DNA of 64,000 nucleotides, taken from assembly GCF_963921235.1 (NCBI RefSeq), contig NC_086097.1, forward strand, positions 77,192,001 through 77,256,000. Direction: 5' to 3'. Each line of letters begins with the position of its first letter. The stretch's first letter is position 1. This document shows, piece by piece, positions 1 to 64,000 of this stretch. The notes below the pieces were generated by a model, which had not been told where the DNA came from, did not search any database, and saw only the letters and a list, made by a program, of their open reading frames with translations. Origin of the DNA: Mobula hypostoma. Lineage: Eukaryota. Made by a program: the position numbers and the translations under genes.

Positions 1-183
1 CTCATTAAACATATGGTCTTATATAATTCACATTCTATCGCTCCAGGTTTCTTAGGAAGAGTGATAAATACTGATTTTTTTGTCTCTTCTGGTATTATTC
101 CAGTCTCATAAATGTCACTGATTAAATAAGTTTTTCTTCAAGGGTGATAATTTGTTCTACTACTAATTCAATAGCTAAGGCTA

Positions 184-3100
184 TTGGGAGAGTTTAAACT
201 AGGATTGCTGGGGGGTGGGAACCAAACTGATGAGACAGACGAAGAGGTAGTTGGCTCACAAATAGAGAAAGATTGGAGACAGTGCGAGAGGAAGGATAGG
301 CAGGTGATAGAGAAGGGACTCGCTCAAACTGATGGTTTGAAATATGTCTATTTTAATGCAAGGAGTATTATGAACAAAGCAGATGAGCTTAGAACGTGGA
401 TCAGTACTTGGAGCTATGATGTTGTGGTCATTACAGAGACTTGGATGGCTCAGGGGAAGAAATGGTTACTTAGAGTGCCAGGCTTTATATGTATCAAAAA
501 GGACAGGGAGAGAGGCAAAAGAGGTGGGGACATGGCACTGTTTATCAGAGATAGTGTCACAGCTGCAGAAAAGGAGGAAGATATGGAGGGATTGTCCACG
601 GAGTCTCTGTGGGTGGAAGTTAGGAAAAGGAAGGGGTCAATAACTCTACTGGGTGTTTTTTTTATAGACCACCCAATAGTAACAGGGACATCAAGGAGCA
701 GATGAGACAGATTCTGGAAAGGTGTAATAACAGGGTTGTCATGGTGGGAGACTTTAATTTCCCAGATATCGATTGGCATGTCACTAGAGCAAGGGGTTTG
801 GATAGGGTGGAGTTTGTCAGGTGCGTTCAAGAAGGTTTCTTGACACAATATATAGATAAGCCTACAAGAGGAGAGGCTGTACTTGATACGGTATTGGGAA
901 ATAAACCTGGTCAGGTGTCAGGTCTCTCAGTGGGAGAGCATTTTGGAGATAGTGATCACAATTCTATCTTCTTTACCATAGCATTGGAGAGGAATAAGAA
1001 CAGACAAGTGAAGAAAGTGTTTAATTGGAGCAAGGGGAAATATGAGGCTCAGGCAGGAACTTGGAAGCGTAAATTGAGAACAGATGCTCTCAGGGAAATG
1101 TAAGGAAGAAATGCGGTAAAAGTTCAGGGGATATTTGCGTGGAGTTCTGCAAAGGTACGTTCCAATGAGACAGGGAAAGGATGGTAGGGTACAGGAACTG
1201 TGGTGTAAAAGGGCTGTTGTAAAAAGAAGAAGAGCTTACGAAAGGCTCAAAAAACTAGGTAATGATAGAGACCTAGGAGATTATAAGGCTAGCAGGAAGA
1301 AGCTTAAGAAAGAAATTAGGACGGCCAGAAGGGGCCATGAGAAGACCTTGGCGGACAGGATTAAGGAAAACCCCAACGCATTCTACAAGTATGTGAAGAG
1401 CAAGAGGATAAGGCGCAAGAGAATAGGACCAATCAAGTATGACAGTGGAAAAGTGTGTATGGAACCGGAGGAGACAGCAGAAGTACTTAATGAATACCTT
1501 GCTTCTGTATTCACTACAGAAAAGGATCTTGGTGACTGTCGCGATGACTTACAGCGGACTGAAAAGCTTGAGCATGTAGATATTAAGAAAGAGGATGCGC
1601 TTGAGCTTTTGGAAAGCATCAATTTGGATAAGTCACCGGGACAGGACGAGATGTACCCGAGGTTACTGTGGGAGGCGAGGGAAGAGGTTGCTGAGCCTCT
1701 GGCGATGATCTTTGCACCCTCAATGGGGACAGGAGAGGTTCCGGAGGATTGGAGGGTTGCAGATGTTGTTCCATTATTCAAGAAAAGGAGTAGAGACAGC
1801 CCACAAAATTATAGACCAGTGAGTCTTACTTCAGTGGTTGGTAAGTTGATGAAGCAGATTGCGAGAGGCAGGATTTATGAACATCTGGAGAGGTATAATA
1901 TGATTAGGAATAGTCAACATGGCTTTGTCAAGGGCAGGTCGTGGCTTACGAGCCTGATTGAATTTTTTGAGGATGTGACTAAACACATTGATGAAGGTAG
2001 AGCAGTAGATGTAGTGTGTATAGATTTCACCAAGGTATTTGACAAGGTACCCCATGTAAGGCTTATTGAGAAAATAAGGAGGCATGGGATCTAAGGGGAC
2101 ATTGCTTTGTGGATTCAGAACTGGCTTGCCCACAGAAGGCAAAGAGTGGTAGTAGACGGGTCATATTCTGCATGGAGGTCAGTCACCAGTAGTGTGTTTC
2201 AGGGATCTGTTCTGGACCCCTACTCTTCGAGATTTCTTTCAATGACCTGGATAAAGAAGTGGAGGGATGGGTTAGTAAATTTGCTGATGACACAAAGGCT
2301 GAAGGCATTGTGGATAGCGTGGAGGGCTGTCAAAGTTTACAGCAGGACGTTGATGGGTTGTAAAACCGAGCTGAGAAGTGGCAGATGGAGTTCAACCCAA
2401 ATAAGCGTGAAGTGGTTCGTTTTGGTAGGTCAAATATGATGGCAGAATATAGTATTAATGGTAAGACTCTTGGCAGTGTGGATGATCAGACGGGATCTTG
2501 GGGTCCGAGTCCATAGGACACTCAAAGCTGCTGCGCAGGTTAACTCTGTGGTTAGGAAAGCATACGGTGCATTGGCCTTTATCAATCGTGGGATTGAGTT
2601 TAGGAGCCGAGAAGTAATGTTACAGCTATATAGGACCCTGGTCAGAACCCTCTTGGAGTACTATGCTCAGTTCTGGTCGCCTCACTACAGGAAGGATGTG
2701 AAACCATAGAAAGGGTGCAGAGGAGATTTACAAGGATGTTGCCTGGATTGGGGAGCATGCCTAACGAGAATAGGTTGAGTGAACTCGGCCTTTTCTCCTT
2801 GAAGCGACGGAGGATGAGAGGTGACATGATAAGAGGTGTACAAGATGATCAGAGGCACTGATTGTGTGGATAGTCAGAGGCTTTTCCCAGGGCTGAAATG
2901 GCTAGCATGAGAGGGCACAGTTTTATGGCACTTGGAAGTAGTTACAGAGGAGATGTCAAAAGCAAGTTTTTTTTAATGCAGAGAGCGGTGAGTGCATGGA
3001 ACGGGTTGTCGGCGGTGGTGGTGGAGGTGGATATGATAGGGTCTTTTAAGACTCTTGGACACATACATGGATCTCAGAAAAATAGAGGGCCATAGGTAAC

Positions 3101-3190
3101 CCTAGGTAATTTCTCAGGTAAGGATATGTTCGGTACAGCTTTGTGGGTTGAAGGGTCTGTACGGTGCTATAGGCTTTCTATGTTTCTAAA
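184..3190 (+). mobile_element. CR1-type LINE, near-complete but disrupted ORF2 (APE endonuclease + reverse transcriptase), in EMC7 intron 4
   Basis: Successive ORF fragments: YFNARSIMNK..VITETW and VGDFNFPDIDW..SDHN (APE endonuclease); NYRPVSLTSVVGK, QHGFVKGRS, DFTKVFDKVPH (RT); QFWSPHYRKD (CR1 C-terminus). Fragments are separated by frameshifts and stops. 3' tail TTCTATGTTTCTA near 3176-3188. Confidence 0.95.
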
Positions 3191-3772
3191 TACAGGCCAA
3201 TGAGATTAGCTCAGTTAGGCAACTTGAAGGACATGAACAAGTTGGAGTGACAGGCCTGTTCTCTGTACTATACGAGTCTAACTCTATGATCTTATAAACG
3301 TCTCCATTTTAACAATATTTGTAAAATCAACTATCACCCAAGTTTAAAGTTAGAACTTTGAGAATCTCATAGCTAAAGATATCTGGGCATCAATGGGTAT
3401 ACTAGTCAAGCCTTACAACACATTATGAAATGACCAGATTCGGAAACATATTCAACTATTTTATTTATACTTCTGCCGAGTATCACAAAATTATATTACC
3501 TCATTATACAAAGAGGTACAACTAGTTCTTGGAAACTATAAGTGAATTGATCAACCAAGTTAGTTAATGTAAGGTTATCAGGTGAAGGTTGCCATGAATC
3601 CAATATTTCAAATCCTGTTCTGTACTTCCCTCAAATTGCATCCCAGTTGCTTAACAGCATACCAGAAGCATTCTTTTGAAATTGATAATACACGGTCCAT
3701 TTTGAAATCTAGATGAAATTTCTCTTCACTAACTTTGTCACACAGTATTTGAATTTAACGCTGATTACTCAC

Positions 3773-3853
3773 CCTTCTCATCTCAGGATCATTAGTGTTG
3801 ACCACTTTAGGCAACAAGAGGATGATCAGCAGGGGAAGAACCATCATCATTAC
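3773..3853 (-). CDS. EMC7: ER membrane protein complex subunit 7, coding exon 4 ([29 protein letters not shown] helix)
   Basis: 81 bp, flanked by ttcacag and gtgagt, phase 0/0. Near-identical to vertebrate EMC7 [27 protein letters not shown]. The final exon is not in the window. Confidence 0.96.
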
Positions 3854-3894
3854 CTGTGAAGTTGCAACAAATACAAATCTTATTAAGTTATTAT

Positions 3895-4140
3895 TATTAT
3901 TTAAGCGTGTCGTACCGGACATACTGCCATTCTTGTCTGGCATGTGGTGTCAGGATTAACCGGGTCATGTTATGAACGTTCCTGACTTGACCCTTGTATT
4001 TTTTATGAGGCCGAGTGGCTAGCTTGACACTCAATCCAGCACGGATGGTAACTGTGCTCGGGAGTGGCCCGACCTGGATTCGAACTCGGGAACCTTCGCT
4101 CTGGAGTCTGGCGCTGATCTCACTGTGCCACCAGCCAGCC
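3895..4140 (-). mobile_element. tRNA-derived SINE with 14-bp target-site duplication
   Basis: Minus-strand head GGCTGGCTGGTGGCACAGTGAG (A box) ... GAGTTCGAATCC (B box); (AAT)n tail. TSD TATTAAGTTATTAT at 3881-3894 and 4141-4154. Confidence 0.85.
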
Positions 4141-4924
4141 TATTAAGTTATTATAAATGAAGTTTTCACTGACTTTCAGCACATCTGAGGAAAACTATGT
4201 GATACAACGCCAAACTTTTATCATTAAAAATAATTATGTATAACGTTGCAACCAAAGCAAGCACAACGCTACAGAAAGATGAAAAAGAAAACTGTCAAAC
4301 AATGTTAAGTATGTAATTTTCCCTTAGCCTATTTCTTGAAATTGACAGTACATTTGTATAAACTAAGCCAGCCAATTAATTCTAATTTATAATGGTAAAT
4401 CATACCAGTAACTGCTTGAAGTGTTTATATTTCAGTACAGACTACTCAAAAGATTGCAAAAATTCCTGGCTGAATCAAACTTACCTCAATCATTACCCTG
4501 ACTCCACCCAAACCCATGACTGAAAATTCTTTTGAGCAACTGAGGAATTGCTTCATGACTGCTGCTAACCTCTGAGCCTGACCTACAGCATAAAGAAGAA
4601 TTAGGAAGGCAAGGGTGGTTGAATGCAGAATGGGCTTGTTCCATAAAAAGTGTACTGTGCAGCTGCTTTCGCTAAAAAAAGTTCTGCAATATAGATGAAC
4701 ATTAAGATGGCTTATACATTGATTACCTTCCCATTCTTCCTCAATTAGAATACAAGAATGAATAATAATTTCTTCCTTAACTACACAACTTAAGACAGTT
4801 ACTGTCTGTTACTTAAGAAATATCTTAAAATGCTCAATGTAAATTACTTTTTTTAAATAGTCATTGTCATTGGAGACAAACATTAATTATCAGATTAAAG
4901 TAACAATTTCCCACAAATAGCAAT

Positions 4925-5543
4925 TGTAATACCCTGGTTCACATTTTTATTGTTATGCTGTAGGTATTTCATTTAGCAGTTCTGTAAGAGCAGTCTGTTC
5001 TGCTTTCAGACTGTTTGGGTTACTGTTGAAGATAAGGGATGATGAGGAACGTGTACCATTCAATTAGGATGGTGGAACTGGGGGAGATTTTTTTTGGTGA
5101 GGGACTCCAAGGTTGGTCTTGGGACGTTTGTCTGGCGGGAGATGAAGAGAGAAGGTGCTGGAGAGAACAGTTCGCAGGATTCGACCCGGTGCGGGACCGT
5201 TATTTGATGAAGCCAGGTGCTGAAATCGATTGAGGATGAGTGAATACAGTGAAACGTTGAGCTCTAACTTGTGCACATTTGACTGCTTAATTACAATGGG
5301 CCCTTTTCTTTTTGTTTTTCTTACTAACCTTTTAGTTAAGATTCAAAAATACGATTCTTTTAACCGTATGCAGTGTACTGTCTGTTATTTTGCGGCACTA
5401 ATTTGTAACAAGGTAGCAAATTACACAGCATTCACACAAACCAAGGTTTGGGGTGGGAGAGCCGTCTCAATCTCACAGGTATGGCGGGACCTGAGAGTCT
5501 CTTCCCTAGACTTGTGCAACCAAGGAAACCAGGGGGTTTCACA
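4925..5543. mobile_element. Probable solo LTR (Gypsy-like), in EMC7 intron 3
   Basis: Starts TGTAATACCCTGGTT and ends AACCAGGGGGTTTCACA (TG...CA with imperfect terminal inverted repeats). About 620 bp and more GC/CpG-rich than its flanks. TSD imperfect. Confidence 0.65.
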
Positions 5544-5828
5544 AATAAGTTTAAATTATTAGTTGGTTTGCTCCAACAATGTAGAATAAAGGCCAATTAA
5601 TTATTGGGAAGCTTTCCCTTCTTTTGTTTTTGGGAAGTATTACAGGGCTGTTAGTACCTAGCTGGCAAAGTGAGAAAGTCATAATAACACATCCACCACT
5701 ATTTAATGACAAGTAATAAAATTCCAAATAAAATTTTTTGAATATATTGTGCAGAACCATCTTTTAGCCTCCAGTTGCATAAGAACAATGTAAAGAGACT
5801 TAGCAATGTATCTTTGACAAACACGTAC

Positions 5829-5967
5829 CATAGGATTCATGAGGAAATCTGTCCAACCCCATGTTTCTCGCTTCATGAAGTATGGAGGAGGACCAGAAGA
5901 TTTGATTTGTATCGGATATGGTAGCCTAATGACTTCAGATGCCTTTAAATAATTCACCTGCCTTGCC
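5829..5967 (-). CDS. EMC7: EMC7 coding exon 3 ([46 protein letters not shown])
   Basis: 139 bp, ttaccag acceptor and gtacgt donor, phase 2/0. Matches EMC7 [47 protein letters not shown]. Confidence 0.97.
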
Positions 5968-6300
5968 CTGGTAAGAAAGCAAATAATGAGGAAGTATTTT
6001 CTTGTCCAAAATGCAGCAACTATTTTCTACCCTTTTGTTTCATTTAGAAATTGCCCTAATTTGTTAAGGTGTTGAGTTTAATTTATTCACATATGATCCT
6101 AAACAAAGGCAAAGGCTGGGAACTATTTAAAATTTGAAAGCAAATATAAGCTTTACTAAAGTAGTTATGGTTTGTTTTTAATCTTACTGACTAAAACCAA
6201 CATGATATACATTTAAAAAATGTGTTTCTAAACCTATCAAGATACATGATGTCATGTTGCAGTACAAGAAAATCAACTCCAAATGTTGGAACACTCTTAC

Positions 6301-6420
6301 CTGATTTTACCTTTGGAGGTGATGTCAACTCTCACAGGCTCAAAGCGGTATGCTGGTGAAACAATTTCCACTACATATGATCCAGAAGGGACATCATTTA
6401 CAGTGAAAGTTCCATCTGTC
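6301..6420 (-). CDS. EMC7: EMC7 coding exon 2 ([40 protein letters not shown])
   Basis: 120 bp, tttatag acceptor and gtaaga donor, phase 2/2. Translated by hand; matches EMC7. Confidence 0.97.
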
Positions 6421-7357
6421 CTATAAAGTAAGTTATATTGTATGAAATACTTAGCCATTCAATAAAGAAATATAATTTTAAGTTCCCACACACTGTGTCA
6501 CTGTAATGCAATATTAAGTACTGCAAGAAGACAAAGGACAAAATTTCTCAGTTGCACTCAATGCCTAACATACCTAATCACTGTGGAAAATAGAACCATA
6601 GTTCTGAAGGTGACGAAAACGATGAAGACATTCTTGTGTAGAAATCTAAAATGGTTCTTGAAGACTGTGTTTTGAATGAAGATTGGGTTTTCACCCATGA
6701 AAGAACGCAACAATAAAGGCACCAAAGCACTGTGTGCTAAGTGCTTTTTTTCCAAACTGAACAATGATGACAAAACAAATTCTAACTATATAAAGGCAAG
6801 TTCTTATGCAAAGTATGAACATCACACAGAAGTACCCCTGAAATCGGGCAGTGGAGGCAAAAAACCAGAATTAAGGAGCAGCTGGACACTGCTAGGATTG
6901 ACCAATCAAATTCTTCTGGGTTGATGGATTAGGAGTGAATATATTCTTTCATATTTGCAAGAAATTTAAAAAACAATACTTGTTTTTATATACCTTTCAA
7001 ATTTGTCAATGATTCTTTCTGACTGTAGAACAATAATCTTGTTATTACTTGCTAATGCTTCAAGAATATCCCGAACATATACAGATCACTCTGAGATCCA
7101 ACTAATCCTCTTTGTTGATCATCAAAGGCCTTAGTGAGCTTAAATTAAAATACATCAAATCAAATTATTAATAAATTAAGTTCGCCATTTCCCCATAAGA
7201 GTTATTTGCTACATTGCATCCCAGTAATAAACATCATGAAAAGTACACAAGGGACTTCCGAACTGCACACAATCTGCAAATCAACAAGCCACTTGTAGCC
7301 ATGTTGACAGAGCAACTGAGGACAAAATTTACTTCCTCAAGACACGCGTGGAGGAGT

Positions 7358-7770
7358 TCAAAGTAAATTTATTATCAAAGTATAATGTCACCATATACTA
7401 CCCTGAGATTCATTTTCAAATAAACACAACAGAATCAATGAAAAACTGCACACAAGGACACACAAACAACCAATGTGCTGAAGCCAACAAACTGTGCAAA
7501 TAGAAAAAAAAAGCAAATAATAATAAATAAATATTGAGAACATGATTTTTAGAGTCCTTGAAAGTGAGTCTATAGGTTGTGGAATCAGTTCACTGTTGGG
7601 GTGAGTGAAATTATCTACTCTGGTTCAAGAGCCTGATGGTTGAGGGTAATAACTGTTCTTAAAACTGGTGATATGGGACTCAAGGCTCCTGTATCTCCTT
7701 CCTGATGGTGACAGTGAGAAGACAGCATGACCTGGATGTTGGAGTCCTTGATGATGGATGCTGTACTCCT
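7358..7770 (-). mobile_element. Rex1/Babar-type LINE, 3' fragment
   Basis: Minus-strand ORF HPGHAVFSLSPSGRRYRSLESHITSFKNSYYPQ (Rex1/Babar C-terminus); tail TTTGATAATAAATTTACTTTGAA. Confidence 0.8.
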
Positions 7771-7789
7771 GCAGTGTGTTTTCAAGAAG

Positions 7790-10200
7790 ACATTCAAACC
7801 AGAGTTCCTGGATAAACCTGGAGATCTGCAATGTACTAAAGGCAAGATCTGGAGTGCTTACAACCAGTGATCCAGAACTCTGCAAGAAGTCCATGTATAT
7901 CCTACAGAAGGCCATCATAAAAGCAAAAAAGCAATTCAGCGTGAAGTTAATCGGATGCATGACAGTTATGGTAGAGTTTACATGCCATTACTTTCGAAAA
8001 GATGAAACCCAACAGGACAAATGGCAGTGACGCTTCACTCCCTGAGGAGTTCAACATCTTTTATGCATTGAAAGGGAAAACAACACTACATCACTGCAAA
8101 TCCCCATAGACTCTGATGACCTTGTGATCTTTGTCTCAAAGGCTGACGTCAGAACATCCTTCAAGAGAAAATCCTTGAAAAGGCATTAGACTCCAAGCAT
8201 ACCAGTCAGGGTACTGAAAACCTGTGCCAAACAACTGTCCTTGAAAACTCCAGCAATCTTTAACCTCCCACTGCTGCAGTCAGAGGATCCCAGCTATTTC
8301 AAAAGGGTATCAATCATACCGCAGAGCAAGGTGAGCTGCCTCAATTATTAATTCCAGTAGATGTGAGTGCTACTGGGGATAAGTGGTTTAAAACGCTGGT
8401 CGTGGCCTGAATTAACTACTGCCTGAACAATAATGTGGACCTTCTGCAATTTGCCTACCGCCACAACAGCTCCATAACAGACATGGTGTCCCTGATACTT
8501 CACTTGGCTTTGGTGCACCTGCACAATCATAAGACATACACAAGGCTATTGTTTATTGATTATAGGTTAGCATCCAACACCATCAATCAACAAGCTTCAA
8601 AACCTGGGCACCTGTACTTCTCTCTGCAACCAGATCCTTAACTTCCTTACTGGGAGACCACAGACAGTGCAGATTGGTAACAACATCCCCTCTTTACAGA
8701 CAATGAGCACTGGTGCACCTCAAGGATGTGCGCTTAAGGCTGATTTATACTTCTGCGTAGTAGCCTACACCATTGTGAGCATTTATACTTGTGTGTTGGT
8801 GTGTCTGCGTCGCTTTGCAATTCACCACCAAATCGCTAGTTAGCAGTGGGGTCTCTATGCCACTGTGTTGAGTTTCTTCGTGTTAAAACTCAACATGAAG
8901 AAACTCAAACTTCAAACAATGGCGACTGAAACTGAAGGAGGGTGAATTTTCTGTGCTTGTCCGGCCACTGAGAGACATGGACAAGGAAGTGCATTTCAAA
9001 TATTTTCTGATGTCGGCAGGTAGATTTGACGATTTGGTTCATCATCTCCAACCATTTATTTCACATCAGTGTACGCACAGTATACTCAGAGACTGGCAAT
9101 CACCATTCGAATTTTAGCTTCAGGTGGAAGTCAACAGGCTGTAGCAGCTAGCTACAACTGGCATCAAGCACAGGGTCCTCCATAATTTCGGATGTCTGTA
9201 AATTTTATGGAAAGCATTGCAGTCACAGTTCCTTCCCTGCTCTTCAGTCGCCCAATGGGAAGCTATTGCAGTGTAGGAGGAAATGCAATGCCACCAAACG
9301 GACCAATCACAGTTGTTGCGGTCTGCATCGCTGCGACGTGTAGTTACATTTTTGGGGAGGTATGCGTCAGGCTACAGTGTAGGGTATGCAGCTACGCCGT
9401 ACCTACGGCATCGATTTGACGCAGACGTATAAATTGGCCTTTAGCCCATTGCTCTAAGCTCTCTACACCTGTGACTGTGTGGCTAGGCACAGCTCAAATG
9501 CCATCTGTAAATTTGCTGATGACACAACTACTGATGGCAGAATTTCAGATGGCAATGGGGAGTAGGGAGTGAGAGAAAATGGCTGCTTGAATGGCATCTC
9601 AACTACTTGGCACTCGACATCAGCAAAAGCAAGGAATTTACTGCGAACTTCAAGGTGAAATAGGGAGAGCACACAGCCTCATCAACAAAAGGGTGAGAGC
9701 AGCTTCATGGTCCTGGATGTCAGCATCTCAGAGGATCTACCCTGGGCCCAACATATTGATACAATTACAAAGATATGCCAAGGCTATACATCACTAGGAG
9801 TTTGAGGTGATTGGGCAGAGACTTCAGCAAGTTTCTACAATGCACTGTGGAGAGCATTCTGACTGGTTGAATCAGCCCTCCCCAGCATTGCGGACATCTT
9901 CAAAAGGTGATGGCTCAAGAAGGCGGCATCCATTTTAAGGATCCTCACTATTGGGGACCTGCCCTCTTCTCATTACAGCCATCTGGGAGGAGGTACAGAA
10001 GCCTGAAGATCCACACTCAGTTTTTTAAGAATAGTTTTTTCCCTCCACCATCCAATTTCTGAATGGCCCAGGAACACTACCGCTCTATCCCTCCTTTGCA
10101 CTACTTATTTGTAACTTATAGCAATTTTTATGTCTTAAACTACACTGCTGCCACAAAGCACAAATTTCACAACATATGTCAGTCATAATAAACCTGATTC
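7790..10200 (+). mobile_element. Degenerate Rex1/Babar-type LINE (RT region to 3' end), split by a Harbinger insertion
   Basis: DLLQFAYRHN..RLLFIDY, TGAPQGC(A)LSP, KFADDTT motifs, and 3' tail AATAAACCTGATTCTG near 10186-10202. Confidence 0.85.
8737..9440 (+). mobile_element. Non-autonomous PIF/Harbinger DNA transposon with transposase remnant
   Basis: TIRs AGGCTGATTTATACTTCTGCGT and ACGCAGACGTATAAATTGGCCT; 3-bp TSD TTA at 8734-8736 and 9441-9443. Internal [22 protein letters not shown] (HARBI1-like). Removing the element restores the host RT motif PQGCALSPLL. Confidence 0.9.
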
Positions 10201-10574
10201 TGGACACATCCGAGCCCTGGTTCCAGCGGAGGAGGAGACCTAGTGAGCGGAAAGGGAGCATAGCAACTGGGGCCCTGGCTTCCACATTTCCTTTCCATTG
10301 AACCAGGCCCTGGTTCTCATGCTAATTTTTCCCTGGTACTAATGTTTCCTTTCAGTTCTCTGGGATGATTGGAATGTGAGGTGTGGTCAGAAATAATATC
10401 AATTGTCGTAAAAATCTGTTAGTCTGGCACCACCAAATTCCTGATTGTGCTAAATTTATAATTTTCAGTGGGAGGCCAGTTAAGAGTGTATTGGAAAAAT
10501 GTAGAAGAACACAACAGTATCAATTTAGTTGCTAGCACAAGACAACAATTCTACTCATATCAATTCATAACAAT

Positions 10575-11262
10575 ATAACCATATAACAATTACAGCACGG
10601 AAACAGGCCATCTCGGCCCTTCTAGTCCGTGCTGAACTCTTACCCTATCCTAGTCCCACCAACCTGCACTCAGCCCATAACCCTCTATTCCTTTCCTGTC
10701 CATATATCTATCTAATTTAACTTTAAATGACAACATAGAACCTGCCTCAACCACTTCTGCTGGAAGCTCATTCCACACAGCTACCGCTCTCTGAGTAAAG
10801 AAGTTCCCCCTCATGTTACCCCTAAGCTTTTGTCCTCTAACTCTCAACCTATGTCCTCTTGTTTGAATCTTCCCCACTCTCAATGGAAAAAAGTCTAACC
10901 ACGCCAACTCTATCAATTCCCCTCATAACTTTAAACACCTCTATCAAGTCCCCCCTCAGCCTTCTACACTCCAAAGAATAAAGACCTAACTTGTTCAACC
11001 TTTCTCTGTAACTTAGATGAAACCCAAGCAACATTTTAGTAAACCTCTTCTGTACTCTCTCAATTTTATTGACATCTTTCCTATAATTCGGTGACCAGAA
11101 CTGTACACAATACTCCAGATTTGGCCTTACCAATGCCTTATACAAATTCAACATTACATCCCAACTCAATGCTCTGATTAATAAAGGCCAGCAAACCAAA
11201 AGCTTTCTTCACCACCCTATCCACTTGAGAGTCCATCTTCAGAGAACTATGCACCATTATTC
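10575..11262 (-). mobile_element. CR1 LINE, 3' fragment
   Basis: ORFs LYKALVRPNLEYCVQFWSPNYRKD and TRGHRLRVRG..NFFTQRAVAVWNELP, followed by the 3' UTR and tail. Confidence 0.93.
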
Positions 11263-11399
11263 ACCAAATTATGAATCACTTTTCCTAATTTTGGGCTTTC
11301 AAGATCTACTGGAGTTACACCAGCAGGAGTGATATCCTGTTGAATCCTACAAAGCAAGTCCAAAATCCAATCTTTGGCCTGTATTGAGAGGCTAATTGC

Positions 11400-11790
11400 A
11401 CCTAAGTTTATAGCTGGGAAGCAATAATTAGAATCTTGGTTTCCATTCCCACTCTAGAGTAGCATAATCCAGGCACACAACAGGCTGTCACGAGGTATAT
11501 TGTCAGAAATCAGACATCTTGGGTTGGTATTAAACTGAGACTTTACAATCTCAGGTGGAAGCAAGAAGTCTGATGGCAGAGCTGACATTTCATCCCAATC
11601 TCCTGTCCATACTTATACCTCAAAAAAATCACTAAATCAGATTATGAGGACATTACATTGCTGTTTGTGGGAGCAAATTGGCAGCTGAGTTTTCAACATT
11701 ATACCATAAAAAGAAAACTGAAAGATCATTAAGGATTTTTAAAGCAACTTGTTTTTAGGTTCTGAAAAATTGAGGAATAAATACACCTTT
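11400..11790 (+). mobile_element. Old DeuSINE (SacSINE1/AmnSINE1-like) in EMC7 intron 1
   Basis: Contains AATCACTAAATCAGATTAT..CATTACATTGCTGTTTGTGGGAGC..AAATTGGCAGCTG, recognised from memory as the Deu-domain/3' region of DeuSINEs. Heavily diverged. Confidence 0.6.
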
Positions 11791-12123
11791 TTTGATTCAA
11801 TGAACCAGTCTAAGCAATTCCAAATAGAAATCCTAAACTGTTCCTCCACCACCACCACTTTCCACACCCTTGTATAAACGGGCTATTTCTCCTTTGCACC
11901 AAATTTAGAGAGTTTTAGTCATAGCTAGCACCATTGTTTATACAATTAAAGAAAACACCTTGAGACTGGCATCTTGCGCCTACTGGCAGCCGTAGGTTAA
12001 CAGATGACCCAGCGAGCCCTCCGCCCTGGGCCTACAGCCACCTCTTCTCCCCACTCCACACCCTCTCTGCGCCCTCCCCCAACTTCTGTTCCCCCCCCCA
12101 CCTCCCTTCTCCACGGCCGTTAC

Positions 12124-12335
12124 TTGAAGAAGCCGACGTGCTCCTCTCCCTCAACCAGCACCCGCGCCGTGTAAATCCAGTCCTGCGGCTTGACTCCTGG
12201 CACCACTGCTCTGCCCTCGATCTTAAACCTTTCCCCACTGATGCCTTCGGCCTCCGAGCCAGCGCATAGCCACCAGTGAGCTGTCAGCAGCAAATACGGG
12301 AGGAACCGAGAACAGCAGCACACCGGCGCCATCAT
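12124..12335 (-). CDS. EMC7: EMC7 coding exon 1 (signal peptide + [36 protein letters not shown])
   Basis: ATG ATG GCG starts at 12335, with a second ATG at 12332; 212 bp ending AA|gtaacg, phase 2. Matches EMC7 [36 protein letters not shown]. Confidence 0.96.
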
Positions 12336-12560
12336 TCTGCCTCCACCAAGGAGGTGCGCAGCCGCACTGTCACCGTCACCTCTGACCCCAGAGGAGCCTT
12401 GGGCCCTGGTCGCACCGATTATTCTAACGTGGAAGTTTCGCAGTCTGGTTGCGATATGTGTTGGAGATGCAAGTTTCTTAAGAAGTAATTCTAACTTTAT
12501 GAAAAAAAAACCTGAGATCAAACTGCGTAGAGCCGGGACTATAAAAATGGGATACCCGGA
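12336..12560 (-). promoter_or_regulatory. EMC7 5' UTR / CpG-rich promoter region
   Basis: Local GC/CpG enrichment from about 11980 to 12560 around exon 1, in an otherwise CpG-poor window. Confidence 0.6.
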
Positions 12561-12809
12561 GAGAAAAAGTTAATCCACGTCTTGCATTTCAAATATCATT
12601 TTATTTTACAATTCAACATGACTTTACTATACCATTGTGCTTTTATTTCAACGATCGACCAAGTGGCCCTTTTTAAAATGATATCATATTTAAGAATGCC
12701 TTTGTTCGTGTGAAAGAAAAGATGTTCAGTTTTCAGGTCATCGTTATGGGAGCATTATGTAACCGGAGTCATTGAAAATAGGTTGTAGGAGTAGACGATT
12801 CGGCTGTAT

Positions 12810-13395
12810 CAACACACACAAAAATGCTGGAGGAACTCATAAGGTCAGGAAGCATCTATTGAAATGAATAAGCAGTCGACGTTTCAAACCGAGACGCTTC
12901 CTCAGGACTGAGAAGTAAGGGGGAACACACCAGAATAAAAAGGTGGGGGAGGGGAAGGAGACTAGCTGGAAGCTGATAGGTGAGGCCACGTGGGTGGAAG
13001 AGGTAAAGGGCTGGAGAATAATTAATCTGATAGGAGCCGAGAGTGAACTATAGAAGAAAGGGAAGGGCGAGGGAACTCGGGGAAGTGATAGGCCTCTGAG
13101 AAGAGGTAAAAGATTAGAGTGAGAAATGGGGGGGGCTGTTTACAGGATGGAAAAATCGATATTCATGCCATCAGATTGGAGGCCACCAGATGGGAATGTA
13201 AGGTGTTGCTCACCACCCTGAGGGTGGCCTCATCTTGGCACAAGAGGAGGTGATAGACTGACATGTTGGAACAGGAATGGGAATCGGAATTAAAATGTTT
13301 GGCCACCAGGAAGCTCTGCATGTGGCAAATGGAGCAGAGGTGTTCGACAAAGCAGCCCCCCAATTTATGACGGGTTTCACCGATGTAGAGGCCAT
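12810..13395 (-). mobile_element. Penelope-like element fragment (GIY-YIG endonuclease end + terminal repeat)
   Basis: ORF GLYIGETRHKLGGCFVEHL..VAKHFNS..DEATLR (GIY-YIG), a pyrimidine-rich UTR on the minus strand, a hammerhead motif, and the conserved GATGCT..CCTGACC..GAGTTCCTCCAGCATTTT end. Confidence 0.88.
12874..12909 (-). ncRNA. Minimal type I hammerhead ribozyme motif (Penelope-associated; stem II degraded)
   Basis: Minus strand AGTC-CTGAGGA-AGCGTCTCGGTTT-GAAAC-GTC-GACT: core CUGANGA and GAAA, GUC cleavage triplet, stem I AGTC/GACT. Confidence 0.7.
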
Positions 13396-13566
13396 ATGCC
13401 ATCCTAAGAAAGACCCAATTATTCCTCAACACAATGTTGGAAATCCAGAGCAATGCACACAATGCTGGAGGAACACAGCAGGTCAGGCAGCATCTATGGA
13501 AATGAATAAACGTAGTTGGTCAGCTATTCAGAATTGACAAGAAATTTTTTACACACAAGACTGAAT

Positions 13567-13816
13567 GCTTGGAATTGTGTACCTTAGAGAATTGTGGAAG
13601 TTTTGTTAGTGAGTATTTCAGGACAGCAAATGATTTATTTTTGATATTAAAGAAATCAAGAGCTATGGTGTTAGTACAGGAAAGTGACTGAGAGATAAAA
13701 CATGATCTTTCGGAATGGCAAAGCAGGAACAAAGGACATTATTGCATATTCTTGGATTGATTTTTCATGCTATTATTTCATATCTTGATTCACTGAGGAT
13801 TTATTAAAGATACAGC
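13567..13816 (+). repeat. 250-bp segment duplicated at 15674-15922 (old CR1 3'-end relic plus flank)
   Basis: GCTTGGAATTGTGTACC...ATTAAAGATACAGC occurs twice with only a handful of differences. Confidence 0.95.
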
Positions 13817-14429
13817 AAGTTAGAGGGATAGAGCAAAGATCATTCTGTAACCACAATACGACTGGTGGTAAAAAAAATCTCCCTGAACTTTTTGATAATT
13901 TTTAGAGAGAACTTGGTTAACAATTTTCAAAGTTGTAATCAAAGTTGCACACAATTGCCAAGGTGAAATCAACAACCAATCAGCAATTCTGATGAACTGT
14001 CATCCATCTTCCTATATGGTATGTTAAAGCAGATACCTGATGCAGACAAGTACATATTGGAGCAGATAGCTACTTGTGCATGGTAATTGCTTCATGATTA
14101 GCTCCCAACTAAGGTATAATAAACGTTTAGCGGTCCCCAGTATTTGACTGCCAGGAAATAGTAAAACCCTGTAAACCTGTACTTCTACAAGCCATGTGCA
14201 TCATTTAATCAATTTCCTATCTAATTATGGAGGTGCAGATAGTTAATCAGAATTTTGATGTTCATGCTCAGCCACATAACAGCTCATTGTAGTTTTGTCT
14301 TACTTGTAGCATCTATTGGCCTTACATTTTAACGCAGATTGCAAAATTTCCATTACTCTTACATTGCAAGGAGCATGATTTTTTTTGGCAGGAACAAACT
14401 ACACCATGGAAATCATAAACCCGACTGCA

Positions 14430-15175
14430 CAGGATCTGCAGGTAAAACTGAAATGTAGGGTCCTGAGGCCTCCACTCCCTACCACCCTCCTGTCTAATAT
14501 ACAGTCTCTAGAAACTAAAACTGAGGATCCCAGAAAAGACTGCAGTACCACAGGGACATCAGGGACTGATGTGTACTTGTTTCCCAGAGACATGGCTCAT
14601 CTATAGTACTTCAGCTTAAGGGCTTTACCTCTCTCAGTCCTGTTTGCCCAACCTGGAATATCTGGCGGCCAAGTGTCGTCCATTCTAGCTGCTCAGGGAG
14701 TTTTCTGCCATCATCCTGGTTGCAGTGTACATTCCATCCCTGGCCAACGTCGGGCTGGTACTGGAGGAGCTGAGTACTGTGATCCATGATCAGCAGTTAC
14801 AAGACAGCACACCTTTAAGCCTTCCTGATCATTGTGGGAGACTTTAACCACACCAGCTTAAAGAAATCTTTGACTAACTACTGCCAGCATATCACCTGTG
14901 GAAGCAGAAGAGCCAATATACTTGACCACCGTTAACCACCATCAGGTACGCTTACTGAGTTATCCTACACCTGTATCTTGGCAAGTTTGATCACCAGGAT
15001 GTACTTCTACTCCTGGCATGCAGGCAGAGACTGAGGACTGCAGCACTTGTGGAGAGGACCACTGAGGTATGATCAAGGAAGTTGGAGGAATGCTTACAGG
15101 ACTTGAGAATATACCAGATATACCCAAGACAAAAGCTGTGGATGAACCAGGAGATTTGCAGTCAGTTAATGCTGT
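14430..15175 (+). mobile_element. Rex1/Babar-type LINE, 5' part (endonuclease region); probably continues at about 18955-19400
   Basis: RPPLPTTLLSNIQSLETK, AVYIP, IVGDFN and WMNQEI-like motifs. A same-strand Rex 3' end follows at 18955-19400. Confidence 0.75.
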
Positions 15176-15190
15176 GTCGCTTGTGACCGG

Positions 15191-16264
15191 TGTTATAAGG
15201 ATCTATCTCTTAGTAACAATGATCTGAGAGGCACAGAGAAAATCTGTATTTACTAACAAGTAACCTTTATTGTCTCAACTAAAAAGCATGTGGGTTCACA
15301 AACTATGAAATAATCGTTGAAAGTGATGCTTTTTGTCATGTTTGTACTGACCAAAATAAATTTCATTCATTCATTCATTCATTCACTCATTCACAAACTA
15401 TCTGTGTGCACACTCACAGAATTCCCTGACCCTCCATGAGCAGTCGATGAAGAGAAAAGCTATTACCCGGGAAAGGAGTCTGTGCTGGCCACGCGTTCCT
15501 CGTGCTCCAGATCTCCACGTGTTCATGGGGTCGTCCTCATCCATACTGGTTGCTGAAGAATTATTGTCTTTACGTACTTGGAGCTGACTCTTATAGTGTT
15601 CCTCTTTGGGTACACTATTGGCTCCAGGTCACCTGACCTACCTGGGTCATCTTCTTACTGGCTCTAGTCCAGGGCTTGGAATTGTGTACCTTAGAGAATT
15701 GTGGAAGTTTTGTTAGTGAGTATTTCAGGACAGCAAATGATTTATTTTTGGATATTAAAGAAATCAAGAGCTCTGGTGTTAGTACAGGAAAGTGACTGAG
15801 ATAAAACATGACCTTGTGGAATGGCAAAGCAGGAACAAAGGACATTATTGCATATTCTTGGATTGATTTTTCATGCTATTATTTCATATCTTGATTCACT
15901 GAGGATTTATTAAAGATACAGCCAATATTCTTCTATGTTTTCTGCCCCCCCCCCGCCCTATTCCTTTCAGCTCTGACTGGTTCAAACAGTCAAAACCAGG
16001 TGACCTAAACACTGAGTCTAATCAGATTACAGATCATGTTTGCCACTTTACAGAATAAATAGCTACTCATCTGAGAGCAGTCTCCGGTTTAGCAGCTGAA
16101 CCTTGTGTCCACATTCAATTGCTCTAATTAGATTATCCCAGAGCAAGAATCAGTTTAGAGTTCACAAAATGGAGGTGGGGACAGACAATTGGTTCGTCTG
16201 CTCTCCCTCTCCTTGATTCATCAAAATCCACTGATTTGTATGCTGTAGTTCCTTCTGGCCAACA
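15191..16264 (-). mobile_element. 3' LTR of an endogenous retrovirus-like element (contains a 249-bp inserted duplicate and a CATT microsatellite)
   Basis: On the minus strand it begins TGTTGG directly after the purine tract AAGAAGAGGTAG and ends ATAACA (TGTT...AACA). TATA-like CTATAAGAG near 15590; AATAAA at 15266-15271. Lies just downstream of the env-like gene. Confidence 0.65.
15674..15922 (+). repeat. Second copy of the 13567-13816 segment, inside the putative LTR
   Basis: Direct sequence comparison. Confidence 0.95.
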
Positions 16265-16419
16265 ACTACCTCTTCTTGATCCAAAGATACTGGTTTTAGG
16301 ATCATTATCCTCCTCTCATTCTGTTGACTGCCCACAGGACTGCCATGGAACCCTAGTAGGTGTGCAACACTTATTCTATAAATAATACTAACATTTACTT
16401 ACTAAATTCAAATTCAACT

Positions 16420-17773
16420 TTATACCAACAACTGTCTCTGCTGTTTCACAAAAGCATTATCCTCTAATTTTTGCATTATTTCAGCCTTCCACCTTCTCAG
16501 TTGATATGCATTAAGCATTATAATTATCAGTGTATATAAAATTAGTGTTATAGCAGCAGACGATACTATTCTCTCCCACAGATGTATTTGAACATTTGTT
16601 CCCCAATTCCAAAACTTACTCCAAAAGCCTGGGTCTCACTCAATATTTCATTTGCCTTGCCAGCGCGTGTTTTAATTACTTTAGTGTGTTTAGTCCACTG
16701 ATGGATTATGTCCTTTGCCTCCTCCATAACACGTGTCCAATCTGAAGTCAAGTGAGAAATTGGTGGCAACTCAGCAGCAACATAGTCCCACAGGTATCTA
16801 TCTGTATCAGTGTGTTGGTTCTTGAAGTTCTCCTTCATTGCTGTGTCGTGCTGGCTGAGGCAAAGTTTGTCCTCCAATGGCCAGATCAAAACCAAAGTCT
16901 GTATGGCGACATTGTGACTTTCCAAAGGGTATTGTTTCCATCCCTTGGTATAACTTGTGGTGACTGTTACTACGTAATACGTCTGTCCCACCAATGCATA
17001 TTGTAAGAAAAACTGATTATTCACAGGCAACATAGACAATGAACAATTTTCATGAGTGCCACAATTTGTAAGTTTCTGTTTTGTTGTTTCTTCTAGACAA
17101 GACCAATGGTCTCCCCCTTGATAACATCTTGAAAAATCTATCCCTTTTCTAGTACCATTCATAACAATAGCATGTGTTGGTGGGTTATTTAGGGATTTAT
17201 AAGAGTATTCTCGTGTTATTTACCAACATTGTGAACTCTTTTCACTCTGCATCCCCCCCCCACCTGCCCCCGCCCCCATACAATGTTATCTTGTGTACAG
17301 TTAATAATCAAAGCATCCTTTGGAAAATACTTGGCTATAACCACCTCAATAGGTATTTCGAGTGAATCACTGCTCCAACTCACATTCACTTGAGTGTGAT
17401 CCCACAGAACTGTAAACTTACCATGGACATCATTAACTAAGGGCTGTTCAGTAAATGGACCTAAAAACGCTATTGTTCCCTACTGGGATATTTGATATGA
17501 ACTTTCACCTTTGTAAATGTATTCTTTTACCCTCAGATATATCCCACATTTGGCTGTCTTCTCACCATCCTGTACAGGTGAGCAATCATCTACAAAGCAT
17601 AAATAATTTTTCCTTTGTTTGTCTTGGTTCTCCGATATTGCTTTCTGATCATGTTCCACCACCTCCCATTATTATTCGATACAAATGGTCCCTTAGGATC
17701 ATTTGTTATCGTATCCTGATGCCCATGTGGTTCTCCAGTACAATAAAAATATCTGCAAGGAAGGTAGAAACAT
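16420..17773 (-). pseudogene. Decayed retroviral-type env (class I fusion glycoprotein; foamy/lokiretrovirus/F-like)
   Basis: Reconstructed across stops and frameshifts: MFLPSLQIFLLYWRTTWASG (signal-like) ... GKFTVLWDHTQVNVSWSSDSLEIPIEVVIAKYF..INCTQ ... VHNVGK ... PPTHAIVMNGTRKGIDFSRCYQGGDHWSCLEETTKQKLTNCGTHENCSLSMLPV ... heptad-like helix ... FWSKFWNWG ... TM IVSSAAITLILYTLIIIMLNAY-QLRRWK ... stop at 16420-16422. Confidence 0.8.
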
Positions 17774-17789
17774 TAATACCCTTTTACAT

Positions 17790-18836
17790 AGAGCATAGAC
17801 CATAGAAATCTACAGCACATTACAGGCCTTGTAACCTGTCGACTATGTAACCTACTCTAGAAACTGCCTCGAATTACCCTACTGCATAGCCCTCTATTTT
17901 TCTAAGCACCATGTACCTCTAAGTCTCTCAAAAGACCCTATTGTATCCGCCTCCACCACCGTCGCTGGCAGTGCATTCCAGTGCACCACTCTGTGCGAAA
18001 AACTTGCTCCTGACATCTCCTCTGTACCTGCTTACAAGCACCTTAAAACTATGCCCCCTCCTGTTAGCCATTTCAGCCCTGGGAAAGAACCTCTGGCTAT
18101 CCACATGATCAATGCCCCTCATCATCTTGTACACCTCCATCAGGTCACTTCTATCCTGTCGCTCCCAGGAAAAAAGGCCAAGTTCACTCAACCTATTCTC
18201 ATAAGGCACACTCTCCAATCCAGGCAAAATCCTTGTAAATCTCCTCTGCACTCTTTCTATAGTATCCATTTCCTTCCTGTAGTGAAGTGACCAGAACTGA
18301 ACACAGTACTCCAAGTGGGTCTGACCAACATCTTATATGAACCACTTCACACTTATCTGGGTTGAAATCCATCTGCCACTTCTCAGCCCAGTTCTGCATC
18401 CTACTGATGACCTGCTGTAACCTCTGACAACCCTCCAGACTATCCACAACACCCCCAACCTTTGTGTCATTAGTGAACTTACTAACCCACCCTTCTACTT
18501 CCTCATCCGGGTTATTTATAATAATCACAAAGAGGAGGGGTCCCAGAACTGATCCCTGTGGAACACCACTGGTCACCGTCCTCCATGCAGAATACGAACC
18601 ATCTACCACTACCCTTGCCTTCTGTGGGCAAGCCAGTTCTGGATCCACAAACAAGGTCTCCTTGGATCCCATGCCTCCTTACTTTCTGAATGAGATTGTA
18701 TTGGGAACCTTATCAAATGCCTTACTGAAATCCATATACACTACATTCACCGCTTTACCTTCATCAATTTGTTTTGTTACATCCTCAAAGAATTCAATCA
18801 GGCTGATAAGGCACGTCCTGCCCTTGAGAAAGTCAT
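17790..18836 (-). mobile_element. CR1 LINE, 3' fragment with internal deletion, inserted just upstream of the env
   Basis: VTSGVPQGSVLGPLLF, KFTNDTKVGG and EYCVQFWSLHYRK motifs; tail TTCTATGGTCTATG. Confidence 0.93.
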
Positions 18837-18954
18837 ACAACTATACCTCAACCTTGCAATGTCGGGGCTGACTAACCAAGTCACTTTAATTTAAACATCC
18901 AGCAGCAGCTTAATAAACATGTTCTATATAAAAATATGATCAGGATATAGATTA

Positions 18955-19400
18955 TGGTGCCACAGAGATCATTCTGACCGGTTGCATCATCTGGTATGGA
19001 GGCACCAATGCTCAGGCTTAGGAAAAGCTGCAGAAGGTTGTAAACTCAGCCAGCTCCATCATGGGCACCAGCTTCTCCACCATTGACGACATCTTCGAAA
19101 AGTGATGCCTCAAGAAGATGCCATCCAAGACATGCCCTCTTTCATTACTACCATCAATGAGGAGACACAGGAGCTAGCAGATGCATTTTCAATGTTTTAG
19201 GATAACTTCTTTCTCTTTGCCATCAGATTTCTCAGCAGTCCATGAACACTACATTACTTTGCTCTCTGTTGGTACAATATATTTATTTTTTTATATACTA
19301 TCATAATTTATACTAATTTTATGTATTGCACTGTCACAAAAATCAAATTTCATGACATATGCCAGTGATAATAAGGCTGAAAATTTAATTCTGATTCTGA
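18955..19400 (+). mobile_element. Rex1/Babar-type LINE, 3' fragment
   Basis: ILTGCI..WYG..KLQKVVNSASSIMGT-like sequence; tail GATAATAA..CTGATTCTGA. Confidence 0.75.
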
Positions 19401-19726
19401 AATATGGATTTGGGAGCATTGGAGGCTGTCGGGGTGGGTGGTGATGTTTCAATCCCTTGTAGAATGCATTAAGCTCATAAGGAAAAGATGCTCTGTTGTT
19501 GGTGATGCTTCTTGACTTCATTTTGTAGCCTGTTATAACTTGTAGACCTGCCAATACAGACAGCTGGTTGGTACTCAATCTTAGACTAGATTTTTTAAAA
19601 AAAAGATTAGGTTTAGCTGTATTTGTCTCATGTACATCAAATAACAGTGAAATGCATCATTTGCATTAACGACCAACACAGTCTGAGGATTGTGCTGGGG
19701 GTGGCCCACAGTGTTGCCATGCTAAT

Positions 19727-20053
19727 GATTCGGATAACAAAATTGATGGTTTAGTGGCCAAGTTTGCAGATGATACTAAGATAGATGGAGGGGCAGGTAG
19801 TGCTGAGGGAATCTGCATTACTTAAACAGATTAGGAAAATGGGCAAAGAAGTGGCAGATGGAATATAATGTAGGGAAGTGTATGGTCAGGCACTTTGGTA
19901 AAAGGAATAAAGGCATAGGCTATTTTCTAAATGGGAAGAAAATGCAGAAATCAGAGATTCAAAGAGACTTGGGTGTCCTTGTGCAGTATTCCCTAAAGAT
20001 TAACTTGTAAATTGAGTCGGTGGTAAGGAAGAGAAATGCAATGTTAGCATTCG
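19727..20053 (+). mobile_element. CR1 LINE RT fragment
   Basis: AAGTTTGCAGATGATACTAAG (KFADDTK), WAKKWQMEYNVGKC and QRDLGVLV. Confidence 0.85.
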
Positions 20054-20734
20054 TTGTTTCCAGAGGTTTCAGTATTGGATTTACATTAGCTGCCTTGACC
20101 CCAGATCTTAAATTCCTCCCTTAACACCTCCGTTTTAATTATAGGGAGCAAACTATTCAGCCCACTGCATTCATCCTGACCAGTGGGTACTCATCTACAT
20201 TAATCACACATGGCTTGTAGCTTTCTATCCCTAGGTGATTCAATTGTTAATATGGACACTTCTTAAATGGTGACAGCAAATCTGCTTCCACCACTATCTC
20301 CGGCAGCACATTCCAGGTATTCACCACTCCAAGTGAAGCAAGTTTCTCTCACATCTCCTTTCAGTATCTTATCCCTAAGCTTAAAACTATATCTTCAACT
20401 TTTATGCTCCTTAATCTTCCTCCATCCTTCCTGACACTTCTTTCTGTAGGTTAGTGTCAATAATGGAGGTAGCAAATAAACAAAATGGTTTTGACAAGGT
20501 ACCTTCAACAATAATGTGAGTGCTTTACAGCACTTTTTAAAATGTATTTTATTTGTTTTTGCACTATTTTAATCTATTCAATATACACACATATATATAC
20601 TTAATATAATCAATTTACTTATTTTTTGCCCTTTCTATATTTTCATGCATTGCATTGAACTGCTGCTGCTGCTGCGTTAGTAAATTTCATGACACATGCT
20701 GCTGATAATAAACCTGATGCTGATTACAGAGTTA

Positions 20735-21362
20735 TGATGTGGATGTGGTGAGGACCTGCAAGTACCTGGGGATGCTCCTGGAAGACAGACTTGAGTGGAG
20801 CACCAACACAGAGACCGTGTACAAGAAGGGCCAGAGCCACTTCTACTTCCTGAGGAGACTGAGGTCCTTTGGAGTACACAGGCCTCTCCTTCACATGATC
20901 TACCAGTCTGTTGCCACCAGTACAATCTTCTATATGGTGGTGTGGTGGGGTAATGGCATCACCCACGGTGATGCCAAAAGGCTCAATAAACTGATTAGAA
21001 AGGCTGTTATAGGAGTCAAACTCGACACACTGTAGGCTGAGCCTACAAAAAATCCTGGCAATTCTGGGCAACGTTTCTCACCCTCTGCATGCCACCTTGG
21101 CTGAACAGAGAAGCACTTTTAGTCATAGACTGAGGCAACTGTGCTGCTCCAAAAAGCACTATGAGGTCATTCTCACTCTCAGCCATTAGGCTCTAATATC
21201 AGTCAACCTATAGTTGGGGAAGTGATGAACCCCTCCTGTTGGGCTGTTTGAGTTAACTTATTTTTTAATTCTTTCTTACTTCTCTTCTAATATTTGTGCT
21301 CTTGTGATGCTACTATGACACTGTAGTTTCCTTTGTGATCAATAAAGTATCTATCTATCCAT
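20735..21362 (+). mobile_element. Rex1/Babar-type LINE, 3' fragment
   Basis: ORF KYLGMLLEDRLEWSTNTETVYKKGQSHFYFLRRLRSFGV; tail AATAAAGTATCTATCTATC. Confidence 0.85.
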
Positions 21363-21804
21363 GATAATTTAAGAAGTCCACTTAATACTTCATTAAACCC
21401 AAGCCCTCAACACAAATTGATCTACGTCAATTATAGAGAAAGAGAACTTTTGGTAGAGAGACACACAGAGGCAAGGGTTGAGGAACAATGGCATCTCATT
21501 GGGTTGTCAACCTGGAGATTACAGAAATAGACAAGGAATAAATAGAGATTTTAACACAAGGATTGGAATTGTAATGCCAAGACAGTTGTGTACTGGGCGT
21601 CAATGTTGGCTGTTGTCTGTATGTTGGCAGACACAAATTCATATATGGGCAGCAGTGTTTGGATTGTGCACAACGTTATCCTAAAAAGGTGATGACAATC
21701 GGGATTTGAGACAAGCAACAGACACAAAGGTTAGGACTTCAGTAGCAAATGAGCTGAGGAAGGGGTGGAAACCATTTAAAAAAAAAAGGTGGAATGAATG
21801 ATCA

Positions 21805-22560
21805 TAAACCACTACAGCACAGAAACAGGCCCTTTGGTCCTTCTAGTCTGTGCCAAGCCATTAATCTGACTAATCTCATCAACCCTCACCTGGTACATGG
21901 CCTTTCCTATCCATGTACCTACTCAAATTTCTCTTACATGTTGAAATCAATCCCACATGTTCCCCATTCACCCTTAACCCATGACCTCTAGTTGCAGACT
22001 CATTCTCCACTACACCGCAAAGCCAATCTAATCCAATTTACTATGGCATCTTGAATGCCAAGTGACTAAACCTATTAAATTAATTTCCCACATGGGAACT
22101 TGACAAAGGCCTTGCTAAAGTCCACGTGGACAACATCCACTGGCTTACCTTCATTAACAGTCCTGGAAATTTCCTCAGAAACCTTGGTTGCTAGAGAAAC
22201 CTCACGTTTTCTTTTTGCCCTCTTGCATTTGTTATTCTCAAGTACCTCATTTGTTCCTTCCTTCCTATACCTGCTATGCACCCCCTTTTTCTTAACCAGG
22301 GCCTCAATCTCTCAAAAACATATTTCCTAAAACTGTTATTCTTGTCTTTTATTCTGACAGGAACATACAAACACTATACTCTCAAAATGTCACTTTTGAA
22401 GGCCTCCTATTTACCAAGTACTGTAAACCTTTGTCAGAAAACAACCTGTCCCAATCCACACCTATCAGATCCTTTCAAATACCATTAAAATAAGCCTTTC
22501 TTCAATTTAGGATCTCAATCCTAGGACCAGACTGATCCTTCCAACTAACAACTTAAATGC
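21805..22560 (-). mobile_element. Fragmented CR1 LINE
   Basis: EGKPVDVVHVDFSKAF motif, plus a CR1 3' UTR (..GGCCTGTTTCTGTGCTGTAG) at the low-coordinate end. Confidence 0.7.
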
Positions 22561-22817
22561 ACAAGGGAGATGCATGTGTTCATCAGAATTTCACTCATTT
22601 CAGGGTGCTGGAGTGACAAGATCATGTTAGTTTGGAGGCAGGAGGCTGCAGAGGAATAGTGGGATGTGGAAAATGCTTCTGAAGAGGAGTTGAGGCCAAC
22701 ATAGGTCACTGCAATCATATTGAACGTTGGTACAAACTTCAGAGGCCTGTTGGCCCATTTCTGCTCCTGTTTTGTGTTCTTGTTGACAGGAGTACATAAT
22801 CCAGACCAATCCACTGA

Positions 22818-23118
22818 GTGCAAAACCACGTAGGTCCACCTACATATTCCATGTTCTTTAGTGTAGAACCATGTGGGCCCACTTATATATTCCATATTCT
22901 TTAGTGCAGAGCCGTGTGGGTCCACCTACGTATTCCATATTCCTTAGTGCAGAACCATGTGGGTTCAGCTGCATATTCCATATTCCTTAGTGCAGAATTG
23001 TGTTAGTCCACCTACATACTCCATATTCTCTAGTGCAGAACCATGTGGGTTTATCTACATATTCCATATTCCTTCATGCAAAACCATGTGGGTCCATCTG
23101 CATATTCTATGTTTCTTA
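22818..23118. repeat. Minisatellite, about 7 x 43 bp
   Basis: Unit GTGCAGAACCATGTGGGTCCACCTACATATTCCATATTCCTTA recurs at about 22818, 22861, 22904, 22947, 22990, 23033 and 23076. Confidence 0.92.
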
Positions 23119-26100
23119 GGAGACCATTTGGCCCATTAAATTGATAGTGTCCTATGGAGCCATCATTTTCTCCCTATAATTGATGATTACTCTCCTTATA
23201 TTCCCACCCAGCTTCTAACACTTACTTATATTTTTGGACCAATTTGTGGTGGCCAGAAGGAGAACGTGCAAACTCCACACAGTCAGCACTGGGAGATCAG
23301 GATGCAATCCCGATGGCTTGTGAAGCAGCAACTCTACGAGCTGCACCCGCTGCCACTGTGCGATCGAGAATCTCCGGAGGGGAAGGCCTCAAATCCTCGG
23401 CTTTGCCTACCTTGAAACTAATGGCATTATGATCACTAGATGTACAGTAACATGTTCCCCTATATAATAAACTTCAGTCACATGCCCTGTCTCATTCTCT
23501 AATAAGAGATCTGGTATCACACTCTCTAGCTGAGACTTCTATGTAGCGAATAAGGAAATTTTCCTGAACAAATTTGACAAACACTTTTCCATACAGCATT
23601 TTACAATATTGAGAGTCTCAGTCATTGTGACAGAGAAGATAATAGGGCTGCAAGTCAAGTTTGGGGTAAGTAGAATACCATTATTTGTTTGTACATCTTT
23701 ATGGCAAACATAGTTAATTTCTAATGAAGAATAATTGACCAGGGACATGTTTCTCCACTAGATGCTGCCTTGACCTGAGTTTCTCTCCAGCATTTATTTC
23801 AGATTTCCAGCATCTAGTTTTCGCTTTAAAATTCAATATATGCATCTTTATGCACATTAGCAGCTATTTCTTGAGCCAAGTCAAAATCCAGTTTACTGTT
23901 ATATACACAGTGCATATATGCATCTATGTGATGAACAACTTACTTGCAGCAGAATCACAGGCACATAGGATCATAATCAATATTCACAATAAGATAAACA
24001 TAAATTATACTCATTCATAAAATACAATTAGAAGAAATAAAGCCCATTTTAGTGCCAAGTGGCCAAAGTGTTGCTTATCTGTACTGATTAGGGTTTTGCC
24101 ATTTGGTTCAAAAACAGAATGGTTGAAGAGAAGTTGCCATTCCAAGCTGGCGGTGTGGGACTTCAGGCTTCTGTGCTGGGATCTTTGATGACAGATGTTG
24201 CTTTGAGGAAGCACCTCTTGCAGATACAACCAGAGATTGAGAGGGATGCGCCTATTATGTATTGGGCAGAGTCCACTAATCTCGGCAGCTTGTTATGTTC
24301 CTGTGCATTATGATTACTATACCAGATCATGATGCCACCTCTAAAATTCGTTCCCTAAATCTATACTAAATTCTCCTTTCCATTAAAAGTAAACATTATT
24401 AACTATCCCCGTATCTAATCAGTTTGAATTACTGCTAAGTGAATTCTTAAAGGACAAAGTCCACTTAAACAGTATCAGTCAACACAATAATTATTTTGGT
24501 AGTTTCAAAAATCAGTTATTTTAAAAAGGAAACTTACATGGTTTGGCAAACAATATAAAGTAAATGCACTCTGTTGGGTATTAGATCATACTTTATGATC
24601 ATTAGGAAAATGGGAGAAAAAAGAAATAGAGTATGTTCAGGTTTTAGCTGGACATGAGATCTCCAAATTATTCCATGAAGATACCCTTTTCTTCCAGTTT
24701 GCCTGTGCAGTAAACATGAGATTTGGTGTTATGCCAAAGTCCATTGCTTTTTGTCATGGTCTACTATAACAAACAGAATAGCTAAAACCTTTTCAAAAAA
24801 CCCTTCAAATTGTACTGACTACATTCCAAATGCTTTGCTTTTTTAAATTTAAGATACTGTGCTACTATCTGCACAAAATGGCTTGGCATTGTCATGAAGT
24901 TCAGTTTCTGCTCATATACTGAAATATGGGATAATAGATTGTACTTGTATACTACACTGGCAGGTCAGGAATCCTCAATTTCTTACATACATCTTTTTCA
25001 GACTGTTATGCGGGTGGGGAGAAGACATTTTGTAGAGTTGCCTTAGGTTAGCTTGGTGTACTGCAATAGCTTCATGTATTTTGAATGTACTTGTGAGGAT
25101 ACATCAGCATATTTGTTTTGCCCTTATACGATATACAAAATATGCAAATATCCAGGCTGAACCCATAACTTTTGGTCTTATGATTAAAATCTCAACGAAC
25201 ATTATCAGACTTCATATTACCAGGATGTGAAATGAAGTCTACACATTTTACAGATCCTCTGAATTAATGTACAGCCACTTTACCCTCTTCGTCTACCACT
25301 TCTCATAAATTAGACTGCTCCAACAGAAATAATTTTTCATTATAACACCTCCTCACTTTTTTACCACTTAATATGCGGTGATTTTGAGAGTGCTCCTATT
25401 GCAAAACAGTGGCATTTGGTTTTTGAATAATCCCAGGCTTTTCACCTGCACCATTCTTCCAGGAATCAATTCCACATGTTAATCAGCAAGTTGGAAGGTT
25501 ATGGATTTCAGTTCCATTCTAGAGAGGAGCACAAAATGTACAAAGAGCTTTTATTGCTGTATCTTGAGTGCTGTATCACTGGAAAATCTTAAGTTCTATG
25601 TACAAGAGTCATTCTAAAATAATTCCAATGCATCGAGGTCAAATTTATTGTCATTATGAACAAGCTTACTTGCAGCAGACCATGAGTTTCAAACCAATCA
25701 CTGATGGCCATGGACTAGAGATGCAGAGAATGTTAAATATCTAGGTGATACTGTGTGTGGCTTGCACATTCTCACTAGTATTGAATCTCACAAAGCAATC
25801 TCATCCCATTCCCCAGACATGCTTATTTCTCCTCTTATCCTAAAGATCTGTTTTTTTAAAAATGGTTAATTGATGACTAAATTGCCACACTGTGAAGGTG
25901 AAGGGGTGTTGATGGCAATATGGGACAACAAATTATTGGGAAAATTTAATGGGGGAATAGTTCTGTAAGTCAGCACAGACTCAACAGACTGAAATGGGCC
26001 ACCTTGGTAATACAATGTCAAATATGCAAATAATGACTGATTTATGTTTCCAATATTAATGAAGTAGTCTATGTAACATTATAATCTTTACCAACATTAT

Positions 26101-26858
26101 CTAGAAGAACAATTGTTGTTACATAAACACAGGAGATTCTGCAGATGCTGGAAATCTGGCATTTTGTGTATATTACTCTGCAGGAAGTCAGTAGGTCAAA
26201 CAGTTCATCAGGGCAGTTGTTACATCTAGATTTGATTAATGTGCAAATTGAGTGTCTAGTTTACAGATACAATCTTGTGATTCTTTCAAAAGGTTGCCCT
26301 GCACAGTTTATCAGGAGGGTGCAAGTCTATTGAAAGATTATAGAAACCTCAACAAGCAAAAGTGAATCCAAATAGATTGCCTAAGTTTGATATCAGCACT
26401 GTAACAATAGTAATTTTCCATGATTTAAAAAAACACAATTATATCTTGGTTCTAAGCTTTGAATTTTTAAATCTAAAATGTGTTTGCTTCAGTCAGCAAT
26501 TCCTACAACTGAGATTACAGTCATAAGTACTTGAACCAACCCAGTTTGTTATTCTTTATAATCTCAGTCAATTTAGCGAGTGGTAAGCTATGTCACAGAG
26601 AAGACGTTAATTGTCTGCACTGATATACTTCTGAAAAGCTACTTTATCTATGATTCAAAGATATGTGGACAGGTAGGTTGATAGGAAAGATTCAATGGGA
26701 TATGGGCACCTTGCTTCACGACGGCTGGGTCAAAGGACCCATTCCACACAGCAGTACTCGATGACCAAGTAGAATGCAAATGCAAAAGGTTCACAAAATA
26801 ACCTTTCACATGAAAGCTATGCACATGTTGTGAATGAATACTATGTAAAGTCAGAACA

Positions 26859-26864
26859 TTTATT
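26859..26864 (-). terminator. Candidate KATNBL1 polyadenylation signal (AATAAA)
   Basis: AATAAA on the minus strand about 590 nt downstream of the stop codon. Alternative signals lie near 25550 and 25645. Confidence 0.4.
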
Positions 26865-27450
26865 TAAGTGCAAACTCACATGAAATGTCTATTTTAATGG
26901 TACAATAAAAAGAATACAGTACTATGCACATTTTGTTAAGGTCACCTTGCTACATGATTAGTAAACAACTGCATGCTCAACTATGGAACTTTAGTGAAAT
27001 GATAACTTACTGCTCTACTGTCATTTGCAAATTTTACAAAGTTGAATCAAATATACAGAAAATACATTCATAGTGTCCAATTGCACTGAAGCAGCATTTC
27101 AGTGGCAGCTGATTGGCACTGGTGTGACAATATTGAAGAACACAGATCTCCTGTCCAAGTTAGGCTGTATAAATCTGGAAAGCAGAATAGTGTCACTTTG
27201 TCAGCTCATGGAGTCGAGTTAAATGCTGCTTGGCTAATAAACCACTTCAATATGAAGTAGCCTCGCATGGTTCAATAGTGGTTTTTAGAACATTGTCAGC
27301 AATGAATGTAGTGCTGAGCTACTGTTGATTACTCCCTGCAGTGCTGGTCTCCCAAACATTTCAACAAACACGGTGATTTATGTGGAGTCGTGAAGCAGAT
27401 GCTACTGCTGATAGTCTTGGAAAATAAAGTCCCCTGGATGCTGCATATAC

Positions 27451-27483
27451 TTAGTATAACTGCTCCAGGTATGTTCCCACATT
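27451..27483 (-). CDS. KATNBL1: KATNB1-like protein 1, last coding exon (NVGTYLEQLY*)
   Basis: tttctgcag acceptor, phase 0, TAA stop. Aligns with the human C-terminus DVDAYLLQLH*. Confidence 0.88.
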   Translation of the reverse strand, partial: NVGTYLEQLY

Positions 27484-27566
27484 CTGCAGAAACAAAAACA
27501 TTTTAAATCATTAAATTTTTCCTTGCATGAGCCTTAGAAGCTCATTTTAGAAACAAATCTGACATA

Positions 27567-28056
27567 CAAGGGATGATTGATAAGTTCATGGCCTAAGGTA
27601 GAAGGAGTCAATTTTAGAAAACCTAGCACATTTATTTTTCAACATAGTCCCCTCCTACATTTACACACTTAGTCCAGCGGTCGTGGAGAGAAGTTGGCGT
27701 TCTGGACCTCCAGCAGTGGTGATTGATAAGTTCATGGCCTAAGGTAGAAGGAGATGAGTTCTACAGCTCTTGTTACATGCACGGGCCATTCAGCTCCTTG
27801 AGTGATTATGCAGAAAGTTTGAAGTTAATAACTCATCTCCTTCTACCTTAGGCCACAAACTTATCAATCACCCCTGCTGTAGACCACTTCTGGAGGTCCA
27901 AGACACTGACTTTGACAAAGAAGGGATCCGTATGCTCCACAACCACTGGACTAAGTGTGTAAATGTAGGAGGGGACTATGTTGAAAAATAAATGTGCTAG
28001 GTTTTCTAAAATTGACTCCTTCTACCGTAGGCCATGAACTTATCAATCACCCCTTG
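27567..28056. mobile_element. Mariner-type palindromic MITE with TA TSD
   Basis: TA|CAAGGGATGATTGATAAGTTCATGGCCTAAGGTAGAAGGAG ... CTCCTTCTACCGTAGGCCATGAACTTATCAATCACCCCTTG|TA. Long inverted arms and an internal second TIR-like pair. Confidence 0.92.
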
Positions 28057-29290
28057 TATAATTAAAACTAAATGGATGTGAGACAACTGTGCATCACCAT
28101 CTTATCGAGGTGACCTAGTTAGTACTTGCACAATTGGCAATTTACATGTGTATTCCAGATTCTATAGGGGGAACTGCAAAATATATATTTTGTCTATTTG
28201 CAATATTGGTAGCTTAAATAAAGATATGTTTACCCATCTTGAGATATGTTTCAAGACAAATTCTAAATGATGTACCTGTCTGGTACAAATCATATTGAAC
28301 TGAAAACTGACATGCAAGGGGACAGAAATAATGAACAAATCAATTACACAAGATAAAACAGCAATACTTAACTATTAAAATCATTAGAAAAGCCTATGCT
28401 ATGTAAATAAATTGACACCTGGAAGGCAGGTTATCGCTACTATGAAATGTGACAGTTCTGGGCATAAAGTTTAGGACTCCTGAACAAGTTCTGAACTTCT
28501 GCTCAACTGATCACCAGTCCTAGGCTAACTGCTTTCTGCAGTAGACAGTGAAAATCTGCAGGAAAATGTACATTTTTAAAGATTATCTAACACAATAATT
28601 GGAAAGTCAGATTTATTTTTTTTATTCAATTAATTCAAATATTAAGTAGCTTTTGAGGATCTTTGAATGTTTGTGAATGTGGGTGGGACTTTATTAGTTC
28701 TCAGAGCAATTCTTAGGGCAGGATTTCTACAGATTTGGTGTGATAAATGCAGTACCTCAACAATATGGTGCAGTCTGCTTTACTTCAGATGCCACAACAG
28801 TGGGTGCAGGTTCCAAAAGCAAATGAGCAACTAACTTGAAAGGTCCAATGGTCAGTGGAAGATCAGTGCCAATTTGTCTACTTTGGAATTCTTAATTTTA
28901 TGTGCATACAAGACTAATTATGTCAAAATTAAATAATTTAAAAACCTTTTTGATTCATTTCTAAAGTAAAAGTGCTGTTTCACAACCTTATCTTTCTTTC
29001 TCAACCTTTATTTGGCTTTCCCTACACAGAGTTAAACCCAATTTATTATTCCTGCTTCAATTTACTCCATTTACATTCTGTCCATCTCAGAGCGGATTCT
29101 TCAATTTGATTGGCTGGAGATTGATCTTGACATGTTCACATGTTCCAGAAATATAGAGAGCACTCTCTAAGTAATTGCAAATTCAAAATCTCAGAAAAGG
29201 TTTGTGATGAATGGTTAAGGGCAGTGCCTCACCAGTGACCAGTAGTTAAAACTGAATAAAGCAAAGATACCATAAGCAAACATTTCTTAC

Positions 29291-29384
29291 CTTAGCCACT
29301 TTTCCAGTATATCCTGGAAATGAAGATAAATGATAGCCCTGTTCTCGTAGCCGTCGTAACTGATCTTTCATAATCACAATGTTT
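29291..29384 (-). CDS. KATNBL1: KATNBL1 coding exon 8 (NIVIMKDQLRRLREQGYHLSSFPGYTGKVAK)
   Basis: 94 bp, ttctag/gtaag, phase 2/0. Matches human [31 protein letters not shown]. Confidence 0.95.
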
Positions 29385-29882
29385 CTAGAAGAAACATTTA
29401 ATTTTAAATTTCAAATTGCCCTGATTAACATTGTCAATGAATAATATTTTTAAAAGAAAAATTACACTTTTACATAGTATTTAATATAGCAATCTGGGGA
29501 GAAGCCTCTAAACAATATATTCTAATAGGCATCATACAGAAAGAGGCTGAAGAGCCACTGATGAATTCCCCACAGAGGCTAGCCGTAAATGATCAATTAG
29601 TACAATAACTTCCTTTCAAGCCTTTGCTACTGTGGAATAAATTCAGTGCAATATAAACTCAATGCCAACAGTAGCTAACTGAGGGCCTGCAAGAGTTTTA
29701 TGCACTGGTGATTGCTATCTACAATTCAATAGGAACTTAGTAAAATCAGTAAGCATGTTTTCTTTAAAATCTGACAGGAAGACATTTTCTACAAAGAAAA
29801 GATTTTTTTTGGGTTTGATTGGGACAGGATATTTAAAGAAATGTTTCTATGTTTATTTAAAAAGGCAAAAGTTTTTGCTTAC

Positions 29883-29987
29883 CGGTCTTCTACATTGGTT
29901 GCATCACTATTTTTTGCATTTGCGGATAGCTCTGGCCACCATCGCTTAAGGACAGCCCATAGCCAGTTCAAACCAACAATCAAGTAT
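29883..29987 (-). CDS. KATNBL1: KATNBL1 coding exon 7 (YLIVGLNWLWAVLKRWWPELSANAKNSDATNVEDR)
   Basis: 105 bp, ttcgcag/gtaag, phase 2/2. Matches [21 protein letters not shown]. Confidence 0.95.
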
Positions 29988-30922
29988 CTGCGAAACATTT
30001 TGATTTATTGTTTGAAATATATTGGCAAAGATATTTACTATTATACATTTTAACAGATCATGAACCAATAAAGACCTTTTTCATAAAATTTGTGTGTTGT
30101 AATGATAGTCAAAAATACAGCTGCGTCTGAGCTTTACATTAGTCTGATACATGCAAACCAGATGAAGTTTGCTTCTGTGATCAATTGATTTGATATACTG
30201 TGGGTGTTGTATTATTCATTTCCCATGGCAAGAATGCACTTTGAGCTGATGTGGTTCAGGTACAAATATAGTTATAAACCCTACTGGATGATCTGGATAA
30301 GGAGATCAAAGATAGTCTGCATTATACATCTTTAATGCAGACTACCACCTACTGATCAAGCCCCACAAAGTAAATCTTCCTCACTACCTAACTCTTCAAC
30401 AATGTGGAATTTCTACTGATTCTTGAACTCATTATCCCTACAGACATTAGTCTGAACTTGATCCAGCCCATGAAATTCCTGGTGCACTATTTAACTAGAC
30501 AGAAACTGACTGGAGTTGCCATAACGTATTCAAGAGCCTCAATACAAACTCAGATCCAGGTATTTCACCAGCCCAACAGATATCATGCAGCTGCTGTGCA
30601 CACCATATTAGGTTCATGTACATTTCGTGAATAGAGGCAAGTGATTCAGTCTGGATTTATTAAAATAAGCAACTTAATTTGTAAAGAGTTACAATTAAAA
30701 ATAAAATGGTTACAATTTAGCTACTGATGAGTAAACAGAAATGTCAGATCTAATTTCTTTCCAAAAACCCTTCCATTTGGGTACTGAAAAATATTGCCAA
30801 ATAAATCAGTCAGCTTTGCAAACTATCTTTACAATGAATGTGAATTCTCCTCCTTGGTTTTCCAATCCCCAACTCAGAGACACAACACAAAAGCTGTTTT
30901 CTACAATTTTAAATATACTTAC

Positions 30923-31012
30923 TCTTCAAACCTGCTTCTTAATAATTCTTGCACCAACGGTAATAGATCAACACAACAACCTATGGAGATGCTTTCTTTC
31001 TCTTCTTCCAAA
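30923..31012 (-). CDS. KATNBL1: KATNBL1 coding exon 6 ([30 protein letters not shown])
   Basis: 90 bp, ttatag/gtaag, phase 2/2. Matches [30 protein letters not shown]. Confidence 0.96.
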
Positions 31013-31100
31013 CTATAACCAAAAACAAGATTAAAAATCACTTGACTAAACCACAAGCATCTTGATGGTAAAAAATTAATTAAAGTATGTCAAATATTAC

Positions 31101-31151
31101 CTCTTTGTAAGTACAGGCAGACAATCTGCAACAACAGCAGTGTCCTGTATT
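31101..31151 (-). CDS. KATNBL1: KATNBL1 coding exon 5 (IQDTAVVADCLPVLTKS)
   Basis: 51 bp, ctgtag/gtaat, phase 2/2. Matches IEDLGVVVDCLPVLT. Confidence 0.95.
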
Positions 31152-31374
31152 CTACAGGTAACAGAAAGATTCAATGTCAAATACAAAAGGATTGAAACAC
31201 TAACTAAAATAGTATCAATATAAAAGGTGCACTATTTCCTACAGTTCTGATATGCTAATTGTATACTGCATTCAGGCATTACAATGAAGATTTCTTGTGT
31301 TATTGTACATTTGTAATGGAGGGGAAACAGAACTCAATGTTAAAGATGAATAAGACATGGTGAATGACAATTAC

Positions 31375-31490
31375 CTGACCAAATAAGCTACTAGCTCACT
31401 TGCACTTTTTTGCCAGAAAGTCAGAGCCACACTAAGTCTTAGGTTTCTACCAAATAGCACTTGTGTCATAGTAGCATGATCCTTGGAAAT
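31375..31490 (-). CDS. KATNBL1: KATNBL1 coding exon 4 ([39 protein letters not shown])
   Basis: 116 bp, ttacag/gtaat, phase 0/2. Matches [40 protein letters not shown]. Confidence 0.96.
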
Positions 31491-32292
31491 CTGTAATAGA
31501 GAATCAAACAGCAAGATTGACAATTTGACAGAAAAAAAATTAACTTGTGCACAGAATCTATGTCCTGTGGAAATGACAATTTACATTAACCTTGAAGAAA
31601 GCCCCTCAGAAAGATTTAGCAATCCCTGTGTTCTCTTGTCTAACAACTTGCTAGAAATTGATTGAAGGGTATTAGATCAAGGGTAATTCCTGCTGACTTC
31701 CACTAGCCAATCAGATTGAAATACTCACACAGACAGCAAATCAAAAACATAACTTTAATTAACAATTCACAGAGCCTAAATATTAAAATAAATGCTTGAA
31801 AACAAATAAATATCACAAACCTTTAAAATAATGAATTATTTTAAAATTCTGGTTTGCCCAAAACGTCGACTGTTTACTTTTTTCCATAGATGCTGCCTGG
31901 CCTACTGAGTTCCTCCAGCTTTTTGACTGCACGGATTGTAAATATTTTAAATTCATATCAATTCAAAATGATTTCTCACTGTTCCACTGAAAACTCTGCA
32001 GTCCAGGATTAGGATAAAATCCCAAACCTTCAATTTCACAGATTAATGAAAATAAGGTTGAATTTCGCCCATTTGTACCATGACAGCTATTTGCTTATAG
32101 CTTACACTGCTTAGTTTACTTCATCCTTGTCTCTGTTCCATCTTTTAAAAATCTGAAAACAGGTTGAAATTAGAGGAATGCTTGAGAATATTTTGAAGAC
32201 CATTTTACTATTTCAATGGATTAATGTTTACTAATTTAATAAGGAACAGTAAATAACTAAATACTACTTAAGTCATTTATGTTTTGTTTGCC

Positions 32293-32947
32293 CACAGATC
32301 CCTGAAGTTGCCTCACAGGTAGATAGGGTAGTTAAGAAAGCTTATGGGGTGTTAGCTTTCATAAGTCGAGGGATAGAGTTTAAGAGTCGCGATGTAATGA
32401 TGCAGCTCTATAAAACTCTGGTTAGGCCACACTTGGAGTACTGTGTTCAATTCTGGTTGCCTCACTATAGGAAGGATGTGGAAGCATTGGAAAGGGTACA
32501 GAGATTTACCAGGATGTTGCCTGGTTTAGAGAGCATGCATTATGATCAGAGATTAAGGGAGCTAGGGCTTTACTCTTTGGAGAGAAGGAGGATGAGAGGA
32601 AACATGACAGAGGTATACAAGATATTAAGAGAAATAGATAGAGTGGACAGCCAGCGCCTCTTCCCCAGGGCACCACTGCTCAATACAAGAGGACATGGCT
32701 TTAAGGTAAGGGGTGGGAAGTTCAAGGGGGATATTCAAGGAAGGTTTTTTACTCAGAGAGTGGCTGGGGCGTGGAATGCATTGCCTGAGTCAGTGGTGGA
32801 GGCAGATACACTAGTGAAACTTAAGAGACTACTAGACAGGTATATGGAGGAATTTAAGGTGGGGGGTTATATGGGAGGCAGGGTTTAAGGGTTGGTACAA
32901 CATTGTGGGCCGAAGGGCCTGTACTGTGCAGTACTATTCTATGTTCT
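32293..32947 (+). mobile_element. CR1 LINE, 3' fragment
   Basis: 179-aa ORF LAFISRGIEFKSRDVMMQLYKTLVRPHLEYCVQFW...; tail TATTCTATGTTCT. Confidence 0.95.
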
Positions 32948-33890
32948 TTACTTTGATCCATCCAATAACTTCCTCTGTTAATTAGCTCAGATTTAAAATA
33001 ATTACTTATGCAATGCATATTGAATAGGGATTAACAAAAAACTCAAATTTAAAGGTAATACATGGAATAACTTTGGAATATTCTCCATACTATCACGTTG
33101 AACCACGACAGACCATACCATACGGATTTAGAAATAGGCATTTATAACAATTTAATGGACTGTTTCTAGGAAGTATTAAGCCCGAAGGCTGTAAAGTAAA
33201 TAATGCTGACTTTACATGTAGGTGAAGCCAGTCAAAAGACACAAAGCCAATTCCAGAGTTGTCTGTCATTTCATCATGCTCCTAAGGTAATTAGAAGAAA
33301 CACTAGTTAAGTAAATTAAATGAAGTTGTTATTGACAGCTGAAATTCAATGATAGCAAACGTGCTACTTGCTATTTCCTTGAATGCAAATAGGTATCAGG
33401 AAATAACAATATATGCAAAAATAGTCTGAAACCCAAATTTGCTGCTCCTGAAGATTTGCTCTGTAAGTGCAATGCACGATGTGACAAACAAGAAACAGCT
33501 AGGTCTGAACACTAGTTGATTTCAAGGTAGCTCACCTGAACACAAGACTAAGGTTTGATTAGTGCAATGTTCTGTGTGGTGTTGGTTTTGAGCAAGAATG
33601 AATAACTGATCATTGCCAGTGATCAGAGTTTAGAAATAATTGTGTGGATAATGACAAGAACAGACCAAGACTGGTTGCAATCATTACCACAACATTCTTG
33701 CCAACACCAATAACACTCAGTTCTCCCTCACTATCTTTTTTCAACTCCTTCAAAGAATGGTTTAACTATTCATTAAAAGGTGTTCTCTTTTAAAGCAAGT
33801 TCTCAATCACCTATACCAAAACCTAGTCATGTCTTAATATGAATTGTGTTAGACAAGATTACCCATTTCAAGTTGTTTATAATAAAGATG

Positions 33891-34004
33891 ATGTACACAT
33901 ACTAAACCCTGTATGTGAGGAGTATGCCACTTAGTCCCTCAAGCCAGATGTACACATACTAAACCCTGTATGTGAGGAGTATGCCACTTAGTCCCTCAAG
34001 CCAG
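33891..34004. repeat. Perfect 57-bp tandem duplication
   Basis: ATGTACACATACTAAACC...CCCTCAAGCCAG at 33891-33947 and 33948-34004. Confidence 0.95.
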
Positions 34005-35968
34005 CTTCACTACTCAAAAAGAGAATAGATGATTTGACTGCAACTTTTAATTCTGCATTCCCATCAAACCCATGGAAATATTACAGCTTGGTTCTCATCA
34101 AGAATCTATTCCACTCTGCCTTCAAAGTATTCAAAGTCTCTGCTTACACCATCCTTTGATGAATGGAGTTCCAAATATTCTCAAACAGGGGTTAAAACAT
34201 CTGCTTCACCTCCATCTTAACAGGGTGGACCCTCATTTTTAACTAGTGATCCTTACTCCTAACTTCTCCAACAGGAAACATGCTCTACACATATTGTAAA
34301 AAGCCTCTTGATCTTGTGTTTCAATCAAATCACAACTTGTTTTACCTTTCCTTGTAAGATAACCCACCCATTCCAGCTATCAAGCAAATCAACCTCCCCT
34401 GGCTTCCAGTGCATCCTGCCTAAATAAGGAATTACAGATGTAGTCCCAATAACACCCTAAATTTCTGCAGTGTAATTTCAATAATGCCGTAATCACTTTG
34501 ACTAGCAAAACACAATGATATCTTTAACTTCCCTTATTAGTTGCTTACTTATATAGTAGTGTTGTGAAAATTGGACACCCAGGTCCATCTGCATCTCAAA
34601 ATTACAGAAACTCACCTTTATATAATACAAGACCATAGACTATGATAAAGTAGCAGAATTATGCCAATTGAGTGTGCCTCAGCATACAATTGTGGCTGAG
34701 TTTTTCCAGCCCCATTCTCCCATCTTTGCTCCATAACCATTAACACCCTCACCAATCAACATACTTACAATTTCTTTCCGCCATATCAATTTCTAATTTT
34801 CCCACATTATATTCCAGTTGATAGATTTTTCAATATCAACATCCATTTATGTAAACTGTGAAAGCTTAAGGCCTTGAGCATTGATACCGTCGTGTAATCA
34901 CTTACAATTTAATTTATATTTGCTATGTAAATTAGCCAGCCAATCTTCACTGGACAGTATGGATTATAATATTCACTGTTGTGGGTCTCCAGTGGTGTTT
35001 GAACACACACCAGTGCAGATGGAATCATAATAGTTCACTTCATAATAACTGATGAGAAACCTATAAAACTAAAACTAAGTTGTACTATTAACTTTATAAA
35101 CAAAGGTTTATACCAAACCTTTATAAATCATTGAAAGGGCCAAGGTAGCAATAATTCTCCTGAAAGCAGGGCACACATCAGAAAGGATGTCAAGAATTTA
35201 GAGGGGGTGCAGTGGGGCTACACTAGAGTGGACCTGGAATAAGGAACTTTATTTGAGTGGGGCAAAAGTAAGGAAGAAAATGCCTATTAAAGTCCTAGGG
35301 CTTTACAGCATGAAAAGCAGATCCTTTGGCCCAAATCCTTCATGCCGACAAAGTTGTCTAACGGAGCTAGTCCATTTGCTTGCTTTTGGCCCATTGCTTT
35401 TAACCTTGCTTATCCATTGTCCTGTTCCATTTAGTGCAGATTCAGTTGAAGTTCAAACTAAGTTTAACTTGTTAAAGCAAATCCACTACTAGTGGCGGAA
35501 TGGTCAGTAACCAGAGACCACAGACAAATGACTCAGAAAACCAGAAGAGGAATTGGGGGGGGGGGGGGGGCGGGGGGTTGGTAAAGAGAACATTTTATTC
35601 TCTTTATACACAATGTATTGCTTAAAAGATAGTGAAAGTAGATTCAGCAATAATTCTGTAAAAAATGCTCGATAAGTGTACCTGAAAAGGAAACATTTAT
35701 ATGGGTTTCCCAGAAAGTGGGACACAGAACTAAACAAAAACAAATGATTTTGTATAAGCTTAGACTGATGACAAGTCTCCAAAGCTGCATTGTTCAAACA
35801 TTCTGTGATTGTAAACCATTTCACAACTGATGGAATGTTTGATACCCAAAAGAGAACTTTTTTGCTTTACTTTAATAAAAGGGTTCTCCACGAAAAACCA
35901 TTTGCTCAATTCCAGAAAGAGGCATAAATAAAAACTTTGTAATGTGATAACAGAAATAGATATCCCAC

Positions 35969-36248
35969 CTGTGCAAAATAATCAGCATATGTCACAGAAG
36001 TACCGTCAGTCTGTGAAGCAGGAAATTCACCAGAGTTCAGCTGTGAGTTGCGATTGTCATTACATACTTTAGGTACAGTTCCTGAACATAAAACTTCATT
36101 TTCTTTATTTGCCATGTCACAGCTCCAAAAGCTTGGTCGCTGCTTTTTGATGTCCACGTTTCTTTGGACTCGATGTCTAGTTTTCTTTTTAGAGCACACT
36201 GCTTTGACTGTTTTAGGTAAGGTTTCCTCGACTTCTTCAGTAGAGGAT
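35969..36248 (-). CDS. KATNBL1: KATNBL1 coding exon 3 (SSTEEVEE...SCDMANKENEVLCSG...YADYFAQ)
   Basis: 280 bp, ccacag/gtggga, phase 2/0. Contains the diagnostic CDMANKENE motif. Confidence 0.95.
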
Positions 36249-38931
36249 CTGTGGAGACAAACCCAGCAACTCTCAAGATTACGGTTTGTAAATTCCAGGA
36301 AATAATATTCAATAAAACACATGAAGTGGAAGTATTTCTATTGTGGCCCTTCTTTATTTAGAACTACAAAAATAACAAAATCTTCTCTCTCATTTCATTG
36401 AGTTGGAGCAGAGCCACATAATCTTATAGTGGTACTATACCGGTCATTGCAGAAACACTTCAGGTGCACGGGAATTTCTCTATTCGGAAATGTATCAATT
36501 CAAATCATTGATTTTTTCCATTGAGTTCTAAATTAGATAAATCAAATGCAAACTATACAGTGGCATTAATGGTTCATTTGGTTTATTTCTATTATGGAGT
36601 TCTAATGACAACGTTGGTATTTAAGTGTTTACTGTGTATTTTTTTATATTTCTCACCATCATCCAAGTACACTTCCAGTTGAGAGGTTGAGTAAAAACAG
36701 CTGGTAATTTTTAATCAAGTGGAAAAAGAATGCATTAGGATACCTTCATATTTTAAATAAAACCAAGAACTACTGGAAAAACTCAGGAGGTCATGCAGCA
36801 TTTATAGAAAGAAACTTATTTTTGGTTCTGGGACGCTATGTCAGAATTGAACTTAGAAAGGGAAAGAAAGAGTCTGAGATGGACCATGTAAAGAGAAGAG
36901 CAGATGGAAGTTGGCTGCAAGGACATTTGAGTTCTTCTTAAGTGCACGAAACAGCAGCAATTCAGTTGAGAAGAGTTTGGGGATGAGTCCCAAAAGGTAT
37001 GACTGAAACAGAGACTGTTCCATTTGATCCACAAAATGACAGGTATAGCTTGAAACCAGGTGACTGCCTAGTTACATCTTAGACTGGAAAAACGAGTGGA
37101 GTTGAAGTACAAGTTACATGTGAGAAGAATTTCATAACTGTAGACATTGGAGCAGAATTAGACCATTCAGCCCATCAAGACAGTGTGCCATTTGATCACA
37201 GCCCCAATTTTTCAAGCCCAATTTTTCTGCTTTCTCCCTGTAACCTCTGATGCCCTTATTAGTTCAGACAAGCAAATAATATGTTTTGGTGGATGGAAAC
37301 TGCTTGGGCCTCCATTCAAGGAAGAAACAGAAGGCCCCAGACCCCCTAAATGTGGAACAGAGGTGTAGTGAGTGTACATCCCTGATGAAGGTGAACCAGT
37401 TAGGACTAGTGAACTGGAAACTGTTGAGGTAGCAGAGGACATCCAAAATGTCATGGATGAAAGCAGGAATAAATAAGAAAACACAGAAGAGAAAGAATGG
37501 AGTCAAATTAGGAAGAAATAAGTTGAGTAGATCAAAAGCAGGAGTGGGCAGGCTCTGGCTATAAACGAGATAGTGACCTGATGTCCAATGGTGGTGTCTT
37601 GGTCTACAGGGAGGTATGAAGGTGTGTGAGAGCTGAAAGTTGGCTGCTGCAATTAGGGTCAACAGACTGTAATAGTGCCACTCGTCAGGTTTGATACTGA
37701 CCTGATAATAATCGGGTTTGGTTCTTAGTGTGCCTAATTCTTCAAATCCTAGGGAGATAACCAGAATGAGTGGGTGGAGTGGAAAAATTAAGGCTTGCAA
37801 TATTCTATTGGCCAGATCCAGGAAGTACAAGGCAGAGGTGAGGGGCGTTCAGCTGACTGAGAATTCTGGAGTGGGGAGAAAAGGTCTAACATCTGGGATA
37901 AGGACATATGAGTAAAAAGATAGACAAGGCAGAGGTGACACCTGAAGAATTCAATTTCACATTATTTGCTCAAAGAGTTGTAGGCCAGAAACATTTATAG
38001 TTTCTTTTTCCATAAATGTTGCCTGACTTGTTGAGTTTTCCCAGCATTTTGTTTTCATTTCAGATTTCCAGCATGTGCTTTTGTTGATTTTCATTTTGGA
38101 TTTCAAGCTTGGCTTCATAAGTGACATTGCAATGTTGTGGGTGTCTAAGAAAAACTTGCTGCAGTTATCATGCAGTACTCTTAACAGCAATGACAAGGAA
38201 TTCTTTGCCAGTACATTCCCCTTAACAACTTTTCATGTGCGTATGGCTTTCACTTCAACACCTTACTTCACAGCAGAGAAAGTAGTTTCCGTACTGAGAT
38301 AAAAGGTACACCTTAAAACCTGCATCAGAGTACCCAAAGGAGCTCTAGAGACAATGGAGAGATTTGAAGAGACTTCAATATCTATCTCTTTTTCTGCTGT
38401 TTGTTGCAAATTCAGTAGCAGGTTAATTATTGAAAATGATCTTAATGAGACTTACTTGGAGTGGGGGGTTTGAAAGGGTGGAAGGATACGTTAGCTTGTA
38501 CTTCATGCTATAAAGGGGGAGATGAGGAGTAAGAGTTTACCTGTACAACAAAAGACCTCTTCCCAGCTGTCAATTCTTTCATTGCTGCTCTTGACCCCCC
38601 CACCCCCCCAGGATTTCGTCACCTAACAAACCGATTCTAACTTGTTTCTCCAGATTACCAAGCTACTTCTTAGTACTTGTTTAGCTCTGGAAGCTGTGTG
38701 CTAGCAAAGATGAGTCTTGGCAGCAAACTATGGATCTGCTTTCTTATATCCGATGAACTTAAGTGAAATCTGTCCAACTAATATTGTACTTTAGTATATA
38801 TTGTATATTTCTATGCAAGTGATATAGCTGAAAATCATGTATAAAGTTAAATTCAATCAACATTTTAATGAAATTTACAGGTGGTTACATTGTAGCCGAA
38901 AGGCCATCAAGCAAAAGTTAGGTATTCTTAC

Positions 38932-38975
38932 CGAAGAATCTTAGGAGTCGCCTCTTTACATTCCGAAAGTTTAAC
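38932..38975 (-). CDS. KATNBL1: KATNBL1 coding exon 2 (VKLSECKEATPKILR)
   Basis: 44 bp, ttttttcctgtcag/gtaag. Phase 0/2 bridges the neighbouring exons; weak similarity to human VKKSPKQLAAYINR. Confidence 0.82.
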
Positions 38976-39899
38976 CTGACAGGAAAAAAAGACATTATGA
39001 ATTTACAAATTTGAGAAAGTAGCTTCCTTGGTTGCTTTTCTATCCTCATGTTTTAAATGTGTTACATTACAAAGAAAATAAACAACCTGACAGACATGCA
39101 AAATTGGGAAACTAAAAATAATTTTGCAAATATGTGGTTTTCATAAATGGAGCATACTAAGTCAGTTGAATTCACTGTCTGCAGCTTGACTTTTTTTTAT
39201 TATTAGAGCCATAAATAACCATTTAATATTTGAATACTTTGAATGAATGACACTGTTCTTTCAATGAAGTTTCCAGCTAAAGTACTGAAATACAGATATG
39301 CTAACAGCACAGTAGCCTTGTGTTTCTATTTTGCTTGTACATCTTAAATTGAACCTAAAATTCATAGGACTTTATTTGAAAATGATCCACATGAATGCTC
39401 TCATATTATATCTTTAGACATTAAGTTGGTTTATGTATTGAGGAACAGTGGAAAACTGTTTTGCATGGCATCCATACAGAACATTTCATATTATCTGTGC
39501 ATTGAAATAGAACATGAAAAAAACAATGCAGAATAAAGTTAAAGGAAGTTTTGTCCCCTTCCCCACTGCAACCACATGGTTTCTATGGATCCTCTAGTAT
39601 CTTCCCACATCCCAACGGCATGTAGGTTGACACCTCAGTTCACCAATGTAAACTGCTCTTAGGATGTGGAACAGCATTAGAATCTGGGGTTTAGTTGAGA
39701 GAAAATGGGAAAAGTTAAATGGGTTAGGGTACAGTTTGTAGGTAAATAGTTCTTGATGGTCGCAAAGTACACGTTTCCAGACTATTGTTATGACAACCTT
39801 GGTTTTAACCTAAATAGGTTTAATTCTATGAACAAGGAAATTCTGAATTATAAGCCAATCAAAATTCAAAACACCACACACTTGAAGCAAGGTAGGATA

Positions 39900-41173
39900 C
39901 AGGTGTCCCCCACTTTTCAAACGTGCGCTTTATGACACCTCGCTGTTACGAAAGACCTACATTAGTTACCTGTTTTCACTAACAGAAGGTGCTTTCACTG
40001 TTACGAAAAAAGGCAGTGCACGCCCTGAGCAGCCAAGCTCCTCCCCTAGAACTGCATTCCAGCTGGCATTGCTTAAATACGTGCCTGTGAGCATCTTTGA
40101 GCATCCGTTAGCAAGATGAGTTCTAAGGTATCGGAAAAGCCTAAAAGAGCTTGTAAGGGTGTTACACTTAGTGTAAAACTAGACATAATTAAGCGTTTCG
40201 ATCGTGGTGAACGAAGTAAAGATGAAGCGAGTTTGGCTTGTGGAAGCTGACGAACATAATGTTGAAGAAGTTTTGGCATCCCATGACCAAGAACTGATAG
40301 ATGAAGAGCTGGTGCAATTGGAAGAGGAAAGGATATCAATTGAAACCGAATGCAGTAGTGAACAGACCAAAAGAGAAGTCGTCCAGGAACTGAACGTGAA
40401 GCAACTGCGTGAGATTTTTGCTGCAAATGACAACAATGATTGCAGAAAAATATGACTTTAATTTTGACAGGGTACATAGGGTACAGGGCATATTTGCAGG
40501 ATGGTTTGAGTGCTTATAAAGAACTGTATGATAGAAAAATGCGCAAGGCTAAGCAGTCAAGCATACCGTCGTTTTTCAAGCCTTCCACATCAGACAACGA
40601 ACCTTGACCTTTGACATCGAGGCAGGCAGACATAGAAGAAGATGACCTGCCTACCCTGATGGAAACAAGACAACGATGAGATGACACCCCAGTGTCCCAC
40701 CACCCCAACCTCCGATGACTCAGCCTAATACATCATCAGCGCGCTGTCTTCCCGATTCCGTTAAGTGATACTACACTGTACATACATTATTTCTACTTTA
40801 TATAGGCTGTGTATTTTTATGTGTTATTTGGTATGATTTGGCAGCTTCATAGCTTAAAGGTTACTGGAGAGAATGTTTCTGCCGAGAGCGCTTGCATGAG
40901 ATTTTCACTACGGTGTACAGTGCAGCAATGATGGAGAAAAGAATTTCTACTTTATATAGGCTGTGTATTTATCATATCATTCTTGCTTTTACTATATGTT
41001 ACTGTTATTTTAGATTTTGTGTGTTAGTTGGCATGATTTGGTAGGTTATTTTTTGGGTTTGCGAACGCTCACAAATTTTTTCCCATATGGTAATTGCTTC
41101 TTCACTTTACAACATTCCAGCTTACAAACCATTTCATGGGAACGCTCTACCTTCGGAGGACTGGAAAAACCTA
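39900..41173 (+). mobile_element. Tigger/pogo-like internally deleted DNA transposon (copy 1)
   Basis: TA|CAGGTGTCCCC start. Remnant MSSKVSEKPKRACKGVTLSVKLDIIKRFDRGERSKD (HTH N-terminus) and acidic C-terminal VEEVLASHDQELIDEELVQLEEE. Right end degenerate (AAAACCTA). Confidence 0.85.
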
Positions 41174-43974
41174 TTTAAAAGTTGGAAGTTAATCAAGGGG
41201 TTTCAGATTTCAAAGAAGATGGTGCCAGCAAACAATCCAAGGGTGACATCCTCCAGATGGTTCACAAAACTACTACTTTCACTTCTTTTAGGTCTTATTT
41301 TTCTTTCAAATGTGGTTCTGCTACTGTTGGAGCATGCGATCTACATTTTGGTGTTTTGCTTTTGGGCTGATTGAGTGATCTGGAGCTCTGCTGTCACTGA
41401 GGGTTTTCCATGAGGCTTCGAGCAAATGGTGTGGCTGAGGGCAAGAAGCCTGGAGATTGGGCACAAGCCCATGATAAACTCCAATTCTCGCCTATTAAAG
41501 CGCTGAAGAAGATTGAAATCATTAAGGCGAGTGCGGAGGTCGAGCGGGTGTCCAGCTCCCTCTACCAGCCCCTTGCTCGCTGCTGCTGGAGGAAGGTATC
41601 TGCACGCGACTGTCTCTCACCGTTCCCAAAGGAAGGTCTCTGTGTTCAAATTGATTCTCTCTTCCTCAATGCTGTCAGAGGATGGTGCCAGAGTTTGGGT
41701 CTTCGGCAAGATTTAATCAATATGGTTTGTGGATTGGATCTGCAGTTCACATTGTGATGTGTTTCTGGTCACTCCTTTTTTTGTTATTTTGGGCAATTTT
41801 AAATCGGGGCGGCCTACAGATAATGAACATAGCTGAACTGAATATACTGGACTCTTTCGATTTTGGGTTTTATATTTTTTTTTTGCTTACTTTTTGGTTG
41901 CCATTTGTACAATTTTTTTTGCATGTGGGGGGGTGGTTTGATGTTTTTCTTTGAACGTTTTCTATGGCTTTTTCGTAGCTGTCCATGGGGAAGACTTATC
42001 TCAGGGTTGTATACTGCTTTCACACTTTGATAATAAGTAAACTTTGAATCTTTGAAAAAAAATCTGAGACAGTAAACATATCGTTATATACTTCTGTAGG
42101 TGTTTTTTTTAAAACAGTATTTGCTTCTGCCCACTGTGCTGTTAATATCACTGTCTCATGAAGGTCTCTTAACAGAACTATCCATCATTAACAATCCCCA
42201 TCACCTTTTTTTCATTGCTACCATCAAGGTGGTGGTTCAGGAGCCTGAAGACACACACAATGTTTTAGGAACAGCTTCTTCCCCACTGCCATGAGATTTC
42301 TGAATGGACGTCGAACCCATATACATTACCTCACTATTTTCTTTTATTTTTTTGCTCTCTTTTTGCACTACTTATTTAATTTGTGTATGTATAAATACAG
42401 TTTAAAATTTGTTATTGCAATGTACATCTGCCGCAAAACAACATACTTCACGACATCTGCCAGTGATTTTAAACCTGATTCTGATATTGCTCCTTGATAA
42501 CAAGAAAATGAGTTATGCAAAATAGTGCCAAAACATAATTAACCTTCGCATGTTAGGTTGTTCTTTCAATACAGAGATGTCAATTCAATACTGAAGGACC
42601 CAAATTTCAGAGAAGGATTAAGGTACAGATTCTGTCACTATCCAAAGTGATCTTGTCTTGTGTGTGCCCTATGTGTTATTCCGGGAGCTAGCCATAGATA
42701 AGAAGACAGTATTTACCGAATGTTTAAAAATTTAGTTTCCCTGCAAAAGGTGGTGACAGTTCACTTTCAACAGCTACAGTCCAAACATGGTAGTTGGTTA
42801 TGATATAACAAATGGCTTGCTTGGCTATCTTAAAAGGGCAATTAAGATCGGGAAGGCCTACAAATAACAAAGGCCAGACCAAGGAGACATGGAAGCTTTG
42901 TTCCCTTAAATGACATTAATGGCTAGCAGCAACCAACTGATTTAAGTAACCAGCCTGGATTTATGCCCAAACTGGTGTTATTGACAGACAAGGTTTTTCA
43001 TGATTTAGCAACATTATGAACACCTTAAAGCGGAGTGAATAAAAATAAACAAAAACAAGGAGTGGATAGATGATTACATTGTAGTTTTTAATTACTTTTC
43101 ATAAAGAATGGCTTACTAATCTTTGATTGCACTAGCCTCCCTGGCATTATCAGATCTACTGGACAAGGTTTATGTTAATAGATCAATCTTGTGGTCATTA
43201 CTACTAATAACCATTTTTGAAAAAAGTTTCACATTATTAACTGCATTTAAATTCCACACCTATAGAAAGATTGGTAAAAACAAGAAAGAGTGGAAATACT
43301 CAGCAGGTCAGGCAGCATCTGCAAGAGGGTGACTCAATGATAGACTGAGAGTCTTATTGGAAATGGCAGGGAAAGAGAGAGAGCAAGATGCCTCTATATT
43401 GGGAAAATAAAATGTAGATTACTTTGCAGAGCACTTGATTTCAATCTGCAGCAGTCGCCCTAACCTTCCATTTACCTGCTGTTCCATTTTCTACCCCACT
43501 CTGACCTATCTGTCCATGGCCTCCTGCACTGTTACAATGAAACTCAATGCTAGCCTGAAAAATAACACCTCATTATCCAGCTGGGCACAGTGCAACCTTC
43601 TGGATGCAGTATCAAATCTTCCAGCATTAAATACTCACTTTGTTTCTGTCTGTTATAGAACTGGGCTTTCATTTTTTAAAAAAAAGTCATCATTTGAGAT
43701 TTTGACTGTTTTTCTCTTTTAGGATCCTTTTGTCTGCTGGCTATGCCCCATAACCCTGCCATTAGCTGTACATAATTGTAATTGCTATATGTACAAGAGA
43801 CAGAAAAAAATCTTATTCTTTGCATGGCTTCCAAACTGATTATTTCACATCAGTACTTCGAGCTAATACAAGGGAAAAGCAATAACAGAATGCAGAAAGA
43901 AGCATGATGTGCTTCCAGTGCCAATTAACCCATCAAATTGCACTATAATACACAAACTCATCCTATCCTAATCT

Positions 43975-44555
43975 ACAAGTCACAGAGCAATACAGCATGG
44001 ATACCGACCCTTCAGCCAAACTGGTCCATACCAATGACATTACCCACCCAATTAGTCCCAATTCCCTGTGTCCGGCCCACATCCCTCTAAACCCCAACTC
44101 TCCATGTACTTATCCAAGTTCTTCTTAAATGATACTATCATACCTGCATCAAACACTTCTGGCAGCCCATTCCATATACTCACCAGCCTGTGCATGAAAA
44201 ATTTGTTCCTCAGGTTCCTTTTAAATCTTTCCCCCTCACCTGAAATCTATGCTCCCTAGTTTTGGACTCCCCATCCTGGGCAAAAAGACACTGTCCACCT
44301 TATCTAGGTCTCTCATAATTTTAGACATTTCTACACAGTTACCACTCATTTTCCACATTACAAGAAAAAAAGATGTAACCTGGACAATCTCCCCCTATAA
44401 TTTTTTAGTCCTGGTAACATGCTTGTAAATCTTTCTGCAGTCTTTCCAGATTACACATCTTTCTTACAAAAGGGTGACCTAAACTGTACACAGTACTTCA
44501 AGTGTGGCCTCATCAATGACTTCTACAATTGCAACATAATGTCCCAACTCCTATA
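43975..44555 (-). mobile_element. CR1 LINE 3' fragment, interrupted by Tigger copy 2 (resumes at 46111-46180)
   Basis: CR1 3' UTR and C-terminal sequence. The empty site TCCCAACTCCTA-TA-CTCAATG is CR1-like. Confidence 0.8.
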
Positions 44556-46110
44556 CAGGTTTCCTCCGCCATCCAAAGGTACAGCGTTCCTATGAAACGG
44601 TTCGTAAGCTGAAATGTTGTAAAGCGAAGAAGCAATTACCATTTATTTATATGGGAAAATTTAGTGAGCGTTCGCAGACCCAAAAATACCAAATCATGCC
44701 AAATAACACATAAAACCTAAAATAAATAACAGTAAAATATAGTAAAAGCAGGAATGATATGATTAATACACAGTCTATATAAAGTAGAAATACTTTTCCA
44801 TAATCATTGCCGGCACTGTTCGCCGAAGCGAAAATCTCACGCAAGTGCTCTCGGCAGAAACACGGCGCAAGCGCTCTCCAGCAACCTTTAAGCTATGAAG
44901 CTGCCAAATCATACCAAATAACATGTAAAAATACACAGCCTATATAAAGTAGAAATAATGTATCTACAGTGTAGTATCACTTATGGGAATCGGGAAGACA
45001 CTGACGATGTTGTGTTAGGCTGAGTCGTCACAGGTTGGGTGGTGCAGTGGCCCCCACCCTCTAGGCCGCCGAGTGATACATTGCCGCGAGGCACGCAGGG
45101 GTCCAGTGGTAGCCGGGAGGCACACAGCACATATTTAAGAAAAAAGCCGAAATAAACATGCTAATTAATTAGATGCCGCTTGACACATAATTATCGGCTC
45201 AGATCAGTGCCGATTGCATCGCCTCTGATCCGGGCCGACATTTACATGTGGGGCGGCACCTAATTAATTAGAATGTTTATTTTGGCTTTTTTCTTAAAGA
45301 TGTGCTGTGTGTCTCCTGGCTACTGCTGCATTCTCCGCGAATTGGTACTGTATCTGTCCGCGGCCTGGGTGTTGGGATGGTGGGACACTGGGGTGTCATC
45401 TCATTGTCTGTTTCCATTAGAGCAGGCCGCTCATCTTCTCCTATGACTGCCTGCCTCGATGTCGGAAGGTCGAGGTTCATCTGCTATGGCTGATGTGGAA
45501 GGCTTGCTTGACTGCTGAGCCTCACGCATTTTTCTATCATACAGTTCTTTGTAAGGACTGAAACCATCTTGCAAATATCCTCTAAACCGATGTACCCTTG
45601 CAAAATTAAAGTCGTACCTTACCATTGCAGCAAAAATCTCACGCAGTGGCTTCACGTTCATTTCGCTACAGCATTAGGTTTTGATTGTTATCCTTTCCTT
45701 TTCCAATTGCATCAGCTCTTCATCTATCAGTTCTTGGTCATGGGATAGCAAAACCTCTTCAACATTATCTTCATCAGCTTCCACAAGTCAAACTCACTTT
45801 GTCCTTACATCGGTCACCACGATCAAAACGTTTAATTATGTCTAGTTTTACGCTAAATGTAACACCCTTACGAGCTCTTTCAGGCTTTTCCAATACCTCA
45901 GAACTCATCTTGCAAACGGCTGCTCAATGCAACGTGTTAAAGCAATGCCGTTCCGAATCCAGGGGACAGCGGCTGCTCGCGGCTTTTTATCGCGCAATTT
46001 TTTTCGTAACAGTGAAAACACCTTCTGAAAGCGAAAACAGGGTACTAATGCAGGTCTTTCGTAACAGTGAGGTTTCGTAAAGCGAATGTTCAAAAAGCGG
46101 GGGACACCTG
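44556..46110 (-). mobile_element. Tigger/pogo-like internally deleted DNA transposon (copy 2, inverted relative to copy 1)
   Basis: TA|CAGGTTTCCTCCGC ... GCGGGGGACACCTG|TA. Same internal sequence as 39900-41173 on the opposite strand, plus an extra palindromic block of about 320 bp. Confidence 0.9.
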
Positions 46111-47064
46111 TACTCAATGCCCTGACTGATGAGGTCATTGTGTTAAATACCCTGTATACCACCCAGTCTACCTGCAATGTCCCATTTACTGGAAACTAAC
46201 CTATTTTTGTTTTTTTCCAGTTCTGATGATCTCACACCTGAAACGTTAGCCACTTTTCCTTCCTCAGATGCTACCTCATCTGCTCAGTGTTTCCAGCATT
46301 TTCCGTTTTCAATCCAGATTTCCAGCATCTGTAGTTTTTTGATTTCCATGGCAGGATTTGAACTGTTTTCTTGATTGGTAGACCAGTGTTCTGGATTAGT
46401 GGTTGAAAATCAAAAAACTTCAGGCAGTAAAATCTGAAATAGAAACAGAAGTGCTGGAAATGTTCAATCAGTGGGGCAGCACTCTGCGGAGAAAAGAAAC
46501 AGAATTGCATTTCTAAGAATGATCATCAGAACTGGAGAAGTGATCTGAAAAATAAGAGTTAAAATTTCAAAGTAAATTTATTATCAAAGTACATATATGC
46601 CACCATATACTAATGAGATTCATTTTCTTACAGGCATTCACAGTAAGTGCAAAGAAACAAAACAGGATCAATGACAATCAATGTGCAAATGATAACAAAC
46701 TGCAAATACAAAGACAAAAGAGCAAAATAATAATAATAAATAAACAATATCAAGAACGCATATTGTAGAGTGCTTGAAAGTGAGTATATAGGTTGTAGAA
46801 TCAGTTTAGCATTGGGTGAGTGAAGTTGAGAGAGCCATCCTTTCTGGTTCACGAGCATGATGGTTGTGGGCAAATAACTCTTCCTAAACCTGGTGGTGTG
46901 GGACCCGAGGCTCCTGCACCTTCTCCTCAACGGCAGCAGTGAGAAGAGAGTATTACCTGGATGGTGGGGGGCCTTGGTGAACAGATGCTGTTTTCCTGCA
47001 ACAGCACTCCTCATAGATGTGCTCAATAGTGGGCGGAGAGGGGGTGGCTTAACCCACGGACTGA

Positions 47065-47532
47065 ACTGTATCCACGGCCTCCTCTACTGTAAAGATGAAG
47101 CCACACTCAGGTTGGAGGAACAACACCTTATATTCTGTCTGGGTAGCTTCCAACCTGATGGCATGAACACTGACTTCTCAAACTTCCGCTAATGTCCCAC
47201 CCCCCCCTCGTACCCCATCCGCTATTTATTTATAAACACATTCTTTTTCTCTCTCTCCCTCTGTCCCCCTCACTATACCCTTGCCCATCCTTGGGGCTCC
47301 CCCCGCCCCCGCTTTTCTTTCTCCCTAGGCCTCCTGTCCCATGATCCTCTCATATCCCTTTTGCCAATCAACTGTCCAGCTCTTGGCTCCATCCCTCCCC
47401 TTTTCAAATCTCTTACTAGCTCCTCTTTCAGTTAGTCCTGATGAAGGGTCTCGGCCCGAAAAGTCAACTGTACCTCTTCCTAGAGGTGCTGCCTGGCCTG
47501 CTGTGTTCACCAGCAACTTTTATGTGCGTTGC
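47065..47532 (+). mobile_element. Penelope-like element fragment
   Basis: HGLLYCKDEATLRLEEQHLIFCLGSFQPDGMNTDFSNFR* (GIY-YIG C-terminus), pyrimidine-rich UTR, hammerhead motif. Confidence 0.88.
47434..47469 (+). ncRNA. Minimal type I hammerhead ribozyme motif (Penelope-associated; stem III mutated)
   Basis: AGTC-CTGATGA-A-GGGT(CTCG)GCCC-GAAA-AGTC-AACT. Confidence 0.72.
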
Positions 47533-48166
47533 ACGACTACTTTTTGCTGGCTTTTCCTCTCGAGGACAGTAGGCTGAGACGCAACCAGTCAGAATATTCT
47601 CCACCATGCATCTATAAAAGTTTGTCAAAGTTTTGGATGACATGCCAAATCTTTGCAAACCTCTAAGAGAGGAGCTGCTGCGCTTTCTTTGGCAGTTACA
47701 TGCTAGACCCAGGACAGACGCTATCCTCTGAAATGATAACACAGAGAAATTTAAAGTTCCTGCCTCTCTCCGCCTCTGGTCTCCTGATGAGGGCTGGCTC
47801 ATGGACCTCTGGTTGCTTCTTCTGTACAGAATTCACCTCTTTGGTTTTCCTCACATTAACTGGGAGGTGGTTGCTGTGGCACCATTCAGCCAGAATTTCA
47901 ATCTCTCTCCTATATGCTGACTCATTGCCACCTTTGATTCAACTAACGATAAAGATATCTTTAACAGACTTAAAATTGACATTGGAGCTGCACTTAGCCT
48001 CAGTCATAAATATACAGTAAGTAGAGCAGGGGGCTAAGCATAAGCGTCTGTGCTGATGGAGATTGTGGAGGAAAGGTTGTTGCCAATTTGAACTGACTGG
48101 GGTCTGCAAGTTATGGAAATCGTGGGTCTGGTTGCAAAAGGAGATACAGAGGCCTGGATCTTAGAG

Positions 48167-48246
48167 CAGAGGGTGCCAACCTGGGGTTCATAGAGCCCTT
48201 GCTTAATGGTATTGGTCCATGGCATAAAACAGCTTAGGAACCCCCG
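48167..48246. mobile_element. Short hAT-type MITE
   Basis: CAGAGGGTGCCAACCT ... AGCTTAGGAACCCCCG degenerate TIRs; imperfect 8-bp TSD TCTTAGAG / TCATTGAG. Confidence 0.55.
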
Positions 48247-50550
48247 TCATTGAGCTTATTGATTGGATAATAGTGTTGAATGCAGAGCTATAGTCAATGA
48301 AAAGCACCCTGATGTATGCACCTTCATTGTCCTGATGTGCCAGGGTTGAGTGAAGAGCTTATGGGTTGTAAATTTAGTTGGCTCCATCTTGTATACTAGC
48401 CTACAAAGTACCCAGGACATCTTCAAGGAGTGGTGTCTCAGAAAGACAGTGTCCATTATTAACGACCTCCAGCACCCAGGGCATGTCCTTTTCTTACTGT
48501 TACCATCAGGTAGGAGGGCTGAAGGCACACACTCAGCAATTCAGGAACAGCTTCTTCCCCTCTGTCATGTGATTCCTAAATGGACATTAAACCCTTGGAC
48601 ACTACCTCACTTTAATATATATTATCTGTTTTTTGCAGGATTTTAAAAATTTACAGTAATTGACTATTTATAATTATTTTACTTGTTTTCTTTCTTCTAT
48701 ATGTTGCATTGAACTGCTGCGCTAAGTTAACAAATTTCACGACATATACCAGTGATAATAAACCTGATTCTGATTCTAATGAAATGGCATTTGCTGTGAC
48801 CTGTTGTGATGGTAGGCAAATTGGAGTGGATCTAAGTCGTTCCTCAGGCAGGTGTAGATTTGCTTCATCACCAATGTGTCAGAGCCACAGAAAAGTACAG
48901 CACAGAAACAGGCCTTTCAACCCATCTAGTCCATGCAGAACCATTTAAACTGCCCACTGTTATTGATCTTCACCGGTACCATAGCCCTCCATACCCCTAC
49001 CATACGTATATCTATCCAAACTTCTCTTAAACGCTGAAATAGTTTAAGCAAAGCATTTCATCACAGTGGACGTAAGTGCTACTGGACGATAGTCAGTGAG
49101 GCAGGTTCATGTTCTCCTTGGGCCTGCTTGAAGCAGATGGGTACCACAGACTGCCCAAGTGAGAGGTTAAAAATATCAGTGAACACTCCAGCTAGTTGTT
49201 TAGCACATGGCAAGGTACCCCATCTGGGCCAAATGCTTTCTGTGGGTTTACTCTCCTGAAGGATGATCTCACAGTGGCTTCAGAGACTGAAATCACAAGG
49301 TTGTTGGGGGCTAATACAGTTCATGAAGGTGCCTCCATGTTTTGTCCGTCAAAGCAGGCATAAAAAGGCAATGAGCTCATCTGGGAGCAAAACCTTGTTG
49401 TCATATATGTCACTGTTTTACATTTACAGGAGGTGATAGCATTCAATCCCTGCCACAGCTTACAACTATCCTTCTGTGATTCGTTTGATCAGGAATTATC
49501 ACTTCGCACGTTAGATGGCTTTCTGGAGGTTGTACCGGGACCTCGTATTTTATTTGGTCACCAGACCTGAACACCACTGATCAGGCCTTCAGCATATAAC
49601 AGATCTCTTAGCTCAGGCAGGTTTCTGGTTGGGGAAGACGCTGAATGATTTTGTGGGGACATAGTTGTCCATGACTGACTATAAAGTCCTTGACAACCAT
49701 TGCACATTTATTTAGATCTTCTGATGAGACCTTGAACATGGCCCAGTCCACTAACTCGAAGCAATCCTGTACCTGTTCCTCTGCCTCCCTCAACCTCCTC
49801 TGTTGATCTTAGCTCTGGAACTTTGCTCTTTAGCTTCTGCCTGTATGCAGGTAGGACAGGCAGATGAACAGATATCCCAAAATGCATTGCAGCTATGGAA
49901 CAGGAGGCATTCTTAATTCTTATTAATAGTGTCGAATGTATTGGGACGCCTGGTGCTACATTTTGTTGATAATTGGGCAGAGATTTCTTCCAGCAAGCCT
50001 GATTGAAGTCCCTGGCAATGATTTGAAAGGCACTGGGGTAGGCTGTTTCTTATTTGCCTATCGTAGCATTCAACACAGAGTGCTTGCTTAACATCAGCCT
50101 TTGGTGGTATTTGAACTGTGGTGAGGATCACAGAAGAACTCACACGGTAAGTGGAATGGACGGCATCTTGTCATTAGATGTTCCAGGTCGCAAGAACAAG
50201 ACTGCTACATCCAAGAACCACAAAGAGTTTACCATGAAACATAGAACTCCCCACTTCTTGTACTTTAGGCTCATATTCTAATGAAGATTCTCAGTTTTGA
50301 AGTTTTCAAATAACCTAGCTTCAACAGGCATAGAAAGAAAGTTTCAAGTTTTCATCATTATTGTCTTTGTGTAAATTACTCCACCTATAATTTCTGAAGT
50401 TTTTGACTTTTGGGTTGCAAATTGGCATCAAAATAAACAATTTTGATCCACTCTAATGAATCAATTAAATAATTTTAACCCTTCATAAATCTCCACAATA
50501 CAATTATCAGACGCGTTCATGATTTTATTCTTGAATTATTCTGGCAAATA

Positions 50551-51066
50551 CACCCAGTGGTCACTTTATAAGATACACTTGCTCATTAATGCAAATATCT
50601 AATCAGCCTAGTCATATGGCAGCAACTCAATGCATGAAAGCATGCTAACATGGTCAAGAGACACACTTGTTCAGACCAAACAACAGAATAGTGAAGAGGC
50701 TTTGACTGAGGTGGTTTGAGCATCTCAGAAACTGCTAATCTCCTGAGATCTTCACATAAGACAATCTCTAGAATGTATAGAGAATGGTGTAAAAAAACAA
50801 AAGTACATCCAGCAAGCGGCAGTTCTGTGGGTGAAAACACCTTGTTAATTAGAGTGATCAGCAGACAATGGCCAGACTGGTTCAAGCTGACAGGAAGGTG
50901 ACAACAACTTAAATAAGCACATGTTAAACAGTGGCGAACAGCAGAGCATCTCTGAACGCACATGTTGAACCCTGAAGTAGATAGGCTACAGCAGCAGAAC
51001 ATGAACATAAACCCATTGTCCACTTTATTATCTATAGGAGATACCCAATAAAGTGGCCACTGAGTG
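50551..51066 (+). mobile_element. Non-autonomous Tc1-like DNA transposon
   Basis: TA|CACCCAGTGGTCACTTTATA ... AATAAAGTGGCCACTGAGTG|TA; remnant GLSISETANLLRSSHKTISRMYREW (Tc1 HTH). Confidence 0.9.
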
Positions 51067-52639
51067 TATATGCTGTACATGTTGGCATTTTAAGGACAGA
51101 AATGACGTGTTTAGATTTGAATTCCATATTTTTAAATTTAGTCCCACAAAGAATTGTTTGCCTCTAAAATAACTCCTCTCTTCTTACTTGAACCCATTTC
51201 ATAAAGCTAAAAATCCATTCGCCTCTCAATAATTTTTGTATTTCTCTCTTAGCCTTAAGTGATGTCTATGGACTTGTAAATTTCTCAGATTCTTTTCAGG
51301 TCTTTATTTTTACAATTCTGACAACATCCTCATTCAGCTTATCAAGCTCTGAGTCTTTGGACTAAGATTGAACTCCTTCAGCTATTTTTTAACCATTAAT
51401 ATATCACTGTTCCTTTCCAAATGTCTGACTCATTCTTCATTACTTGATCTACAACCCAAATCAGTGAATTCCATCTTTCACATCAGTAATAAATATAGTA
51501 ACGGAAGCCCCAGTTCAGAGGACTGCAGGCCAACATTAATCTCAGTCATCAAACTGTATAGACATTATGTATTTCTTACCTCCAAGTTAAAAAGTCATCA
51601 GTAATTCCATTCTTGTTAGTATTTGCAATTAGAAGCTTCCAATGCATTCTGGAACTTCATAATTAGCACCCATAATTTCTCATCGAAATTATGTTATTAG
51701 AAACTTTAAAATACACAACTTAATTAGTTGTACAAGTCCTTTCTAGTTTACTAATGCCCAACTTATGTCTTGCGTTGGAAGGAGCGCAACAGGATTCATC
51801 CTTTAAATCAAACTTTAAATCTACTTAGTTTTGATTTGTCTAACTATTTCATTGTGTTGCAGGTTGTAGTAACTAGTTCCAAGGGTCTATCATCATCAGC
51901 TTCTTCCTCTTCTATCCTTCTGAACAATACAAGTATTTGCCAACTTTACAGCCTAAAGAAAATTTTGAGATCAAGAGTCATTCCAAGATCGTTAACTAAA
52001 GCATTTAGTTTTCTTTTTGTCTGCTGAATATAATATATAATTTGTTTAACCTCACTTCTAATTCACTTTTCATATCTCATATGGTGCTATTTTATCAAAA
52101 TGCATCTAAATCAGTTCACTAAAGAAACAATGCTATAAATATTATCATTCAAATGCACCTGTTATAGATATTTTGTCACAGTTGCAAGGAAAATGTTAAA
52201 GATTATGCTTCAATCAGAAATGAAGAAGTGATTAAAGATGATGACAAATATGATTGAGGCACCATACACTGCTAGTCCATACACATAGACAAGCAATTTA
52301 TGGTTCTCACTTGTAATCTCTACAGACTGGGAGCCCATTATTGCCTGTAAAGTGGTTAGTACAACATCTGAAGCAACTGAAGATCTGGACATCATATTAC
52401 CTGGAAGTTACAGCACAAGGACCGAAGAAAAACAATGATAAAACTCAATGTAGAATGAAGAACCTGTAGGTTACATCATAGCACTGGCTGCAGAAGAAAC
52501 TGGTGAGAAAGCAAGCTTGGTGTACTGCACATACTGACCATATTGGAAAAAGGAAAATCATAACCATTGATCAAATGAGTTTTCTCACAATACAGTATGT
52601 GTAATATCATGCAGTCTTTTAAATATACATTTTCCTCAC

Positions 52640-52759
52640 CTTTTTCATAGTCTCATCGCAATCAGAATGCATTCTTTTACCAAGTTGCTTATCTTCAATA
52701 AGTTCATCCTCCACGGCAAATAACACACCTTGCCTGACATTTTGAGTTCTAGATGCCAT
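52640..52759 (-). CDS. KATNBL1: KATNBL1 first coding exon (MASRTQNVRQGVLFAVEDELIEDKQLGKRMHSDCDETMKK); exon starts at 52773 with 14 nt of UTR
   Basis: cctag acceptor at 52774, ATG at 52759, donor AAG|gtgag, phase 0. Resembles human MASETHNVKK...NMKE. The spliced CDS totals 933 nt (310 aa) with consistent phases. Confidence 0.88.
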
Positions 52760-53799
52760 AATCACTTGCAATCCTAGGTTGGAAACACATGAGAATATTT
52801 AATATATACTCATCCCTTCAGCTGATTCCCAGAAAACTCAACGAATGTTTCTTATGAGCAATGCAATTCTTGATTTGCTTCTCTGTGTGGTCCTTGATCC
52901 TGGGATATTCAGCTTTCTTACAAATGGCACAACACTACTGAGTTGGTCCTTTTGGCTTAATATTATCATTCATTAGAAGTGCCTACTATTTATAAACTCA
53001 AATCTTCTTAAGGCGTATTAAGTGTCACAGAAATAAAAAAAAAAGAAACAGCTGGTATTAGCTTCAGCCAGATGAGCAAAGATAGATCAGCAAGCGCAGA
53101 AGTAAGCAGGGTTAAGATCCCCTGCTTAGCTGTAGGTACAGTTGGTGAACGTTGGGCCAGGGATTTGCAACAAGGTAATTTAAGTTAAGGCATAATATTC
53201 TAATGGAATGAATGACTATACACTCAGGGATAAATGGGATGCTGATGATACCCAACCAGACATCTTCTAAATGCCCGCAAACCAGTTATACCAACCAGAT
53301 TCCATTCCATTCTGATATGAAGCTCATATGCTCCACTCCCTTCAGTCCTCACTAGCCATTAACATCAGAATATTTAAAACATATTAAAGGAAAAAACATG
53401 CTAACTGTTCCAAAATATATACCTTAAACATGGGTTTGAAAGAACAAATAACTGTCCCTCAATTCAGTGCCATCAGATACATCAAAAATTAAGCATCATC
53501 ATCTGGGGTTTTCTCCCTAATTAACCTCATTTTATTCTTTGGAGAAAATTAAGGCAGCAAGAAATATTAGATCTATTTTTTTTTGCTCAGATCAACTTTA
53601 CCACCAGGCTCATCATCTGGCAACCTATTTTCTTTTACATGCCTATCAATTTCACCACGGTGGTGTTGCTGATGATTCTTCCATTGTAGTAATGCCTTGC
53701 TCATATGAATACATACACAGACATGGAATGACAATTTTGGAAGATCAATTAAATAATTAACATTCACAAGAACTCAGCTAAGTGTGGGGGAAAAAGACA

Positions 53800-54232
53800 A
53801 AATATTGTGCAGATACTAGAAATCTGGAGAAACACATACAAAATGCTGGAAGAGTTCATCAATGGAAGGAGATGAATAATTGGATGTTTGGGCCAAATCC
53901 TTTCATCAGGACTGGAAAAGGGCATAAAAGCCAAAACAAAAGGGTGGGGGGGGGGTGGGGAGGAGCACAAGCTGACAGGTGAAAGAAGCAAAGGAATGAA
54001 CAAGATAAAAGCTGATAGGAGGGGACAGTAACCGTTGCACTAAAAGGAAGGAGGTGGCGAACAAGAGGGTGGAAGGTGTGGGTGATGGAAAGGTCTTGAG
54101 AGTGAGGGGGTTGAAAGAGAAAGTGTGAAAAGGCCTGAGATACAAGGGAAAACAAAGAGAGCAGTAGTTACTGGAAGTTAAAGAAATCAATGTCGTACTG
54201 CAGGTTGGAGACTACCAAGATGAATATGAGGT
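53800..54232 (-). mobile_element. Degenerate Penelope-like terminal fragment
   Basis: Decayed hammerhead AGTCCTGATGAAAGGATTTGGCCCAAAC on the minus strand (about 53885-53913) and a pyrimidine-rich UTR. Confidence 0.7.
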
Positions 54233-54587
54233 GAGACGATAAGTTGGGTAATGAGGTTGATCTCAGCAACAAAAAAACTCAATGGGCTAAGTTACCTTCA
54301 TCTGCATTCTCAGAAAATATGAGATTTGATCCACTGTTTAGTTCTGAGCATTAATAACTGTAATATTTCTTTCCTCGTATATGGACTACTTTCCTATCAG
54401 ATTCAATCTTCATCTGCTCTTCACTCTTTTACCAATTACCTTCCTGTTTCTCACACCATTTACACTTCCCCTCCCTCCTCCACCTACCCATCTTTCCCTC
54501 TCAACTGGATCTGCCAGCCAGCCTGTTCTCCTACCCAACCCCTCACCGTTTTATTCTGGTTTCTGCCTTTGTTCTTCCTAGTCTTAA

Positions 54588-55873
54588 TAGAAACATAGAA
54601 AATAGGTGCAGGAGTAGGCCATTCGGCCCTTCGAGCCTGCACCGCCATTTATTATGATCATGGCTGATCATCCAACTCAGAACCCAGCCTTCCCTCCATA
54701 CCCCCTGACCCCTGTAGCCACAAGGGCCATATCTAACTTCCTTTTAAACATAGCTAATGAACTGGCCTCAACAGTTTGCTGTGGCAGAGAATTCCACAGA
54801 TTCACCACTCTCTGTGTGAAGAAGTTTTTCCTAATCTCGGTCCTAAAAGGCTTTCCCTCTATCCTCAAACTGTGACCCCTCGTTCTGGACCTCCCCAACA
54901 TCGGGAACAATCTTCCCGCATCTAGCCTGTCCAATCCCTTTAGGATCTTATACGTTTCAATCAGATCCCCCCTCAATCTTCTAAATTCCAACGAGTACAA
55001 GCCCAGTTCATCCAGTCTTTCTTCATATGAAAGACCTGAAAGACCTGCCATCCCAGGAATCAATCTGGTGAACCTTCTTTGTACTCCCTCTATGGCAAAG
55101 ATGTCTTTCCTCAGATTAGGGGACCAAAACTGCACACAATACTCCAGGTGTGGTCTCACCAAGGCCTTGTACAACTGCAGTAGTACCTCCCTGCTCCTGT
55201 ACTCGAATCCTCTTGCTATAAATGCCAGCATACCGTTCGCCTTTTTCACCGCCTGCTGTACCTGCATGCCCACTTTCAATGACTGGTGTATAATGACACC
55301 CAGGTCTCGTTGCACCTCCCCTTTTCCTAATCGGCCACCATTCAGATAATAATCTGTTTTCCTATTTTTGCCACCAAAGTGGATAACTTCACATTTATCC
55401 ACATTAAATTGCATCTGCCATGAGTTTGCCCACTCACCCAACCTATCCAAGTCACCCTGCATCCTCTTAGCATCCTCCTCACTGCTAACACTGCCACCCA
55501 GCTTCGTGTCATCCGCAAACTTGGAGATGCTGCATTTAATTCCCTCATCCAAGTCATTAATATATATTGTAAACAACTGGGGTCCCAGCACTGAGCCTTG
55601 CGGTACCCCACTAGTCACCGCCTGCCATTCTGAAAAGGTCCCGTTTATTCCCACTCTTTGCTTCCTGTCTGCTAACCAATTCTCCACCCACACCAATACC
55701 TTACCCCCAATACCGTGTGCTTTAAGTTTGCACACTAATCTCCTGTGTGGGACCTTGTCAAAAGCCTTTTGAAAATCCAAATATAGCACATCCACTGGTT
55801 CTCCCCTATCCACTCTACTAGTTACATCCTCAAAAAATTCTATGAGATTCGTCAGACATGATTTTCCTTTCAC
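54588..55873 (-). mobile_element. Young 5'-truncated CR1 LINE with an uninterrupted RT/C-terminal reading frame
   Basis: About 400 codons open (KGKSCLTNLIEFFE..DFQKAFDKVPH..GVPQGSVLGP..KFADDTKLGG..), complete 3' UTR and TTCTATGTTTCTA tail. Confidence 0.97.
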
Positions 55874-56015
55874 TTTAATGAAGGGGCTCAGCCAGAAATG
55901 ACAACTATTCATTTCTCTTCATGACGCTGCTTGACATGCTAAGTTCCTCCAGAATTTTGTGTGTGGAAGTAAAAAGAGGTCACTTTAAAGGGAAAAAAAA
56001 TTATTAAATACTTTT

Positions 56016-57420
56016 ATGGGCAACTATAGGCCAGTTAGCTTAACATTTGTAGTCAGGAAAATGCTTGAAGCTGTCATTAAGGAAGAAACAGCGAAACATT
56101 TAGAAAGGAGTGGTTCCATAAGACAGACGCAGCATGGATTCAGAAAGGGCAGGTCCTGTTTGACAAACTTACTGGAGTTCTTTGAGGACATAATGAGTGC
56201 AGTGGATAGAGGGGAACAGGTGGATGTCATATACTTGGATTTCCAGAAGGCGTTCGATAAGGTGCCACACAAGAGACTTATAAATAAGATATGGATGCAT
56301 GGAGTCAGAGGAAGTGTATCAGCATGGATAGTGGATTGGTTAACCAATAGAAGGCAGAGAGTTGGTATAAATGGGTGTTTCTCTGGTTGGCAGTCTGTGG
56401 TGAGTGGGGTGCTGCAGGGGTAGGGGCTGGGCCCGCAGTTGTTTACCATTTACATTGATGATTTGGAAGAGGGGACTGAGCGTATCCTAGCAATATTTGC
56501 TGATGACACTAAACCGAGTGGAAAAGCAAATTGTACAGATGATGTGGAGAGTCTGCAGAGGGATATAGATAGGTTAAGTGAGTGGGCCAAGGTCTGGCAG
56601 ATGGAATGCAACATTGGTAAATGCGAGATCATGCACTTTGGAAGGAATAATAGAAGAGCAGACTATTATTTAAATGATGAAAGATTGCAGCATGCTGTTC
56701 TGCAGAGGGACTTGGGAGTGCTTGTGCATGAATCGCAAGAGGTTGGCTTGCAGGTACAACAGGTTATTAAGAAGGCAAACAGAATGTTGGCCTTCATTGC
56801 TGAGGGATTGAATTCAAGAGCATGGAGGTTATGCTGCAACCATACAGGGTACTGGCGAGGCTGCATCTGGAGTACTGTGTGCAGTTCTGGTCTCAATGCT
56901 TGAGGAAGGATATACTGGCTTTGGAGGCAGTGCAGAGGAGGTTCACCAGGTTGGTTCCAGGGATGAAGGAGAGATTGAGTTGCCTGGGACTATACTCTCT
57001 GGAGTTCAGAAGAATGACAGGGGATCTTATAGAAACATACAAAATTTTGAAAGGGAGAGGTAAGATAGAAGTAGTTAAGTTGTTTCCATTGATAGGTGAG
57101 ACTAGAACCAGAGGACATTGCCTCAAGATTCAGGGGAGAAGATTTAAGACGGAGATGAGGAGAAACTGTTTTTCCCAGAGAGTGGTGAATCCGTGGAATT
57201 CTCTGCCTGGGGAAGCACTTGAGGCTTCCTCACTAAATATATTTAAGAAACAGTTTGATAGGTTTTTACATAGTAAGGGAATTAAGGGTTATGGGAAAAA
57301 GGCAGGTAGATGGAGCTGAGTTTACGGACAGATCAGCCATGATCTTATTGAACGGCGGGGCAGACTCAATGGGCCGTATGGCCTACTCCTGCTCCTGTTT
57401 CTTATGTTCTTATTCTTATG
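56016..57420 (+). mobile_element. 5'-truncated CR1 LINE (different subfamily), frameshifted
   Basis: NYRPVSLTFVVRK, QHGFRKGRSCLTNL, FADDTK and EYCVQFWS motifs; tail TTCTTATGTTCTTAT. Confidence 0.95.
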
Positions 57421-60400
57421 TAAATAATGCCAGTCAGCTAAATTTACACAATTTTTGACCCCAAGTTGAAGATTCCAATCCCACTCAATTTTCATTCAGC
57501 TGCAATAGCACTACAGGAAGTATGAGAAGACACTCTTTTGTTTGATACAAGAGATCTTATACCACTACTTAAAAAAAAAAATTATCCCCCCCCACCACCC
57601 CATAACCTTCACTAATATTCATCCTTTAACCCAGGATATTTGGACATTAAAACTACGCTGTACTCAAATTGGTTCTATGCTTCCTGCAAAAACAACTACT
57701 ACTTAATTCCAGTTGGGCTCTTTGGGCCATATTCAAAATGCAAAGTGTGCAAATAAATAGCACTTTTTCTTTTTCATTGCCATGGTAAATGGCAGATCTA
57801 TTTAAGCTTAAGCAGACACGACAGTAATCCTGCGATGCTACATAAAGTGTGAAATGTTTTCAAAACTACATAATGGAACCTGAACCCATAAAATTCTGAA
57901 ACTTTTAATGACCTTTTGAATAGCTGACAATTGAACCCGTTTCTGAAGATTGAACAAGTTATCATATTAATCAGTAATGCAAATTTAGAATATACAGTTA
58001 TTCTTCCTTTTTTGTCTAGCATTTTTAGTAATCGAATAAAATGCATAATTACTTCTAATATTTTAAAAAGGCAGAACACAAATAAGGTTAATGTTCATCT
58101 GCCTTCAGATGAAATTCATATTCCACATGTACATGGACAATGCGAAATTGAAGAGAGAATTCCACATTAACTGAATGATTGTCCATCACTTTGCAGCATG
58201 GACTGGAGAAACTAAAAGGCAAGAGGTTAAAAGCACCCAAACAATGCTGCAGGGCGCCCTACTAATAATTATTGAAGCTATGTACAGTCACAAGCAATTA
58301 TGTTTACAGCTCTACTCTCTCTGAAACTTTTCTTTCATCAAGTGACATTGTCTGCTTTTTCACATTATAAATTATTGAACAGTAATCAAAAGCTAAGTAT
58401 TTTATCTGAGATGAAAGGAGGAAATAAATGTCACAAGCAACATACCTCTGAAGATAGAGTTAAAATTAAATTGCTTTTTCTCTTCTCCACTAAGTTGCTT
58501 CTACTCATGACTACCTCGAATAAAAACACAATATGTTGCAAACATTCCGCATATCTGGAAGCATCCATAGAAAGTAAAACTATTGTTTCAGGTCCAGGAT
58601 CCTTCATCGAAACTGCCTTTCTACAGACTGCAGATTTGATGAGTGTTTCCAGAATTTTCTATTTTTATTTCATATTTATAGAATTTACAGTTCTTTTTGA
58701 TTTTCATCAACTAATACATAACTAGACAATCTTCCACTCTCTAAGTTTTGTAAACTTGAGTGGCATCCAGAAGGCTGTTGTAACAAAACATTTACCATCA
58801 TGTTTTTATCTAATGTGCTAGCTAAGCAACACCTTAACAGTGAGAGTCAGCAAAGCCCGGGTAATACGCTTCTTATTCTAGATTTCTAAACCCACCACAA
58901 CTTTGCCTTTCCCAATCTATGCAAACGCCTTCAGCCCTAAACATTGAGGTTTTCACACTTCCTCTAACCCTGATCTAGAAAATCATTACATTCAGGTCTT
59001 CCAGTACTGGTGGCTTCAGGCACCAAGGGCCACTCAGAAATTTTTTTAAAACCATCCCATTTCCGTAACTGTTTCCTGGTGTTTTTATCTTCACTGGAAA
59101 TCAAAGTGTAAAGAGAGCAGGGTGTGAAATGGGATTGAAACCAAAGATTTGATCAGCCTCCCTTATTGAATGAAACACTATGATTGAAGGGCCATAAAGT
59201 TCACTTTGACTGTACATGTCATGTCTGCAGCTTTTAGTGTCCTTATATCTTCATACAGAATAATGTCAAATTCTGCTGATGACAATGCTCCTGTGAAGTA
59301 TGTTTACTTGTTGTCTTACATTAAAAGGGTACCATAGCAAGCTGGTATTGAGACACAGATGACTTCTGAACTCTACTCCCTAACCCCAGCCCAAAATTAA
59401 GGCGAGAGAAAACTCCAGGATGAATGTAACTGTTACATTATGTTCAACTCAATTTATTTAATGGAGATATTTCAGCATTCAGATAGTGACAGAGCACTGC
59501 ACACTTCAAGTTAATGATCCATTAGAACCAGCAATGGAAATCACCCACAATGCTGAAAAATATCAACATTCATCACCTGGAGTTTATGAAATTACATTGT
59601 ATTCTAACTGAATTTATCATTAAAGGTGGTTTTAATTAAATGTGCGAATTTAAAGTTGTCTTATAATACAAACTTTTGTAAGTGATAAGATATTGTTAAA
59701 ATCAAATTAATTCACTGTAGCATAATGTGCATTTATAGTCTCCCTTTGTACGAATGGAAGGACAAATATTGGAATTGGTGCAGTTTAAATATGCAGGTTT
59801 AGTGCAATAATGGTTCACTAAATAGATTTCTGGATGAGGTGTTTATTGCATGAAGAGTGATGAGTGTAGATAAACTGCACTGAATTTTGAAAAATTGAAG
59901 TAGTATATCATTAAGACAAGGTTCTGAGAGAGACTGGACAAAGCAGTCATCACTGGTATTTGAACGCAAACAACAGGACTGGTATTTGGGCAGTTTCAGG
60001 CAAGGGATCAGCTATTTTAAAAAGAAGTCAAATTTTCCTTTGTGCAAAGGGTTCTAAACCTTTGGAAGGCTGTGAACGCAGGGAAATGAAAAAGTCATAG
60101 TACTGCTATAACAATGATAGTACAGGCAGCTCCTTGACACCTATAGCTCATTCATATTTCGAAGTCTTTAGAACTTCAATTCACTATTAACTTACAAATG
60201 CAAAGCCACTTTCAAATACTCAGCTTAGTTTTGTGAAACTTATATGCACATATAGGATGCATACAGTGATTAGCTTTGTAAAGAATAGATTTTTCTATCT
60301 CAGCAGTACCAAATAAATTAACAACTGTCAAATAATGGAATAACTACCCGATAACGCACAATATCTCTATGACAACTTCATTTTTTTCATAAATTCTCTC

Positions 60401-60721
60401 ACGGCCACTCCCATGAAAACAAAATGGATCCAAATGAATGCAGATTCGCCGTTGATAGGGCGGGTCCTTCAATATCATTTGAGATTTGTCTCCAACTTTA
60501 AAAATCAGTAACGTCGTGATGCTTTATAAAGCAGTTGAGGCACGCCAGATGTGGGTATCAAAAACGTTTTATACTGACAATAAGGATTTCTCCCAGTACA
60601 AAGGGTTTAAACAGCTCACCAAAGAAATTCCAATGGAAATTAACCGGCTCATTCCCCACAGCTGAGGTGTCAGTGCGGGGCCTCAGGCTCGGCACCAGCT
60701 ACAAGGAACACGGCCACTCAC

Positions 60722-60950
60722 CCTAACATTTTACAGCATTTCACCGGGGTCTGCCAGTTGCCAGAAACTGGGCCAGGCGTCCTTCAGACCCCGTCGCTCT
60801 TCACTCATCCAACCCTTAATGATGGGCGTCAGTCACCGCCAACCTAACCCTGCGCCATTGAAAAGAACCCAGAGGCTCACGGGATCGCTCTGCTCTTCCA
60901 GCCAGGAGGACCATGGCCCTTGGTGCAAACGACTGACAGCCGGCAGCACG
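60722..60950 (-). other. KATNBL1: Probable non-coding exon 1 of KATNBL1 (5' end uncertain)
   Basis: Strong donor AGG|GTGAGT at 60721-60716 inside a CpG-rich island (about 60400-61050). The ATG exon has a splice acceptor, so an upstream exon is required. Confidence 0.65.
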
Positions 60951-61050
60951 CATGCCCAGAGGCGCGGCCTGGCGATCAATCTTCAGCTCTGTGAGCAATT
61001 CATCTCTCCTGAGAATTATCAAAATGCACACGAAATGCGTCAGCTTTTAG
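60900..61050 (-). promoter_or_regulatory. Probable KATNBL1 CpG-rich promoter
   Basis: GC/CpG enrichment; NRF1-like GCACGCATGCCC at about 60946-60957. Confidence 0.45.
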
Positions 61051-61534
61051 TTCCCTATTGACAGAGGCAAATGTTCAGGATCTGAATTTTCTATAAATGG
61101 AAATCTGAAATTCTGAGACATCGCATAACTGAAACTGTGAGGAGAAATTGCACGGAATAAGTCCTAACTCCTTTGAATATAAAATGAAATGCAAGGGTTT
61201 ATATTAAGAGTTGATTGATGACCTAAAGAAGGGAAGATGGATGTAACCAATCCTCATTAACAGAGTTGCTGTAGAGATGGTGGCAGCTTCAAGTTCCTTT
61301 GCATTTGTATTACACCAGCAGTCTCACTTGATCCCTCCATACTGATGTGGTGATCAGTAAGTGCATCAGTGTAGGCACCTTCTTAGGTTTCTGAGAAGAT
61401 TCAGAATGTCCGCGAGGATTCTCTCAAACATTTCCAGGTGAGCTATAGAAAGTGTCCTGGCTTGGTTCTAGTCTGACAAGACTGTCATGAAGTGTTAAAC
61501 ACTGCCCAGTCCATCACAGGCTCATGAATTCCTT

Positions 61535-62330
61535 CCAACACACCTTCTTAACCACCCTGTAAACTTGATCAGCAACTTTGAAAGATCTATGTACATGGAA
61601 CCCCAGAGCCCTCTGCTCCTCCATACTGCTAAGAATCCTGCAGTAAACCTTGTACATGGTCTTCAAGTTTGACCTTCTAAAGTGCATCACTTCACACATG
61701 TCCTGATTGAACTCCATCTGCCACTTCTCAGCCCAGTCCTGCATCCTGTTAATGTCCCGCTGTAACCTACAACATTCCACATTAACCACAACACCACCAA
61801 CCTTCATGTCATCTGCAACCTTAATAATCCACCCCTCCACTTCTTCATCCAAGTCGTTTATAAAACATCACAATGAGCAGGGGTTCCAGAGCAGATCCTT
61901 GCGGAGCACCACCAGCCATGAACCTCCAGGCAGAATACGCTCCATCTATTACCACCCTTCGCCTACTGTGAACAAGCCGATTTTGAATCTATGTAGCTAG
62001 GCTCCTGACTTTATGAATGAGCATACCACAAGGAACCTTGTCAAATATCTTAGTGAACCACATCCACCGCTCTGCCTTCATTAAGTAGTTTTGGCACTTC
62101 CTCATAAAAGTCAATAAGCATGTGAGATACGACCTGCCCCTCAAAATACCATGCTGACTATCTCTAATCAGACTATGCTTCTACAAATGCTTACAAATCT
62201 TGTTTCTAAGAATTTTCTCCAGTAGCTTGCCCACCACTGATGTAAGATGCACTGGTCTATAATTCCTAGGGTTACTCTTATTACCTTTTTTTAAACAAAG
62301 GAATAACATTTGCCATCCTCCAGTCTTCTG
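61535..62330 (-). mobile_element. CR1 LINE RT fragment
   Basis: DEEVEGWIIKVADDMKVGG..WAEKWQMEFNQDMC and NYRPV-like motifs. Confidence 0.9.
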
Positions 62331-62691
62331 GAGTTATATTGCAGATATGAATTCAACCAAGAGCCAGTTTTCAGTTGTTAATGTAAATTGCAAGTGGAAA
62401 TCAATTTGTTGTTAAAAGGACAGCTTTGTAAACATGACTGCCTTCAGTGCATAGGCTGCAGGTAAACAGCAGGAGGCTGGCTGTTCAAGAGATACGGCTT
62501 GCAAAGTGATGTGACCAAGAGACTTTCTCATATACTTCACCCAAATGTAAGACAATGAGATTAACGGGTCTATAACAAATCAGGCAACAATGGCTAAGTT
62601 ATATGCACCATTGTGAATGAGCTCATGAAAGCTTGAAGATCGTACTGATTTAGTTACAGGTAGATTGATATATTTTATCAATCAACAGTAG

Positions 62692-63096
62692 TGTTGCAAT
62701 GAGTGAATGAAGCGAACGCAAGTGCAGGACACAGGCACGGAGATTGAGTTCGGATGCTTATGCGGACGTGAACGCTGAACAGCAAACAGGAGGGATTTGA
62801 ACTTGGAGCCTTGACACAGAGAGATGGAGTTTCATAGGTAAACCTTGAAACTGGAGCAAAACTTAGAACATATGGTCCTAAGCAGCTGGGAAACATTAAT
62901 TACCACACCAGCAAGACCAACGATCTGACAACTAGTGGTTGTAATGCCAGGGTTCTTATGCTGCAGGTCTTGATGGAAACCAGGTGTGCCATCATCAAAG
63001 AGAATTAGAAGCAAATGGGAATTTAACGGTCGGAACCGTGGCACAATCAAAGGAAATTAGGAGAAAGATAGGGAATTAATGATCGGGACCGTGACA
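62692..63096 (-). mobile_element. 3' LTR of a Ty3/Gypsy chromovirus
   Basis: Minus strand TGTCACGG...GCAACA, immediately preceded by the PPT GAGGGGGGAGGGGGTTC. Confidence 0.85.
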
Positions 63097-64000
63097 GAAC
63101 CCCCTCCCCCCTCAACGGGAGCCTCCAGGTGAACCACCAGGCTTGTCTGGATTGTGTCGACGGAAATCACGGATGAGGGAAGGGTCCAGGATGAAGGAGT
63201 GGGTAATCTAGGTGCGTTCCTCTGGGCCATATACCTCCCAATCGACCAGGTACTGGAGACCCTGTCTCGGCAGTGCACATCCAGTATTCGCCGGACAGTG
63301 TAAGCTGGGTAGTCGTCAATGATCTGGGCAGGTGGAGGGGGTTCAGCAGGAGGGCACAAGGGGCTGACAGATACAGGTTTCAATTGGGAGACGTGGAATG
63401 TGGGACGAATGTGCATGGATCTGGGCAGTTTGAGTCTGATCACCGAGGTGTTGATGACACTCTCAATCTCGAATGGTCCCAGGTAGCGAGGAGCGAGGAG
63501 CGAGTTTCTTGGGTTCATTCTTGAGGGGGATGTCTCTTGAAGAGAGCCAAACCTTCTGCCCAGGCTGATAATTTGGTGCAGGAATTTGATGGCGATCGGC
63601 AATCCTCGGTTGCGGTCAGCTGAGCGGAGCAGGGTCGCGCATGCATCCTTCCTGACCTTGCGTCACTGACGGAGATGGGTCTGAACAGAAGGCACAGCAA
63701 TGTCGTCTTCATGTGCGGGAAACAGAGGGGGTTGGTAACTGAGGGAGCATTCGAAGGGAGACAATCCGGTGGTGGTGCTGATCAGGGAGTTGTGGGCATA
63801 CTCCACCCAAACAAGATGGGTGCTCCAGGATGATGGGTTGTTGGCGGTTATGCAGCACAGTTCTGCTTCAAAATCCTGGTTTGCTCGTTCTGTTTGACCA
63901 TTAGTCTGCGGATGGAAGCCGGAAGACAGGTTTGCTGAGACTCTGAGTGCTTGAAAAATGGATCTTCAGATTTGAGAGATGAATTGGGGACCCTAGTCAG
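63097..64000 (-). mobile_element. Ty3/Gypsy (chromovirus) internal region: disrupted integrase + GPF motif + chromodomain; continues beyond the window
   Basis: [31 protein letters not shown] (integrase core); [24 protein letters not shown] (GPY/F); YTVRRILD (chromodomain). Frameshifted. Confidence 0.93.

Follow-up and report, generated by a model that had tools for sequence, protein, structure and literature searches.

The window analysed here is a stretch of 64,000 nucleotides from Mobula hypostoma. On its minus strand, at 15191-17736, lies a copy of an endogenous retrovirus belonging to an old multi-copy family. The copy is dead, truncated at its 5' end and carries two internal deletions. 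A scrap of RNase H, a scrap of SU, the C-terminal part of the fusion subunit and the 3' LTR survive; the integrase, furin site, fusion peptide and first heptad repeat (HRA) are gone (Table 1). The Env of this copy comprises the C-terminal ~260 residues (the last third only), interrupted by a stop and frameshifts.

Table 1. Features in and next to the window copy (positions are those of the window).
Feature	Position	Strand	Basis
Open piece of 87 aa, ending RVHNVGK	17216-17479	minus	translation
Open piece of 217 aa, with NNPPTH and GIDFSRC-x8-C-x11-C-x5-C	16566-17219	minus	translation
Open piece of 71 aa, with FWSKFWNWG, hydrophobic span, RRWK and short tail	16420-16635	minus	translation
pol RNase H remnant in two reading frames; 5'-most surviving part of the element	17534-17736	minus	tblastn, blastn
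Env SU N-terminal domain remnant (presumed receptor-binding)	17279-17473	minus	tblastn, blastn
Env fusion-subunit ectodomain, C-terminal half: beta-rich domains, four-cysteine block, HRB helix	16641-17244	minus	P0001 alignment
Trp-rich membrane-proximal stretch, TM helix, cytoplasmic tail of ~27 residues, env stop codon	16420-16635	minus	P0001 alignment, translation
3' LTR in three blocks (16281-15964, 15676-15393, 15305-15191)	15191-16281	minus	blastn to both C9 LTRs, 68-81% identity
Reverse-transcriptase fragment of a separate element, abutting the truncated 5' end	17835-18840	minus	Pfam RVT_1

The minus-strand motifs pointed out by the sequence-only reading (VHNVGK, PPTH, the GIDFSRC four-cysteine block, FWSKFWNWG, RRWK and a short tail) are present in the translated pieces, and the sequons NVS, NCT, NGT and NCS were all found in the translation. 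Its fossil env stands as a retroviral Env remnant with a stop and frameshifts, but not as a full env, since ~2.25 kb have been deleted; an alternative in which a full-length env is read through frameshifts was rejected, as the deletions are real. What it took for a signal-like N-terminus (17480-17773) is actually pol RNase H. Positions 17736-17534 match residues 71-141 of the RNase H frame of another locus, L033, in two frames (residues 71-94 on 17736-17665 and 102-141 on 17644-17534; tblastn), and 17728-17607 shares 77% DNA identity with L033 502-622 (blastn). The L033 frame matches Pfam RNase_H (7.7e-07).

The SU remnant matches residues 112-178 of a 548-aa env frame at locus L054 (40% identity, E 1e-9; tblastn), and its positions 17425-17292 align to L033 2838-2977 (blastn). 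It is flanked by both deletions, with the integrase lost upstream and the remaining SU, furin site, fusion peptide and HRA lost downstream. The two gaps span 182 bp and 48 bp in the window copy, where the copy on contig C9 has 2216 bp and 2251 bp, respectively (blastn); the second represents the ~2.25 kb missing between 17292 and 17244. The ectodomain part aligns to residues 477-662 of P0001, an intact Env from elsewhere in the host genome (40% identity, frame -3), and is stop-free inside; an in-frame stop lies at 17216-17218, with a frame change directly after it. The membrane-proximal and tail part aligns to P0001 residues 664-718 (45% identity) in frame -2, which differs from the frame of the preceding part. 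The 217-aa piece is 40% identical to P0001 (E 1e-41), the 71-aa tail piece matches it at E 2e-14, and the window env DNA is 81.9% identical to the C9 copy over 1224 nt (blastn). As the cleavage site, fusion peptide and HRA are missing, the window copy has no protein function.

The 3' LTR is split by a foreign insertion of ~290 bp at 15677-15963. A search of the 64 kb window with the C9 LTRs (blastn) found no 5' LTR partner; the only LTR matches were those at 15191-16281. The reverse-transcriptase-like frame beyond the truncated end (18199-18678, Pfam RVT_1 3.5e-11) was considered as the pol linked to env and rejected, having no similarity to the provirus, and blastn of the window above 17728 against both reference proviruses matched only other repeats. 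By our own reading of its sequence, the element at 17835-18840 is probably of non-LTR type. The window copy on its own is ordinary genomic debris, and the interest lies in the family behind it.

Fuller copies in the host genome, which the sequence-only reading had proposed to look for, were recovered: proviruses laid out LTR-gag-pro-pol-env-LTR and one intact env. With E <= 0.001 as the limit, the host genome has at least 154 matches to the 217-aa piece, 150 of 690 candidates having been scored; the best non-self match is at 3.2e-81, and this similarity is far beyond chance. The RNase H piece matches 152 places. At no fewer than 20 loci an RNase H match lies 2-7 kb upstream of an env match on the same strand (our reading of the match table). 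Most copies are broken. The two reference proviruses, C9 and C21, have LTR pairs that are 81.8% identical over 798 nt and 91.8% identical over 687 nt, respectively. Gag has a coiled coil and a single CCHC knuckle, which scores above the cut-off in the gag frame of the C21 provirus (zf-CCHC 5.5e-6), a DTG protease motif is present in the family, and the family matches Pfam RVT_1 (6.9e-34), RNase_H (7.7e-7) and Integrase_H2C2 (1.3e-14). In the window, as at three other loci, pol and an LTR flank the env frames. Only ~140-155 bp separate the env stop of the window copy from its 3' LTR, and there are therefore no tas/bet-type genes after env.

The intact env (G000:C2:126459313-126461511) has 733 stop-free codons. 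Its product, P0001, has a hydrophobic N-terminus, eight sequons, 15 cysteines, a transmembrane span at ~680-715 and a single R-x-[KR]-R site at 279-282, after which comes a hydrophobic, glycine-rich stretch; the basic site stays R/K-rich in other copies. No Env of the family reached the cut-off of any Pfam family in three scans that reported matches to E 10, 1 and 0.01. Fusion_gly (PF00523) matched none of 40 sequences (five window pieces, P0001 and 34 relatives), Foamy_virus_ENV (PF03408) was listed neither for P0001 or the 34 relatives nor for the window pieces, and no TLV_coat-type match was obtained for the window pieces or P0001. One relative gave a weak Baculo_F match (E 0.0011), below the cut-off. 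A phmmer search and two profile searches against PDB sequences returned nothing significant; the best match was the HR2/membrane-proximal region of HIV gp41 (E 0.44), which we read as convergence. The ESM Atlas returned class I fusion proteins at scores of 0.77-0.85, which we treat as leads and not as evidence.

Structure prediction and Foldseek, as the sequence-only reading had suggested, were applied to the intact P0001. A first whole-length model (pLDDT 36.5) was discarded unsearched. The model that was searched, built on 52 sequences, had a pLDDT of 70.7 and a pTM of 0.53. All 43 Foldseek matches listed against the PDB (ranks 1-49) were paramyxovirus or pneumovirus F proteins, the best being 6apb_A (E 8.1e-11, prob 1.00). 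VIA-align gave a Z-score of 11.6 both for 1ztm_B (363 residues aligned) and for 6apb_A (370 aligned). In a Foldseek-independent search of 48,161 representatives, rank 1 was the F protein of Newcastle disease virus (Z 10.3, 350 aligned), and the foamy virus Env 8rm1_D aligned over 299 of 321 residues (Z 8.3); foamy Env was absent from the Foldseek PDB matches listed and appeared only in this search. The rows with more than 250 residues aligned were three F proteins and foamy Env, and the long helix of the model also drew many helix-only matches (Z 8-9.6). TM-scores were only 0.3-0.45. Among the 50 BFVD matches listed were arthropod mononegavirus glycoproteins, baculovirus F (9.3e-13), paramyxovirus F0, WEHV-1 Env (7.8e-8), WDSV Env (1.1e-6) and feline foamy gp130 (9.8e-6), but not the Env of snakehead retrovirus (SnRV). 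The resemblance to paramyxovirus F and foamy Env claimed from the sequence is thus borne out by the modelled P0001, which matches both folds.

These results support the reading of the family Env as an F-type class I fusion glycoprotein. Because the sequence-profile searches against the PDB found nothing significant, the claim depends on a structure prediction whose confidence is middling. The fold was obtained on the intact relative P0001 and not on the window copy, whose ectodomain part corresponds approximately to model residues 268-468, inside the stretches aligned to F proteins. In this reading, Env begins with a signal peptide and an N-terminal domain of ~190 residues, followed by an F2-like segment, a single furin-type R-x-K/R-R site and a fusion peptide. 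Next come the long HRA helix, the beta-rich domains with their conserved cysteines and the HRB helix, and the protein closes with a Trp-rich membrane-proximal stretch, its transmembrane anchor and a short tail. The fold suggests that the Env of the live virus would have been furin-cut and trimeric, with fusion probably driven by the refolding of HRA and HRB into a six-helix bundle.

Relatives of this Env, intact or partial, are labelled 'uncharacterized protein' by NCBI, and a preprint (10.64898/2026.05.06.723177) reports, in the part available, 295 syncytin-like Env candidates in chondrichthyans. Both would suit a reading of the frames as a cellular gene or as a gamma-type (syncytin-like) Env of the kind surveyed there. 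The frames, however, have pol on one side and an LTR on the other, both here and at three further loci, the family is multi-copy and mostly broken, and neither CX6CC nor CXXC was found in P0001, in keeping with the earlier observation that the gamma-type immunosuppressive domain (ISD) and CX6CC are absent. In the VIA-align comparison and the Foldseek-independent search, the fold matches covering more than 250 residues were without exception viral F or foamy Env. The LTR and pol context refutes the cellular or gamma-type reading for the window copy, and we give it practically no chance. The survey, as far as the available part of the preprint describes it, required an ISD and CX6CC, so an F-type Env, being a different Env type, falls outside its criteria.

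A family HMM run over 1.84 billion proteins gave 37 matches, of which 20 were looked up. Eighteen of the 20 came from sharks, skates and rays and one from a frog (Pelodytes); no ray-finned-fish protein was among the 20 looked up. The Env family occurs in at least nine chondrichthyan species, Scyliorhinus torazame among them, and in one frog. The host had been recognised from sequence as a cartilaginous fish, which fits relatives that are nearly all chondrichthyan, the closest being 93% identical to a Hypanus sabinus protein.

We compared pol against solved structures and database sequences. For the RT, foamy PR-RT scored best (154 bits), followed by MLV-type (144), Ty3 (111) and HIV-2 (69) enzymes. 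The best solved match of the integrase was PFV integrase (61.8 bits; no NYNRIN structure exists for comparison) and that of the RNase H was the foamy RNase H 2lsn (34.5 bits), placing both nearest to foamy viruses among solved structures. The best RT database matches are named 'NYNRIN-like' by NCBI, a name that is NCBI's only; CGIN1, with which the lokiretrovirus integrase groups (see below), is presumably an older name of NYNRIN. The nearest pol relatives are endogenous retroviruses of coelacanth, frogs and turtles. An RT tree, made by a quick search with SH-aLRT support only, separated a vertebrate clade from gypsy-type rows (SH-aLRT 100). The family RT is 44% identical to that of Pol P0057, which has four SnRV RT motifs exactly and on these four matches would be the SnRV Pol. 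P0057 falls within a 20-row clade (SH-aLRT 99) of the SnRV-motif Pol, rows that we labelled MLVIN_C/Gag_p30 and a few unlabelled fish and frog rows, whereas the family RT falls outside it. Judged by its pol sequence, the family belongs to the vertebrate retroviruses but not to their gamma/epsilon/SnRV group; the tree holds no foamy, foamy-like ERV, lokiretrovirus or class II references and its base is unresolved.

Lokiretroviruses, a lineage sister to all other retroviruses, have an Env known to be F-like, and the family could be their chondrichthyan branch. In the available part of the lokiretrovirus report (PMC7947760), the Env is laid out as in the family, from signal peptide and RXKR site through fusion peptide and coiled coil to the transmembrane anchor, and the printed sequence shares, by eye, V-x-NVG, PPT-x-A, C..(Y/H)WVCP..CG..C and an early G(I/L)VL(Q/E)E block. 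There, the lokiretrovirus RNase H clusters with that of foamy viruses and the integrase with CGIN1; the family RNase H is nearest to a foamy RNase H, and the best RT matches of the family are named 'NYNRIN-like'. The RT motifs differ: the printed rows compared by eye (Loki-Rca, Loki-Xtr and Loki-Npa) have PFGY-I/SN and WRLCADLR, the family has LPQGFHNSP and WRLTIDYR, and motifs of the latter type occur in all nearest database matches where our motif script found them. PF00523 is given as matching lokiretrovirus Env at 2.2e-7 but, as noted, matches none of the 40 family sequences scanned; a six-frame PF00523 search of the host genome also returned no matches, which is uninformative given that control genomes likewise returned none. 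The same part of the report lists none of six chondrichthyan genomes as positive, and these include S. torazame, a carrier of the Env family. The lack of ray-finned-fish proteins among the HMM matches looked up points the same way. Lokiretrovirus membership is unlikely, and we would be surprised if it proved correct.

A stronger case can be made for a foamy-like ERV, i.e., a basal member of Spumaretrovirinae such as CmiFLERV of the elephant shark or XtrFLERV of a frog, with an Env that is a diverged foamy Env. Among solved structures, RT, RNase H and integrase all match foamy enzymes best, the solved foamy Env aligns over most of its compared length, and feline foamy gp130 is in the BFVD list. 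The F-likeness of foamy Env is already established in the available part of PMC11468914. Shark foamy-like ERVs with a frog element nested among them are described in the part of PMC5512871 available, which fits the Pelodytes Env relative and the frog RT relatives; the shark elements were, in the available portions of two publications, described without an Env found, and an unrecognised Env is possible. On the other side, the family Gag has a CCHC zinc knuckle, which foamy viruses lack according to the available part of PMC2717909, and its Env has the N-terminal domain ahead of the F2-like segment, whereas the foamy receptor-binding domain sits inside domain III (PMC11468914, in part). PF03408 matches neither P0001 nor its 34 relatives, and the short interval between env and the 3' LTR leaves no tas/bet-type genes. 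A six-frame PF03408 search of the host genome gave no matches and is uninformative, control genomes likewise giving none. The RT scores for foamy and MLV-type enzymes are nearly tied, and the RT tree contains no foamy or foamy-like ERV row. True foamy virus membership fails on the sequence features tested (Gag knuckle, PF03408 and accessory genes), and we regard the foamy-like reading as a possibility of some weight that is, on balance, doubtful. Work by Wang, Chen and Cui (2023) is said to treat endogenous foamy viruses of cartilaginous fishes and may already describe the family or its Env.

The proposal of a spumavirus- or lokiretrovirus-like remnant thus stands as far as an endogenous retrovirus with an F-like fold is concerned, while membership in either named lineage is unsupported. 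Taken together, it is highly probable that the window holds a dead ERV copy of a family whose Env is an F-type class I fusion protein and which, on the features tested, belongs neither to the lokiretroviruses nor to the true foamy viruses.

The intact copy may be a co-opted host gene. It is 92.6% identical to the H. sabinus protein, which was the only homologue returned by a word-index search, both with P0001 and with a 42-row alignment. The H. sabinus counterpart is also intact, with zero indels, and conserves all 15 cysteines and all eight sequons; identity is 95-97% in the fusion core and 86% in the N-terminal domain. The pol remnant ahead of the intact env is broken by 12 stops over 488 aligned codons. 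The intact env is covered by contigs from two small runs, which were only guessed to be of RNA: six pieces with 0-1 differences over env in run X1 and one 2875-nt contig on L031 3625-6497 in run X2. Cover of the adjacent pol remnant (1003-2338) is almost nil in both runs, and none of this is taken as a sign of transcription. Tentatively, the intact env could be a host-captured stingray F-type fusion gene within an unrecognised F-type Env family of sharks, skates, rays and a frog that has a non-lokiretroviral pol, a combination that we think rather unlikely to hold in full. If true, F-type Env would be ancestral among basal retroviruses or would have been swapped between deep retroviral lineages. 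The intact, conserved stingray copy is in any case a testable candidate for host capture.

F-fold retroviral Envs have so far been documented, in the parts of the literature available, from sequence in lokiretroviruses and from structure in foamy viruses. The F fold would now extend to a family that no Pfam model recognises and whose pol seems neither that of a lokiretrovirus nor quite that of a foamy virus. The family is relevant to whether the F-type env was present in a retroviral common ancestor or was acquired or swapped, a question for which Wang and Han set out four env-origin scenarios, undecided in the available part of their report (PMC7947760). The family may also be part of the answer to the missing Env of shark ERVs, as these are described in the sources available.

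Among known systems, the F proteins of paramyxoviruses and pneumoviruses (1ztm, 6apb and 3maw) match the model over 350-370 residues, a span that takes in the F2-like strands, HRA, the beta domains and HRB. In these proteins, as in the family Env, the cleavage site is followed in turn by the fusion peptide, HRA, HRB and the transmembrane anchor. They differ in that sequence identity is 8-13% without a sequence-profile match, the family Env is carried by a reverse-transcribing element, and it has its own N-terminal domain, by which a separate attachment protein would probably be unneeded. Baculovirus F matches in BFVD by predicted structure; it and errantivirus Env come from insect viruses and gypsy-type elements. 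The predicted structures of epsilonretrovirus (walleye) Envs also match there, and these proteins are about twice as long. SnRV and related ERVs ('clade Huo'; PMC6001957) share with the family a Gag in which an N-terminal coiled coil is combined with a single zinc knuckle. The RT placement described above sets SnRV apart, as do its Env tail of 136 residues, compared with ~20-30 in the family, and its accessory ORFs, of which the family has none. The lokiretrovirus Env (Wang and Han 2020; PMC7947760, in the part available) shares the likeness to F, the layout and, by eye, the cysteine block, whereas the family Env has the extra N-terminal domain of ~190 residues and no PF00523 match in 40 sequences. 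Foamy Env gp130 (8rm1; PMC11468914, in the part available) has a leader-peptide architecture not seen in the family Env and a receptor-binding domain located elsewhere, but the two have an F-like fusion core in common, and the foamy Pol enzymes are the nearest solved relatives of those of the family.

Five open pieces lie on the minus strand of the window between 16420 and 17772 and, as the sequence-only reading had described, carry recognisable motifs of a retroviral envelope (Env) protein, including the sequons NVS, NCT, NGT and NCS. The three lower pieces hold every listed motif except a signal-like N-terminus. A search of the host genome with the 217-aa piece (16566-17219), in which 150 of 690 first-look candidates were scored, matched at least 154 places (E ≤ 0.001, 33-76% identity, stops in nearly all), so the motifs are not there by chance. 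Comparison of the window copy with two better-preserved proviruses of this endogenous retrovirus (ERV) family, on contigs C9 and C21 of the host genome, revealed that the supposed signal-like N-terminus is instead part of the pol RNase H.

Features of the window copy and of the intact env (window coordinates unless a contig or stretch is named)
Feature	Position	Strand	Basis or remark
RVHNVGK	end of piece 17216-17479	minus	translation
NNPPTH and GIDFSRC-x8-C-x11-C-x5-C	piece 16566-17219	minus	translation
FWSKFWNWG, hydrophobic span, RRWK, tail of ~27 residues	piece 16420-16635	minus	translation
pol RNase H, two frames	17736-17534	minus	comparison with better copies
Deletion of ~2.2 kb between RNase H and SU scraps (remaining RNase H and whole integrase lost)		minus	
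Scrap of the Env surface subunit (SU), from its N-terminal domain	17473-17279	minus	comparison with better copies
Deletion of ~2.25 kb after SU scrap (rest of SU, cleavage site, fusion peptide and first heptad repeat lost)		minus	
Last ~260 Env residues	17244-16420	minus	corresponds to P0001 463-718, 40-45% identity; C9 DNA 81.9%
3' LTR	16281-15191	minus	divided by ~290 bp foreign insertion (15677-15963)
Intact env, 733 codons, no stop	L031 3313-5511 = G000:C2:126459313-126461511	+	genome match

The surviving Env part is interrupted by one in-frame stop (17216-17218) and two frame changes, and takes in the later beta domains, which hold the four-cysteine block, as well as the second heptad repeat, the membrane-proximal stretch and the anchor. 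No 5' LTR was found anywhere within the 64 kb window. The gap between the env stop and the 3' LTR is only about 140-155 bp, and there are therefore no accessory genes after env. An RT-like frame at 18199-18678 (RVT_1, 3.5e-11) was considered as the pol of this provirus and rejected, as it has no similarity and is part of another element. The window copy is an ordinary fragment of a dead ERV.

Other repeats surround it. The insertion that splits the LTR includes a translated stretch (..KNKSFAVLKYSLTKLPQFSKVHNSK..) also found at 13520-13738, 2 kb away, and probably represents one of the short interspersed repeats of the host genome. LINE debris is dense across the window, and frames at 20724-21035 (+), 10849-11208 (-) and 17928-18332 (-) carry common non-LTR retrotransposon ORF2 tail motifs (..LEYCVQFWSP..RVQRRFTR..), one of them matching Pfam ALKBH8_N at 1.3e-8.

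The C21 copy retains the full plan of the family: LTR, primer-binding site, gag, protease, RT, tether and RNase H, integrase, env, LTR. Gag begins with a coiled-coil part and carries a single CCHC knuckle (Pfam zf-CCHC, 5.5e-6), the protease motif is DTG, and Pfam domains were recognised in the RT (RVT_1, 6.9e-34, in a 287-aa frame of the stretch L050), the RNase H (7.7e-7) and the zinc-binding domain of the integrase (1.3e-14). RNase H matches occur at 152 places in the host genome; read from the match table, at least 20 loci have one 2-7 kb upstream of an env match on the same strand, so the linkage of pol and env is a family trait and no accident of nesting. The LTR pairs are 81.8% (C9, 798 nt) and 91.8% (C21, 687 nt) identical. 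If neutral change proceeds near the assumed 1e-9 per site per year, LTR divergences of 8-18% place the insertions tens of millions of years ago. The C21 primer-binding site (3581-3602 of its stretch, L053) starts with TGG directly after the 5' LTR end. Its first 17 bases would fit the 3' end of a vertebrate tRNA-Asn rather than that of tRNA-Lys, the primer of foamy viruses.

Among 79 env matches, a single one is full-length and free of stops. It lies on contig C2 and encodes the protein P0001; the open frame measures 741 codons between stops, or 733 counted from its first ATG. The N-terminus of P0001 is hydrophobic, and its one R-x-[KR]-R site (279-282) precedes a hydrophobic stretch rich in Gly. 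The protein also has 8 sequons, 15 cysteines, a Trp-rich stretch and a transmembrane span at about 680-715. A motif scan of the whole protein found neither CX6CC nor CXXC, in agreement with the earlier observation that the gamma-type motif is missing. No Pfam family reached the cut-off in P0001, the window pieces or the 34 relatives scanned (one relative had a Baculo_F match below threshold, E 0.0011), and sequence and profile searches of the PDB with the Env gave no significant match.

Modelled at full length from 22 close sequences, P0001 gave a pLDDT of 36.5. A second model, of residues 196-700, drew on 52 sequences, shark and frog relatives among them, and reached a pLDDT of 70.7 and a pTM of 0.53, with F2-like strands and a beta-rich region at pLDDT 80-94. 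What survives of Env in the window matches about residues 268-505 of this model. Foldseek returned 232 PDB matches (E ≤ 0.001); the 43 listed, within ranks 1-49, are all F proteins of paramyxoviruses or pneumoviruses, the best among them being post-fusion RSV F (8.1e-11, probability 1.00, TM-scores 0.38/0.43). VIA-align gave Z 11.6 to both hPIV3 F (363 aligned) and RSV F (370 aligned) over model residues 19-473. When 48,161 representatives were searched without Foldseek, Newcastle disease virus F ranked first (Z 10.3, 350 aligned), and alignments of more than 250 residues were reached only by three F proteins and by 8rm1_D, a solved foamy virus Env (Z 8.3, 299 of 321 aligned). Most other high-ranking entries were set aside, as only 70-90 long-helix residues aligned. 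In BFVD, the best matches are arthropod mononegavirus glycoproteins, baculovirus F and paramyxovirus F0, with retroviral Envs at lower ranks (WEHV-1, 7.8e-8; WDSV, 1.1e-6; feline foamy virus, 9.8e-6). An F-type fold for the family Env, as first proposed from its cysteine pattern, is thus supported by a predicted monomer of middling confidence.

A family profile searched against 1.84 billion representative proteins gave 37 matches (E ≤ 0.001). Of 20 looked up, 18 are chondrichthyan, one is from a frog and one is unnamed; the chondrichthyan species include Mustelus asterias, Chiloscyllium punctatum (with a C. plagiosum cluster member), Scyliorhinus torazame, Heterodontus francisci, Pristiophorus japonicus, Heptranchias perlo, Rhinoraja longicauda and Pristis pectinata. 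P0001 has its closest counterpart in Hypanus sabinus, where an 'uncharacterized protein' is 93% identical; the host is therefore a stingray or near relative, in line with the cartilaginous fish suspected from the sequence. Two of the 18 chondrichthyan matches are chimeric gene models. The NCBI models P0012 and P0030 have Env pieces of the family fused to host genes (a TRP-channel-like protein in P. pectinata and an fbxo15 isoform in H. francisci) and are probably annotation chimeras over intronic ERV fragments. The frog protein, P0014 from Pelodytes ibericus, is a full-length Env of the family (723 aa), matched by the chondrichthyan profile at E 2.9e-13. Its cleavage site, its cysteine block and a WWD..YNV motif near the membrane are shared with P0011 of Chiloscyllium, and its occurrence in a frog echoes a published element, also from a frog, that nests within the foamy-like ERVs of sharks.

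Among solved structures, the family RT scored highest against foamy PR-RT (154 bits), followed by MLV-type RT (144), Ty3 (111) and HIV-2 (69), and RNase H and integrase also scored best against foamy proteins (PFV integrase, 61.8 bits). The best database matches of the RT are ERV Pols from coelacanth (55%), four frogs (51-55%) and turtles (46-47%). A further match, the Pol P0057, is 44% identical and carries four snakehead retrovirus (SnRV) RT motifs exactly as published. In a quick maximum-likelihood analysis of 42 RTs, assembled without foamy, lokiretrovirus or class II references, 34 vertebrate sequences separated from gypsy-type ones (SH-aLRT 100), and P0057 joined sequences labelled MLVIN_C or Gag_p30 in a clade of 20 (SH-aLRT 99). 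The family RT falls outside this clade, among the coelacanth, frog and turtle sequences of an unresolved basal grade.

A basal foamy-like position is a serious minority reading: foamy Env is known to be F-like (PMC11468914), and elephant shark and a catshark have foamy-like ERVs in which no Env was recognised (PMC5512871 and PMC10699275). However, the family Gag has a zinc knuckle, PF03408 is not matched, accessory genes are missing and the outer domain of the Env is placed differently from that of foamy Env. Membership among the lokiretroviruses is much less probable. The lokiretroviruses of PMC7947760 have the same Env layout and, by eye, one of their Envs shares with the family a block around V-x-NVG, PPT and the WVCP..CG..C cysteines, but the lokiretrovirus RT sequences compared, also by eye, differ from the family RT at motifs where the family agrees with SnRV and its own nearest matches. 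PF00523 matched lokiretrovirus Env at 2.2e-7 there but none of 40 family sequences, and none of its six chondrichthyan genomes was lokiretrovirus-positive, S. torazame included; S. torazame carries the Env of our family (profile match). The lineage is probably neither lokiretrovirus nor foamy virus. Of the spumavirus-like or lokiretrovirus-like remnant originally proposed, the ERV and its F-like Env are supported by sequence and predicted fold; membership in either named lineage is not.

No description of F-type Env in chondrichthyan ERVs was found in the portions available of the lokiretrovirus, endogenous-foamy/shark, SnRV Env, foamy Env/F protein and syncytin/stingray literature, although Wang, Chen and Cui 2023 (J Virol) may bear on this. 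A 2026 preprint on chondrichthyan syncytin-like Envs (10.64898/2026.05.06.723177) required an ISD and a C-X6-CC motif and therefore concerns another Env type; no mention of Hypanus or stingrays was found in its available text. The family is modestly new among F-type retroviral Envs.

The family has one intact copy that deserves further attention. In L031, the stretch containing it, the env comes after pol remains in which 12 stops interrupt 488 aligned codons (13 in 546 with a gag/protease scrap), and a 3' LTR remnant follows. At 13 stops per 546 codons, a frame as long as 733 codons would stay open by chance with a probability of about 3e-8. P0001 and the Hypanus sabinus protein differ at 54 of 733 residues with no indels (92.6% identical); residues 1-195 are 86.2% and the fusion machinery 93-97% identical, and all 15 P0001 cysteines and 8 sequons are conserved, a pattern as would be expected if selection had preserved the Env. 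The intact env is thus a candidate host-captured F-type env, and such a capture would have precedent in the co-opted endogenous foamy virus genes reported from geckos (PMC6669660). Across L031 (1-10000), two small public runs of guessed library type have contigs over the intact env, with 0-1 differences in the same-species run and 159 in 2875 nt in that of a relative, and almost no cover of the adjoining pol remnant in either.
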